64,000 nt of DNA, taken from Gammaproteobacteria bacterium. GTDB lineage: Bacteria > Pseudomonadota > Gammaproteobacteria > Eutrophobiales > Eutrophobiaceae. The translations under genes were made by a program, and so were the position numbers. Under the pieces are notes generated by a model. That model searched no databases. It was not told the DNA's origin and saw nothing but the letters and a program-made list of their open reading frames with translations. Below are positions 1 to 64,000 of this stretch, one piece after another (positions within the stretch are counted from its first letter, which is position 1; each line of letters begins with the position of its first letter). The DNA lies in NCBI GenBank assembly GCA_965238225.1, contig OZ250183.1, forward strand, positions 1,632,001 through 1,696,000, read 5' to 3'.

Positions 1-3000
1 ACCAGAAGTGGATTTTACGCCATCATCAACACCAGCAGCGATAAGTGATAGAGTGCCGCCGCTTGCAGTAATTCCTTGAGCTAAATTTAAATCGCCAGCA
101 AGCAAGGTGACACTACCTCTACTATTTATCGCAGTATTGACATTAATCGCGGAGCTATTTACCACGATCCCTGTGGAATCTAAGAATGTTGCACCTGGAG
201 TCAGTGTGCCGCCAATAATAAGATGCCCATCAAACTCCGTTAGTATTGGCAGTATTAAGTCACTGCTGCCAATAGTGATAGCAGTTCCAGATGTGCTAGG
301 TATGGTTAATATACCTGTGCCTGTAACTCTACCCATAGTAGTCAATGTCTTGCCAGAATTAAAATTCCAGATATTGTCTGATGTCGTAATCTCTACTGTT
401 CCATGATAGTTTCCATCAGATGTAAAGGTATTCCTACCCCCTATACCGCTTCTAATCCGACTAAAACCATTAAATACGATGCCATTTAGCGTGCCAGCTT
501 CACTATAATCAGTAAGTATCCATGTAGATCCCGATGCTGAATTACCAATTATCCTATTGACACCTCCTACCATTCCATTAAAAGCATTAAATCCTGTGTA
601 ATTTATGTCATCTGAGCGACCAGTATTAGTGCCAATCACCGTAACTTCATTGAGGTTTGAAACAAAACCTGTGCCGCTTATATCGCTGAGATTTGCAAAG
701 GTGATGCCATTTCTCTCCGTGTCGCCATGATTAAAGTCTTGAACCCCTACTATTGTGGTGGTATCTGCTGCTGTAAAGCCTCTGTGGGTGATGCCTGCTG
801 CTGTACCTATTGTTGTGCCGGTCGGTGTAAATGCGATGTCACCCATGCCTACAATCCCACCTGTGCCGGTAATATCGGTGGCACTTAAAAATCTCATGTC
901 ATGGGTGCCGTTGATGCGTACGCCGTCCAGAAAATGAAAAAAGTTTATAGCCCCTGTTACTGTAGTCGTATCTGCTGCTGTAAAACCACTGTAGGTGAAG
1001 CCCCCTGCCGTACCTGCCGTTGTACCGGTCAAGTTAAATGCAGTTGAACCCATATTGGTAATATTGCCTGTGCCGGTGACATTGGTGACACCCGCAAAGG
1101 TCATGCCACGACTACGCTTTAAACCATGATTAAAGTCTTGAGCCCCTGTTAAGACACCAGTCGTATCTGCTGCTGTAAAACCACTGTAGGTGAAGCCCCC
1201 TGCCGTACCTGCCGTTGTACCGGTCAAGTTAAATGCAGTTGAACCCATATTGGTAATATTGCCTGTGCCGGTGACATTGGTGACACCTGCAAAGGTCATG
1301 CCACGACTCGCGACGGTGTTATGATTAAAGTTTTGAGCCCCTGTTACTGTAGTCGTATCTGCTGCTGTAAAACCACTGTAGGTGAAGCCCCCTGCCGTAC
1401 CTGCCGTTATACCGGTCAAGTTAAATGCAGTTGAACCCATATTGGTAATGTTGCCTGTGCCGCTTATATCGCTGAGATTTGCAAAGGTGATGCCATTTCT
1501 CTCCGTGTCGCCATGATTAAAGTCTTGAACCCCTACTATTGTGGTGGTATCTGCTGCTGTAAAGCCTCTGTGGGTGATGCCTGCTGCTGTACCTATTGTT
1601 GTGCCGGTCGGTGTAAATGCGATGTCACCCATGCCTACAATCCCACCTGTGCCGGTAATATCGGTGGCACTTAAAAATCTCATGTCATGGGTGCCGTTGA
1701 TGCGTACGCCGTCCAGAAAATGAAAAAAGTTTATAGCCCCTGTTACTGTAGTCGTATCTGCTGCTGTAAAACCACTGTAGGTGAAGCCCCCTGCCGTACC
1801 TGCCGTTATACCGGTCAAGTTAAATGCAGTTGAACTCATATTGGTAATGTTGCCTGTGCCGGTGACATTGGTGACACCTGCAAAGGTCATGCCACGACTA
1901 CGCTTTAAACCATGATTAAAGTCTTGAGCCCCTGTTAAGACACCAGTAGTGTCTGCTGCTGTAAAACCACTGTAGCCGATGCCCCCTGCCGTACCTGCCG
2001 TTGCGCCGGTCAAGTTAAATGCAGTTGAACCCATATTGGTAATATTGCCTGTGCCGGTGACATTGGTGACACCTGCAAAGGTCATGCCACGACTCGCGAC
2101 GGTGTTATGATTAAAGTTTTGAGCCCCTGTTACTGTAGTCGTATCTGCTGCTGTAAAACCACTGTAGGTGAAGCCCCCTGCCGTACCTGCCGTTATACCG
2201 GTCAAGTTAAATGCAGTTGAACCCATATTGGTAATGTTGCCTGTGCCGGTGACATTGGTGACACCTGCAAAGGTGATGCCACGACTCGCGACGGTGTTAT
2301 GATTAAAGTTTTGAGCCCCTGTTAAGACACCAGTGGTGTCTGCTGCTGTAAAACCACGGTAGGTGAAGCCCCCTGCCGTACCTGCCGTTGTACCGGTCAA
2401 GTTAAATACAGTTGAACCCATATTGGTAATGTTGCCTGTGCCGCTTATATCGCTGAGATTTGCAAAGGTGATGCCATTTTTTTCCGTGTCGCCATGATTA
2501 AAGTCTTGAACCCCTACTATTGTGGTGGTATCTGCTGCTGTAAAGCCTCTGTAAGTGATGTTCCCCGCCATACCTGCCGTTGTACCGGTCAAGTTAAATG
2601 CAGTTGAACCCATATTGGTAATATTGCCTGTGCCGCTTATCGCTTCATAATCCGATGAAACAGTGACAACAGTAGTAGTTCCCCCTGAAGTGGTAATACT
2701 CGATTTGCCTGTGCCATGATTAAAACCAGCAAGTCCTGTGATTGTATCTGCAGCGGTATCAGAAAGTGTTATACCTGTATCTGAAGCGTTAATCGCTGTT
2801 ACGCCTTCTGTCTTTTGAATATTTACAGTATCATCATCGTGAGAACCATCGATATTGATAGTGCCGAGCACAGCCCTTGTAGCAGCCCCAGTTTGAGTCA
2901 GTGCGTTGCTGCTAATATCTGAAGTGATATTGATAGTTATCTCGTCAGAAGAATCACTTCCAGTGATATCCAACGTATGATAGCCTGAAAAAGCGATGTC

Positions 3001-4650
3001 TTCGCCCACGCCCAGAATAAGAACATAGGCATCCTCAGCCAGACTCGCATCGCCACTACCCCCTGTTGTACCGGATGTAAAAAAAGTCCCGATTGCCAAA
3101 GATGCCACTTCAGCTGACGTGAAATTTACAGTTAAAGTCCCTGTGCCTGTCCAGTCATTAAGAGGCTCAAGACCAGAAAAATCTATGGTTTCGGTAAAGG
3201 ATCCGTAATCATAGGTTAACCCTCCAGCCTTACCTGCGGCATCACCTTGTCTTGTGGTGTATGTCATCCCAATACTGTTTGTATGCGCAGTGTTACTTTT
3301 ATAAAAATTTGCCAGATCATTTTCATTATCTACAACGCCTGAATCGTCTATAACTATATGCTTCTCACCCGTGCCAAGTGCAATGTTGTATGTATCTGAA
3401 CCCTCACCGCCATCTAAAGTTATTATAGGCGCTAATGAGGCATCGATATGGTATGTATCCTCGCCACTTCCGCCGGTAACATTCACCGAACCTGCTAGGT
3501 ATTTCCCTTCTAAAGTGCTTGTGCTGCCTGCATGTGACTCGCCGGTGTGAATGTTAATTGTCCCACTAGATTTATTATCAGCACCTGATGCATTGAGGAC
3601 TCCAGACTCAGTAACAGCAACATTCGTTGCAGAAATTTCAATCATACCGCCATCATCAGCACTTGATGAAACATCAAGCATGCCAGTGTTGATAAGGGAA
3701 TTACCTGATCCAACAGCAACCAATTTAATTGTACCGCCCTGATTTTCAATTTTCCCGGCGCTAATCATGCCGCTGTTATTTACCACCTTAGAAAACACAT
3801 CTTTTGCGGCAGAACCTTGCAACAATACACTGCCACCTTGAGCCTCAATCTCACCGGTATTACTGACTGCGGCATCTAAGGACTGCACATTTGTAAGAAC
3901 TTCTTTGTCGATAGCAAACTGCATTAGGCCATCGCCGTCGAAATCAATGGCAAGCTGATTACCTGCGAGCAAATTTACCTGTCCGATAGAAACACGGATG
4001 ACACCTTCATTGATGACGGCTTTACCAACAAGATTAACTGACCCACCGGCAGCAGCCTCCAACACGCCCTGATTGATAACGATGCCATCTGTCCCATCAA
4101 CGCTGTTGAAATTAAATCTGCCGTTCATAAAGTCGTCACTGGATATGTCTAGCCCAGATACAGTGAGCGAATTGACATTGACACTTGAGCCTGGTTTAAA
4201 GAAGACTCCATTAGGGTTAACGAGTAATATACGGCCAGCAGCGCTTATTGAACCGAAAATTTGGCTGGCACTTTGATCGGTGATCCGAGCCATAAATTGA
4301 TCGCTTGCTTTTTGCTTGATAATTACCTTCTCATGAGCGGCAATATTAAATGAATCGTATTGAGCTGCGAGCTGCGAGGAAAATTGGTCAACTGTGTGTG
4401 TGTTGCCTACTGTGTTTAGCGTTCCGTCTCCAGCAATGATCACGCCACCTTGAGGATTGGCAAAAACGACGCTTGAGTTCAAAGCTAAACATAGACTGAA
4501 AACGAATAAACTGACAACAGGCAGGCGGACGTTACCAATACGCTCGGCAACAAAACTCACTGCCAAGCTGCACATTTGTCGCGCAAAGCTTCTTTTTTTG
4601 CTTCTTTTCTCAGTCAGTAATTTAAACAAATGACGTTCTCTTTTGTTCAT
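1..4650 (-). CDS. TpsA / filamentous haemagglutinin-family exoprotein (3' end outside the window, >1550 aa)
   Basis: Not in the ORF track because there is no stop in the window. Translated by hand from ATG at 4650: MNKRERHLFK..., long signal peptide ending VVFA, then NPQGG and a TPS domain (SQIFGSISAAGRILLVNPNGVFF). The frame at position 1 matches the start frame. Adjacent to TpsB. Confidence 0.9.
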   Translation of the reverse strand, partial: MNKRERHLFKLLTEKRSKKRSFARQMCSLAVSFVAERIGNVRLPVVSLFVFSLCLALNSSVVFANPQGGVIIAGDGTLNTVGNTHTVDQFSSQLAAQYDSFNIAAHEKVIIKQKASDQFMARITDQSASQIFGSISAAGRILLVNPNGVFFKPGSSVNVNSLTVSGLDISSDDFMNGRFNFNSVDGTDGIVINQGVLEAAAGGSVNLVGKAVINEGVIRVSIGQVNLLAGNQLAIDFDGDGLMQFAIDKEVLTNVQSLDAAVSNTGEIEAQGGSVLLQGSAAKDVFSKVVNNSGMISAGKIENQGGTIKLVAVGSGNSLINTGMLDVSSSADDGGMIEISATNVAVTESGVLNASGADNKSSGTINIHTGESHAGSTSTLEGKYLAGSVNVTGGSGEDTYHIDASLAPIITLDGGEGSDTYNIALGTGEKHIVIDDSGVVDNENDLANFYKSNTAHTNSIGMTYTTRQGDAAGKAGGLTYDYGSFTETIDFSGLEPLNDWTGTGTLTVNFTSAEVASLAIGTFFTSGTTGGSGDASLAEDAYVLILGVGEDIAFSGYHTLDITGSDSSDEITINITSDISSNALTQTGAATRAVLGTINIDGSHDDDTVNIQKTEGVTAINASDTGITLSDTAADTITGLAGFNHGTGKSSITTSGGTTTVVTVSSDYEAISGTGNITNMGSTAFNLTGTTAGMAGNITYRGFTAADTTTIVGVQDFNHGDTEKNGITFANLSDISGTGNITNMGSTVFNLTGTTAGTAGGFTYRGFTAADTTGVLTGAQNFNHNTVASRGITFAGVTNVTGTGNITNMGSTAFNLTGITAGTAGGFTYSGFTAADTTTVTGAQNFNHNTVASRGMTFAGVTNVTGTGNITNMGSTAFNLTGATAGTAGGIGYSGFTAADTTGVLTGAQDFNHGLKRSRGMTFAGVTNVTGTGNITNMSSTAFNLTGITAGTAGGFTYSGFTAADTTTVTGAINFFHFLDGVRINGTHDMRFLSATDITGTGGIVGMGDIAFTPTGTTIGTAAGITHRGFTAADTTTIVGVQDFNHGDTERNGITFANLSDISGTGNITNMGSTAFNLTGITAGTAGGFTYSGFTAADTTTVTGAQNFNHNTVASRGMTFAGVTNVTGTGNITNMGSTAFNLTGTTAGTAGGFTYSGFTAADTTGVLTGAQDFNHGLKRSRGMTFAGVTNVTGTGNITNMGSTAFNLTGTTAGTAGGFTYSGFTAADTTTVTGAINFFHFLDGVRINGTHDMRFLSATDITGTGGIVGMGDIAFTPTGTTIGTAAGITHRGFTAADTTTIVGVQDFNHGDTERNGITFANLSDISGTGFVSNLNEVTVIGTNTGRSDDINYTGFNAFNGMVGGVNRIIGNSASGSTWILTDYSEAGTLNGIVFNGFSRIRSGIGGRNTFTSDGNYHGTVEITTSDNIWNFNSGKTLTTMGRVTGTGILTIPSTSGTAITIGSSDLILPILTEFDGHLIIGGTLTPGATFLDSTGIVVNSSAINVNTAINSRGSVTLLAGDLNLAQGITASGGTLSLIAAGVDDGVKSTSG
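668..2640. repeat. Tandem intragenic repeats of TpsA: about 10 units of ~192-207 nt with a near-exact 786-nt higher-order repeat
   Basis: CCTGTGCCG recurs at ~668, 860, 1067, 1262, 1454, 1646, 1853, 2048, 2240, 2434, 2627. Segment 668-1453 is nearly identical to 1454-2239, and the identical 60-aa antisense ORFs at 755 and 1541 are 786 nt apart. Confidence 0.92.
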
Positions 4651-4927
4651 GTTTGTTCTCTAATTTTGTCTATCGTTTTTAAACACAAGGCAACTTTTTT
4701 TAAGGTACGAAAAATATTACGTCCACAAATCAAACAACATATGCACACACCAAAATAACCACAACCAAATAACACTTACCTAAATAAGCTAAAATTTATG
4801 CTCAGCTTGTGACTGTTAACGCAATTCAAGAAAATTATAGTCCTAAACCAAAACAACCCTAATAGCAAGTGTGTGTCCTGTAAACTTTACTAAATTAATC
4901 ACTCGTTCGGTCAATAAAATTCTGCCT

Positions 4928-6736
4928 CTAGAATTTATATGTCATATCCCCCCAGATCTGCACATTGCGCCCATTACCAACATCATTGCCGCCAATTTCA
5001 GTCGCAACCGAGAGTTTTGATTCAAACACTCCGGGTAATGTGAATCGCAGACCTAAACCAACACCCCGCAACGAATTGTGTCTTTGCTGTTCTGTTGGCA
5101 ATGGATAATTCAATCGGCCTGATGCCTGCTCAAAGAACAGGCTAAATTGTAGTAATTCACCCCATGTGCGACTATCAAACGCAGGCTTATCTGCAAAGCC
5201 TGGGGCATTCATTAACCATTCTAAGGATAAAAAATAGGCGCGATCCCACAAAACCTGAGAAACAGGGAACGCTCGAAGATTATCCGGTCCGCCGACGGCG
5301 TATTGCTCTATGGCAAGCAACGCATCTTTAGCCCACTGAAATTCTGACCGAATCAATAAAGAATGGTTCTTTCTAAGCGTCTGTAGCCGTGTATAACTGG
5401 CAAATACTTTACTAAACTGACCTGCAGCAAACCGACCGTCAGGCAGACCTTTTTGTCTACTTGGCTGAAGTCCAATCGGCAAGTTAAGCGCATCAACATG
5501 ACTGCCTATGGAGTTAAAGAGATTATTCACCCCATGGCTAAACTCCAGAAAGGCAAAGTTGATACCGCCGCCACTATCATCAGGATCATTGCTGAGGCTG
5601 AATGTATCTACAGAATCATAATCAGCAGATAAAGTGAAAACAGCCAAACGATCCCTGTTTGTGCTGTTGGTAACCGTAATTGTTTGAGATTTCTTGCGGG
5701 TAAAGCCAAAACTTGCAGAAAAATTTTTCTGGCGACTTCTGATGAAAGATTTTTCTATATGTACACCCTGAGTTTCTGATCTGGAACTAATCTGACTATC
5801 GGCGAATTCACCGCCAACATCAAAGGCATTGACGTTAATAAATCCGCCAATTTTATAACCACCAACAAGAAACATGTCATAAGCTGCACTAACGAAAAAA
5901 TTCTTTTTAGGGTGGTACGATTGTTGCCCTGTAAGCGTAAGGCTATCAGCAAACCCGGATATGTTGTTCCAGTCAATGATGGTGCGTAAACGATTACGAC
6001 CAGTTTCCTGAGTACCATGAACATCCGCCCGAATTGCAACATCGAATTGTTTTTCTTCTTGCACTTGAATTACAAGGTCTGCCGTACCAACATGTAGCCC
6101 TGGCTGAAAAACACCATACGCGCTAAGTCCTGAATAATCAGTCAATCTTAGAAGTGCCGCTTCGATCTTCGATTTACTAACAGGCTGTCCTATCAACTTA
6201 CGAAAGGGTCTCTTAAGTATCTCGTTTTTGTATATTTCGTTGCCTTCTGTTAGAATCCGCCCAAGCTTGCCGACCAAGATCTGAACATCAACGATGCCGT
6301 GTGAGATCGTTTGCACGGGGATGACTGCCTGAGCAAGGATTAGACCTTTTCTGCGGTAGAATTTTTCGATTACATCCGCAACGCCTTGCAATTGCCCAAC
6401 GGTAAACCCCTTTGGTTTAAGAGCCTTTTCGTCTTCCAAAAGTGCATTAAGCTCACTAAGATCGATGCCAAATTCAGGCAAATTTTCGGCATCTAACAAG
6501 CGAAATTCCGTAATGAGGACTGTTTCGCCTTCGTCCACACGAAGCGGTCTGTCAACAACGGCAGGAACCTCTAAATTCCCAGAATTGGATGGGTTCTTGG
6601 AATGTTCATCCTGGGAAGGGCGAACTGCCCCAGGACGGGCAAAACCAGATAAGTCTGCAGAATCTGCAAAAATCGATGTAATCATCGTCATGTTGCAACA
6701 CAGCACAACTGCTATAGTAGAAACCCTACTGCCCAT
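4928..6736 (-). CDS. TpsB / ShlB-FhaC-HecB family outer-membrane transporter
   Basis: 602 aa. Signal peptide, POTRA-like region (FYRRKGLILAQAVIPVQTI...GKLG), VRGY-like motif (GGPDNLRAF), C-terminal Phe (YKF). Directly upstream of TpsA on the same strand. Confidence 0.9.
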   Translation of the reverse strand: MGSRVSTIAVVLCCNMTMITSIFADSADLSGFARPGAVRPSQDEHSKNPSNSGNLEVPAVVDRPLRVDEGETVLITEFRLLDAENLPEFGIDLSELNALLEDEKALKPKGFTVGQLQGVADVIEKFYRRKGLILAQAVIPVQTISHGIVDVQILVGKLGRILTEGNEIYKNEILKRPFRKLIGQPVSKSKIEAALLRLTDYSGLSAYGVFQPGLHVGTADLVIQVQEEKQFDVAIRADVHGTQETGRNRLRTIIDWNNISGFADSLTLTGQQSYHPKKNFFVSAAYDMFLVGGYKIGGFINVNAFDVGGEFADSQISSRSETQGVHIEKSFIRSRQKNFSASFGFTRKKSQTITVTNSTNRDRLAVFTLSADYDSVDTFSLSNDPDDSGGGINFAFLEFSHGVNNLFNSIGSHVDALNLPIGLQPSRQKGLPDGRFAAGQFSKVFASYTRLQTLRKNHSLLIRSEFQWAKDALLAIEQYAVGGPDNLRAFPVSQVLWDRAYFLSLEWLMNAPGFADKPAFDSRTWGELLQFSLFFEQASGRLNYPLPTEQQRHNSLRGVGLGLRFTLPGVFESKLSVATEIGGNDVGNGRNVQIWGDMTYKF

Positions 6737-7237
6737 ACTTCCGATAAATTCTCACTTTAATATGCCATACACACTCAACCCGCACTTATATCACAGATTC
6801 TAGAGCACTTAATATAGCCCTTTCACTTAAATTTTGACTTACACTAAAACATCCTTGACTGCAAGACACCCTTGGAAGTGTAGCACTTCTATTATTCCAT
6901 GCTATAAAAAAATCCACACCCTTGCAAATGAGTATTTTGGGGCATTGTCTTCTTCACAAATTTATGGGTAAAAATCACCATTCTTAACCCAAGATTATTC
7001 TTGAAATTTGAAAGAGTTATTTTATGCATTAAGATTTTCCCTTAAAGGATAATAAGGTATGATGACAATCTAAGGTATAACGGCAATCACCAAGGAAAAC
7101 GCTAAATATTCATATAAACACATACACAAGTTACAAGAAAATGGTGTAAAAAAATAAACATCAATTTGTCCATTTGTAATGCACAAGCCAAAACTAGACA
7201 ATGAAATATATAAAGCCATAAAAAAACCAAAACCCCC

Positions 7238-8149
7238 ATGCAACCAAAAACTATAGATACAGCCATTGTGTTCGCCGATATAGTGGGCAGCACCAAAATT
7301 TACGACACAATTGGTGATGAGCGTGCAAAAGCAAAAATTGCAGCAACGCTTAAGACTATGTCAGAGATTACCAAAAACAATCAAGGTACAGTAATCAAAA
7401 CTATTGGTGATGAAGTCATGTGTGCTTTCCCAACAGCCGAAAAGGCCAATGCAGCGGCGCAAGAAATGCAAGAGACATTTGAGGAGGAATCAGAATCAAA
7501 TACTGATGGCTCACCTATTGTTATTAGAGTCGGAATGCACTTTGGCTCGGCAATTATGGAAGATGGTGATGTCTTTGGGGATACTGTAAATATTGCAGCA
7601 AGAATGGCGGCACAAGCAAAAGCAAAACAAATCATTACCACACAAGATACGCTAGATAAATTACCAGCATCGGTATGTGCCAGCGCACGTTTCGTTGATC
7701 GTGCGCACATTAAAGGTAAACAAGAAACGATTGATATATTTGAAATTATCTGGCAGGAGGGAGATGTCACGCAGATGGCAGTAAGAAGCATAGTTGCGAA
7801 CAAGACAATACCGGAAACTAAGCTAATGCTAACCTATAGGGGTGAGACAGTTGAACTCAGTAAATCACGACCTAGCCTGATAATGGGAAGAGGTAAAAAT
7901 TGCGATCTCACAATCTATGAAGAACTGGCATCAAGACAACATGTGCGTATAGAACTACGCAAGGATAAATTTTTCATTGTGGATCAAAGCACGAATGGGA
8001 CGCATGTTATAACAGATAACAAACCTGAAGAGTTTCTTCGTAGAGAAGAGATTTCGCTAACCAGCGGCGGATGTATCAGCCTTGGAAAAAGTTTTAGTGG
8101 AAACCCAGATGAAGTGGTGGAGTTCAAGCTGATTGGTTCCCAAAATTAA
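7238..8149 (+). CDS. Class III adenylate/guanylate cyclase with C-terminal FHA domain
   Basis: Cyclase motifs FADIVGST, KTIGD, GDTVNIAARM. FHA motifs MGR, ASRQH, DQSTNGT. Confidence 0.92.
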   Translation: MQPKTIDTAIVFADIVGSTKIYDTIGDERAKAKIAATLKTMSEITKNNQGTVIKTIGDEVMCAFPTAEKANAAAQEMQETFEEESESNTDGSPIVIRVGMHFGSAIMEDGDVFGDTVNIAARMAAQAKAKQIITTQDTLDKLPASVCASARFVDRAHIKGKQETIDIFEIIWQEGDVTQMAVRSIVANKTIPETKLMLTYRGETVELSKSRPSLIMGRGKNCDLTIYEELASRQHVRIELRKDKFFIVDQSTNGTHVITDNKPEEFLRREEISLTSGGCISLGKSFSGNPDEVVEFKLIGSQN

Positions 8150-8215
8150 ATTACTGCTTTGTAAGATTTCTTTAAAAAGTCTATGGAGTTGGTGTAGGCA
8201 GGTGATAGAAATACA

Positions 8216-8962
8216 ATGGTTATGGTAGAAAACAAATTGTCCGCTCATTATTCATGGTCGTCGTTTGGTATTACTGACACTGGCAAAGTTCGTGAGCGCA
8301 ACGAAGATTCACTACTCAACAAACCGGAAATAGGGTTATGGGTTGTAGCTGACGGTATGGGCGGCTACCAAGATGGTAATATCGCGAGCCAGATGATAGT
8401 CAATTCACTTAGCAAAATTCGTACAGACATAGCTCTCAATCTATGCATTGATAACATAGAAGACAGACTTCTGAAAATCAATAAATATTTGACTGAAAAA
8501 GCGCGGACATCAAAAAACAATGCAACGATAGGAAGCACAGCCGTAGGTATGCTCGCTTATGATAGATTTTGCACTTTTTTCTGGGCAGGTGACAGCCGTC
8601 TGTACAGACTGCGTAATGGCTCGCTAAACCAGTTAACAGCCGATCACTCGCAAGTTGAGGCTTATATCAGGCAAGGCTTAATAGATCGCCAAGATGCAGC
8701 AGACCATCCACACGGCAATATGATTACGAGAGCAGTAGGTGCAGAAAAAGAGCTTTACGTCGATTTTGATATTCAGGAAATGCAATACGGGGATCGATAC
8801 ATGCTTTGCAGTGATGGTCTAACCAAGCATTTGCAAGATATTGATTTTGAAAAAATGCTGAGTAAGGATGATGCTAAACAGGCATGCAAGAAATTAATCG
8901 CGCTCACTATGAAAAGAGGCGCAGGTGACAATGTCACCAGCATCGTAATTGATATTAAATGA
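8216..8962 (+). CDS. PP2C-family Ser/Thr protein phosphatase (Stp1/PppA-like)
   Basis: Motifs TDTGKVRERNED, VADGMGG, WAGDSRLY, CSDGL, GAGDNVT. Confidence 0.93.
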   Translation: MVMVENKLSAHYSWSSFGITDTGKVRERNEDSLLNKPEIGLWVVADGMGGYQDGNIASQMIVNSLSKIRTDIALNLCIDNIEDRLLKINKYLTEKARTSKNNATIGSTAVGMLAYDRFCTFFWAGDSRLYRLRNGSLNQLTADHSQVEAYIRQGLIDRQDAADHPHGNMITRAVGAEKELYVDFDIQEMQYGDRYMLCSDGLTKHLQDIDFEKMLSKDDAKQACKKLIALTMKRGAGDNVTSIVIDIK

Positions 8963-8995
8963 TCATGACTGAGTTAATGAGCATGGGAATAAACC

Positions 8996-11900
8996 GTGGC
9001 TAATTTTAAAACAGCACTTGAAGCACTCGCAAAAGGCAATATGGATATTGATGCTTTGACCAAACAATTACTCGTGCTGCTTGATGAGGCACCTCAGCAC
9101 GCCAATCTTATGCTCTCTCAACTTGATGAAATACATGACCAAAAAATTATTAGCGATCAAGATTACACAAAACTGAAGGGTCATATTAATGAGTACAGAA
9201 GAGATCACTCGGTAGAAACAGAAACTGGCACACATGCTGATGATGAGGCAACGGTGTTTGCTCACAAACCTGATACGCAAGATGATGCAGATGATAAAAC
9301 ACAAGTAATTTCAAGCAATGAGGGTAACACGCAAGAGTCCGGCGTTACTGGCTTTGATGTAACCAGCGGAACAGATATGGGCGGTACCGATATCGATCTT
9401 AGCGACATTCATAGCCCATCAACTATATCCGTCACTGAGACATCTGACGCTACCTGGTCAGAACCTTCCACACAATCCCCTGAAGCGCAAACAACAGCAC
9501 TAGGTCCAGGCTCTATAATTAAACAGCGCTTTAAATTGATTGACGTGCTTGGTATCGGCGGTATGGGTAAAGTATACAAAGGATTGGATCTTCTCAAAGA
9601 AGAGGCAAAAGACAAGAAACCCTATTGTGCAATCAAGCTGTTAAACGAAGATTTCAAAGACCACCCAGAAGCGTTTATATCACTACAACGTGAGTCCAGT
9701 CGCCAACAAAAGCTGGCGCACCCAAACATAGCAACAATCTATGATTTTGACCGCATTGCAGGTCCTGGGACACCTGTCTACATCACTATGGAGCTGATGG
9801 AAGGCATGGAGCTTAAGGATTACATCAAGAAAACGGTAAAAAAACAGAACGGTCTCCCATTTGACGAAGCCTTCCCTATGATCAAACAGATGGTAGATGC
9901 GCTCGCTTATGCACACGATAAACGGCTGGTGCATTCAGATCTCAAACCGGGCAATGCCTTTTTATGTAACGACGGCACAGTAAAAATACTGGATTTTGGT
10001 ATCGCGCGTGCAGTAAAAAATCCTGTTACCGGGGAGACTGAAAAAACGCTGTTTGACCCAGGTAAATTAGGCGCATTGACGCCAGCTTATGCCAGTTACG
10101 AAATGCTGGAAGGTGAAGAACCAGATACACGAGATGACACTTATGCTCTAGGTTGTATGGCATATGAACTGCTAACAGGCAACCACCCCTTTAATAAATT
10201 GCCCGCCAACAAAGCCAAGGAAAATAAACTCAAGCCACCTATGGTCAAGGGCTTAAAGAAAAAACAAAATCGTGCTTTGCAAAGAGCTATCGCATTTGAA
10301 CGTAAGGATCGTAGCCCCACTATCGAACACTTCCTGAAGGAACTTGAAAACAAATATATCTGGTACAAGAGTCCGTCTACGATTGCTGCGGTATTTGCTG
10401 TGGTTATTAGTCTTGGCGGAACGGCGCCTCTATTAAATTATATGAATCAGAGAAATATAGATCGCATGATTACTGATATCAATACTGGCACACCACAGGT
10501 AATAGTTGATCGTTTAGAAGCAATTAATGAATTTGAAACAACTGATCAAAGAGAAATTATTGATGGTGCAAAGGCTGCCATTCAAGACCACTTCAGTGAG
10601 AAAATCGGTAAACTTACCGACACAACAGGTGACAAATACGACTTCCCTGAAGCAGGGTTGGTGCTTGCCAGAGTCGGCAAACTCTATCCAGATTCAAGCT
10701 TTTATCTGGAACAATCTAAGCATATCGAAACCAGCAAGAATCAGAAACTAAGCACACTCTACAGTAAGTATTCGGCAGCGCTGAGTGGTTCTTCTGCACT
10801 GCTGGATAATACTAAGACTATTCTTGAGCGAATCAAAACCCAGATTGATCCTATGGATTCCTTACTAACAGATCCTCGCGCCAGTAACCAATATAGATTA
10901 TTGGCACAGAGCGCATTCGACCAAGGCGATCTTAAACAGGCAACAACATTGATTACTTCTGGTATTGCGCTTACTGATTCCAGTATCAAAATCGCACGAG
11001 AAAAGGAACAATTGGCATCACAAGATGAACAATTGCAGTTGCAAGCGGAACAATTGAAATATGAACAATCGCTTGCACAATTGAAGGATGTCAAGAACAA
11101 AATAGAAACAAAAGTTGATATCATTGCGCTGGAAGAAAGACTTGGTATTCAATCTACCAGACTTGCGTCACTTATTGATTATCAGAAAATAAAAACCGAC
11201 GTTATTGAACTGACCGAACTCAATCCAGAAAGCAATACGCTTACTTCCATTGCTGCTTCCATGCAAAACACGGTGACTCAAGAGCTTGTCAAGATTTTGA
11301 CAAGCGGCAACAGAGAAGATGCTGAGGTATTCGTTAATGAATATGGCGATATATTGAACGCCTTACATCTGAATAAAGAACTCACAGAAATGAAACTTGC
11401 GCATTTTCAAGGCGCACGACGAAGTGCAGAAATTCGGGCTATTGTGAATACGCACACATCCACAATTGACGAATCACTCAAATCTCCCAACATAGAAGAT
11501 TTAAAGTGGGAATCGAAAATATTGACCAGTGTTGGAGAACTTGATGTCTTATCCAAAGAAGATCCTTCAGCAGCAGATGATCTTAAGACTATTCGCCAAA
11601 AAATCGCTCAACTCTATATTGGTGCGGCACAAAAAACACTTGATGCCGAACGATTTTATGTTGCCAAAAATTTTATTAATAAAGGTCGCCGCTTTGCGCC
11701 TGATGATGCAAAAATTTCTAGCATGAGCGCTACCATTGAACAAGCTGAGGTCGCGTATGAGACCACATATAAAAAGAAATTATTGGTTGATGGTCTGATA
11801 GTAGAGTTTGAGACGAAAACAAAAGCAAATGACATTGCCGGTGCACTTGATTATTTTAAACAACTGGAAAAAGAAATACCTGATAACGTATTTGTTACCG

Positions 11901-13396
11901 ATGAAGCGCCCAGATTAATTTCATTAAGCTACGAAAGACTCGCTAAAATCCAATTTGATGCGAAGAAATATGCAAATGCGGTAAAATTTTCTGATGAAGG
12001 TCTCAAATTCGACCCTGATAACATTGATCTGGAAACTGCCAGAGCAGATTATATTGTCGAAGAAAATATCATCGATTTGACCCAGAAATTTAAATCATCA
12101 ATTAGATTTAATATAGATGATATATACAGAAAGATCGAGGACATAGAAATATCCAACCCCCTTAGATACAGTAAATTCAAGAGGGATTCTATTAAAATTC
12201 TGGTAGACCGCATCAATAAAAAACTAAATAATAATGAAAAAGATGCTGCTGCGGTGATCGTAGCAAATGCAGTAATATTCTTCCCTAGCAACGCCGAACT
12301 TGAAAAACTCAAAAGTGGTCTGAAACTTAAACCGTGGCCAAATACTATGATTGCAAAGGAAGCCTTGGACGCAGGCGAGCTCACCGAAGCAAAGAAAATA
12401 TTACAGAATGCTCTAAAAAAATTTCCTACACATCCTACCGTTAATAGATTCAAGACTTCATTAGAGACCAAAATTACACAAGCAAATAAGAACTTTGATA
12501 GATTTAAGGCTGAAAAAGATACGGCAGGAACAGATTATAAAAAATTGAACAAAGCCAAGAAATTTCTCTCTCGTGCTCAGCGTTTTTGGATGGATAGTCC
12601 TGTTTTTGACGAAGCCGAGGTGGCGCTGGATAAATTAATTAATAAATACAAGCCAACCTCAAAAAAGGTAATTGCTAGAGAAGTGATCAATCTGGAATCC
12701 TTTGACATAGAAAAACCTGAGACTGCCCTAAGAAAATGGAGACCAATCGACAGTGGTCGGAGTTGTAAGAAAAGACTTGCAGGTTATGGTAAACGCTCCA
12801 AGGCTGTTTGCTACGATTTTATATACTCGGGTTTGCGCGGGCCTTTTATGGTAGTGGTACCTACAGGAGGTGAATTCAGCAGTCATTTTGCCATCAGTAG
12901 GTATGAAATTTCCGTACAGGACTACAGCAAATACTGTCTTATTTCTAAATCATGCCCACAAGAAAAAAATAAAAATCTCTTCAATAACCCAATCACTGGT
13001 ATTGCACTTACTGAAGCAAAAGCCTATGCAGAATGGATATCTAAACGCACTGGCAAAACCTATCGCCTACCAACAGCAAGCGAGTGGGAATATGCAGCAC
13101 AAGCTGCAGGCAATAAAAAGATGAAGAAAAATTACAACTGTAGAGTTATCATTAACAATAAGATCGTTAAAGGTACAGGGCTTGTTAGTGTTAAAACAGG
13201 ACAACCCAATGATTGGGGCTTAAAGCATATGATTGGCAATGTTCAAGAATGGGTCATTGATGGAGATAAGGTGGCTGCTCGGGGCGGCGCTTTTGAAGAT
13301 GTACATTCCAAATGCAAAGTCTCGTTTAGCAAAGAACATAGCGGAATGGCTGACGACGTGACTGGTTTTCGCCTGATGTTGGAAGAAGTAAAGTAG
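8996..13396 (+). CDS. Membrane-anchored Hanks-type Ser/Thr kinase with long helical (TPR-like) region and C-terminal FGE-sulfatase domain
   Basis: GIGGMG, AIK, HSDLKPGN, DFG, TPAYASYE, followed by a TM segment (IAAVFAVVISLGG). C-terminal YRLPTASEWEYAA, PNDWGLKHMIGNVQEW, RGG, GFRL are typical of FGE-sulfatase domains. Confidence 0.9.
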   Translation: MANFKTALEALAKGNMDIDALTKQLLVLLDEAPQHANLMLSQLDEIHDQKIISDQDYTKLKGHINEYRRDHSVETETGTHADDEATVFAHKPDTQDDADDKTQVISSNEGNTQESGVTGFDVTSGTDMGGTDIDLSDIHSPSTISVTETSDATWSEPSTQSPEAQTTALGPGSIIKQRFKLIDVLGIGGMGKVYKGLDLLKEEAKDKKPYCAIKLLNEDFKDHPEAFISLQRESSRQQKLAHPNIATIYDFDRIAGPGTPVYITMELMEGMELKDYIKKTVKKQNGLPFDEAFPMIKQMVDALAYAHDKRLVHSDLKPGNAFLCNDGTVKILDFGIARAVKNPVTGETEKTLFDPGKLGALTPAYASYEMLEGEEPDTRDDTYALGCMAYELLTGNHPFNKLPANKAKENKLKPPMVKGLKKKQNRALQRAIAFERKDRSPTIEHFLKELENKYIWYKSPSTIAAVFAVVISLGGTAPLLNYMNQRNIDRMITDINTGTPQVIVDRLEAINEFETTDQREIIDGAKAAIQDHFSEKIGKLTDTTGDKYDFPEAGLVLARVGKLYPDSSFYLEQSKHIETSKNQKLSTLYSKYSAALSGSSALLDNTKTILERIKTQIDPMDSLLTDPRASNQYRLLAQSAFDQGDLKQATTLITSGIALTDSSIKIAREKEQLASQDEQLQLQAEQLKYEQSLAQLKDVKNKIETKVDIIALEERLGIQSTRLASLIDYQKIKTDVIELTELNPESNTLTSIAASMQNTVTQELVKILTSGNREDAEVFVNEYGDILNALHLNKELTEMKLAHFQGARRSAEIRAIVNTHTSTIDESLKSPNIEDLKWESKILTSVGELDVLSKEDPSAADDLKTIRQKIAQLYIGAAQKTLDAERFYVAKNFINKGRRFAPDDAKISSMSATIEQAEVAYETTYKKKLLVDGLIVEFETKTKANDIAGALDYFKQLEKEIPDNVFVTDEAPRLISLSYERLAKIQFDAKKYANAVKFSDEGLKFDPDNIDLETARADYIVEENIIDLTQKFKSSIRFNIDDIYRKIEDIEISNPLRYSKFKRDSIKILVDRINKKLNNNEKDAAAVIVANAVIFFPSNAELEKLKSGLKLKPWPNTMIAKEALDAGELTEAKKILQNALKKFPTHPTVNRFKTSLETKITQANKNFDRFKAEKDTAGTDYKKLNKAKKFLSRAQRFWMDSPVFDEAEVALDKLINKYKPTSKKVIAREVINLESFDIEKPETALRKWRPIDSGRSCKKRLAGYGKRSKAVCYDFIYSGLRGPFMVVVPTGGEFSSHFAISRYEISVQDYSKYCLISKSCPQEKNKNLFNNPITGIALTEAKAYAEWISKRTGKTYRLPTASEWEYAAQAAGNKKMKKNYNCRVIINNKIVKGTGLVSVKTGQPNDWGLKHMIGNVQEWVIDGDKVAARGGAFEDVHSKCKVSFSKEHSGMADDVTGFRLMLEEVK

Positions 13397-13443
13397 GTAA
13401 AAGAATAAACTAGACTAGACTCAAACAAATAAAGTCAATATTA

Positions 13444-14196
13444 ATGATGAGAGATTTACGCGACCTTGCAGAAGAATACGCCCAAAATGTGATTGACAAA
13501 GCGAGCTATCGCAAAGCTAGGAGCGAGCTAATTCAAGGAATTTGTGCCAAGAAAATTAAAATCAAGGCACGTCAATACTTAACGCCACTTAAAACTGTGA
13601 CTGATGAGTTAAGTAAAACAAAAGAAAATACTATTCTTCAACCCTCTAAGCTGAACAAGAACACTACGCCAACATCAAAAAGACCGGCGCAAAGCTACTC
13701 ATCTCCTTGGGAGAACAAGCATAAAAATATCCTTATTAGTGCAGCAATCATCGTTTGCCTGTGTGTCGTCGTACTATTAATTTTATTGACACCTAAAAGC
13801 GACCCTAATAAAAACCATATCCCAACTGCCGACATTGGTAAGCAGGAAATCCAGTCACACACAGGTCAAAATTTAATTATTGATTTTATCCAGAAGAAAA
13901 ATTGGACAGAGGATAGTCTAGGTTTATTTGTCACGTCGTGGCGTAAGCTCGCAAATGCAGAACGAGCCGCTGCGCAAAACAGTCCAGAAATGAAAAGACT
14001 CATTAATGTTATCTACCAACAACTTCTAAGTGAGCGCGCCTTGCTAGGCTTGGGTGATGTTAAAAACGCGGTCGCCAATCAACGAATATTGGTTAATTTT
14101 GTAGAACATTTGGGAATAGATGATGAACGATTCACTATTACCGAGCCCAAACTCCCTCTTGATACCGAAATTCTTACAGAAAAAACTGCAAACTAA
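13444..14196 (+). CDS. Hypothetical single-pass membrane protein, last gene of the kinase operon
   Basis: 250 aa with one hydrophobic span (ILISAAIIVCLCVVVLLILL). Starts 47 bp after the kinase stop. Confidence 0.75.
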   Translation: MMRDLRDLAEEYAQNVIDKASYRKARSELIQGICAKKIKIKARQYLTPLKTVTDELSKTKENTILQPSKLNKNTTPTSKRPAQSYSSPWENKHKNILISAAIIVCLCVVVLLILLTPKSDPNKNHIPTADIGKQEIQSHTGQNLIIDFIQKKNWTEDSLGLFVTSWRKLANAERAAAQNSPEMKRLINVIYQQLLSERALLGLGDVKNAVANQRILVNFVEHLGIDDERFTITEPKLPLDTEILTEKTAN

Positions 14197-14355
14197 ATTA
14201 AAGTCTGTTGGCAAAAAAATAACAGAAACTGTAAACACCATTGCAAAAAAGCACTAGAAGCAGATACATTAAACTTCCAGCAGTTTATCTAATTTTATGA
14301 ATTCACGTCATTTACAATGCGCAAGCAAAGTGAATTATAAATACAATAATTATTT

Positions 14356-15111
14356 ATGAAAAATACCACCGAAAATATTGATTTTTCTGAAAAATCTAAA
14401 TTTGATGCGCTCGCTTCAAAGTGGTGGAATGCTGATGGTGAATTACAAACCCTGCATGACATAAATCCAACGCGCCTTGCTTACATAGAAAACCATATTG
14501 ACTTAACAGACAAGAAAGTCTTGGATGTTGCCTGTGGCGGAGGCTTGCTGTCAGAAGCTTTGGCATTAAAAGGTAGTTTAGTGACAGGTATTGACATCAG
14601 TGAACCGCTTGTAAAAGTTGCAAATGATCATGCCAGACAAGCAGATCTAAACATTGCCTATCACTGTAAAACAATTGAAGATTTTTCTTCCGATCACGAA
14701 AACATTTTCGATGTTGTTACCTGTATGGAATTACTTGAACATGTCCCTTGCCCAAAATCTATCATTAACGCGTGCATGCGTGTCATTAAACCAAGCGGAT
14801 TACTTTTTTTATCCACAATTAATAGAAATTTAAAGGCTTATCTTCAAACTAAAATTACAGCTGAATATTTATTGAGATTACTGCCTGTGGGAACGCATGA
14901 ATATTCAAAATACATTCGTCCGTCTGAGCTTGCTTTGTTGTGCAGAATGTCTAAATTTACAGTCATTAATATATCAGGAATCTCATATCTCCCTTTCATA
15001 AGACAGTGCCACTTAAAAAATTCACCAGATGTAAATTATATCTTATGTGCTCAAGCTTCATATGACCAATCCGGCAACATAAATTGCGCGCGGGCAAAAG
15101 ACCAAACATGA
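14356..15111 (+). CDS. ubiG: Ubiquinone biosynthesis O-methyltransferase
   Basis: KFDALASKWW...LHDINPTRL, LDVACGGGLLSE, CMELLEHVP, STINRN, GTHEY. Confidence 0.95.
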   Translation: MKNTTENIDFSEKSKFDALASKWWNADGELQTLHDINPTRLAYIENHIDLTDKKVLDVACGGGLLSEALALKGSLVTGIDISEPLVKVANDHARQADLNIAYHCKTIEDFSSDHENIFDVVTCMELLEHVPCPKSIINACMRVIKPSGLLFLSTINRNLKAYLQTKITAEYLLRLLPVGTHEYSKYIRPSELALLCRMSKFTVINISGISYLPFIRQCHLKNSPDVNYILCAQASYDQSGNINCARAKDQT

Positions 15112-15776
15112 TTACAAGTGTCTTTTTTGATCTTGACGGTACCCTTGCAGATACCGCGCTAGATTTGACGAATGCCTTAAACCAGGTGCTTCATGAACAA
15201 GGAAAACCTAAGCTATCTCTAGAGTTTATTAAACCCGCAGTGGCTCTTGGAAGTAATGCCATAGTAAAACTGGCGTTCTCAATCGAAGAGGATGATCCTG
15301 AATTTGACAAGCTCAAAGAACGTTTTCTTAAAGCCTATCAACAAAGGCTACATCAAGACACATATATTTTTTCAGGAATGTACCAAGTACTTGATTACCT
15401 CGAAGGGAACAATATGACATGGGGCATAGTGACCAATAAACCAGAATGGTTAACCAAGCCTGTCATAAAACAATTGCAACTTGCCCAAAGAGCCGCTTGT
15501 ATTATAAGCGGCGATACTACTCGATATCAAAAACCACATCCTGGATCGATACTGCATGCCTGTGATGTTACACAAAGCGACCCTGAAACATCGCTTTATA
15601 TTGGAGATGCCCTAAGAGATATTGAGGCAGGTCGTGCTGCCGGAATGAGAACACTGGTAGCTTGCTATGGCTATATAGCCAAAAATGAAAATCTGCAAAC
15701 ATGGAATGCTGATGGATACATTGCAAAGCCAGAAGAAATTATTGACTGGCTCAAAATAGAAAACAGACATGCCTAA
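15108..15776 (+). CDS. gph: HAD-family phosphoglycolate/MurNAc-6P phosphatase
   Basis: FDLDGTLADT, TNKP, KPHP, YIGDALRDIEAG. ATG at 15108 overlaps the ubiG stop (ATGA). Usual ubiG-gph synteny. Confidence 0.85.
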   Translation: MITSVFFDLDGTLADTALDLTNALNQVLHEQGKPKLSLEFIKPAVALGSNAIVKLAFSIEEDDPEFDKLKERFLKAYQQRLHQDTYIFSGMYQVLDYLEGNNMTWGIVTNKPEWLTKPVIKQLQLAQRAACIISGDTTRYQKPHPGSILHACDVTQSDPETSLYIGDALRDIEAGRAAGMRTLVACYGYIAKNENLQTWNADGYIAKPEEIIDWLKIENRHA

Positions 15777-16003
15777 TGAAATAAGGGGCTGTCCCAGAAA
15801 CCAGTCCATTTCCTCTTTATCTCATTGTTTTAACAGGTTAAAAATTTGATATTAATGTATGTTTGTGTAGTTTTTTCTTATTAAAACGCCCTCACATTCC
15901 TTAAAAATAGCAGGAAATACGCTTTGGGAATACCATTAAATCTTCTTATATGTCATTTTGCCTAGTTCCAGAAATTCTCTATGTCGTTAAACAGGGCTAA
16001 ATA

Positions 16004-16031
16004 ATAAAGAGATCTGCATAGATCCCTTTAT
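16004..16031 (-). terminator. Hairpin terminator after RTX copy A
   Basis: ATAAAGAGATCT-gcat-AGATCCCTTTAT (one mismatch), AT-rich tail, ~75 bp past the stop. Confidence 0.65.
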
Positions 16032-16105
16032 TGTTATTGTCTTAACTTAAACCTTTTATTTCACTTAACTCTTTATCTAAGCTATATCTGGTGTAATTTA
16101 AGATA

Positions 16106-19100
16106 TTAGGCAGTTTGCCATGTTTCAGTCAATACTGTTTGCAGGTTATCAGCAACATCTTGCGTTATGACATTACCTGCACCAAGTGGTACATCATAAG
16201 CTGCCATGGCATTGACTAATTTGTAGACATCATCTTGTAGTAACACTGATGAATCAGTTGTGATGCTGTCCAGCTTGTAGTCATTCTCTCCTCAGTTGGA
16301 AGAACCATAAAAAGGTTGGTACAGTTTTCGTTTCGTACCAACCGCTCACTGTCGCTTGATCATTGGTTCCAGCGATGGTGATTAGTAAGTCTGCATTATC
16401 ACCACGACTAAACCACAAGTCTTCTACTGATACATTGTCAAATTGTAATATATCATTACTCGCTGAGTAGTCCGTATCATAATTATAAATGGTTGTATTA
16501 CCGTCACCTAAAGAAAACAGATAAGTATCGTTACCGTCATCTCCAGTCAGATAATCCTGTCCTGCACCACCACTTAAGGTATCGTCACCAGCACCTCCCC
16601 ACAAGTAATCGTTACCGTTACCTCCGTACAGGGTATCGTTACCTGCATCACCACTTAAAGTATCGTCACCGATTAGCCTCCGCTATAAGGTAATCGTCAC
16701 CGATACCGCCATACAGAGTCATCGATGCCGTCATCTCCGTATCAAGGTATCGTCACCGGTACCGCCGTTCAAGGTATCGTTACCGTCACCGCCGTCTAAG
16801 ATATCATTATCGTTACCGCCGTATAGTGTATCTATGCCGTTTTGTCCGTACAGGGTATCGTTACCGTTACCTCACGAACTTAAGAGTATCCGTCACCAGA
16901 GCCACCGCCTAGTACATCATCACCGTTTTGTCCGTACAGCTTATCGTCACCGTCACCGCCATTTAAGGTATCGTTATCGTTACCGCCGTATAGTGTATCT
17001 GTGCCGTCACCGCCATTTAAGTTATCGTTGCCGTTACCGCCATATAAGTAATCACGACCGTTGCCGCCGTCTAAGGTATCGCTACCGTTAAATCCGTATA
17101 GTGTATCTGTGCCGTCACCGCCATTTAAGTTATCGTTGCCGTTACCGCCATTTAAGTAATCGTCACCGTCACCGCCGTACAGGGTATCGTTATTGTTACC
17201 GCCGTATAGGGTATCGTAACCTGTGCCACCACTTAGTACATCATCGCCGTTTTGTCCATACAGCTTATCGTTATCGTTATCGCCGTTTAAGGTATCGTTA
17301 TCGTTACCACCGTATAGGGTATCTGTGCCACTACCGCCACTTAAGGTATCGTTGCCAGTCCAGCCGCCTAAGATATCGTTACCCGCACCGCCTTCAAGCA
17401 CATCATCGCCGTTTTGTCCGTACAGGGTATCGTTACCGTCATCACCGTACAGGGTGTCGTTATGGTCACCGCCGTATAGGGTATCATCGCCGTTTTGTCC
17501 GTACAGGGTATCGTAACCTGTACCACCACTTAGTACATCATCACCGTTTTGTCCATATAAGTAATCGGTATCGGCACCTCCGTACAAATAATCGTCACCG
17601 TTACCGCCGTCTAAGGTATCGTGATGGTCACCGCCGTATAGGGTATCTGTACCGTCCTGTCCATACAGGGTATCGTAACCTGCATCACCACTTAGTACAT
17701 CATCACCGTTTTGTCCGTACAGGGTATCGTCACCGTTATCACCGTTTAAGGTATCGTTATCGTTACCACCGTCTAAGATATCGTTATGGTCACCGCCGTA
17801 TAGGGTATCATCGCCGTTTTGTCCGTACAGGGTATCGTAACCTGTACCACCACTTAGTACATCATCACCGTTTTGTCCATATAAGTAATCGGTATCGGCA
17901 CCTCCGTACAAATAATCGTCACCGTCACCGCCGTCTAAGGTATCGTGATGGTCACCGCCGTATAGGGTATCTGTGCCGTCCTGTCCATACAGGGTATCAT
18001 CACCTGTACCACCGTTACCACCGTCTAAGGTATCGTTAGTTACCGCCGTATAGGGTATCTGTGCCGTCCTGTCCATACAGGGATATCATTACCATCATCT
18101 CCAGACAAGGTATCGTGACCGTCATGTCCAGACAAGGTATCGTCACCTGTACCTCCAGACAAGATATCGTTACCATTGTTTCCATTCAAGATGTCGTTAC
18201 CAGCACCTCCAGACAAGTAATCATGACCATAACTGCCTTCAAGCACATCATCGCCGTTTTGTCCATACAGCTTATCATGACCGTCAGCACCGTATACGGG
18301 GTGGTATAAGGGATCATCATCGTAGTGACCGCCACTACCGTACAGGATATCGTTACCATCACCCCCATACAAGATATCGCTACCGCTATAGCCTCTCAAT
18401 ATATCGTTATTACTAGAACCATTGATGATGTCATCTCCATGGCCGCTTGTTGCCAATACGTTGGCATCTATATATGCCTTTGTCCATACAGTACCATCAG
18501 CAAACTCAGTTTGGTCTATTTGGAACCTTTGGAAAAGGTAGGAATTTTCATAGGGAAAGTAATTTTGAATCGTTATAGTTTTTGTCGTGTTATTATCATC
18601 ACTTACTTGTAATAGAAGATGATCATATGCGCGAAATATTTGAACATCCGTGGCGGCAATACCTTCTCCAAATTTCAAGATATCTGTGCTACTGCCTAGG
18701 ACACCGTCAGAGCCTACATCGGCATTATAAATAGTTGTATTACCGTCACCTCGAAAAAATAAATAAGTATCGTCACCGTGGTTTCCTTGCATGTAGTTTG
18801 TACCTTTGCCGCCGCTAAAGATATCGTTACCGCGACCTCCATACAAGGTATCGTTACCATCACCGCCATTCAAGACATCGTTGCCATTACCGCCGTATAG
18901 GGTATCGTTACCAGTACCCCCATTCAAGGTATCGTCACCGGTATCTCCAGACAAGATATCGTTACCGTCACCGCCGTACAGGGTATCGTTATGGTCATTT
19001 CCAACCAAGATATCGTTACCGCCACCGCCGTACAGGGTATCGTTACCCCCACGACCTTCTAATAGATCATTACCATCACCACCATTGATAGTGTTATCGT

Positions 19101-21456
19101 TCTCGTCGCCTATAAGCAAGGCGGCATCTATCTGTGTCGATGTCCATACAGTACCATCAGCAAACTCAACTTGGTCTAATCGGTAATCATCCCTGAAGTG
19201 ATCGTAAATCGTTATAGTTTCTGTTGTGTTATCAGCACCACTTACTTGTAATAGAAGATCATTATCTACGCGAGTTGTTTGAACATCTGTGGTAGCAATG
19301 CCTTGTCCAAGTTGCAAGGTATCTGTGCTATTGCTTGTATCAAGGTTATGAATGCTTGTATCACCGTCACCTAGAGAAAATAGATAAGTATCGTCACCCT
19401 TATCTCCAACTAAGACATCTGTACCAGAACCGCCGCTAAAGATATCGTTACCGCGACCTCCATACAAGGTATCGTCACCGTCACCTCCGCTTAAGGTATC
19501 GTTGCCGTCTTGTCCAGACAGGACATCATTACCGTTATCTCCAGACAAGGTATCCGTACCGGAACCGCCGCTTAAGAAATCGTCACCGGCACCTCCATAC
19601 AAGGTATCGTCACCGTCAGTTCCATTCAAGGTATCGTTACCAGCAAGACCTTCCAGTAGATCATTACCATTGCTACCATTGAGAATATCATCGTTCTCAG
19701 AACCTCTTAACGAGTTTGTTGGCAATGTCCATACAGCACCATCAGCAAACTCAATTTGGTCTAATTGGTTATCATCATTTAGGAAGTGATCTATAATCGT
19801 TATAGTTTCTGTCGTGTTATCAGAGCTACTTACTTGTAATAGAAGATTATTACCTACGCGAGTTGCTTGAATGTCTGTGGTAGCAATACCTTGTCCAAGT
19901 TGCAAGGTATCTGTGCTTACGCCTGTATCGTAATTATGAATGGTTGTATCACCGTCACCTCGAGAAAATAGATAAATATCGTTATCGTTACCGCCATACA
20001 AGGTATCCGTACCAGAGCCACCGCTTAGTACATCATCGCCGTTTTGTCCGTACAGGGTATCGTCACCCGCACCGCCGTTTAAGTAATCGTCACCGTTACC
20101 TCCATTTAAGGTATCGTTATCGTTACCGCCGTATAGCTTATCGTTGCCAGCATAACCTTCCAGTAGATCATTACCACTACCACCATTGAGAGTGTCATCG
20201 TTCTCAGAACCTCCTAACGAGGTTGTTGGCAATGTCCATACAGTACCATCAGCAAACTCAACTTGGTCTAATAGGTAAGAATTACCTAGGAAGTGATCTT
20301 GAATCCTTATAGTTTCTGTTGTGTTATCAGAGCCATTTACTTGCAATAGAAGATTATTATCTATGCGAGTTACTGAACATCTGTGGTAGCAATACCTTGT
20401 CCAAATTGCAAGGTATCTGTGCTGTTGTCTGTATCATAATTATAAATGGTTGTATCACCGTCACCTTTGGAAAACAGATAAGTATCGTTACCGCTAACTC
20501 CAATTAAGATATCCGTACCTGCACCGCCGCTTAATGTATCGTCACCAGCACCTCCAACCAGGGTATCGTTACCGCTACCTCCATTTAGGGTATCGTACCA
20601 GTACCACCACTTAGTAATATCGTCACCGCACCTCCATACAGGGTATCGTTACCGTCACCTCCGTACAGAGTATCGTTACCAGCACCACCATTATAGAGGC
20701 ATCGTTACCAAGATTCACCGCCATATAGGGTATCATGTACCGTTTTGCACCTACAGGGTATCGTTACCTGTGCCGCCGCTTAAGTACATCATCGCCGTTT
20801 TGTCCAACCAAGGTATCGTCACCGTCACCACCGTATAGGGCATCGTTATGGTCACCGCCGTATAGGGTATCTGTACCGTTTTGTCCGTACAGGGTATCGT
20901 AACCTGTACCACCACTTAGTACATCATCGCCGTTTTGTCCATAATAGGGTATCGTCACTGTTATCGCCGTTATAAAAGGTATCGTTACCGTCACCACCGT
21001 CTAAGATATCGTTATCGTAAACCGCCGTATAGTGTATCTGTACCGTTTTGTCCGTACAGGGTATCGTAACCTGTACCACCACTTAGTACATCTTGTCGCC
21101 GTTTTGTCCATATAAGGTAATCGGTATCGGCACCTCCGTACAAATAATCGTCACCGTCACCGCCGTCTAAGGTATCGTTATCGTACACCGCCGTATAGGG
21201 TATCATCGCCGTTTTGTCCATACAGGGTATCGTCACCGTTATCGCCGTTTAAGAAATCGTCACCGGCACCTCCATTCAAGGTATCGTTACCGGCACCCCC
21301 TTATAGAACATCATCACCGTTTTGTCCATACAAGGTAATCGTTGCCGGCATTTCCATACAGGGTATCGTTACCAAAGCACCTGGTGAATTCAGGGTATCG
21401 TCGCCATCATTTCCTTCTAATCGATCATCCCCACTATCACCATTAACATTAGCCAT
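16106..21456 (-). pseudogene. RTX / haemolysin-type Ca2+-binding repeat protein, copy A (multiple frameshifts)
   Basis: ATG at 21456 ([15 protein letters not shown]) in the same context as copy B, and the same C-terminus ([12 protein letters not shown] at 16106). GGxGxDxLx nonapeptides are spread over ORFs 18040-20346, 16880-18076 and 16281-16604. Many indels at ~20350-21400 and ~16280-16880. Confidence 0.85.
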
Positions 21457-21860
21457 AATAATATTCCTGTTATTTATACGTTTTATAAAAGGTTGGTTAT
21501 TTGTAAGTTTAATCTTTTTTAAATCTTCTTAACGTTACGGTACAACAATAGTGCTATACAGCGTTCAATCATTAGCCGATATCTTGTTTGCATTTTTGTT
21601 GTCAAAAAGGTATTTAAAGATAAATCCTGTCAATGTTTTGCGTATTTATCTGTGTTTAAGGCTATATCCTTTAATGTACAACTTTTGCTATCACTAAATT
21701 GTGATACCCAAATAGGGTACCCTAAAAAAACGTTATACGAAAGTGGCAAATACATTAAATGTTGATTTAACTTTAGATACATAACATGCCTTATATAGGC
21801 ATTGCACCACTAATATTGTGGGGGGGTATGACCACAAGGTTGGTGAAAAAGTTCCACACC
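21451..21860 (-). repeat. ~410-bp duplicated 5' leader/promoter of RTX copy A
   Basis: Near-identical to 28087-28492, including the RBS context ACAGGAATATTATTATG. Confidence 0.92.
21689..21706. promoter_or_regulatory. Palindromic operator candidate TATCAC-N6-GTGATA (second copy at 28325-28342)
   Basis: Perfect 6-bp inverted repeat ~235-250 bp upstream of both RTX start codons. Confidence 0.35.
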
Positions 21861-21913
21861 GAAATGTAGAATTAGAGGTTAAATAAGATAATATTAAAGG
21901 GATCTAGATAGGA

Positions 21914-22168
21914 TAAAGACAGGACTAAATGTAGAATTAGAGGTTAATAAATAATATAAAGGGATCTGTAGATCCCTTTATTGTTATTGTCTTAAACTTA
22001 AACCTTTTATTTCACTTAAATCTGCTGTGATTAAGCTATTAGGCAGTTTGCCATGTTTCAGTCAATACTGTTTCCAAGCTATCAGCAACATCTTGTGCTA
22101 TGACATTACCTGCACCAAGTGGTACATCATAAGCTGCCATGGCATTGACTAATTTGTAGACATCATCT
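21914..22168. repeat. Duplicated RTX 3' end and terminator block
   Basis: Near-identical to 28814-29070 and similar to ~15990-16235. Confidence 0.9.
21956..21981 (-). terminator. Hairpin terminator after RTX copy B
   Basis: ATAAAGGGATC-tgta-GATCCCTTTAT, perfect stem with AT-rich tails. Confidence 0.75.
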
Positions 22169-25100
22169 TGTAGTAACTCTGATGAATCAGTTGTGATGCT
22201 GTCCAGCTTGTAGTCATTAATCTCCTCTTGTCTGGGGAAGAACCATAAAAAGGTTGGTACAGTTTTCGTTTCATACCAGCCAGCCACCTGTACTTGATCA
22301 TTGGTTCCAGCGACGGTGATTAGTAAGTCTTTATCACTACGACTAAACCACAAGTCTTCTACTGATACATTGTCAAATTGTAATATATCATTACTCGTTG
22401 AGTAGTCCGTATCATAATTATTAATGCCTACATTATAATCCCCTCGGGAGAATAAGTAAGTATCACTGCCGTTACCTCCGCGCAGGTAATCCTGTCCTGT
22501 ACCACCACTTAAGATATCATTACCGTCCTCTCCAAACAAGGCATCGTCACCATTGCTTCCATGCAAGATGTCGTTACCAGCACCTCCGCGCAAATAATCG
22601 TCACCATTATCGCCATATAAGTAATCATTACCGTTGTCGCCGCTTAAGTGATCGTTACCGTTAAATCCGTATAGGGTATCTGTGCCGTTACCGCCATTTA
22701 AGTTATCGTTACCGTTAACTCCGTATAGGGTATCGTTACCGTCACCGCCATTTAAGTAATCGTTACCGTTACCGCCATTTAAGTTATCGTTACCGTCACC
22801 GCCGTACAGAGTATCGTTATTGTTTTGTCCATACAGGGTATCATTGCCGTTTTGTCCATACAGGGTATCGTAGCCGTCACCGCCGTATAGGGTATCGTTA
22901 TTGTTTTGTCCATACAGAGTATCATTGCCGTTTTGTCCAACCAAGGTATCGTTACCGGCACCGCCTTCAAGCACATCATCGCCGTTTTGTCCGTACAGCT
23001 TATCGTTGCCGTTACCGCCATTTAAGATATCGTTGCCGTTACCTCCATACAGTTTATCGTTACCACCAAGACCTTCCAATCGATCATCACCACTACCACC
23101 ATTGAGAATATTATCTGTATCGTCGCCTATCAATAATCTAGCACCATCAGCAAACTCAATTTGGTCTAATCGGTAATCATCACTTAGGAAGTGATTATAA
23201 ATCGTTATAGTTTCTGTTGTGTTATTAGTGCTACTTACTTGCAATAGAAGATGATTATCTGCGCGAGTTGTTTGAACATCTGTGGTAGCAATACCTTGTC
23301 CAAGTTGCAAGGTATCTGTGCTTACGCCTGTATCGTAATTATAAATGCTTGTATCACCGTCACCTAGAGAAAATAGATAAGTATCGTTACCGCTACCTCC
23401 AGTCAGGTAATCCTGTCCTGTACCACCACTTAAAATATCGTCACCAGCACCTCCCCACAAGAGGTCGTCACCACCGAGACCTTCTAACCGATCATTACCA
23501 TCGCCGCCAATGATGGTGTTATTATTCTCATTGCCTACAAATAATAAGGCAGCATCTATCTGTGTTGTTGTCCATACAGTGCCATCAGCAAACTCAATTC
23601 GGTCTAATTGGTGAAAATCATTCCAGAAGTGATCGTAAATCGTTATAGTTTCTGTTGTGTTGTTAGTACCACTTACTTGTAATAGAAGATCATTATCTAC
23701 GCGAGTTGTTTGAACATCTGTGGTAGCAATACCTTGTCCAAGTTGCAAGGTATCTGTGCTTACACTTGTATCGTAATTATAAATGGTTGTATTACCGTCA
23801 CCTAAAGAAAACAGATAGGTATCGTTACCCTTGCCTCCAACTAAGATATCATTACCGTTACCGCCGTTCAAGTAATCGTTGCCGTTACCGCCGCTTAAGT
23901 TATCGTTACCGTTACCGCCGTACAGGGTATCTGTGCCGTTTTGTCCATACAAGGTATCGTCACCACCAAGACCTTCTAATCGATCATTGCCATTACCACC
24001 ATTGAGAGTGTTATTGTTCTCATCGCCTACAAATAATAAGGCAGCGTCTATCTGTGTTGTTGTCCATACAGTGCCATCAGCAAACTCAATTCGGTCTAAT
24101 TGGTGAAAATCATTCCAGAAGTGATCGTAAATCGTTATAGTTTCTATCGTGTTATTAGGGCTGTTTACTTGTAATAGAAGATTATTGCCTACGCGAGTTG
24201 TTTGAACATCTGTGGTAGCAATACCTACTCCAAGTTGCAAGGTATCCGTGCTGTTGCTTGTATCAAAGTTATAAATGGTTGTATTACCGTCACCTAAAGA
24301 AAACAGATAAGTATCATTACCGCTACCTCCAATTAAGATATCGTTACCGTCACCGCCATTCAAGTAATCGTTACCGGCATTTCCAGACAAAGTATCGTTA
24401 CCGTCACCGCCATTCAAGTAATCGTTACCGGCATTTCCAGACAAAGTATCGTTACCGTCACCGCCGTACAGGGTATCTGTGCCGTTTTGTCCATACAAGG
24501 TATCGTCACCACCAAGACCTTCTAATCGATCATTACCATTACCACCATTGAGAGTGTTATTGTTCTCATCGCCTACAAATAATAAGGCAGCGTCTATCTG
24601 TGTTGTTGTCCATACAGTGCCATCAGCAAACTCAACTTGGTCTAATTGGTTATCATCATTTAGGAAGTGATTATAAATCGTTATAGTTTCTGTTGTGTTA
24701 TTAGTGCTACTTACTTGTAATAGAAGATTATTATCTACGCGAGTTGCCCGAACATCTGTGGTAGCAATACCTACTCCAAGTTGCAAGGTATCCGTGCTGT
24801 TGCTTGTATCAAGGTTATAAATGGTTGTATTACCGTCACCTAAAGAAAACAGATAAGTATCATTACCGCTACCACCAACCAAGGTATCGGCACCTATACC
24901 GCCACTTAGGGTATCGTTACCACTGCCGCCAATTAAGGAGTCGTTACCACCGAGACCTTCTAATCGATCATTGCCATTGCCACCATTGAGAGTGTTATCG
25001 TTCTCATCGCCTACAAATAATCTAGCACCATCAGCAAACTTAATTTGGTCTAATCGGTTATCATCACTTAGGAAGTGATTATAAATCGTTATAGTTTCTG

Positions 25101-28092
25101 TTGTGTTATTAGGGCTGTTTACTTGTAATAGAAGATTATTATCTGTGCGAGTTACTTGAATATCTGTGGTAACAATGCCTTGTCCAAGTTGCAAGGTATC
25201 TGTGCTTACGCCTGTATCGTAATTATAAATGCTTGTATCACCGTCACCTAGAGAAAATAGATAAGTATCGTTACCAGCACCTCCCCACAGGTAATCCTGT
25301 CCTGCACCACCACTCAAGACATCGTCACCGATACCTCCGTACAAGTAATCGTTACCGTTACCTCCATTTAAGGAATCATTGCCAGCATAGCCTTCCAGTA
25401 GATCATTACCACTACCACCATTGAGAGTGTCATCGTTCTCAGTACCTCTTAACGAGTTTGTTGGCAATGTCCATACAGCACCATCAGCAAACTCAACTTG
25501 GTCTAATCGGTAATCATCACTTAGGAAGTGATTATAAATCGTTATAGTTTCTGTTGTGTTATTAGGGCTGTTTACTTGTAATAGAAGATTATTATCTGTG
25601 CGAGCCATTTGAACATCCGTGGTGACAATGCCTGTTCCAAATTTCAAGGTATCTGTGCTTACGCCTGTATCGAGATTATAAATGGTTGTATCACCGTCAC
25701 CTTTGGAAAACAGATAAGTATCGTTACCGTTATTTCCAATCAGGAAATCTCCTGTACCTGTACCGCCGCTTAAGACATCGTCACCGTCACCGCCATTTAA
25801 GTAATCGTTACCGTTACCGCCGTATAGGGTATCGTTATTGTTACCGCCGTATAGGGTATCTGTGCCGTTTTGTCCGTACAGGGTATCATCACCGTTTTGT
25901 CCATACAGCTTATCGTTACCGTTACCGCCACTTAAGGTATCGTTACCGTTACCACCGTATAGGGTATCGTTATTGTTACCGCCGTATAGGGTATCGTTAT
26001 TGTTACCGCCGTATAGGGTATCGTTATTGTTACCGCCGTATAGGGTATCTGTGCCGTTTTGTCCATACAGGGTATCATTGCCGTCATTACCGTACAGGGT
26101 GTCGTTATCGTTACCACCGTATAGGGTATCTGTGCCACTACCGCCACTTAAGGTATCGTTGCCAGTCCAGCCGCCTAAGATATCGTTACCCGCACCGCCT
26201 TCAAGCACATCATCGCCGTTTTGTCCGTACAGCTTATCGTTGCCGTTACCTCCATACAGCTTATCGTTGCCGTTATTACCATTGAGAACGTTATCCGTAT
26301 CATCGCCTATCAACAATCCAGCACCATCAGCAAACTCAATTTTGTCTAATTGGTAAGTATTGTTTAGGAAGTGATTTTGAATCGTTATAGTTTCTGTTGT
26401 GTTATCAGCACCACTTACTTGTAGTAAAAGATTATTATCTGTGCGAGTTATTTGAACATCTGTAGTAGCAATACCTTGTCCAAGTTGCAAAGTATCCGTG
26501 CTGTTGCTTGTATCAAGGTTATGAATGGTTGTATTGCCATCACCCAAAGAAAACAGATAAGTATCATTACCGTTGCCTCCTCCTAGGTAATCCTGTCCTG
26601 CACCACCACTTAAGGTATCGTCACCTGCACCTCCCCACAAGACATCGTCATCCGCACCTCCATTCAAGGTATCGTTACCATTACTGCCGTATAGTGTATC
26701 TGTGCCATCACCACCGTATAGTGTATCTATGCCATCACCACCGTATAGTGTATCGTTGCCGTTACCTCCGTACAGGATATCGTTACCACCGAGACCTTCT
26801 AATCGATCATCACCACTACCACCAGTGAGAGTGTTATCTGTATCGTCTCCTATCAATAATCTAGCACCATCAGCAAACTTAATTTGGTCTAATCGGTTAT
26901 CATCACTTAGGAAGTGATCTAGAATCGTTATAGTCTCTGTCGTGTTATCAGAGCCACTTACTTGTAATAGAAGATCATTATCTACACGAGTTACTTGAAT
27001 ACCTGTGGTAACAATGCCTTGTCCAAGTTGCAAGGTATCTGTGCTGTTGCCTGTACTATAATTATAAATGCTTGTATCACCGTCACCTTGGGAAAACAGA
27101 TAAGTATCGTTACCAGCACCTCCCCACAGGTAATCCTGTCCTGCACCACCACTCAAGACATCGTCACCGATACCTCCATACAAGTAATCGTTATCGTTAC
27201 CTCCATACAAGGAGTCATTGCCCGCACCTCCATTTAAGATATCTGCGCCTGTACCGCCACTTAAGGTATCGTTACCGGAACCTCCATTCAAGTTATCGCT
27301 ACCGGTATTTCCATTTAAGATATCTGCGCCTGTACCGCCACCTAAGGTATCGTTACCGTCATTTCCATTCAAGGTATCGTTGCCGTTACCTCCGCTCAAG
27401 GTATCGTTGCCGTCACCGCCATTCAAGTAATCGTTACCGTCATTCCCATTTAAGGTATCGTTACCAGCAAGACCTTCTAATCGATCATTACCACTACCAC
27501 CATTGAGAGTGTTATTGTTCTCATCGCCTACAAATAATAAGGCAGCGTCTATCTGTGTTGCTGTCCATACAGTACCGTCAGCAAACTCAACTTGGTCTAA
27601 TTGGTAATCATCCCTTAGGAAGTACTTTTGAATCGTTATAGTTTCTGTTGTGTTATTAGGGCTGTTTACTTTTAATAGAAGATCATTGTTTACACGAGTT
27701 ACTTGAATATCTGTAGTAGCAATGCCTTGTCCAAGTTTCAAGGTACTTGTGCTTACACTTTGATCGTAACTATAAATGCCTGTATTGCCGTCACCTAAAG
27801 AAAACAGATAAGTATCGTTACCGCCACCGCCAGCCAAGGTATCGGCACCTATACCGCCACTTAGGGTATCGTTACCGTCATCTCCATATAGGAAATCGTT
27901 ACCGGCACCCCCGCTTAAGAAATCGTCACCGGCACCTCCATACAAAGTGTCGTTACCGGCACCCCCGTATAGAAAATCATCACCGTTTTGTCCATACAAG
28001 TAATCGTTGCCACCGAGGCCTTCTAATCGATCATTGCTACTATTGCCGCCAATGATGGTGTTATTGTTCTCGTCGCCTATATAAGTAGCCAT
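22039..28092 (-). CDS. RTX / haemolysin-type Ca2+-binding repeat protein, copy B (intact, 2017 aa), probable type I secreted adhesin or surface protein
   Basis: Blocks of GGxGNDxLx nonapeptides alternate with ten DTYLFSxGD modules, nine of them ending EFADG/KFADG (HCBP-related domain). C-terminal secretion-signal-like tail (DLWFSR...LVNAMAAY...LTETWQTA). No N-terminal signal peptide. Confidence 0.95.
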
Positions 28093-28492
28093 AATAATAT
28101 TCCTGTTATTTATACGTTTTATAAAAGGTTGGTTATTTGTAAGTGTAATCTTTTTTAAATCTTCTTAACGTTACGGTACAACAATAGTGCTATACAGCGT
28201 TCAATCATTAGCCGATATCTTGTTTGCATTTTTGTTGTCAAAAAGGTATTTAAAGATAAATCCTGTCAATGTTTTGCGTATTTATCTGTGTTTAAGGCTA
28301 TATCCTTTAATGTACAACTTTTGCTATCACTAAATTGTGATACCCAAAGAAGATACCCTAAAAAAACGTTATACGAAAGTGGCAAATACATTAAATGTTG
28401 ATTTAGCTTTAGATACATAACATGCCTTATACAGGCATTACACTCCCTAACATTGGGGGTATGGTCAAAGATTGGTGAAAAAGTTCCACACC
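28087..28492 (-). repeat. Duplicated 5' leader/promoter of RTX copy B
   Basis: Near-identical to 21451-21860. Confidence 0.92.
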
Positions 28493-28855
28493 AGTTTGAT
28501 TTAGATTATGTTAAATCTAATTTATAAGGCGAAAGCTATATTTTATCGGTACTGTGTGAGGGTATTATGTTAAGTATTTTTGACCACAGACGGTCTGGTT
28601 TCGCAGCGCAGGGGGGGGCGAGAACGACTGTGACCAAGTTTACGGATGACCTTTAGGTGTATTTAAGTCTGTAAAATAGGAAACATATATGAAAAATCTC
28701 ATTGAATAAAGACGGTGTTGATTTTTAGTTAAAGTTTAAGATAAACCCTTATATTCACAAGGTTTACTATTCCACGATACAATAGATAGGATTTAAATAG
28801 ATAGGATTTAAATTAAAGACAGGACTAAATGTAGAATTAGAGGTTAATAAATAAT

Positions 28856-28883
28856 ATAAAGGGATCTATGTAGATCCCTTTAT
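28856..28883 (-). terminator. Hairpin terminator after RTX remnant C
   Basis: ATAAAGGGATCTA-tg-TAGATCCCTTTAT. Confidence 0.7.
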
Positions 28884-28940
28884 TGTTATTGTCTTAAACT
28901 TAAACCTTTTATTTCACTTAAATCTGCTGTGATTAAGCTA

Positions 28941-29283
28941 TTAGGCAGTTTGCCATGTTTCAGTCAATACTGTTTGCAAGCTATCAGCAACATCTTGTGC
29001 TATGACATTACCTGCACCAAGTGGTACATCATAAGCTGCCATGGCATTGACTAATTTGTAGACATCATCTCTTCATCAAATTGTAATATATCATTGACTC
29101 GCCGAGTTCGTATCGTAATTATTAATGCTTACTCTATAATCTCTCCGGGAAAACAAATAAGTATCACTGCCGTTACCTCCTTACCAGGTAATCCTGTCCT
29201 GCACCACCGCTAAGATGTCATTACCAGCACCTCCATACAAATCATCGCCACCGCGACCTCCCAGTTAAGATATCGTCGCCATT
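28941..29283 (-). pseudogene. RTX copy C remnant (C-terminal fragment with internal deletion)
   Basis: Stop and last ~43 codons match copy B (28941-29070). The sequence then jumps to the DILQFD / SDTYLFSR region and a few degraded nonapeptides. No 5' end. Confidence 0.85.
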
Positions 29284-29366
29284 CTAAATCTACTCTTTAC
29301 CATCAATTGTCCTCGACAATACATTTCGGGTATTATCGGGGCAGCCCCTAAAATAAACTCAATATC

Positions 29367-29819
29367 CTATAAAATAAACCTCAATCTTACCCTAAAACGT
29401 CTACATACAGTCTTAGGGATATTATCAGGGGTAAGTATAACTGGTATCTTGCGCTTGCCCTGCCCAAACATTAAAACAATCAAATGTGTATGCACGAATG
29501 ATTCTGGCAATAAAACAATAGGAACCATCTTGCTTTCTTTTTCATTGTCGATTGCATTGATGAGATACCACTCATTTTTATTATTCAGTAATAGCTCAGC
29601 AGAATTATTTTTTGGCAGATAAATTATTTTGTAATGCCAGTAAACAAGACTAAATAATACGATTAAACACATTGCCTGCAACAGGAGAAGCGGTATATTT
29701 GAAAAATAAATACAAACTAATGCACCAGAATGACTCAAAAAAACCACGGTTATCAACCATTTTGAAGGCACTAGTGGAAATCTTATAGGCAGTATAAAAT
29801 TTGAATCACCTGATGTCAT
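29367..29819 (-). CDS. YgfX (CptA)-like inner-membrane protein
   Basis: 150 aa. Two N-terminal TM spans (PSKWL...LSH) and C-terminal LTPDNI...RRFRVRLR resemble YgfX. Near sdhE/ygfZ. Confidence 0.6.
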   Translation of the reverse strand: MTSGDSNFILPIRFPLVPSKWLITVVFLSHSGALVCIYFSNIPLLLLQAMCLIVLFSLVYWHYKIIYLPKNNSAELLLNNKNEWYLINAIDNEKESKMVPIVLLPESFVHTHLIVLMFGQGKRKIPVILTPDNIPKTVCRRFRVRLRFIL

Positions 29820-30018
29820 TTGCCCTCCTTTAGAGAATTTAAATTTGATAAATTGCTGCGTTGCACATCCATCTTAAAAGTTTTTTGTAGTAAAAATATC
29901 TCAAGATTCGAATAGATTCTGGTACAATTTGTGGTTCGCTTGTGTCACCGCTTATTTTTAATTTAATTTTTGAAATACATATCAGCACAAACGTATACAG
30001 TATAAAAAATAAAAAAAC

Positions 30019-30240
30019 ATGGGTAAAAAAAATATCTCAGCAGAAGAAACTGAGAAAAAGAACGAATTGACGAATGAATCGACAAAGAATGTTGACAGTG
30101 ACGTTAACGGTGTTCATAAGAATTATACAATAAATCAGACAATATCTAAAAAACAAGCGAAAGAAATTGGTGGGCCGAAAGGCCTAGAACCAACGCGTTA
30201 TGGTGATTGGGAAAAACGTGGCCGCTGTATAGATTTTTAA
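30019..30240 (+). CDS. DUF1674 / SDHAF4 (Sdh8)-like succinate dehydrogenase assembly factor
   Basis: Signature C-terminus EIGGPKGLEPTRYGDWEKRGRCIDF. Confidence 0.92.
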   Translation: MGKKNISAEETEKKNELTNESTKNVDSDVNGVHKNYTINQTISKKQAKEIGGPKGLEPTRYGDWEKRGRCIDF

Positions 30241-30319
30241 ATATATGTTTTAAGTGCATAGTTTCAATGCACAGATTTCTGAAATTTTATTAAAAAAAGC
30301 AAGATGAGGTAACCACATT

Positions 30320-30709
30320 ATGGCAATGGATAATCGCCCGCTATCGCCACATTTACAAATCTATAAACCACAATTAACCTCAGTGTTATCTATTACACAC
30401 CGTGGAACGGGCATATTCTTGACAATAGGTGCATTTTTTCTGACCTTTTGGTTATTAGCACTTGCCAATGAGCCAGCATTCTTTACAAGACTACAAAGCC
30501 ACCTTGCGAGTTGGTATGGTCAGTGCTTGGTCTATGCCTTTGCGTTCTCTTTATATTTTCACTTATGCAACGGCATACGCCATTTGTTCTGGGATGTCGG
30601 TCTTGGACTTGATATTAATGTTTCCTACAAGACAGGCTACGCTGTAGTTGCAGCCTCGGTTATTTTTACACTCATAACGTTTTGTTTGGCTGCAGGAAAT
30701 GCGGCATGA
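30320..30709 (+). CDS. sdhC: Succinate dehydrogenase cytochrome b556 subunit
   Basis: RPLSPHLQIY, SITHRGTG, HLCNGIRHLFWD. Confidence 0.95.
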   Translation: MAMDNRPLSPHLQIYKPQLTSVLSITHRGTGIFLTIGAFFLTFWLLALANEPAFFTRLQSHLASWYGQCLVYAFAFSLYFHLCNGIRHLFWDVGLGLDINVSYKTGYAVVAASVIFTLITFCLAAGNAA

Positions 30710-31086
30710 GTTTGAGCACTCCCCTTGCTAAAGCCCGTGGTCTTGGCACAGCCAAGTCAGGTACACATCACTGGATAGCGCAAAGACTGACTGCAATTGC
30801 ACTTATCCCACTTAGCATCTGGTTTGTATTTTCGCTTGTCTGCATGACAGAACTTACTTATCAAGCAGCCATTGAATGGATTCGATCACCAATGGTAGCT
30901 ATATTTTTATTACTTTTTATCGTTGCCTTGTTTCATCATGCGCAACTCGGCATGCAAATTATCATTGAAGATTATATTGATTGCAAGGTAATTAAAATTA
31001 CAAAACTTATCCTACTTAAACTTATTTCATTTTTTGCAGGTTTAGCAGCTACGGTAGCCATTTTAAAAATTTACCTTGGGTCGTAA
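30706..31086 (+). CDS. sdhD: Succinate dehydrogenase hydrophobic anchor subunit
   Basis: GLGTAKSGTHHWIAQRLTA, HAQLGMQIIIEDY. ATG at 30706 overlaps the sdhC stop. Confidence 0.95.
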   Translation: MSLSTPLAKARGLGTAKSGTHHWIAQRLTAIALIPLSIWFVFSLVCMTELTYQAAIEWIRSPMVAIFLLLFIVALFHHAQLGMQIIIEDYIDCKVIKITKLILLKLISFFAGLAATVAILKIYLGS

Positions 31087-31095
31087 CCCTAAAAT

Positions 31096-32886
31096 ATGTC
31101 TAATCAATACGAAATCATTGAGCATGAATATGATGTAGTGATTGTCGGTGCTGGCGGTGCTGGCTTACGCGCAACCTTTGGTATGGCTGCCAAAGGACTA
31201 AAAACAGCCTGCCTAAGCAAAGTTTTTCCAACCAGAAGTCATACCGTTGCTGCACAAGGTGGCATGAGTGCGTCCCTTGGTAATATGGGTGAAGATGACT
31301 GGCGCTGGCATATGTACGATACCATCAAAGGATCAGACTGGCTGGGCGATCAAGATGCCATTGAATACATGTGTCGCGAAGCTGTACCTGCAGTGATTGA
31401 GTTAGAACATCAGGGCGTGCCTTTCTCAAGAACTGAGGAAGGAAAAATATACCAACGACCTTTTGGTGGCATGACCACCAACTACGGTGAGGGCATAGCA
31501 CAGCGAACCTGTGCAGCGGCCGATAGAACAGGGCACGCCATCCTCCACGCCTTATATCAGCAATCACTTAAACATGAAGCCGAATTCTTTGTCGAATATT
31601 TTGCCCTAGATCTAATTATGGATGATAACGGTGTCTGTCGCGGTGTGCTGGCATGGGATTTGGCTACTGGCAAGTTACATTCCTTCCGCGCGCATAGTGT
31701 CTGCCTAGCGACTGGTGGCTATGGCCGTTCTTATTTTTCATGTACTTCAGCACATACCTGTACAGGTGATGGTAATGCTATGGTGCTGCGTGCAGGGCTG
31801 CCTTTGCAGGACATGGAATTTATTCAGTTTCACCCAACTGGCATTTACGGTTCAGGCTGTTTGATTACCGAAGGCTGTCGTGGTGAAGGCGGTTATTTGA
31901 CCAACTCCGAAGGTGAGAGATTTATGGAACGCTATGCACCTTCTGCCAAAGATCTAGCTTCACGCGATGTGGTCAGTCGTTCTATGACTATAGAAATTCG
32001 CGAAGGACGCGGGGTTGGCCCAGAAAAAGATCATATCTTTTTGCATCTTGAACATCTAGGGCCAGAGATTATTAATGAACGTCTGCCGGGCATTGCCGAA
32101 TCCGCAAAAATATTTGCAGGCATCGATGTCAATAAAGAACCGATACCCGTTATTCCAACGGTGCATTATAATATGGGAGGTATCCCAACCAATTATCAAG
32201 GACAAGTTGTCACATTAAAGGGTGGCGATCCAGATACTATCGTTGGCGGTTTAATGGCTATAGGTGAATGTGCCTGCGTCTCTGTGCATGGGGCAAATCG
32301 ACTGGGTTCAAATTCACTACTAGATCTCATTGTCTTTGGCCGTGCAGCTGCCATTTATGCATCTGATAATATTAAACTGGGCACACTGCATAAAGAATTA
32401 CCGAAAGAAATAATAAACAAGCTGATTAAAAAATTTGATTACATAAGAAATGCTAATGGTTCAAGGCCAACCACTGATCTCAGGTTTGAGATGCAGAAAA
32501 TCATGCAAAACAATGCGGCGGTGTTCCGTACTGGCAATATAATGCAAGAAGGAATTGAATTACTCCAAAAAACTACATCATCTTTTGCAGATATTAAAAT
32601 AAATGATCGCTCTATGGTATGGAATACTGACTTAGTCGAAACACTGGAGCTTGAGAATCTTTTACAGTGTGCAACAGTGAGTATTGCTGGCGCTAAGAAT
32701 CGGCAAGAAAGTCGCGGTGGACATGCGCGAGAAGACTTCCCAGAACGCGATGATGAAAACTGGATGAAACATACCTTAACTTGGCTGGATGATAACTACA
32801 AAGCAACTTTCGACTACCGTCCCGTGCATATGTATACATTGACTGACGAAGTAGAAATATTTCCACCAAAAAAACGTGTCTATTAA
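31096..32886 (+). CDS. sdhA: Succinate dehydrogenase flavoprotein subunit
   Basis: [33 protein letters not shown]. Confidence 0.98.
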
Positions 32887-33036
32887 TAAATAAGTGATAA
32901 AAATTATTAAAAAAATATTTGTTAAAGTGAAAAGTGAGATATTTCTTAATAAGAAATTTATAATAAAAAAAGATAGGTCTGCTTTCATCATAGAATATCA
33001 TAAGCATATGTTTCTCAACTTTAAGGAGTAAACCTG

Positions 33037-33819
33037 ATGGCTGAATTTACACTTCCAAAAAATTCAAAAATTAAGAAGGGGGAAACCATTGCCGCTGCAG
33101 GTGGTGCGAAAAATAAAAAATCTTTTCATATCTATCGTTGGGAGCCTGATTCCGGTAATAATCCAAGAATGGATACCTATGAAATCGATCTAGATAAATG
33201 TGGCCCGATGGTGCTTGATGCCATTATCTACATCAAAAATGAGCTAGACACCACCTTAACATTCCGTCGTTCATGCCGCGAAGGTATCTGTGGATCCTGT
33301 TCTATGAATATTGGCGGAACAAATACGCTGGCCTGCACAAAAGCCATTGGAGCCTATAAAGGCGACATCAAAATTTATCCATTGCCTCATCTGCCAGTGG
33401 TTAAGGATTTAGTGCCGGATCTAACAAATTTTTATGCACAATATGCTTCTATAAAACCTTGGATACAGACTCAATCACCGCCGCCGCCTGATCGTGAACG
33501 CTTGCAATCAAAAAAAGAACGTGCGGAGCTAGATGGACTTTATGAATGTATTCTCTGTGCTTGCTGCTCTACCAGTTGTCCGAGTTATTGGTGGAACAGT
33601 GATCGCTACTTAGGTCCAGCGACCTTGTTGCAGGCTTATCGCTGGATTGCGGATTCCCGTGACGAGAATACTGGTGAACGTCTGGATGAATTAGAAGATC
33701 CGTTCAGATTGTATCGTTGTCATACTATCATGAACTGTACAAGTACCTGTCCTAAAGGTTTGAATCCAGCCAAGGCAATCGGCAAAATTAAAAAGCTACT
33801 GGTTGAACGCTCTATATAA
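33037..33819 (+). CDS. sdhB: Succinate dehydrogenase iron-sulfur subunit
   Basis: [34 protein letters not shown]...CPKGLNP. Confidence 0.98.
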
Positions 33820-33828
33820 AGTGCACTG

Positions 33829-34098
33829 ATGAGCCAACGCTCAAAAATATTTTGGCGCTGCCGACGGGGTATACGAGAGATGGATATTCTCTTGCAAAAC
33901 TATCTTGAGCTTCACTACAACACCTCGTCTGTCCATGATAAAGATACCTTTGAAGCGCTTCTTGATGAGGCTGATCTTGATATTCTTGCATGGATAACAG
34001 AGAAAACTTTTCCTGATAAAAAGTATGTTGGCATCATCGAAACTATTCGTGGTCTTGCAGAAACTGCAAAAATTTATCCAGATAACACTACATCCTGA
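33829..34098 (+). CDS. sdhE: FAD assembly factor SdhE (Sdh5/YgfY)
   Basis: WRCRRGIREMD (RGxxE motif), DLDILAW. Confidence 0.93.
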   Translation: MSQRSKIFWRCRRGIREMDILLQNYLELHYNTSSVHDKDTFEALLDEADLDILAWITEKTFPDKKYVGIIETIRGLAETAKIYPDNTTS

Positions 34099-34106
34099 TA
34101 ATAAAA

Positions 34107-35132
34107 ATGCATGCTGATTGGCAAAATTTCCTAAAGAACGAAGGTGCAACCTTTAAGAATGAAAAATTACTTGCGTACACAAATGAATATAAGTCTGGAC
34201 AATCAATCGATAATATAATCACCGATCTTTCTCATTTGGCTCTTATTGAAGTTTCTGGTGATGATGTAATAGATTTTCTTAATAAACAATTTACAACAAA
34301 TATAAAAAAATTGGCTAAACATCAACTGCAATTTTGCGCATGGTGTAATCCAAAAGGTCAGGTAAAAATAACATTTTTTATCTATCGACATGAAACAGGC
34401 TGCAATATACTGCTGCCCGCTGAATTGCAAAAATTATTCATAGAACAAATAAAAATGTACATCATGCGGGAAAATGTGAAACTCATTGACAAGAGTAATG
34501 AGCTGGTCAGAGTCGGCATACAAACAAATGATAATAGGATTCTAGCTAAGTTCATTGAACCCTTACCCAAGCAAGAAGGTGACATTACAATTCAAAATAA
34601 CCTTCATTGCTTGCGTGTATTCGGATCTCGGAATAATTCACAGCGTTATATTTTTATTGGTTCAGTCGAAAGACTGACAAATCTATGGAAGGAACTTTTG
34701 AGGCATGTCACCCCTGTCGAAACATCTATTTGGAAATTACTGGATATACAAGCTGCCTACCCATGGATAGGCACTCAGACTGCACAAAAATTTTTGCCAC
34801 AAATATTAAATCTAGACTTAATTAATGGACTAGATTATCAAAAGGGATGTTATCCGGGTCAGGAAATTATTGCGCGGGCGCATTTTCGAGGGCAACTTAA
34901 ACGTTGCCTGTATCTGGCAACATGTACAACTGATACTTGCCCAGAAAATAATGATTCAATTATTTCTTCTGAAGGCAACAATGTTGGCACCATTATTAAT
35001 ACACAAGTATTTTCAGGTAAACATTACCTACTCGCCGTGATTGAAAAAAAGTTAATAGGAAATATTTTATCTATTCACGATCCTGGCGGACCAAAGATAA
35101 GCGTAGAGACATTACCCTATAACAAACAATGA
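34107..35132 (+). CDS. ygfZ: Folate-binding Fe-S repair protein YgfZ
   Basis: KGCYPGQE signature and GcvT-like N-terminus. Confidence 0.92.
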   Translation: MHADWQNFLKNEGATFKNEKLLAYTNEYKSGQSIDNIITDLSHLALIEVSGDDVIDFLNKQFTTNIKKLAKHQLQFCAWCNPKGQVKITFFIYRHETGCNILLPAELQKLFIEQIKMYIMRENVKLIDKSNELVRVGIQTNDNRILAKFIEPLPKQEGDITIQNNLHCLRVFGSRNNSQRYIFIGSVERLTNLWKELLRHVTPVETSIWKLLDIQAAYPWIGTQTAQKFLPQILNLDLINGLDYQKGCYPGQEIIARAHFRGQLKRCLYLATCTTDTCPENNDSIISSEGNNVGTIINTQVFSGKHYLLAVIEKKLIGNILSIHDPGGPKISVETLPYNKQ

Positions 35133-35280
35133 TTACGCACAGCCAGTTTAAATCCGCTAGGTGGCAACGTATTATTAAAGTATTTAGGTGAATACAAAGA
35201 TGATTCACAACTAAAAGCAGCGGTCGCGATTTCTGTGTCTTATCTATTAGGAAATAGTGCCGCGAAATTGGAAAACGGGA
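35129..35280 (+). pseudogene. Collapsed remnant of a YheT-like alpha/beta hydrolase
   Basis: ATG overlapping the ygfZ stop gives MITHSQFKSA. Another frame reads LGGNVLLKYLGEYKDDSQLKAAVAISVSYLLGNSAAKLENG, resembling the YheT nucleophile-elbow region. Confidence 0.65.
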
Positions 35281-35291
35281 ATAAAATTTAT

Positions 35292-35783
35292 ATGTTTTCA
35301 CCCAGAATAATCTACTCAATCATCTTTGCCATCTGCGCATCACTTCTGGGGTTCGGCCTTTATCTGGAACATGCTGTAGGTTTGGAACCTTGCCCGCTAT
35401 GCGTCTTCCAACGTGTTGCCTATATTGTCATCGGCCTGATTGCATTAATTGCTGCCATCCATAACCCAAAGAAACTGTTTGAAAGAATCTATAACTTCTT
35501 AATATTCATGGCTTCATTTTGCGGCGCAGGCATCGCCGGACGTCAGATCTGGTTGCAACATCTTCCCGCAAACAAGATACCTGAATGCGGTCTCGGACTG
35601 GAATATATGCTCAATTTTTTTCCTTTCATCGATGCGATCAAGATGATACTCAGTGGTTCTGGTGAATGTGCAAAAGTACAATGGACGTTCTTAAACTTTA
35701 GTATTGCTGAATGGAGCATTCTTTTTTTTATAGGTCTTATGATCGTATGCTTGACAATGTTTCTGAAAAAATTAACATCATAA
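35292..35783 (+). CDS. dsbB: Disulfide bond formation protein B
   Basis: LEPCPLCVFQR, PECG...GSGEC, four TM spans. Start placed at ATG 35292. Confidence 0.93.
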   Translation: MFSPRIIYSIIFAICASLLGFGLYLEHAVGLEPCPLCVFQRVAYIVIGLIALIAAIHNPKKLFERIYNFLIFMASFCGAGIAGRQIWLQHLPANKIPECGLGLEYMLNFFPFIDAIKMILSGSGECAKVQWTFLNFSIAEWSILFFIGLMIVCLTMFLKKLTS

Positions 35784-35834
35784 AATTTCCTTGATTGTAC
35801 TCCTGTAACTTTATTTTGTTGGTGATCTTGATCA

Positions 35835-37208
35835 TTAGAAAGGCATGCCGTCTGGAGGCATCCCGCCGCCGCCCATACCACCTAGACCTCGCATCATTTT
35901 CTTCACACCACCTTTTCCTGAGAGTTTTTTCATCATCTTTTGCATTTGCTTGAATTGTTTTAGCAATCGATTCACGTCCTGAATCTGTGTCCCTGACCCC
36001 GCAGCTATTCTCCTTTTACGTGAACCATTTATTACCGCAGGCATTCTCCGTTCATGAGGCGTCATTGAATGAATAATTGATTCCAGCTTGATGAATTGCT
36101 GATCGCCTGCTTGAGTATTTATATTTGCAGGCAAGCCACCTATGCCCGGTAATTTATCCATCATGTTAGCCATACCACCCATGTTTCGCATCTGTTGTAA
36201 TTGATCACGAAAATCCTCAAGACTAAACCCTTTGCCCTTTTGAATTTTCTTTGCAAGTTTCTCTGCTTTCTTTTGATCTGTTTTTCCCTGAACTTCTTCA
36301 ATAAGACTCAGTACGTCGCCCATACCGAGGATGCGTGAAGTCATACGTTCTGGGTGGAAAGCTGTGAATTCAGAAGTCTTTTCACCTGTGCCCATAAACT
36401 TAATGGGCTTACCTGTGACATTACGTACAGATAATGCTGCACCGCCTCTGGCATCACCATCTGTCTTGGTTAAAACAACACCCGTCAACGACAAGGCTTC
36501 ATCAAACACCTTAGCTGCATTGACAGCATCTTGACCCATCATACTATCGACAACAAATAATACATCTGAAGGTGCTAAAACAGACTGCAACTGTCTAATC
36601 TCCCTCATCATCTCATCATCAATATGCAAACGCCCCGCAGTATCAACAATCAAACCATCAAAATTTTGTTTACGTGCATAATCTAGGGCTTGTTTGGCAA
36701 TCTCAACCGGGTTTTTATTCTGTGTCAGATAAAAATCAACGTTAATCTCGTTTGCCAAAATTTTTAGCTGCTCGGCAGCCGCAGGACGATAAACATCGCA
36801 ACTAGCTACCAATATTTTCTTTTTCTCTTTTTCAGTTAGCAGTCTTGCCAGCTTAGCAACGGCGGTTGTTTTACCTGCGCCTTGTAAACCTGCCATCATA
36901 ATGACGGCTGGTGGCAGGACTTCAAAATTGAGAGCAGTATTGACTTCACCTAACAGTGAAATAAGTTCTGCTTCAACAATTTTCACAACCGCTTGTCCTG
37001 GTGTCAGGCTGGTCATAACCTCCTGACCCAAGGCACGCTCACGTACGTGTTCGATAAAGTCACGAACAACAGGTAAGGCGACATCGGCCTCAAGTAATGC
37101 CATGCGCACTTCACGCATAGCCGTGGCTATATTAGCTTCAGTCAGACGACCTTGACCTTTAAGGTTTTTTATCGTCTTGACAAGATGTTCAGAAAGTGTG
37201 TCAAACAT
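35835..37208 (-). CDS. ffh: Signal recognition particle protein
   Basis: GLQGAGKTT, DTAGR, TKTDGDARGG, Met-rich M domain. Confidence 0.98.
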   Translation of the reverse strand: MFDTLSEHLVKTIKNLKGQGRLTEANIATAMREVRMALLEADVALPVVRDFIEHVRERALGQEVMTSLTPGQAVVKIVEAELISLLGEVNTALNFEVLPPAVIMMAGLQGAGKTTAVAKLARLLTEKEKKKILVASCDVYRPAAAEQLKILANEINVDFYLTQNKNPVEIAKQALDYARKQNFDGLIVDTAGRLHIDDEMMREIRQLQSVLAPSDVLFVVDSMMGQDAVNAAKVFDEALSLTGVVLTKTDGDARGGAALSVRNVTGKPIKFMGTGEKTSEFTAFHPERMTSRILGMGDVLSLIEEVQGKTDQKKAEKLAKKIQKGKGFSLEDFRDQLQQMRNMGGMANMMDKLPGIGGLPANINTQAGDQQFIKLESIIHSMTPHERRMPAVINGSRKRRIAAGSGTQIQDVNRLLKQFKQMQKMMKKLSGKGGVKKMMRGLGGMGGGGMPPDGMPF

Positions 37209-37398
37209 AATTTAGCTGGTTTCTCGTAAATATTGCCTAATGCATCTTATAGTCTTTCTTCGATACTTCAGAGATATGTGGATTTTAACAGGAATAAGGC
37301 TGGTTCTCATCTTCTGCACAACATCATTTATTGTGCTTCAATGACACCTGCAAATATGCAATCATGGTTCAATTATTTAATCTGAACTTGATAATTTT

Positions 37399-38211
37399 AT
37401 GAATACAGCATTCGGAATCATTGCATTTATTCTCTACTTTATGGCGGCAGGCAGATTAGGAATGCTGATATATGCCAGCGAGAGTACATCACTAAAACAG
37501 GCTAAAATTCAGGTATTTATTATCGGAGCCATCGCAATCATTCTAAATGGGATTTTACTCAACAATGTTATTTTTGTGAGTGATGGTCTAAATTTAGGTT
37601 TTTCTAACGCTTGGGCGCTTATTAGCTGGATCATTGCCATGGTGATTTTGCTGGTCGCAGTCTGCAAACCTGTAGAAAATTTACTGCTTATCTTTTTCCC
37701 ATTAGCAGCGCTCGGACTCTTGCTCGTACTACTCATCCCAAGTCACCATATTTTAGCCAACTCAGCAGCCATAGGGTTAAAAATACATGTACTTCTGTCG
37801 ATCATTGCCTACAGTTTACTTACGGTTGCTGCGTTCCAAGCGGCTCTATTGGCATTTCAGGAATATCAACTAACGCACAAGCATCCCACGACGATTATAA
37901 ACATTCTTCCACCTATGCAGGTCATGGAAGACTTATTGATTTACATCATTGCTGTTGGTTTTCTTGTATTGAGCTTAAGTCTGGCAACAGGTTTCATGTT
38001 TATACATGATATTTTTGCTCAACATCTTATTCATAAAACAGTCTTATCACTTCTATCATGGTTGGTCTTTGCCGCACTTCTTTTGGGGCGCAGGACAATG
38101 GGCTGGCGGGGGCAAAAACTAATACGCTGGACGCTGGCCGGTTTTTGTATGCTAATGTTGGCATTTTTCGGCTCTAAACTGGTTTTGGAAATGATTTTAG
38201 GTCGAACCTAA
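37399..38211 (+). CDS. ypjD: YpjD / cytochrome c assembly (CcsA-like) inner-membrane protein
   Basis: Polytopic, HKTVLS...GWRG...FGSK. Divergent from ffh, as is usual. Confidence 0.85.
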   Translation: MNTAFGIIAFILYFMAAGRLGMLIYASESTSLKQAKIQVFIIGAIAIILNGILLNNVIFVSDGLNLGFSNAWALISWIIAMVILLVAVCKPVENLLLIFFPLAALGLLLVLLIPSHHILANSAAIGLKIHVLLSIIAYSLLTVAAFQAALLAFQEYQLTHKHPTTIINILPPMQVMEDLLIYIIAVGFLVLSLSLATGFMFIHDIFAQHLIHKTVLSLLSWLVFAALLLGRRTMGWRGQKLIRWTLAGFCMLMLAFFGSKLVLEMILGRT

Positions 38212-38295
38212 ATAACTTAATTTGTCTATCTTTTTCTTGACACACTCAGACGCTGCGCCACAATAGACCTTTCTTAATTTGAGGTCACCCATTTT

Positions 38296-39585
38296 TTGGA
38301 TACCATCCCCCTGCCAGTACTTTTCATCATTCTGCTTATATTGATTGCTCTTTCTGCCTTTTTCTCTAGTTCCGAGACTGGCATGATGGCTCTAAATAAA
38401 TACCGACTGCGTCATCTGGTTAGAGATAAACACCGTGCGGCCATACTGGTCAGCAAACTTCTTGAGAAACCCGACCGCCTGATTGGTGTCATTCTGTTTG
38501 GCAACAATGTGGTTAATTTCATGGCTGCCAGTATCGCTACAGTTATTGGACTTCGCTTATTAGGAGATTATGGTGCCGTGGCTTCTCCTTTAATTATTGC
38601 AGTTATTTTTATTATATTTGCCGAAACTGCACCAAAGACCTATGCAGTTATTCGACCGGAAAAAATTTCTTTTCCTTCAGCCTATATATTAACGCCGTTA
38701 CTCAAAATCTGTTATCCCATTGTTTATATTATCAATAAGATTAGCAATGCCCTGTTAATACCATTAGGAATTAATACTGACAATATTGAAAATAAACCTT
38801 TAAGCCAAGATGAACTCAGGTCAATCGTACATGAAGCCGGTGCTGCTATATCAAGTAACCACCAAGATATGTTACTTGGCATATTAGAGTTGGAAAAAGT
38901 AACTGTCGATGACATCATGATACCAAAAAACGAACTCGTCGGAATTGATCTTGACAATTCCATTGCGGACATACTTGAACAGCTGACACACTGCCAACAT
39001 ACCCGCCTGATAGGCTATCGTAAAAATATAGATAATGTCATAGGCATGCTACATGCTAGGCGTGTGCTAAGAATACTAAGCAGAAAGAAAGAACTTGATA
39101 TTGATGATTTGGAAAAGCTTGCCACCGAACCTTACTACTTGCCTGCAAACACCTCTTTGCATAAACAAATGCTTAATTTTCAGAAACAAAAACGGCGCAC
39201 AGGCTTTGTTGTGAATGAATACGGAATTCTACAAGGGATGGTGACACTGGATGATATCCTTGAAGAAATTATTGGTGAATTTACTACCGATTTACAGATT
39301 TTTAGCCAGGACATCCAACCTCAGGAAGATGGATCTTTCTTTATTGATGGAAGCATCACCATTCGAGACATTAACAAACGGCTTGATTGGGAGTTACCTG
39401 CTGAAGGACCAAAGACAATTAATGGTGTCATCCTCGAACATCTTGAAGATATACCAGAAACAGGCACAAGTCTGCGTATCAATGATTATGTTTTTGAAAT
39501 TATACAGGTAGTAGACAACGCAGTTAAGAAAGTAAAGATTTTTCCATCGCTGGATAGTTCTAAAACATCTGAACATCAATCCTGA
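38296..39585 (+). CDS. corB: HlyC/CorC (CNNM, CorB/YfjD) family transporter
   Basis: SAFFSSSETG, GNNVVN, CBS pair, GMVTLDDILEEIIGE, CorC C-terminal domain. Confidence 0.88.
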   Translation: MDTIPLPVLFIILLILIALSAFFSSSETGMMALNKYRLRHLVRDKHRAAILVSKLLEKPDRLIGVILFGNNVVNFMAASIATVIGLRLLGDYGAVASPLIIAVIFIIFAETAPKTYAVIRPEKISFPSAYILTPLLKICYPIVYIINKISNALLIPLGINTDNIENKPLSQDELRSIVHEAGAAISSNHQDMLLGILELEKVTVDDIMIPKNELVGIDLDNSIADILEQLTHCQHTRLIGYRKNIDNVIGMLHARRVLRILSRKKELDIDDLEKLATEPYYLPANTSLHKQMLNFQKQKRRTGFVVNEYGILQGMVTLDDILEEIIGEFTTDLQIFSQDIQPQEDGSFFIDGSITIRDINKRLDWELPAEGPKTINGVILEHLEDIPETGTSLRINDYVFEIIQVVDNAVKKVKIFPSLDSSKTSEHQS

Positions 39586-39627
39586 TATTTACAGAAACTA
39601 ATCAAAAAAATATTCTGGAAAATATTA

Positions 39628-40369
39628 CTATTTTACACATTGGAACAACATAGAAAGTGAGGATGACTTCCTAGTGAATGTCTTTATTAGTTTGAATCCA
39701 TAGCTGCCAAACAACTGGGTATATTCAACTGGTTAAACCACTGGATATGCTCTGGTGGACAAATTTCTTACCATGGAGATAGATCATCTGAAATTTTCTT
39801 GTGCCCTGAATCTGGTGTACTCAGGCAAACAATCGTCCCTACTTTAGAAATTGAAACAATCATGTCTATAAAACCACGTGTGCCGGGATATGTTTCAATA
39901 ACTCTTCAGTAAAGATAGAACCGAAAATAAGATCGCTTCTCGCCATAGAGTTAAAACTTGTACAATGAAATGTATAATCAGGAAATTTATTTCTGGCATA
40001 GGCTGTGGAATTTTTACTAATATCCAGTCCATACGCTTATGCGCCAAATAATCAAAATGAATTCGTTATAAAGCCACCGCCAGAACCAACATCAAGCGTT
40101 CTTTTATTGCGCATATACTTCCAAAACCGTAATGATTTTAAAAATGCACGACGTTTTCTGGATCTTGCTTTGGGATAAAAATTAATATCTGCACCGCGAT
40201 AATTCTTACTGTAGTAAGCAGCAATATCTTGAGCAGATGGATAAGGGTTTAAAAATAGAAAATCACAAACAAAGCATATATGAATCTTCTATGAATCTTT
40301 CTCAAATTCCAAACCTGTCTGCATCACGCATATGTCGCATCTGCGTCCAATACTTTCTGCAACACTCAT
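39628..40369 (-). pseudogene. Class I SAM-dependent methyltransferase pseudogene with N-terminal CxxC motifs
   Basis: Manual translation: MSVAESIGRRCDIC...KDS*KIHICFVCDFLFLNPYPS...LDVGSGGGFITNSF*LFGA*AYGLDIS...STPD...PPEHIQWF. Several in-frame stops plus frameshifts. Confidence 0.8.
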
Positions 40370-40416
40370 AAATTTCTAATAAACTCATGTTGGCTCATTC
40401 CTTTTACCAGACAAAA

Positions 40417-41766
40417 TTACATGCGCTCGCCAATACACGTTCTGACTTCATGCGCCAAGCTTTCAGCGATAGCATTGACCTGAGTTTCAATTTCTCCTTC
40501 AACCATCACCCTAATCAGAGGCTCTGTACCCGAAGACCTTAACAAGATTCGCCCCTTATCTCCCAGCTCAGATTCGGCGGTTCTCATGGCATCCTGTACA
40601 TTTGTCATCCTTGACAAATCAACCTCTTTGTTAATTCCGACATTTATCATTGTTTGTGGATATTTTTCCATACCGGCTTTAAGTTTGGATAGTGTTTCTC
40701 CTGAGACAACCATTTCATCCAGTACTTGCAATGCCGAGATGATCCCATCACCAGTTGTTGTCATATCTAGATTGATAATATGACCTGAGGATTCTCCGCC
40801 TAATTTCAAATTACTCTTATTCAACGTCTCCAGTACATAGCGGTCTCCGACCTGTGTGCGTAGGAAATTCATGCCCAGTTTTTTGATTGCTATCTCAAGC
40901 CCGAGATTGCTCATAACCGTTCCCACAACACCACCACCTAGTGTCTTCTGCCTGCCCTGACTTATAACAAAAAGAATTTCATCTCCATCAACTACTTCAC
41001 CTTTATGGTCAACCATGATTAAACGGTCGCCGTCGCCGTCCAACGCAATTCCAATATCAGCTTCACGCTCAAACACTTTTTCCCGTAATAACTCAGTACT
41101 TGTCGCACCGTGAGCAACATTAATATTGAATCCGTTGGGCTTATTGCCAATCGTGATGACATCAGCGCCGAGCTCTTCGAATACATGAGGTGCAATGTGA
41201 TAGGTTGCACCATGGGCACAATCAACAACCAATCGAATACCTTTAAGATCAAGATTATTCCTCACTCTAAATTTACAGAATTCTATGTATCGCCTCGCTG
41301 CATCCACGATCCGCTTGGCTTTTCCCAGTTTCTTTGGTTTAGTCACCTTGATTGGTTTTTCAAGTTCTTGCTCTATAGCAATTTCAATATCGTCAGGTAA
41401 TTTGGTTCCTTCGGCTGAAAAAAATTTAATGCCATTGTCGTGAAATAGGTTGTGAGATGCGCTTATCACAATACCTGCCTGCGCCCTCGCATTACGTGTT
41501 AGATAAGCAATGCCTGGTGTTGGCATTGGGCCAAGTAAACAAATATTAGCGCCTGCTGCTGACAAACCTGCCTCAAGTGCGGATTCAAACATATACCCTG
41601 AAATGCGTGTGTCCTTGCCGATAAGCACCGACCCAGTGCCATCCTTAGCCAACACCCTGCCCGCAGCCCAGCCTAATTTCATGATAAAATCAGGGGTAAT
41701 GGGTGCTTCTCCTACCTTGCCACGAATACCGTCCGTACCAAAGTATTTTCGTCTATTTACACTAAT
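40417..41766 (-). CDS. glmM: Phosphoglucosamine mutase
   Basis: [29 protein letters not shown]. The conserved N-terminus [11 protein letters not shown] is in frame upstream of the track's start, with a probable ATT start at 41766. Confidence 0.95.
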
Positions 41767-41885
41767 GAAACTGCTCCTAATCTTTGTAAAAACGTATCGT
41801 TAAACATTTCAATGTCAAAGTGAAGTATTTTGAATAAGCTACACGCTTCACGCTTAAATATTTTATTAATAATATTTCACTAAAA

Positions 41886-43796
41886 TTATGCAGGCTTTGC
41901 TGGCGGCTTACTATCCGGAACATCATCTTTTTTTATGGTGTCCGTCTTTTTCGCATCCGATCCGCCATTATCACAATCATTCCAGCCTTCAGGATATCTT
42001 GGCTTCTTGCCTGCCATGATGTCATCAATCTGACAAGCATCGATAATCTCATACTTTATCAAAGTATCAGCCATTATATGTAACTTATCGATATTTTCCT
42101 TTAGAAGTTTTTCCGCTCTTGCATAGTTTCTGTCTATTAATGCTCGGATTTCTTCGTCAATTAAATGAGCTGTCTCATCTGAGACCTCCTTATGTTTTGT
42201 CACAGAACGACCTAAGAATATCTCGCCGTCATCTTCGCTGTAAGTTAATGGCCCAAGCCTCTCTGATAAACCCCACTTGGTGACCATGTTTCTCGCGATC
42301 TGTGTTGCTCTTTCAATATCATTACTAGCACCTGTCGTCACATGCTCCTTGCCTAATATAAGTTCTTCGGCAATACGACCACCGAACAAGGAAGAAATCA
42401 TACTTTCAAGCTGTTCTTTATTCTGACTGTAATTATCTTTCTCAGGCAAAAACATTGTCACACCCAATGTCTTGCCCCTGGGGATAATCGTTACCTTATA
42501 AACAGGATCATGCGAAGGCACCAAACGACCGACGATAGCATGTCCCGCTTCGTGGTATGCCGTGTTTCTTTTATCTTCTTCGCTCATGACCATAGAACGC
42601 CGCTCTGCGCCCATCATTATTTTATCTTTGGCCTTTTCCATATCTTCCATTTCAATCAATTTTTTATTAGCCCCTGCTGCAAACAGAGCAGCTTCGTTGA
42701 CGAGGTTGGCAAGATCAGCACCAGAAAAACCTGGTGTGCCACGGGCAATAATGCTTGGTTGTACATCATCATTGATTATAACCTTACGAATATGTACTTT
42801 CAGAATCTGCTCGCGACCACGAATATCCGGCAATGTCACAACCACCTGCCGATCGAAACGACCAGGTCTTAGCAAGGCAGGATCAAGCACGTCAGGCCTA
42901 TTGGTTGCCGCAATAACAATCACGCCTTCATTACCTTCAAAGCCATCCATTTCAACAAGTAACTGATTTAAAGTCTGCTCTCGTTCATCATGCCCACCGC
43001 CCAAGCCTGCGCCACGATGACGACCAACAGCATCAATTTCATCGATAAAAATAATGCAAGGAGCATGTTTTTTTGCCTGCTCAAACATGTCGCGAACGCG
43101 AGAAGCGCCGACGCCTACAAACATCTCAACAAAATCTGAACCAGAGATGGTAAAGAATGGTACATCTGCTTCGCCTGCAATCGCCTTAGCTAATAAAGTT
43201 TTTCCTGTTCCCGGAGCGCCCACCATCAGCACACCAGATGGGATCTGACCGCCAAGCTTGTGAAATTTTCTAGGATCACGTAAGAATTCAACCAATTCAC
43301 TAAGCTCTTCTTTGGCCTCTTCGACACCAGCGACATCGTTAAAAGTAACTCTGTTTTGATCTCCCCCAAGCAAGCGAGCACGACTTTTCCCAAATGAGAA
43401 TATGCCACTACGACCACCGCCTTGCATCTGACGCATAAAATAAAACCAGATGCCAAATATAAATATGAAAGGTAGCCATGTAATAAATGCATGCGCCCAT
43501 AAAGAATTTTCCGGTGCTGGGCTCTGAATCTCAATATCATGTTCAACCAAGTCTCCGATCAGGGCAACATTGCTCGTCTCAGGACTGTACGTCACAAAGG
43601 GCGTACCATCCATACGGCTGCCACTAATAATTTTCCCTTCAATATTGACCTTTTTGATATTGCTATTTTTTACTTCACTAAGGAAAGTAGAATAGGTTAT
43701 TTCACTAACAACAGGTGCTGCAAAATTTTTGAAAATCATCATCAATACCAAAGTGATGATGACCATTATTAATAAAGTTCTTGCTGTTTCGTTCAA
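41886..43796 (-). CDS. ftsH: ATP-dependent zinc metalloprotease FtsH
   Basis: [26 protein letters not shown]. Confidence 0.98.
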
Positions 43797-43846
43797 AGTA
43801 AAACCTCTTTTATAATAAATGCCACTACATACATCCGTTTATCTAA

Positions 43847-44467
43847 CTATAACCGAAAGGCGCGTGCTAAAACATAAAATTCACGTGAATTATTGCGGGA
43901 AGCCTTCGGTTTTCGTATCAGGACTTTTCCAAAATATTCTTTCAAATCATTGAGATACATCTGTACACCTTCACCTTCGAAAACTTTCACTAACATATCA
44001 CCACCTTGCCTTAACACATCTTTTGCAAAATTGAGGCTCAATCCTGCCAAATACAGGCTGCGCGCCTCGTCCGTTGCCCTAATGCCAGATAAGTTGGGAG
44101 CCATATCCGAAATTACAATATCTGCCTTGATATTATCCATTATCTGCAAGCACTGCTTGTAGACTGATTGTTCAGTGAAATCACCTGCTATAAATAATAC
44201 GCCCTCAATAGGCTCTAGCGGTAAAATGTCGACAGCGATTAATCGACCCTTATTACCTATTTTTTCGTTGGCATACTGAGACCAACTCCCGGGTGCTGCG
44301 CCTAGATCAACAATAGTTTGGTTGCGTTCAAATAAATGATCTTTCTCATTTATTTCAATCAATTTATAGACAGCACGTGAACGATAATGCGACTGTTGCG
44401 CTTTTTTAACGTAGGGATCTTTTTGCTGACGATCCAACCACTTTCTACTGTGACGACTCTTAGCCAA
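43847..44467 (-). CDS. rlmE: 23S rRNA Um2552 methyltransferase
   Basis: YRSRAVYKL, DLGAAPGSW, SDMAPN, KPKASR...E. Confidence 0.96.
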   Translation of the reverse strand: MAKSRHSRKWLDRQQKDPYVKKAQQSHYRSRAVYKLIEINEKDHLFERNQTIVDLGAAPGSWSQYANEKIGNKGRLIAVDILPLEPIEGVLFIAGDFTEQSVYKQCLQIMDNIKADIVISDMAPNLSGIRATDEARSLYLAGLSLNFAKDVLRQGGDMLVKVFEGEGVQMYLNDLKEYFGKVLIRKPKASRNNSREFYVLARAFRL

Positions 44468-44616
44468 TTAAATATACCAAACATCTTAAAAGCTGGGCAG
44501 CTTAGCATAATCTTATGTGTTTAAACCAAATGCTAACTTAAAGAAACCAAGAAATTCTTGGAGCGGATTGCCAAAGTTGCAGCCATACGCGACGGCTTAC
44601 TATACAGTTTATTAAC

Positions 44617-45093
44617 TTACTCGTAACGAGCTTCCAAGATTTCGTATTTAATCACACCACTGGGGGCATCCACCTCTACGATGTCATCAACTTCCTTGCC
44701 AATTAAAGCGCGGGCAATCGGTGATGTCACTGAGATGAGTGATTTTTCAATATCTGCTTCAATCTCTCCGACAATTTGGTAAGTGACTTCATCATCATTT
44801 TCTATATTAGCCAAATTTACAGTCGCACCAAACACGACCTTACCATTTGCATTGAGTGTTGCGACATCAATAATCTGAGCATCAGCCAAAGCATTCTCGA
44901 TCATACCTATACGACCTTCAAGAAAACTTTGTTGTTCACGCGCAGCGTGATATTCAGCATTCTCGCTTAAGTCACCATGAGCCCGCGCTTCAGCTATCTC
45001 AGCAGAGATACGTGGTCGATCGATCGTTTTTAATTCTTTCAGTTGCTCACGCAATTTCTGCGCACCTCTTGTTGTGACTGGCACCTTACCCAT
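44617..45093 (-). CDS. greA: Transcription elongation factor GreA
   Basis: [29 protein letters not shown]. Confidence 0.97.
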
Positions 45094-45129
45094 ATCCACC
45101 TCTCAGCAAATTATTCATGACTAATCTCC

Positions 45130-48100
45130 TCACGCCAATTCTTTATGTAAGTCCTGCAAGGAATTAATCTTATTCATATCTTCATGTTTTAAAGCCAAGA
45201 TCGTCGCCATAGCCCCCGCCATCGTTGTAACATAGAAAATGTTGTGTTGCAAAGCTGTTCTGCGTATTGAATAAGAGTCTGCAATTGCTTGTTTATCCTC
45301 CGTGGTATTTACAATCATATCAATTTGATTATTTTTCAGCATATCAACAATATGTGGCTGGCCCTCTCTTACTTTATTCACGTCTTGACACTTGAGCCCC
45401 GCTTGCCTGATGAAGTTTGCGGTACCATGTGTTGCACATAAGGTAAAGCCTAATTCAACCAGTTCTTTAGCAACATCCGCAGCAACAGATTTATCTTCAT
45501 CGCGCACACTGATAAAAACCAGACCTGACTTCGGGATAAGCTCTCCTGCAGCCAGCTGTCCTTTAGCAAAAGCTTCTGCAAAAGTTCTACCTATACCCAT
45601 GACTTCGCCAGTTGATTTCATCTCAGGCCCCAATAAGGAATCAACACCTGGAAATTTTATAAATGGGAACACAGATTCTTTCACAGAAAAATAATTTGCT
45701 TTATTGACTTTGACAACTTTTTGCTCGGCAAGACTTTTTCCAACCATACAATTAACTGCAACTCTTGCCAATGATATGCCTGTTGCCTTGGAAACGAATG
45801 GCACTGTTCTTGAGGCACGGGGGTTTACTTCAAGAACGTAGATGTCATCACCTTGAATAGCAAACTGTACGTTCATCAAGCCAATAACATGGAGACCCTT
45901 AGCCAGCAGGCGCACCTGTTCTTCAAGTTGTTTTTGTATGTCTTCACTGAGACTATGCGGCGGTAAGGAACATGCCGAATCACCTGAGTGCACACCAGCT
46001 TGTTCTATGTGCTCCATAATACCGCCAATCAAGACTTCTTCTCCATCACAGACAGCATCAACATCAACTTCGATTGCATCATTTAGAAACTTGTCCAGCA
46101 GTACGGGTGATTCACGGGTAATCGAAAGTTGATCAGATATACTTATGTTGTCGTGTAGATTCTTAGCGACATTAGATAATTCATGGGTAGTCGAATCTGT
46201 AGCATTTTCTGTGTGATCTGTCTCAGATTGTGTAGGTGATTACGGGTATGGGTAGTCGAATCTGTAGCATTGTCTGTGTGATCTGTCTCAGATTGTGTAG
46301 ATGAGCTATAGATAACCGAAACTGCATTATATATGTAAGTCCTCAGATAAGTCCCCAGATCACTTTCGTTGTAGACAATCTCCATAGCCCTCCCACCCAA
46401 CACATGAGAAGGCCGAACAATGAGCGGATAACCAATTTCTTCAGCCAATTTAACAGCCTCTTCAGTTTCGCTTGCGGCACGGTTTGGCGGTTGTTTTAAA
46501 CCTAACTCTACCAATAATTTCTGAAAGCGTTCGCGATTCTCAGCCAAATCAATGGAATCTGGCAAAGTACCAATAATCTGAGCACCGGCAGCTTCCAGTG
46601 CGCGTGCCAACTTTAATGGTGTCTGTCCGCCATATTGAACGACAATGTCACAGGGCTTTTCAATGTTAATAATCTCCAGAACATCTTCCAAGGTCAATGG
46701 CTCAAAATAAAGACGATCAGAAATATCATAATCTGTCGAGACTGTTTCTGGATTACAATTCACCATAATCGTTTCATAACCTGCTTCACGCATAGCCAGT
46801 ACTGCCTGAACACAACAATAGTCAAACTCTATCCCTTGTCCGATACGATTAGGCCCTCCACCCAGTACTATAATTTTCTGAAGAGAGCTCGGCTTGGCTT
46901 CGCATTCTCCCTGAGAGGTGGAATTCATCTCATAGGTGGAATACATATAGGCAGTTGTTGCTGTAAATTCAGCTGCGCAAGAATCAACGCGTTTAAACAC
47001 AGGACGAATATTCTTGTCGTATCTAAGACTTCGGACTGCCTCTTCTATCATACCGCACAATGTTGCTAAACGCCTGTCCGAAAAACCTTTGCGTTTGAGT
47101 GCGTATAGGCGCTTTGGTGTTAATGATTTTTTACCCTGCTGTTTTATTATTTTCTCTTCTTCGACAAGATCCTGAATCTGCGCCAAGAACCAGACATCAA
47201 TCTTGCAGCATTGATGAATATCTTCAATGCTCATACCCCGGCGAAAGGCATCGGCGACAAACAACAGACGTTCTCCTCTGGGCCGGCGCATTTCTGCTTG
47301 CACAGGTTCTTTTAAACACAAGTGCTGCATCTTTATTAGCATTATTGATTTCAGGTTCTTTTAAACCATCCAGACCTGTCTCAAGGCTACGCAATGCCTT
47401 CTGCAATGATTCCTGAAATGTTCTGCCAATCGCCATCACTTCGCCGATAGATTTCATTTGTGTCGTCAGTCTGTCATCAGCCTTTGGAAATCTTTCAAAA
47501 GTGAACCTAGGTATCTTAGTCACTACATAATCAATCGCAGGCTCAAAGGATATAGGCGTTGCGCCGCCCGTTATTTCATTATCCAGCTCATCCAACGTAT
47601 AGCCGACAGCTAATTTTGTAGCGACTCTGGCTATTGGAAAACCCGTTGCCTTGGATGCCAATGCTGAAGAACGGGAAACACGTGGGTTCATTTCAATAAC
47701 TATTAATTCGCCATTATCAGGATCTACAGCAAACTGAACATTAGAGCCGCCAGTCTCGACACCTATCTCACGCAGCACTGCAATTGATGCATCACGCATG
47801 ATCTGGTATTCCTTGTCTGTTAGCGTTTGTGCTGGCGCAACAGTAATAGAATCTCCTGTATGCACCCCCATGGGGTCAAGGTTTTCAATAGAACAAATGA
47901 TGATGCAGTTATCTTTGCGATCGCGCACCACTTCCATCTCAAATTCTTTCCAGCCAAGCACAGACTGCTCAATTAAAACTTCTGATGTTGGGGATGCATC
48001 AAGTCCGTATTCACATATTTCCACAAATTCTTCACGATTATATGCAATACCACCGCCTGTTCCTCCCAGAGTAAATGAAGGACGAATAATGGTTGGAAAA

Positions 48101-48588
48101 CCAATTTTTTCTTGGGCGATTTTTGCCTGTTTCGTATTATGAACGACAAATGATTTTGGTGTGGATAAGCCAATCCTGACCATCGCATCTTTAAACAACT
48201 GACGATCTTCTGCTTTGTCTATGGCATCTACAGAAGCACCAATAAGTTCAACATTGTATTGTTCCAATACACCTTTGCGATTTAAATCCAGCGCACAATT
48301 AAGTGCTGTCTGCCCGCCCATAGTCGGCAATATTGCGTCTGGCCGTTCTTTTTCGATAATTTTTTCCACAACTTGCCAATCAACAGGTTCGATATAAGTC
48401 GCATCTGCCATATTCGGATCAGTCATAATCGTCGCTGGGTTTGAATTCACCAATATGACGCGATAGCCCTCTTCCCGTAACGCCTTGCAGGCTTGGGTTC
48501 CGGAATAATCAAACTCGCATGCCTGCCCAATAATGATAGGACCGGCACCAATGATTAAAATACTTTCTATGTCTGCACGTTTTGGCAT
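45130..48588 (-). pseudogene. carB: Carbamoyl-phosphate synthase large subunit, split by two frameshifts (may be intact in vivo)
   Basis: Three consecutive ORFs (47224-48588, 46143-47342, 45130-46032) cover all of CarB, from MPKRADI...[10 protein letters not shown] to the MGS domain. Breaks at ~47300-47316 and ~46240. Confidence 0.92.
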
Positions 48589-48597
48589 AGGATTTAC

Positions 48598-49707
48598 TTA
48601 TCTAGCTCGCATCAATTCAATGAAGTGTTCAAATAAAGGACGCATATCATGTGGCCCTGGGCTCGCCTCAGGATGCCCTTGGAAACCAAATGCGGGCAAT
48701 TCATTGTGGTGTATCCCCTGGAGAGAACCATCAAATAAGGAACGATGTGTCGCGCGCAAGGATTTTGGCAGGCTTTTTTCATCTACAGCAAAGCCGTGGT
48801 TTTGGCTTGATATCATGACACGCTCGGTTTCTAAACATTGCACTGGATGATTAGCACCATGATGTCCAAATTTCATTTTGACGGTTTTTGCGCCCATGGC
48901 CAAAGCCAATAATTGATGACCCAGGCAAATACCGAATACAGGTATTTTACTCGCCACAAGTCCGCTAATCGCGGAGATAGCATAATCGCAAGGCTCAGGG
49001 TCGCCTGGTCCATTGGATAAGAAAATACCATCAGGTTTTTGTGCCAATACCTCACTTGCAGCTGTTTGTGCTGGAACAACGGTTAATTTGCAACCAGATT
49101 CAGCCAATATTTTTAATATATTGCGCTTAATGCCAAAGTCGTAGGCAGTAACCCGCAAAGGCGTGTCGTTTGATGGTGTGTTAGAACATGTGTCTTGCGG
49201 CCATCTATAACGTTTCTTAGTTGAGACAACTTTAGCCAAGTCTACGCCCAACAGACCGGGGAATTCCTTCGCTGCACGAATAGCTTTTTGCTCATTTATT
49301 CCTCCTGCGACGATGCAGCCTTTTTGTACACCCTTATTACATAGAATGCGTGTCAGGCGACGTGTATCAATATTTGCAATCGCAATGACTTTATTCTTTT
49401 CCAAATAAATATCTAAAGGTTTGCTAGAACGCCAGCTACTTGCCATGAAAGGTAGGTCACGAATTACAAGCCCACTGGCAAAGATTTTACTGGATTCTGC
49501 ATCTTCAGCATTAGTACCAACATTGCCAATGTGCGGTTGAGTCAGCGCAATAATTTGCTCGCAATAGGAAGGATCGCTTAGAATTTCCTGATAGCCAGTC
49601 ATTGCAGTATTGAAAACGACTTCACCAACGGTTTGCCCGTCAATACCAATAGATTTGCCATAGAAAAGACTGCCATCTTCTAACGCCAACAACGCCGTAT
49701 AATCCAA
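48598..49707 (-). CDS. carA: Carbamoyl-phosphate synthase small subunit
   Basis: [42 protein letters not shown] at 49707 follows GAGG. Confidence 0.96.
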
Positions 49708-50194
49708 AAAAATTCCTCTAGACACAATAATAAAAAGGGCAATCATAAAAAGAGTAACTGGAGGGCTTACTCCCAGCGATTAAGACGCGTGGATTCTACT
49801 TGAAACTACCCTATTTTGTCTATCTTGGATTCGATAATGTAAGTGCAATGTAAGTTATATAGCGAGTAAATCAACCCAAGAAATGCCAACCTGATTAAGT
49901 AATTTCTTAATGTATGACGAGACCAAATTAGTTTGGTTATTAATGTGCATGCTGACTCATTACCATCTGTTTTAATTAATTCCAATGGTGTAGGTAGCAG
50001 GAGTCGAATCCGTGTCCGCAAGCACTCTACTTTGGCTCTGCATGTTTATTCTATCTATTAATTTAGTCCTAATATTACCCGACAAACAGAGAAAATACAG
50101 AGCGAGTTCGGATAGGTTTTAACGAATCCACACCCAAGTATTTACTGTAAACGGTAACTGAGGAAACACTTAGGCTGGCATTCCGCTTGCAGGT

Positions 50195-51027
50195 TCATTT
50201 TAAATGTGTGTTCAGGGTAATAAACTCGCATTGTGCCTGCGTATTTAGCCTGATTGGTAGTATACTTGTCCCTACCCCGCCGTAACAAACACCTGTCGAT
50301 CAGCATCTTGATATAAACCGCAATGTGATTCCTTCGGAGCATCAGTTGGCACCCAAAGCGATCCGATAAATGGCAAGCTAATTTGACCACAGTGCGTGTG
50401 TCCCGCCAGCACTAATCCCGTAACACGCGGATCAAATGCCGCTGCAGGATCATGTGTTAAACTAAGTCTCTTGCTATTTATACAGCTCTCTGGGAAACCA
50501 ACATAAGAAAATTGTTCAGAATAGTGGTCGCCTAATCCACGCACACATAGATCTAAAGATTTAACTTTTACCACAGTGTTTTCCAAGACAGTTATTCCAG
50601 CATGGGTAAGCGATGTATGCCACTTTGCAGAGGATGTCCAGTTGTCATGATTACCTAAAACTGCAATAGTAGGTATGCCATTTGTGGCTGCCATAGCTTT
50701 AGCAATGACTGGCTGATGTTGATCAATATTATAAGCATCAGGGTTCTTAATATAATCGCCACCGAACAAAATGACATCAGACCTCGCAGCAACGACTGTT
50801 GCCATAACACCCTTGAGGTTTAGCAGTGCCTCCGGGCTGCTATCAATATGAAGATCGCTTAGAAAAGCGATTTGTATTGAGCCACCATAATTTTGCAAGG
50901 TCTTATTGTTCCCTGATAGATGTAAAGTAGTTCTATTCACTTGGACGTTGGAAGTAACATCCATCATCAGCCAAAAGCTAACGCTTATAAGTGTAAGGAT
51001 AATTAAAGAGGGTTTTACAGTTTTCAT
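50195..51027 (-). CDS. Calcineurin-like metallophosphoesterase (YkuE/YaeI type), with a frameshift near the 3' end
   Basis: SDLH, GGDY, GNHD, THDP, GHTHCGQ. After VTAG a 1-nt loss in a G run at ~50275 hides the expected VGTSILPIRLNTQAQCEFITL tail, which ends at 50195. Confidence 0.85.
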
Positions 51028-51154
51028 AGAAAATTCTTGTATAGAAATCCCCTGATGAATTTAATTACCCAGTGTAGAGTATTATCACCTTGGTGCATCA
51101 ATATTAAAAATTCAAATGAGGAACAGTAAACTTAGTTTACTGTGTTAGTGTAAT

Positions 51155-51724
51155 TTACTTTGTTAAATCTTGTGTGTAGATGTAAATACCTTCATCGTCT
51201 TTTAGCAGACCAAAAAAATTCTGATATGGGAATAACTGCCTATCCAATATAATCACATAAAAAATCAGCACAAATTCGACTCCCATTACTATCAAAACCC
51301 CTAAACCTGTAAAATATTCTGCAAGATAAACTGCAGATTTAAGCATAATAATGAGAAGTATTGCCGAGAGATTATCGTATATATCAGCCTGTTCTTTGTA
51401 CATCAAGTAAACAATGTAGCCAATAAGTGGTAGCCAAAAAATTAATTCTATGGCGATGACAGAAGGCGTAGGATCAGGGCTAGCCGAACAGGCTGCTATC
51501 AAAAGAAGTGTCAGGCAAAAAAATACTAACGCTAAAAGGATCCAAAGCAGAATTTTACTTGCTATATTATATTTTTCTGCCAAATGTCGGTCGGGTCGCC
51601 TAGCCAGATATGCCGAAACCTCTTGCTTATCTAAACCAGCTTCAATAGCTCTATTAAATATTTCGCGTTTTTCTACACCCTCTTTAAAGAGGGATTTTAC
51701 GATTTTCATAGAAAATTTTTCCAT
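51155..51724 (-). CDS. Hypothetical ~4-TM membrane protein, paralog 1
   Basis: 189 aa, clearly paralogous to 51820-52413 (YLAxxPDRHLAE, IYDNLSAI, LFPYQN, GIYIYTQ). Confidence 0.8.
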   Translation of the reverse strand: MEKFSMKIVKSLFKEGVEKREIFNRAIEAGLDKQEVSAYLARRPDRHLAEKYNIASKILLWILLALVFFCLTLLLIAACSASPDPTPSVIAIELIFWLPLIGYIVYLMYKEQADIYDNLSAILLIIMLKSAVYLAEYFTGLGVLIVMGVEFVLIFYVIILDRQLFPYQNFFGLLKDDEGIYIYTQDLTK

Positions 51725-51819
51725 AAGAAACTCCTTTAGTGAATTGAATATCTAATGTAGAGCATTATTGCCTTGATGCATTAATATTAAAAATTGAAGT
51801 CAGAAATAATCAATGTAGT

Positions 51820-52413
51820 TTACTGTGTTTTAGCACGCGCCCCTGTTGAAGCCTGTGTGTAGATGTATATGCCATCATCGGTTTTTCGCCGACCAAATTT
51901 TCGCCGACCAACTAAATTCTGATATGGAAATAATTTCTTCCTCAATGCAAGCATATACATAATAAACGTGAATTCGATTCCCATTACCACCACAACCCCT
52001 AAACCTGTAAAATACTCTGTAAGATAAACTGAGGATTTAAGCATAACCATTAGAAATATTGCTGAGAGATTATCGTATATATAAGCTTCTTTTTTGTATA
52101 CTAGGTAAATGCTGTACCCAATAATTGGTATCCAAAAAATCAATTCTGTGATTAAAGTAACACGCGAGAGAGTAGGGTTAAACGAAAGCACTGCTAGACC
52201 AAGAAATACTAGTACTGAAAGAATCCAGATCAAAATCTTACTTATTTTGTTGTATCTTTCCGCCAAATGTCGGTCGGGCTGCCCAGCCAAATATCTCGAA
52301 ACCTCTATCCTATCTAAACCAGCTTCAACAGCTCTGCCAAATATTTCATGTTTTCCCACGCCCTCTTTAAAGAGAAATTTTACAGTTTTCATAGAAAATT
52401 CTTCCATAGACAC
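51820..52413 (-). CDS. Hypothetical ~4-TM membrane protein, paralog 2
   Basis: 197 aa tandem paralog. The ATG at 52407 is a more likely start. Confidence 0.8.
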   Translation of the reverse strand: MSMEEFSMKTVKFLFKEGVGKHEIFGRAVEAGLDRIEVSRYLAGQPDRHLAERYNKISKILIWILSVLVFLGLAVLSFNPTLSRVTLITELIFWIPIIGYSIYLVYKKEAYIYDNLSAIFLMVMLKSSVYLTEYFTGLGVVVVMGIEFTFIMYMLALRKKLFPYQNLVGRRKFGRRKTDDGIYIYTQASTGARAKTQ

Positions 52414-52658
52414 TCCTCAATGAATTTAATATCTGGTATAAGGTACTATTGCCTTACTGCATTATATTAGAAATTATTGACGTATACCTCATTTAACGAG
52501 CACGCAACGAAAACTTCCACATTTAGGAAACATTTCACCTTCTGAGTTTAAAAAAACAGACCATATAGCTCATGTCCGTTTTATGGGATACAGATTACCA
52601 TATTAAAATTAATTCTTTTATCTATAATAATATAGTCAATATAACTGCAAGAAAAATA

Positions 52659-53789
52659 TTGGAAACCACAATAAAATTAGCCAAAGACTTAATAAGCAGG
52701 CGTTCTCTGACTCCTGAAGATAATGGCTGTCAGCTTATGTTGGCCAATAGGCTGGAGACCATAGGCTTCAAGGCAACACATTTACGCTATGAAGATGTCG
52801 ATAATCTCTGGATTACGCATGGGGGTGGCGATCCCGTCTTTGCCTTTGTCGGTCACACCGATGTCGTCCCTACAGGCTCTCTGAATCAATGGGTGTCAGA
52901 TCCTTTTGTGCCAGAAGTTAGGGATGGCATACTGTATGGTCGCGGTGCTGCTGATATGAAAGGTGGTATTGCTGCATTTATGACTGCGGTTGAAAGATTC
53001 ATTACCGAAACCCCAGAACATCAAGGCACTGTCGCCCTATTAATTACCAGTGATGAGGAAGGGGCTGCTATTTGTGGCACACGCAAAGTCGTTGAGTATC
53101 TGGAAGAAAATAACATCAAGATTAGATGGTGTCTGGTAGGCGAACCTTCCAGTGAAAAAAAAGTAGGTGATGTGGTAAAAAACGGTCGTCGAGGTTCGCT
53201 GGGAGGAAAATTAATTGTACGTGGGATTCAAGGTCATATTGCCTATCCCCATCTGGCGGAAAACCCTATTCATAAATTAAGTCCGGCTTTAAATGAACTT
53301 TGCGTTAAGGTTTGGGATAAAGGTGATGAATTTTATCCACCCACTTCTTTTCAGGTATCAAATATTCATTCCGGAACTGGTGCAGATAATGTCATTCCAG
53401 GAGAAATAGAAGTGCTATTTAATTATCGTTTTTGCACGACAATAACCGAACAAGAACTGAAAATAGAGACACAAGCAATTCTTGATAAATATAACCTCGA
53501 CTATGAGTTAAACTGGAAACTTTCTGGTAATCCGTTCCTCACCACCGGAGGTGATTTAATCGATGCCGTCAAGCAATCCGTCAGGGATGTCGTGGGGTTA
53601 GAGGTCAAACTTTCCACCAGCGGCGGTACTTCAGATGGTCGCTTCCTCGCGCCTACAGGAGCTGAGGTTGTGGAACTTGGTTCAATTAATGAAACCATAC
53701 ATAAATTGAATGAATGTGTCAGTATAGATGACTTAAATTTACTTGCAAAAATGTATGAAAATATTCTGAATATTCTACTTAAGCAATAA
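52659..53789 (+). CDS. dapE: Succinyl-diaminopimelate desuccinylase
   Basis: GHTDVVP, GRGAADMKG, TSDEEG, GEPSS, GHIAYPH, GGTSDGRF, IHK. Start likely TTG at 52659. Confidence 0.95.
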   Translation: METTIKLAKDLISRRSLTPEDNGCQLMLANRLETIGFKATHLRYEDVDNLWITHGGGDPVFAFVGHTDVVPTGSLNQWVSDPFVPEVRDGILYGRGAADMKGGIAAFMTAVERFITETPEHQGTVALLITSDEEGAAICGTRKVVEYLEENNIKIRWCLVGEPSSEKKVGDVVKNGRRGSLGGKLIVRGIQGHIAYPHLAENPIHKLSPALNELCVKVWDKGDEFYPPTSFQVSNIHSGTGADNVIPGEIEVLFNYRFCTTITEQELKIETQAILDKYNLDYELNWKLSGNPFLTTGGDLIDAVKQSVRDVVGLEVKLSTSGGTSDGRFLAPTGAEVVELGSINETIHKLNECVSIDDLNLLAKMYENILNILLKQ

Positions 53790-53892
53790 GTCAGCCTGGC
53801 TTTAACTGTTTAAATTCCAGAGACCTACATTTCTAAGCAGCTTGGATATAGACTTATAGTTAGGCATTATCCAAGGTGTTAACGGAGGAATT

Positions 53893-55410
53893 ATGACCAC
53901 CATTAAACAACAAGATCTCATCGACAGCGTTGCCGATGCATTGCAGTTTATTTCTTTTTACCATCCAGTTGATTTTATCCAAGCGGTACACGAGGCTTAT
54001 AAGAAAGAAGAATCAAAAGCTGCTAAAGATGCCATGGCACAGATCCTAATCAATTCTCGCATGTGTGCACAAGGACACCGACCCATCTGCCAAGATACTG
54101 GGATTGTAAACGTATTTATCAAGGTCGGGATGGGCGTTCAATGGGATACAGAAATGGGTTTAGCAGATATAATTAATGAAGGTGTACGGCGTGCCTATAA
54201 TCATCCTGATAATGTCTTACGTGCTTCCATCCTGTCTGACCCTGCTGGCGCTAGAAAAAATACAGGCGATAACACGCCTGCTGTGATTCATACAGAAATC
54301 GTCAAAGGTGATACGGTAGACGTACAAGTAGCTGCCAAGGGTGGTGGTTCAGAGGCAAAATCCAAGTTCGTCATGTTAAACCCGTCAGACGATATCGCAG
54401 ATTGGGTAGTTAAAACGGTGCCGACTATGGGTGCAGGCTGGTGCCCCCCTGGCATGCTGGGAATTGGCATTGGCGGCACCGCCGAAAAAGCCATGTTGCT
54501 TGCTAAGGAATCATTGATGCAGCCTATTGATATCCATAAACTCAAGGCGCATGGCGCGCAAAACCGAGTCGAGGAATTGCGCCTAGAAATCTTTGATGCT
54601 GTCAATGAGCTTGGCATAGGTGCGCAAGGTTTAGGTGGATTAACTACAGTGCTTGATGTCAAGATTATGGACTATCCGACCCATGCTGCAAACAAGCCCG
54701 TGGCCATGATTCCAAACTGCGCTGCGACCCGTCACGCACATTTTGTTTTGAATGGTTCAGGGCCTTCATTACAAACGCCGCCAAGTCTGGATAATTGGCC
54801 TGATATAGTATGGGATATAGCGCCGTCCGCAAAGCGAGTGAATCTAGACACCATCACCCGCGATGAAATCAGCACTTGGCAACTAGGAGAGACTCTATTG
54901 TTGTCTGGCAAGATGTTAACTGGAAGAGACGCTGCACATAAGCGTATTCAGGATATTCTACACAAAAAAGAAACCCTTCCTAGTGGTGTCGATTTTACAG
55001 ATCGTTTTATATATTACGTCGGCCCGGTTTCCCCTGTTCGTAAAGAGGTCGTAGGTCCCGCTGGACCAACGACTGCCACACGCATGGATAAATTCACCGA
55101 GATGATGCTGGATAAAACTGGACTTATAGGCATGATTGGTAAGGCAGAACGAGGACTTTCCGGCATCGAAGCCATTAAAAAACATAAAGCCGTTTATTTA
55201 ATGGCCGTCGGTGGCGCTGCTTACCTTGTATCGAAAGCAATTGTTAATGCAAAAGTCATTGCTTTTCCAGAATTAGGCATGGAAGCAATCCATGAATTCG
55301 AAGTTAAGGATATGCCCGTAACAGTTGCTGTTGATACTGATGGAAACGCTGTTCATCAAACTGGCCCACAGGAATGGAAAAAAATTATATTACAAAGAAA
55401 ATCGGTCTAA
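53893..55410 (+). CDS. Class I (Fe-S) fumarate hydratase
   Basis: RPICQDTG, KGGGSE, GWCPPG, GRDAAH, GPTTATRM. Confidence 0.95.
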   Translation: MTTIKQQDLIDSVADALQFISFYHPVDFIQAVHEAYKKEESKAAKDAMAQILINSRMCAQGHRPICQDTGIVNVFIKVGMGVQWDTEMGLADIINEGVRRAYNHPDNVLRASILSDPAGARKNTGDNTPAVIHTEIVKGDTVDVQVAAKGGGSEAKSKFVMLNPSDDIADWVVKTVPTMGAGWCPPGMLGIGIGGTAEKAMLLAKESLMQPIDIHKLKAHGAQNRVEELRLEIFDAVNELGIGAQGLGGLTTVLDVKIMDYPTHAANKPVAMIPNCAATRHAHFVLNGSGPSLQTPPSLDNWPDIVWDIAPSAKRVNLDTITRDEISTWQLGETLLLSGKMLTGRDAAHKRIQDILHKKETLPSGVDFTDRFIYYVGPVSPVRKEVVGPAGPTTATRMDKFTEMMLDKTGLIGMIGKAERGLSGIEAIKKHKAVYLMAVGGAAYLVSKAIVNAKVIAFPELGMEAIHEFEVKDMPVTVAVDTDGNAVHQTGPQEWKKIILQRKSV

Positions 55411-55420
55411 AAACATAGAA

Positions 55421-56386
55421 TTAAAAATGACGATACGAACTCCCCGAGGGTTCAAAAAAAGCACCTTCATGATCTTTTAACCGCAACCCATCTTCCGCTT
55501 TAATCCTGCCAATACAGCTCACTGGAATATTTATTTCCTCAAAGAGGCTGATAATAAGATCATGTTTGGCAGCTTTTGCCGTAAAACATAATTTATAATC
55601 ATCTCCAGAAATCAGTGCATAATTCCAAGCAGTTTTTTCATCTAAGCATTGCTGCATTGCTTGTGACAATGGTATTCTTTTAATTTCAATTTCTGCGCCA
55701 ACGTAACTAGAGTCTAGTATATGTCCAAGGTCAGCAATTAAACCATCTGATATATCAATTGCACTACTCGCAATCTTTCTTAAACGAAGTCCTGCCTCGA
55801 TACTTATCTCTGGCCTGTTAAGGCTATTAAGAAAAAAATCTTTATATTTATTATCAATCGATAATTTACCTTGAACAATATCCAGACCAACACCAGCATC
55901 ACCCAAAAAACCTGTGACATAAATCAAATCACCTTGCTTTGCACCATCACGTTTAAGCGCAGTATCTATCGGAACCAATCCTTGTATCTGTAATGTGATA
56001 GAGAAAGCGCCCCTACTCATATCGCCACCAATAAGACTGACGCAATGCTGACTGGCAAGCTCAAAAAAACCAGACGCAAATTCTTTCAACCATGTTTCAT
56101 CGTTTTCAGGAAGACTAACAGACAGTAAAACCCATTTTGGCAGTGCGCCCATGGCTGCCATATCGCTGAGATTAACGGCTAATGCTTTGTAGCCCACATC
56201 ATAAGGGCTTGTCTTCTTAGGAAAATGTGTGCCCTCAACCAAAGTATCCATTGAAAGTACAATATCCATGCCTTGAGGGACTTCAATGATAGCTGCATCG
56301 TCACCAATACCATATTTAACAGACGGATCTTCGCTTGAAAGATTTTGGAAATATCTTTTGATTAGCTCAAATTCTGACGCAGCCAT
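55421..56386 (-). CDS. thiL: Thiamine-monophosphate kinase
   Basis: EFELI, GIGDDAA, AVNLSDMAAMGA, AIDISDGL, GDDY. Confidence 0.96.
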   Translation of the reverse strand: MAASEFELIKRYFQNLSSEDPSVKYGIGDDAAIIEVPQGMDIVLSMDTLVEGTHFPKKTSPYDVGYKALAVNLSDMAAMGALPKWVLLSVSLPENDETWLKEFASGFFELASQHCVSLIGGDMSRGAFSITLQIQGLVPIDTALKRDGAKQGDLIYVTGFLGDAGVGLDIVQGKLSIDNKYKDFFLNSLNRPEISIEAGLRLRKIASSAIDISDGLIADLGHILDSSYVGAEIEIKRIPLSQAMQQCLDEKTAWNYALISGDDYKLCFTAKAAKHDLIISLFEEINIPVSCIGRIKAEDGLRLKDHEGAFFEPSGSSYRHF

Positions 56387-56413
56387 TCATCAAAAACCAT
56401 GAATTAATAAACA

Positions 56414-56875
56414 TTATTTGTTCTTAGCTTTTCTGATTTCTTGTGCCACCTTATCAAGAATACCATTAATATATTTATACGATTGTTCTGCGCCAAACAT
56501 TTTAGCCAAATCAATCGCCTCATTTAATACCACTTTATACGGAAGTTCTGTATGAAATTTCAGTTCATAGATACCGGTTCGTAATATTGCTTTTTCAACA
56601 GGATCTAAATCATCTAATGCTCTATCTAATAAAGGAATTAATTGCTTGTCCAGATTTTCACATTCTGTCGTTACACCATTCACAATTTCTCTAAAATAAC
56701 CCGTATCTGCTTTTTTTAATTCGGTACGTTCATTGATAAATTCATTAATTACATCCTCTACAGAAATCTCTGACATTGACCATTGATACAATGCCTGTAT
56801 TGCTGAACGACGTGCACGTGTGTATTTGCGTTTGGAAAAAGATTTCTTTGCGGGCGCTTCTTTGTTTGTTACCAC
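56414..56875 (-). CDS. nusB: Transcription antitermination factor NusB
   Basis: RARRSAIQALYQW, VVLNEAIDLAK, INGILD. Confidence 0.96.
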   Translation of the reverse strand: MVTNKEAPAKKSFSKRKYTRARRSAIQALYQWSMSEISVEDVINEFINERTELKKADTGYFREIVNGVTTECENLDKQLIPLLDRALDDLDPVEKAILRTGIYELKFHTELPYKVVLNEAIDLAKMFGAEQSYKYINGILDKVAQEIRKAKNK

Positions 56876-57360
56876 TAATGTATTGCTCTAAAGACATTAA
56901 TCATTTCAATGGCAGCCTCAGCAGCTTCTGCACCCTTATTGCTCTTTTCATCGCTTGTTTTATCTCCTGCCCTGTCCATGGCTTGCTCTACATTATCAAC
57001 TGTAAGTACGCCAAAGATCACAGGCGTGTCATTTGCTATGGCAATTTCACCAAGACCTCGAGCACATTCTGAACATATATAGTCAAAATGAGAAGTTTCA
57101 CCACGAATCACAGCACCCAAGGCGATTACCGCATCACATGTAATATATTTCACCACGCGCTGAACCGTTGATGGAATTTCAAAGACACCAGGCACACGCA
57201 CGACAATGATATCTTGATCTTGCAAACCAGACTTTTTTAAGGTGTCGAGGCAGGCTTTAAGCAAACGCTTGACAATAAAACTATTAAAGCGGCTTGCAAC
57301 GATAGTAATTTTCGCCCTATCTAGTTTTTTATTACCTTCAATTAAATTATGTTCAGTCAT
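56875..57360 (-). CDS. ribH: 6,7-dimethyl-8-ribityllumazine synthase
   Basis: SRFN, VPGVFEIP, GAVIRGETSHFDY, FGVLT, NKG. Confidence 0.96.
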   Translation of the reverse strand: MTEHNLIEGNKKLDRAKITIVASRFNSFIVKRLLKACLDTLKKSGLQDQDIIVVRVPGVFEIPSTVQRVVKYITCDAVIALGAVIRGETSHFDYICSECARGLGEIAIANDTPVIFGVLTVDNVEQAMDRAGDKTSDEKSNKGAEAAEAAIEMINVFRAIH

Positions 57361-57375
57361 TTGATAATCATTTAT

Positions 57376-58485
57376 TCAAGTTACATATTCAACAATTTCA
57401 AGACCATAACCTGAAATAGCATGAAATCGTTTTGGCGCACTCAATACCCGCATTTTTTGCACACCAAGATCAGATAATATCTGTGCACCAAGACCTATCG
57501 TTCTTTGGTCTTTTGTGTTCTTTTTATTCTGATGTACTGGCTTCTGAAACGGCCCTTGGCAAAACGATTTTAATTGCTCGACCAATTCCTGTGATTCAAA
57601 TTGGTTGCATAAAATCACTACAACCCCCTGCCCTTCATCTTGTATCCGTTGCAACACATCGCTAATTGGCCAAGCAGTATTTTCTCTTGATCTTCCTGTC
57701 AGATCATAAATTGGATTCTGCATATGCACACGAACCAATACAGAATCATTTTTACCAATTTTACCTTTGATCATCGCCAAGTGTAGATTATTATCAGTGC
57801 TATCTTCGTAAGCTACGATTCTGAAATCACCATATTCTGTCGGTATTTCATATTCAGCAATACGCGAGATCGTTTTTTCATTTTCGATTCGATATTGAAT
57901 TAAATCTGCGATCGTACCCATTTTTAATTTATGTGTTTTGGCAAAGGCTTCCAGATCTGGCCGCCTTGCCATTGATCCATCATCTTTCATAATTTCTACG
58001 ATCACAGCTGCCGGCACAAGACCTGCTAGTTTGGATAAATCGCATCCAGCTTCAGTATGGCCGGCACGTGACAAGATACCGCCAGGATGCGCCATTAAAG
58101 GAAAAACATGTCCTGGCTGCACTAGGTGAGAAGGCTCGGCATTCTCTGCTACCGCTTTTTGTATTGTAAGCGCTCTATCGGCAGCAGAAATTCCTGTAGT
58201 AACGCCTTCTGCCGCTTCAATGGACACAGTGAAGTTAGTGCCATGGCTCGAATAATTATTCCCCACCATCAATGGCAAGCTTAATGTTTTGCAACATTCA
58301 CGTGTTAAGGTCAGACATATTAGACCCCTGCCATATCGAGCCATGAAATTAATATCCTCTGCACGCACAGCAGATGCCGCCATAACAAGATCACCTTCAT
58401 TTTCGCGATCTTCATCATCCATTAGGACAATGATCTTACCTGCTTGAATATCGTCAATAAGTTCTTTTGCTGTATTAAGCACCAT
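57376..58485 (-). CDS. ribB: DHBP synthase fused to a degenerate GTP cyclohydrolase II-like domain (RibBX type)
   Basis: DDEDRENEGD, TTGISAADR, RAGHTEA. The C-terminal domain has VRVH but lacks the zinc-binding cysteines. Confidence 0.9.
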   Translation of the reverse strand: MVLNTAKELIDDIQAGKIIVLMDDEDRENEGDLVMAASAVRAEDINFMARYGRGLICLTLTRECCKTLSLPLMVGNNYSSHGTNFTVSIEAAEGVTTGISAADRALTIQKAVAENAEPSHLVQPGHVFPLMAHPGGILSRAGHTEAGCDLSKLAGLVPAAVIVEIMKDDGSMARRPDLEAFAKTHKLKMGTIADLIQYRIENEKTISRIAEYEIPTEYGDFRIVAYEDSTDNNLHLAMIKGKIGKNDSVLVRVHMQNPIYDLTGRSRENTAWPISDVLQRIQDEGQGVVVILCNQFESQELVEQLKSFCQGPFQKPVHQNKKNTKDQRTIGLGAQILSDLGVQKMRVLSAPKRFHAISGYGLEIVEYVT

Positions 58486-58566
58486 CAAATATAAATTAAT
58501 GTAAATAAATCAGTAGAATAAGAAAATTGCAATTATGACACACTTTCATTGTTAACCCTGCAAACC

Positions 58567-59163
58567 CTAATTTCTATCTGCAATAAGTGACTCCATATAA
58601 CGAGCCACAATATCAACCTCAAGATTAACTTTCCTGCCTTCGGTATATTCAGAAAATATGGTTTCTTTGAATGTGTGTGGAATGATGTTTACAGAAAATG
58701 TTGATTGTTCAGTATCATTTACCGTCAAACTGACACCGTCGATACAGATCGATCCTTTCCTGCAGATATACTTTCCAAGTTCAGCGGAAAATTTTATTTC
58801 AAAGTGTTCCGATCTTGAATCTGAAAATTTATTTTGAATTATTCCCTTGCCATCAACATGACCACTCACCATATGCCCACCAAACCGCGATGAAAGTTGC
58901 ATTGCCTTTTCAAGATTAACCTTATCACCGCAAGCAAGGTCATCAAAAGTTGTGCATGATAATGTTTCAACAGAAACATCCGCAGAAAAACTTTTTTTCT
59001 GTAAACCTACAGCGGTCAAACAAACGCCATTAACACTGATGCTATCACCCACCTCAACGTCTGACAGACTTAGTGAATCCGAAATAATGAAAAATCTTTT
59101 GTCAGAATCTATTACTTCAATAGATTCTATCTTGCCAGTGGCTTCTATGATTCCAGTGAACAT
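58567..59163 (-). CDS. ribE: Riboflavin synthase alpha chain
   Basis: MFTGII, GVCLT, GGHMVSGHVDG, DGVSLT, VNLEVD. Confidence 0.96.
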   Translation of the reverse strand: MFTGIIEATGKIESIEVIDSDKRFFIISDSLSLSDVEVGDSISVNGVCLTAVGLQKKSFSADVSVETLSCTTFDDLACGDKVNLEKAMQLSSRFGGHMVSGHVDGKGIIQNKFSDSRSEHFEIKFSAELGKYICRKGSICIDGVSLTVNDTEQSTFSVNIIPHTFKETIFSEYTEGRKVNLEVDIVARYMESLIADRN

Positions 59164-59357
59164 AATAATTTTTATAATTTTATAATTTTCTGGTCATACC
59201 AGAACAATATTATCATTCTCTAATAAATTTATTCTGTTCTGCCCATGATCTTTGTAGAACAAAATAATATACCAATCTTATCTTCATTATAAATCGACAG
59301 TGCTTCTTTAAATTTATACATATTGTTCTTTTTGGCTCATGTCATCATGCATCTCCA

Positions 59358-60367
<1,010 letters not shown>

Positions 60368-60739
60368 TTATTCCTGTCTGAATTAATTAATAATGTCATG
60401 CTAGGGAAAGTCTCATTTTATCCTATTGCCAGCTTCGTATATATATCCATATTTATGTCTAAACTACCCAGAGAAAACCCAAAAATATATGGCTGAGATA
60501 TAGATTTTAGCCAATGTTATCTTGTTTACATACAATACTCAGTCTTGCATTTTAAGCAATCGGGGTGGTATACGCTCTTTATGTGTGTGTGACGCGCGCG
60601 CCCTAGTCGTTGACTATGTTCAGAGCTATATTCAGGATTCAGAGTTTTGATCATTAACCATAGTCAATGCACATACTTCTAGTGTAGTCTAAAATTATAA
60701 TTTTCTTAAGTTAATGTTTTCTTGGTTTATGATTAAGTC

Positions 60740-61543
60740 GTGGAACAACTATTACAAAATCATGAAGCACTGTCTCGACTGAGTGCATTTTTGATGGCTC
60801 TGATTCTCCTACTTCTATGGGAAGCGTTAAGCCCGAGAAGGTCGCCTTTACTGGGCTTGTGCCGACGTTTGAATAACCTAGGACTCGTAAGTCTTGATGT
60901 GCTGCTGGTTCGTTTTTTAATACCCCTTGCCACAATCGCCGTAGCCAAAACTTCAGCGGATCGAGGCTTAGGTTTGTTTAATAATGTTGATTCAGGATTC
61001 TGGCTAGCTTTTGTAATATCTGTATTGTTTATGGATCTGGTCATTTATGCTCAACATGTCATAACGCACAAAATCCCGCTATTGTGGCGTATACACAGAG
61101 TGCACCATACTGATCTGGATTTCGATGTGACAACGGCCTTACGTTTTCATCCTTTTGAGATTATTCTGTCGCTTCTTGTAAAATGTTTTTTTATTGCCTT
61201 GCTCGGTGCGCCTGTCGTAGCGGTGATTGTTTTTGAAATCGTATTAAATATCTCATCCATGTTTAATCATAGTAATATACGGATATCAACTGGTGTTGAT
61301 CGCTTGCTTCGTTTTTTTATTGTTACTCCGGATATGCATCGTGTGCATCATTCTACTATCAAGATAGAAACGAATAGCAATTATGGGTTTAGCATCCCAT
61401 GGTGGGATTACATTTTTCGCACCTATCTACCGCAACCATCTGCAGGCCATATAAAAATGCAGATAGGCTTGAGTGAATTTCGAAGAAATAAAGTGATTTA
61501 TTTACATAATTTATTGATGCAACCATTTATTTCGATAAAGTAA
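60740..61543 (+). CDS. Sterol desaturase / fatty-acid hydroxylase family membrane protein
   Basis: His boxes QHVITH, HRVHH, FNHSN, HRVHH, and NYG...WD. Confidence 0.9.
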   Translation: MEQLLQNHEALSRLSAFLMALILLLLWEALSPRRSPLLGLCRRLNNLGLVSLDVLLVRFLIPLATIAVAKTSADRGLGLFNNVDSGFWLAFVISVLFMDLVIYAQHVITHKIPLLWRIHRVHHTDLDFDVTTALRFHPFEIILSLLVKCFFIALLGAPVVAVIVFEIVLNISSMFNHSNIRISTGVDRLLRFFIVTPDMHRVHHSTIKIETNSNYGFSIPWWDYIFRTYLPQPSAGHIKMQIGLSEFRRNKVIYLHNLLMQPFISIK

Positions 61544-61613
61544 AAAACTACAGAAACAATATTTTCTAAAGAAAATTAACGGATGTTTGGTGTTTTAAAA
61601 TGAGGTTTGTGTT

Positions 61614-62611
61614 ATGAGTGTAAAGTCAGCCGTACTTGAGAGATATTCAGAAGGTGCTAATGAAAGGCAAGAAAATTTATGTTGCCCAATTGATTATGAT
61701 ATTTCGCTGTTAAAACTATTACCTCAGGAAATTATTGATAAGGATTATGGCTGCGGTGATCCTTCGCGATATGTTCAAAAAGGCGATATAGTTTTGGATC
61801 TTGGTAGCGGCAGCGGCAAGATGTGCTACATGGCTGCTACAAGATTTAGCATTGGATTTGACTGCGATGGATGCATTTTTAACAGATAATCCAGTCACAA
61901 ATATAGAAACTGCACATCAACTGGAACTGTGGCAAGAAAACCAGCGAAAAACTAAACCTCTGATTGCAGATAATTCAGTTGATCTGATTATCTCAAACTG
62001 TGTTCTAAATCTGGTAGGTGACAAGCAGAAACAACAATTAGTTAGTGAAATATTTCGTCTATTAAAGCCGGGAGGTCGCATCGCCATATCTGATATTGTC
62101 AGCGACGAACCCATCCCCCGAGCACCTAAAGGCAGATGATGAGTTATGGAGCGGTTGCATTTCCGGAGCCTTTGAAGAAGAAGAAATATTAGATGCGTTT
62201 CACAAGGTGGGGTTTCTTTCTGTTAGCCTAGATAAGTGGGATCTTGTGCCATGGCGAGTGGTTGAAGGCGTAGAATTTAGATCGGTCACGGTCACAGCAG
62301 TAAAGGGAAACAATGAAGAATGTCTGGATTATGGACAGGCTGTTATTTACAGGGGTCCTTTTAAAACAGTCTTTGATGATGAAAGACATAAGTTTCCGCG
62401 CGGTGTCAGGATAGCTGTCTGTCAGCGCACTTTTAGATATTTAACTGAAGGTCTGCATAAAAATGATTTTATTGGTATCACACCAGCTGAAAAACGAGAA
62501 GCAGTCGCTTGGTGTACGGGTCATAATACAAAACGACCAGCGAGCGAAACTAAAGGCGATGTGTATAAAGGTGCGCATAAACAAATTGGTAAAAAAACTA
62601 AATGCTGTTAA
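61614..62611 (+). pseudogene. ArsM-like (arsenite methyltransferase family) SAM methyltransferase, disrupted
   Basis: [40 protein letters not shown]-terminal CC spread over three frames. An internal segment is missing at ~61838 and there is a frameshift at ~62117. Confidence 0.8.
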
Positions 62612-62647
62612 TTACTGAAAGAAACAAAAACAAAGGAAAGAAAAACG

Positions 62648-63499
62648 ATGACAAAAATAATAGACGGTAAACAAATCTCACAAACAGTCCGTAGAGCATA
62701 CAAACAACGTGCTGATAAATTAAAAGATAATGGCATCATACCGGGGCTTGCTGTGATTATTGTTGGGGACGACTTAGCATCACATACCTACGTGCGGAAT
62801 AAGATTAAAGCATGTCATGAAGTGGGTCTACATTCTGAATCTCATGATATGTCAGAAGATGTCTCCGAAGAAATAGTGCTGAATCGAATTGATGAACTAA
62901 ATCACAACAACAAAATTCACGGTATCTTGGTGCAACTTCCATTGCCAGCACACATTAACGAAAAGAAAATTCTGGAGGCTATTTCACCTAATAAAGATAT
63001 TGACGGATTTCATTATTATAATCTTGGCGCACTCTTAACGGGCAATAAGATATTCCCACCCTGTACACCTTACGGTGTGATGCATATGCTAGATTACATG
63101 AATATTTCACTTGAAGGCAAGGAAGCAGTCATAGTAGGAAGAAGTAATATTGTTGGCAAGCCTATGGCCATATTGTTACTCGAAAAAAATGCCACGGTGA
63201 CAATATGCACTTCGAGAACACAAGATCTGAAAAGTCATACATTAAGAGCAGATATCTTGGTTGTTGCTACAGGTCGTGCAGAAATGATCACGGGCGATAT
63301 GGTCAAAAAAGGTGCAACTGTGATAGATGTCGGCATCAATCATACCGATGACGGTCATTTAGTTGGTGACGTTGAATTTGAAAGTGCCAAAGAAAAAGCA
63401 GCTTACATCACTCCAGTGCCTGGTGGTGTTGGCCCTATGACCATAGCCATGCTTATAGCCAATACAGTATTGTCTGCAGAAAAATCTTTAGGCTCGTAG
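62648..63499 (+). CDS. folD: Methylenetetrahydrofolate dehydrogenase/cyclohydrolase
   Basis: YVRNK, GILVQLPLP, KDIDG, PCTP, GRSNIVGKP, TPVPGGVGPMT. Confidence 0.97.
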   Translation: MTKIIDGKQISQTVRRAYKQRADKLKDNGIIPGLAVIIVGDDLASHTYVRNKIKACHEVGLHSESHDMSEDVSEEIVLNRIDELNHNNKIHGILVQLPLPAHINEKKILEAISPNKDIDGFHYYNLGALLTGNKIFPPCTPYGVMHMLDYMNISLEGKEAVIVGRSNIVGKPMAILLLEKNATVTICTSRTQDLKSHTLRADILVVATGRAEMITGDMVKKGATVIDVGINHTDDGHLVGDVEFESAKEKAAYITPVPGGVGPMTIAMLIANTVLSAEKSLGS

Positions 63500-63520
63500 T
63501 TTGCTTTAGAACTTGAGTGT

Positions 63521-64000
63521 TTAGTTTGAAGTTCTAAACTCATGCCTTACCCAAAGCATCGTGGTCAATAAAATTAAAGCGCCTGCCTGATGTGCTGTAG
63601 CGAGTGGCATAGGCACAAGCAGGAGCAATGTCGAAATACCAAGCAAAATTTGCAGGGTGACTGTTGCTAATAGGCAATGCAGGGAAACTCGCGTGCGTCT
63701 TGGCAACTCTTTATTCAAAAGCTTTAACCAAAAACCAAGAACAAGAACAAAAACGAATGCAGTCAACAGGCGATGTGTGAATTGAATGGTTACAACATTT
63801 TCGAAAAAATTTTTGATCAAAGGGTGAAGAACGAATAAATCTTTTGGTAAAAGCGTGTCACCCATCAAAGGAAAGGTGTTATAAACTAAACCTGCATCAG
63901 TTCCAGCTACAAAACCACCTGACGTAATAGCAACCATAAGTAACAGCACCAACGCCGACAGAAAACCTTTGTAGGCGTGTATGGATTGTTGTTTAAAGGT
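63521..64000 (-). CDS. ctaA: Heme A synthase (COX15/CtaA family), C-terminal part
   Basis: GGFVAGTDAGLVYNTFPLM, QFTHR, QILLGISTL, AHQAGA. The 5' end is outside the window. Confidence 0.9.
   Translation of the reverse strand, partial: TFKQQSIHAYKGFLSALVLLLMVAITSGGFVAGTDAGLVYNTFPLMGDTLLPKDLFVLHPLIKNFFENVVTIQFTHRLLTAFVFVLVLGFWLKLLNKELPRRTRVSLHCLLATVTLQILLGISTLLLLVPMPLATAHQAGALILLTTMLWVRHEFRTSN

Follow-up and report, generated by a model that had tools for sequence, protein, structure and literature searches.

A block of 13.6 kb made of RTX genes, located between two worn IS ends in a 1.72-Mb gammaproteobacterial genome, is most likely an old insertion delivered by a transposon and now immobile. 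We have analyzed it within a stretch of 64,000 nucleotides (the window, to which the coordinates refer unless the genome is named). With moderate confidence, we read it as the fossil of an IS1016-type transposon (IS1595 family) that brought RTX genes between the convergent genes gph and ygfX. The region is organized as follows.

15084-15776, plus strand: gph-like HAD-family phosphatase, the left flanking gene (ORF; its stop ends at 15776)
15777-15784, no strand: left copy of the putative 8-bp target-site duplication, TGAAATAA, directly after the gph-like stop
15785-15990, plus strand: left IS relic, equivalent to IS positions 1-193 (blastn against five complete IS copies)
15890-15988, minus strand: degenerate remnant of the 3' part of the transposase gene (a frameshift, two in-frame stops)
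15998-21947, minus strand: RTX unit 1, a hairpin and then a broken gene of ~5.3 kb (~16106-21456), delimited by unit homology
21948-28849, minus strand: RTX unit 2, with a terminator (21956-21981) and an intact gene (22039-28092, 2017 aa)
28850-29283, minus strand: RTX unit 3, with a terminator (28856-28883) and an RTX gene reduced to its 3' end
29284-29348, plus strand: right IS relic, equivalent to IS ~652-719 (blastn and alignment)
29349-29356, no strand: right copy of the putative target-site duplication, TAAAATAA, directly after the right 11-mer
29367-29819, minus strand: ygfX/CptA-like membrane protein (Pfam PF07254), the right flanking gene, convergent with gph

IS remains at the two ends of the block

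The bounded block (15785-29348) measures 13,564 bp versus the ~0.7 kb expected for an element of the IS1016 subgroup; it is not an IS itself, it is bounded by IS remains. The gph-like ORF on its left matched Pfam HAD_2 (E 1.6e-36) and, both under the cut-off, the NCBIfam models for phosphoglycolate phosphatase and MupP. On the right, the stop of the ygfX-like ORF (PF07254, 32.1 bits versus a cut-off of 27.3) is found 18 bp from the end of the block, and sdhCDA comes after this gene. The terminal 11-mers are GGGGCTGTCCC (15785-15795) and GGGGCAGCCCC (29338-29348). Each terminal repeat is abutted by one of the two AT-rich 8-mers, which are identical at seven of the eight positions. All these motifs, and their distances to the gph and ygfX stops, were found exactly where the first-pass annotation of this DNA had placed them. 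An agreement of at least 7/8 appeared by chance in 0.76% of random pairs of AT-rich 8-mers (186/24,431, an empirical figure for this genome), and in 0.056% of the pairs when the 8-mers of the genome were taken without restriction. No known RNA family was detected at gathering thresholds in the region 15000-30500.

The annotation had made its proposal depend on the end motifs being rarer than background, and at the scale of the genome this was the case, with just 6 sites in the 1.72 Mb that fit GGGGCNGNCCC or its complement. The 14-mer GGGGCTGTCCCAGA had three occurrences in the genome, all of them within two elements, and the bare 7-mer GGGGCTG was at background (113 + 41 occurrences). Within the 64-kb window, the degenerate 11-mer with up to one mismatch was found only at the two end sites. 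These gave 4 strand-matches against 1.24 +/- 1.35 expected, a number reached in 4 of 100 shuffles, and taken alone this rarity is weak support. What was decisive to accept the ends as real was not the 11-mers themselves, it was their homology to complete ISs in related genomes.

Complete ISs with matching ends were found in the same bacterial family, as the annotation had anticipated for elements of the IS1595 type. They measure 714-719 bp and include four copies in one congener (G004). The transposase, of 218-221 aa and intact in 4/5 copies, matches Pfam PF12762 and NCBIfam NF033547. The terminal repeat is the 14-bp sequence GGGGCTGTCCCAGA, and the target duplications are AT-rich and 8-9 bp long. 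Specifically, the duplication is 8/8 in the G089 copy, and for two of the G004 copies the flanks, which have been exchanged, agree over 8 and 9 bp; the agreement is ~6/8 for the G107 copy, and the flanks of the G072 copy do not match. As characters of the IS1016 subgroup we considered a DDE transposase (PF12762, NF033547) of ~217 aa, a length of ~0.7 kb, inverted repeats of ~14 bp starting with GGGGCTG and an AT-rich duplication of 7-9 bp, usually 8. The complete copies fit this subgroup of the IS1595 family. At the block, the terminal repeats are present, with an intact core on the left and one substitution plus one indel in the 14-bp core on the right, and the target duplication is present as the 7/8 flanking 8-mers. 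Of the transposase, there are only fragments in the window, the full-length proteins being encoded by the matching IS copies of the relatives.

The left relic (206 bp) aligned to the five complete IS copies with blastn E values from 1e-25 to 8e-15; with the G072 copy the identity was 70% over 209 columns (E 2e-18). The core of its terminal repeat (15785-15798) is identical to that of the copies in G072 and G137; T15, the base that follows it, is absent here and retained in all five full copies of the alignment. When the C-terminal ORF of the G072 transposase was searched against the whole genome by tblastn, the 3' transposase fragment was recovered with 64% identity over 33 aa (E 4e-9). On the right, 29310-29348 corresponds to IS 680-719 at 80% identity (blastn), and the alignment prolongs the match through the transposase start codon (complemented, 29301-29303). 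Within this relic are the first seven transposase codons, the untranslated stretch 5' of them and the terminal repeat. The two relics have the orientation of one element, i.e., they are direct, they do not overlap and they sum to less than one IS.

From the homology of the left 206 bp and the right 65 bp to the complete 714-719-bp ISs, both ends are identified as IS1595-family, IS1016-type IS ends, in agreement with the first reading of this DNA, and the flanking 8-mers are consistent with the 8-9-bp AT-rich duplications of these ISs. Its description of the block as a transposase-less cassette is only partly supported. There is indeed no working transposase, but the decayed 3' fragment and the first codons of the gene remain.

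We consider it very improbable that the resemblance comes from chance or artefact, either through terminator-like near-palindromes located after convergent genes or through misassembly of a repeat family. The number of 11-mers in the window is only marginally above that of the shuffles and the GGGGCTG 7-mer is common, as such an explanation would have it. Besides, RTX units are a multi-copy repeat family, difficult to assemble, and the contigs of X1, the one public run in which the region was found, leave 15996-16004 unbridged (for the left junction, the one examined). However, the homology reaches 206 bp into the IS and takes in coding sequence of the transposase, with E values down to 1e-25, and the right end aligns through the start codon. 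One X1 contig (Logan contigs; 14800-15824) crosses from gph into the left IS relic, and the genome assembly is a single 1.72-Mb contig.

The RTX cargo

The cargo consists solely of RTX units that each have an upstream region and a terminator of their own, as had been annotated. Of the three genes, one is intact, one is frameshifted and one is truncated. Unit 1 starts with a terminator-like hairpin at 16004-16031, and its left edge is at most ~12 bp from the point at which the units of other arrays start, just before the hairpin. Its minus-strand frames are fragmented, the longest having 797 and 401 codons, with none of more than 92 codons between 20434 and 21528, and its C-terminal region is divided between two frames. 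Unit 2 has an upstream region of 776 bp (28093-28868) that is 92-99% identical to those of other RTX loci. Unit 3 carries stops and an internal deletion and ends abruptly at the right IS relic. A segment of 202 nt is 100% identical to unit 2, and the pieces recovered by tblastn were located at 28944-29072 and 29097-29258.

The 2017-aa product of unit 2 contains 48 stretches matching Pfam HemolysinCabind (PF00353, nonapeptide repeats) and 9 matching HCBP_related. Pfam detected no pore-forming, protease, lipase or adhesin domain in it, so neither the label "adhesin-like" used by the first-pass annotation nor "toxin" finds support. In the genome, TIGR01846 matched a HlyB-type ABC transporter at 1011 bits (cut-off 725), and TIGR01843 a HlyD adaptor at 351 bits (cut-off 209). 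Both genes are located at 1247-1251 kb of the genome, where they adjoin another RTX unit, 0.4 Mb from the array between gph and ygfX. An RTX substrate of type I secretion is recognized by calcium-binding nonapeptide repeats together with a transporter and an adaptor in the genome, and all of them were found here. Judging from these matches, the HlyB/HlyD system (type I secretion) would serve to export the RTX/HCBP_related protein.

We have found RTX units at four other loci of the same genome (about 796-815, 1046-1050, 1174-1183 and 1243-1247 kb), with identities of up to 99%, and blastn gave no IS match at any of the four. Outside this genome, the RTX relatives detected in 101 genomes of the family were at most 58% identical at the C-terminus.

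The gph-ygfX junction and the origin of the block

The gene order ubiG-gph-ygfX-sdhCD was found in all seven congeners that have a ygfX match (10 were searched), with the gph alignment and the ygfX alignment ending 36-160 bp apart. RTX probes had no match in these seven genomes. Scanning metagenomes with ygfX provided five contigs, at most 74% identical, and in the four that carry both genes (all five were examined) gph and ygfX were again adjacent and without RTX. The adjacency in relatives on which the annotation relied was recovered wherever both genes were found. The ygfX genes of the relatives are 49-74% identical, too diverged for aligning the empty site base by base. Among the genomes examined the block is lineage-specific, and no second copy of it with its bounds was found in this genome or in the related ones examined. 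A compound or pseudo-compound transposon is expected to have a single flanking duplication and a site that is empty in relatives, and we have found the former at 7/8 and the latter at the level of gene adjacency.

In the scenario that we favor, RTX units (terminator, gene and upstream region) would have come to lie between two IS copies in direct orientation, or between the outer ends of such copies. The whole unit would have inserted via the two outer terminal repeats, duplicating an AT-rich 8-bp target. Deletion and point mutation would have eroded the IS parts to IS 1-193 on the left and ~652-719 on the right, and the RTX units would then have been duplicated in tandem and partly broken. 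The relics are directly oriented but together amount to less than one IS, and it is an inference that two IS copies formerly flanked the cargo and that ends and cargo moved together. The fossil transposon is supported by the homology of both ends, in the orientation of one element, to complete ISs of the IS1016 subgroup, by the 7/8 flanking repeat, by the restriction of the block to this lineage among the genomes examined, by the X1 contig that spans gph and the left IS end, and by a 70-bp derivative of the IS elsewhere in the genome. It is also favored since an accidental landing of RTX genes in a 0.7-kb IS is unlikely, the other four RTX loci have no IS match, and a directly oriented IS1016-type pair that moves cargo is documented in Tn7560. 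Against it, the relics are complementary parts of an IS, and could belong to a single resident copy with its middle replaced. The edge of unit 1 is near the usual unit boundary, which would be a coincidence if the endpoint of a deletion was random. Besides, the other RTX arrays have spread without a recognizable IS, no second bounded copy was seen and the duplication is imperfect (7/8).

In a rival scenario, a lone IS1016-type element would have inserted first between gph and ygfX, making the 8-bp duplication, and the RTX genes would have arrived later, the link between IS and RTX being incidental. We regard this sequence of events as rather unlikely. An RTX unit would have been copied from another locus by illegitimate recombination, replacing IS 194-~651, and tandem duplication would have followed. 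The relics argue for such a history, since they do not overlap and represent parts of one IS with the same orientation. So do the units at the other four loci, which indicate that RTX genes spread without this IS, and the left edge of unit 1, a unit boundary at a terminator hairpin as in other arrays. The number of events is also smaller than with two insertions of the IS and two deletions. However, the chance that an ectopic copy hits one 0.7-kb IS in a genome of 1.72 Mb is small, a deletion of 458 bp is required exactly where the insertion occurred, and the ectopic copying of RTX genes is without a demonstrated mechanism here.

We have searched the genome for other traces of the IS. No cognate transposase was detected by tblastn, the sole other IS1595-type relic being truncated and 33% identical. 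Using the G072 and G004 ISs as blastn queries, there were no matches below E 1e-3 in the genome besides two known elements. A 70-bp derivative of the same IS lineage, IS 1-27 joined to IS 681-719, is located at 262495-262564 of the genome, flanked by TAGTTTAT and TAGTTTTT, which indicates past activity of the IS in this lineage. A simple empty site for it was not found, the rhodanese-tatC junction of congeners having an extra gene or its remains. A search of 185,579 species genomes with the 20-mer of the left end yielded two matches, in one Dehalococcoidales MAG; both are within coding sequence and have no IS homology, and were therefore dismissed as chance.

The derivative bears on a further possibility, that the block arrived already as a transposase-less cassette of 13.6 kb (a mobile insertion cassette), with a cognate transposase of the IS1016 type acting in trans, and that it is perhaps mobilizable to this day. 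We find this improbable. The architecture, i.e., passengers between IS-type end repeats, no working transposase and flanking direct repeats, is that of the definition given in PMC4337579. The same IS lineage did produce a non-autonomous derivative in this genome, and intact IS copies of the cognate type exist in a congener (the four of G004). However, the cell has no cognate transposase detectable by tblastn, the right repeat is damaged, the left one has lost base 15, and the block is present in a single copy. The transposase fragments at both ends point to descent from full IS copies and not to a purpose-built cassette, and building it from one IS would need the same unlikely landing of RTX genes inside the IS. 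The claim that the block is mobilized in trans is left unproven by the single copy, the missing transposase and the damaged right repeat. The X1 contigs over 14800-16300 showed no joints, no loose end at 15785 and no junction of an empty site or a circle, which is weak evidence, coming from assembled contigs in which rare variants are dropped and covering only the left junction. Present mobility is unlikely; on the favored reading, the block as it stands today is a fixed, immobile island.

Significance and known systems

On the favored reading, the block shows concretely, and in a way that can be dated, how the small genome (1.72 Mb, probably reductive) of a marine gammaproteobacterium gained a large array of genes for secreted proteins, bracketed by IS ends and placed into a conserved housekeeping junction. 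It also illustrates the later fate of such an insertion, with the transposase lost, the ends eroded and gene copies broken. The cargo range of IS1016-type elements is widened from resistance genes to RTX genes. No new class of element is opened and no long-standing question is settled. If the block had instead traveled as a cassette, it would be the first RTX array known to do so as an IS1595-family mobile insertion cassette, and such cassettes would be suggested as seeds of the RTX expansions of this lineage. Passenger-carrying members of the IS1595 family were reportedly treated by Siguier and colleagues in 2009.

The first-pass annotation knew of no described example. A pseudo-compound transposon of the IS1016 type has been published (PMC12561309), as have mobile insertion cassettes (PMC4337579); compound, pseudo-compound and cassette forms of IS-bounded transposons are described, and the block belongs to a known kind. 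Among the papers listed in our literature search, judged by titles and the beginning of abstracts, there was no case of RTX cargo in IS1016 or IS1595 elements. As to the cargo itself, the product resembles RTX type I secretion substrates in its nonapeptide repeats and in the presence of HlyB/HlyD-type genes in the genome, and differs in that Pfam detected no pore-forming, protease, lipase or adhesin domain and in the 0.4 Mb that separate the array from the secretion genes.

Mobile insertion cassettes include those related to TnXax1 in Xanthomonas (PMC4337579) and MIC231 of Bacillus cereus, cited therein. The block shares with them the passengers between IS-type repeats, the lack of a working transposase and the short flanking direct repeat. 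Unlike them, it keeps transposase fragments at both ends and has one damaged repeat, it is single-copy in a cell without cognate transposase, and its cargo is a large tandem array, partly pseudogenized. ISEc69 with mcr-2 forms a compound transposon of an IS1595-family member (PMC7835479). Judged by the title and opening lines of that paper's abstract, it is similar in that an IS1595-family element mobilizes neighboring genes.

ISApl4 of Actinobacillus pleuropneumoniae belongs to the IS1016 subgroup and has 712 bp, a transposase of 217 aa and the terminal repeat GGGGCTGTACTAGA (PMC12561309). A directly oriented pair of ISApl4 carries and moves cargo as the pseudo-compound transposon Tn7560 (PMC12561309). 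The ISs of our relatives are of the same size class (714-719 versus 712 bp; transposases of 218-221 versus 217 aa), and their 14-bp repeat agrees with that of ISApl4 at 12/14 positions. AT-rich 8-bp direct repeats and a preference for intergenic sites are common to both. As in Tn7560, directly oriented ends bracket the cargo. Unlike in Tn7560, the IS copies are cut to fragments of 206 and 65 bp in a genome without cognate transposase, and they enclose 13.3 kb of RTX genes instead of resistance genes. The host is also different from that of ISApl4 and Tn7560, being an uncultured marine gammaproteobacterium.

The gph-ygfX junction and the borders of the RTX block

Between gph and ygfX the window carries an array of RTX genes (hereafter the block, 15785-29348). 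Its borders are as the first-pass annotation had described them, regarding the end 11-mers, the flanking 8-mers and the stop positions of gph and ygfX.

Features of the block and its neighbours (window positions)
15084-15776: gph-like ORF, left neighbour of the block
15777-15784: left flanking 8-mer TGAAATAA, beginning directly after the gph-like stop
15785-15795: left 11-mer GGGGCTGTCCC
22039-28092, minus strand: gene of RTX unit 2, intact, 2017 aa, with a 776-bp upstream region
29338-29348: right 11-mer GGGGCAGCCCC
29349-29356: right flanking 8-mer TAAAATAA, beginning directly after the right 11-mer
29367-29819, minus strand: ygfX-like ORF, convergent, its stop 18 bp beyond the end of the right 11-mer

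We searched 10 congeneric genomes and found a ygfX match in 7 (the remaining three are 63-89% complete). In all seven, ubiG, gph, the convergent ygfX and sdhCD were consecutive and the gph-to-ygfX alignment ends were 36-160 bp apart, with no RTX match at the locus and no 11-mer in the spacer. Among five metagenome contigs fetched with ygfX, gph adjoined it in four and the fifth ended before that point. The tight gene pair expected where the block is missing was therefore borne out in 7 congeners and 4 metagenome contigs, and the 13.6-kb block is lineage-specific among the relatives seen, which were too diverged for a base-by-base empty site (ygfX 49-74% identical).

Within the window, the degenerate 11-mer with at most one mismatch was matched only at both block ends (4 strand-matches vs. 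1.24 +/- 1.35 expected; 4 of 100 shuffles reached 4). The whole 1.72-Mb genome had only 6 sites fitting GGGGCNGNCCC or its complement, and the bare 7-mer GGGGCTG was common (113 + 41 occurrences). Given these counts, the short motifs alone are insufficient for the claim. The flanking 8-mers match at 7/8 positions; for AT-rich 8-mers taken from the genome, the empirical chance of such a match is 0.76%. In X1, the only public sequencing run with the region (it may be the sample of origin), an assembled contig crosses gph into the left end of the block, and we consider chance or misassembly a very improbable source of the arrangement.

The 15 bases past the right end, TAAAATAAACTCAAT, reappear 21 bp on as TAAAATAAACCTCAAT (window 29349-29391), the 3' end of ygfX, whose ORF ends here about 4 codons earlier than in L003, the locus of the one relative whose frame was read. 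This near-tandem duplication may record an earlier event at the site.

Insertion-sequence relics at the block ends

The 14-mer GGGGCTGTCCCAGA was searched in 101 genomes of the same bacterial family and was present in 5, the window's own included; a reversed-pattern control matched 2 genomes, once each. In one relative (G072) it formed an inverted pair 719 bp apart and in another (G089) it lay at three contig ends, as multi-copy repeats typically do. The product of the 719-bp element is an IS1595-family transposase (PF12762 and NF033547 matches), which a frameshift divides in this copy into parts of 143 + 73 aa. A DNA search with it found relatives in 10 of 126 family genomes, again including the window's own, and the complete genome G004, from the same genus, has four IS copies of 718 bp. 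Of the 5 full copies compared, 4 have an intact transposase gene (218-221 aa), and the transposase shares 70-74% identity with plasmid genes that carry an IS1595-family or ISEc75-like transposase annotation. These copies are ISApl4-like, in agreement with the IS1016 subgroup as characterized for ISApl4 in PMC12561309 (712 bp, a 217-aa transposase, perfect 14-bp repeats GGGGCTGTACTAGA and AT-rich 8-bp direct repeats made).

The G089 copy has a perfect target duplication, TATTTTAT, the flanks of the G107 copy match at about 6/8, and those of the G072 copy had no match. In G004, the flanks of two copies lying on opposite strands, AAAATTTA and CCTTAATTT, are interchanged (stretches L131 and L125, G004:C1 ~1237 kb and ~1326 kb). 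Since inversion between two inverted copies yields such flanks, the sequence points to an inversion of ~89 kb through recombination between them.

Both ends of the block align with this IS. On the left, the alignment pairs window 15785-15990 with IS 1-193 in each of the five full copies (E 1e-25 to 8e-15; 70-75% identity). In the IS, the transposase gene has its 3' end here, on the minus strand, and the relic is still transposase-like (64% over 33 aa, genome-wide tblastn E 4e-9), with two in-frame stops and one frameshift. On the right, window 29310-29348 aligns with IS 680-719; in the multiple alignment the match extends via the complemented start codon (29301-29303) and 7 codons to ~29284, where RTX-repeat coding sequence joins the relic directly. 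The 14-bp core of the terminal repeat is intact on the left, with base 15 lost, and has one substitution and one indel on the right. The relative orientation of the two relics is that of one IS, of which 194 to ~651 is missing, with 13.3 kb of RTX DNA in its place. Such complementary parts of a single IS would suit a possible though distinctly less probable history, the main rival to the one we favour below, in which an RTX copy later took the place of the middle of an IS already resident here.

The X1 contigs contained two variants of the left relic (window 15795-15941), one at depth 11 with a 1-bp deletion at 15845 and one at depth 5 with 5 base differences, suggesting strain-level diversity.

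One of the other genomic sites fitting the end motif is a 70-bp element outside the window (G000:C1:262495-262564 in the same genome; 1501-1570 of stretch L100) with a perfect 15-bp inverted repeat; its left and right parts resemble the left and right ends of the block, respectively. It consists of IS 1-27 joined to IS 681-719, which makes it a miniature of this IS that arose by deletion. With TAGTTTAT and TAGTTTTT on its two sides, it takes up the spacer of a convergent gene pair, rhodanese-like and tatC. In congeners the junction has an extra gene or its remains, and a simple empty site was therefore not found.

A tblastn search of the genome did not find the cognate transposase. The only other IS1595-type sequence is a truncated 146-aa relic (1252763-1253200) of an unrelated type, 33% identical to the cognate transposase and without matching ends. 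In the first-pass annotation the block had been proposed as a cassette lacking a transposase, mobilised in trans and possibly still mobile. With the right repeat damaged, a single copy and the enzyme absent, present mobility is unlikely, and we give this strict version little credence. The X1 contigs, which hide rare variants, had neither a joint nor a loose end at 15785.

The RTX cargo and its relatives in the genome

The block is made of three tandem RTX units on the minus strand, each beginning with a terminator-like hairpin (16004-16031, 21956-21981 and 28856-28883). Unit 1 has the layout of unit 2, its gene broken into many frames (minus-strand frames of at most 92 codons between 20434 and 21528), and of unit 3 only the 3' part of the gene is left, which contains stops and is truncated at the right IS relic. 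The intact protein has RTX nonapeptide repeats (48 Pfam stretches) and 9 HCBP_related domains. As no other convincing Pfam domain was found, the label "adhesin-like" was dropped and the protein is called neither adhesin nor toxin. No Rfam family matched in the block. Far upstream in the units (window ~28790-28850, and the same place elsewhere), two to three tandem 15-bp ATAGATAGGATTTAA-like motifs stand just before the next unit's terminator and may be a regulatory site.

Four further loci with units of this RTX family were found in the genome (~796-815, 1046-1050, 1174-1183 and 1243-1247 kb). The strand is the same for all, and their C-termini are 48-99% identical to those of the window. Two of these arrays, at 796 and 1243 kb, have 108 bp of left flank in common. 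Directly adjoining the unit at 1243-1247 kb are hlyD and hlyB genes (G000:C1:1247254-1250873, stretch L141; above NCBIfam cut-offs), and 2 kb beyond them lies the truncated transposase relic. This HlyD-type adaptor and HlyB-type ABC exporter are the likely export route of all RTX copies. The RTX C-terminus had no match in 8 of 10 congeners, and G033, from another genus, has its own expanded RTX set (50-58% identity).

The genome (1.72 Mb) is below the two complete congeneric ones in size (2.1 and 2.5 Mb; the 10 congeners are listed at 1.3-2.7 Mb). Broken RTX genes, IS relics and a small genome fit ongoing genome reduction.

Origin of the block and comparison with known systems

We favour, with modest confidence, a history in which the RTX genes would have been delivered as one unit by the IS, and this IS-bounded unit would have decayed afterwards. 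The RTX units evidently spread independently of the IS, and the left edge of unit 1 falls at the usual unit boundary, both as expected if an RTX copy had entered a resident IS. The causal link between IS and RTX is preferred because it is improbable for an RTX copy to have landed by accident inside the single 0.7-kb IS here, and because a DNA search with the IS gave no match at the four other RTX loci. The target duplication does not discriminate among IS delivery, a resident IS and the strict cassette.

Among the papers listed by one full-text literature search, none was found to describe RTX genes carried by IS1016 or IS1595 elements. ISEc69 with mcr-2 is reportedly a further case of IS-bounded cargo. 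The kinds of element involved are already described, namely IS-bounded cargo, transposase-less cassettes and IS1016-type pseudo-compound transposons, in PMC12561309 and PMC4337579. Tn7560, as presented in PMC12561309, is a directly oriented IS1016-type pair that carries and moves cargo, and the architecture of the decayed block is that of a mobile insertion cassette as defined in PMC4337579.
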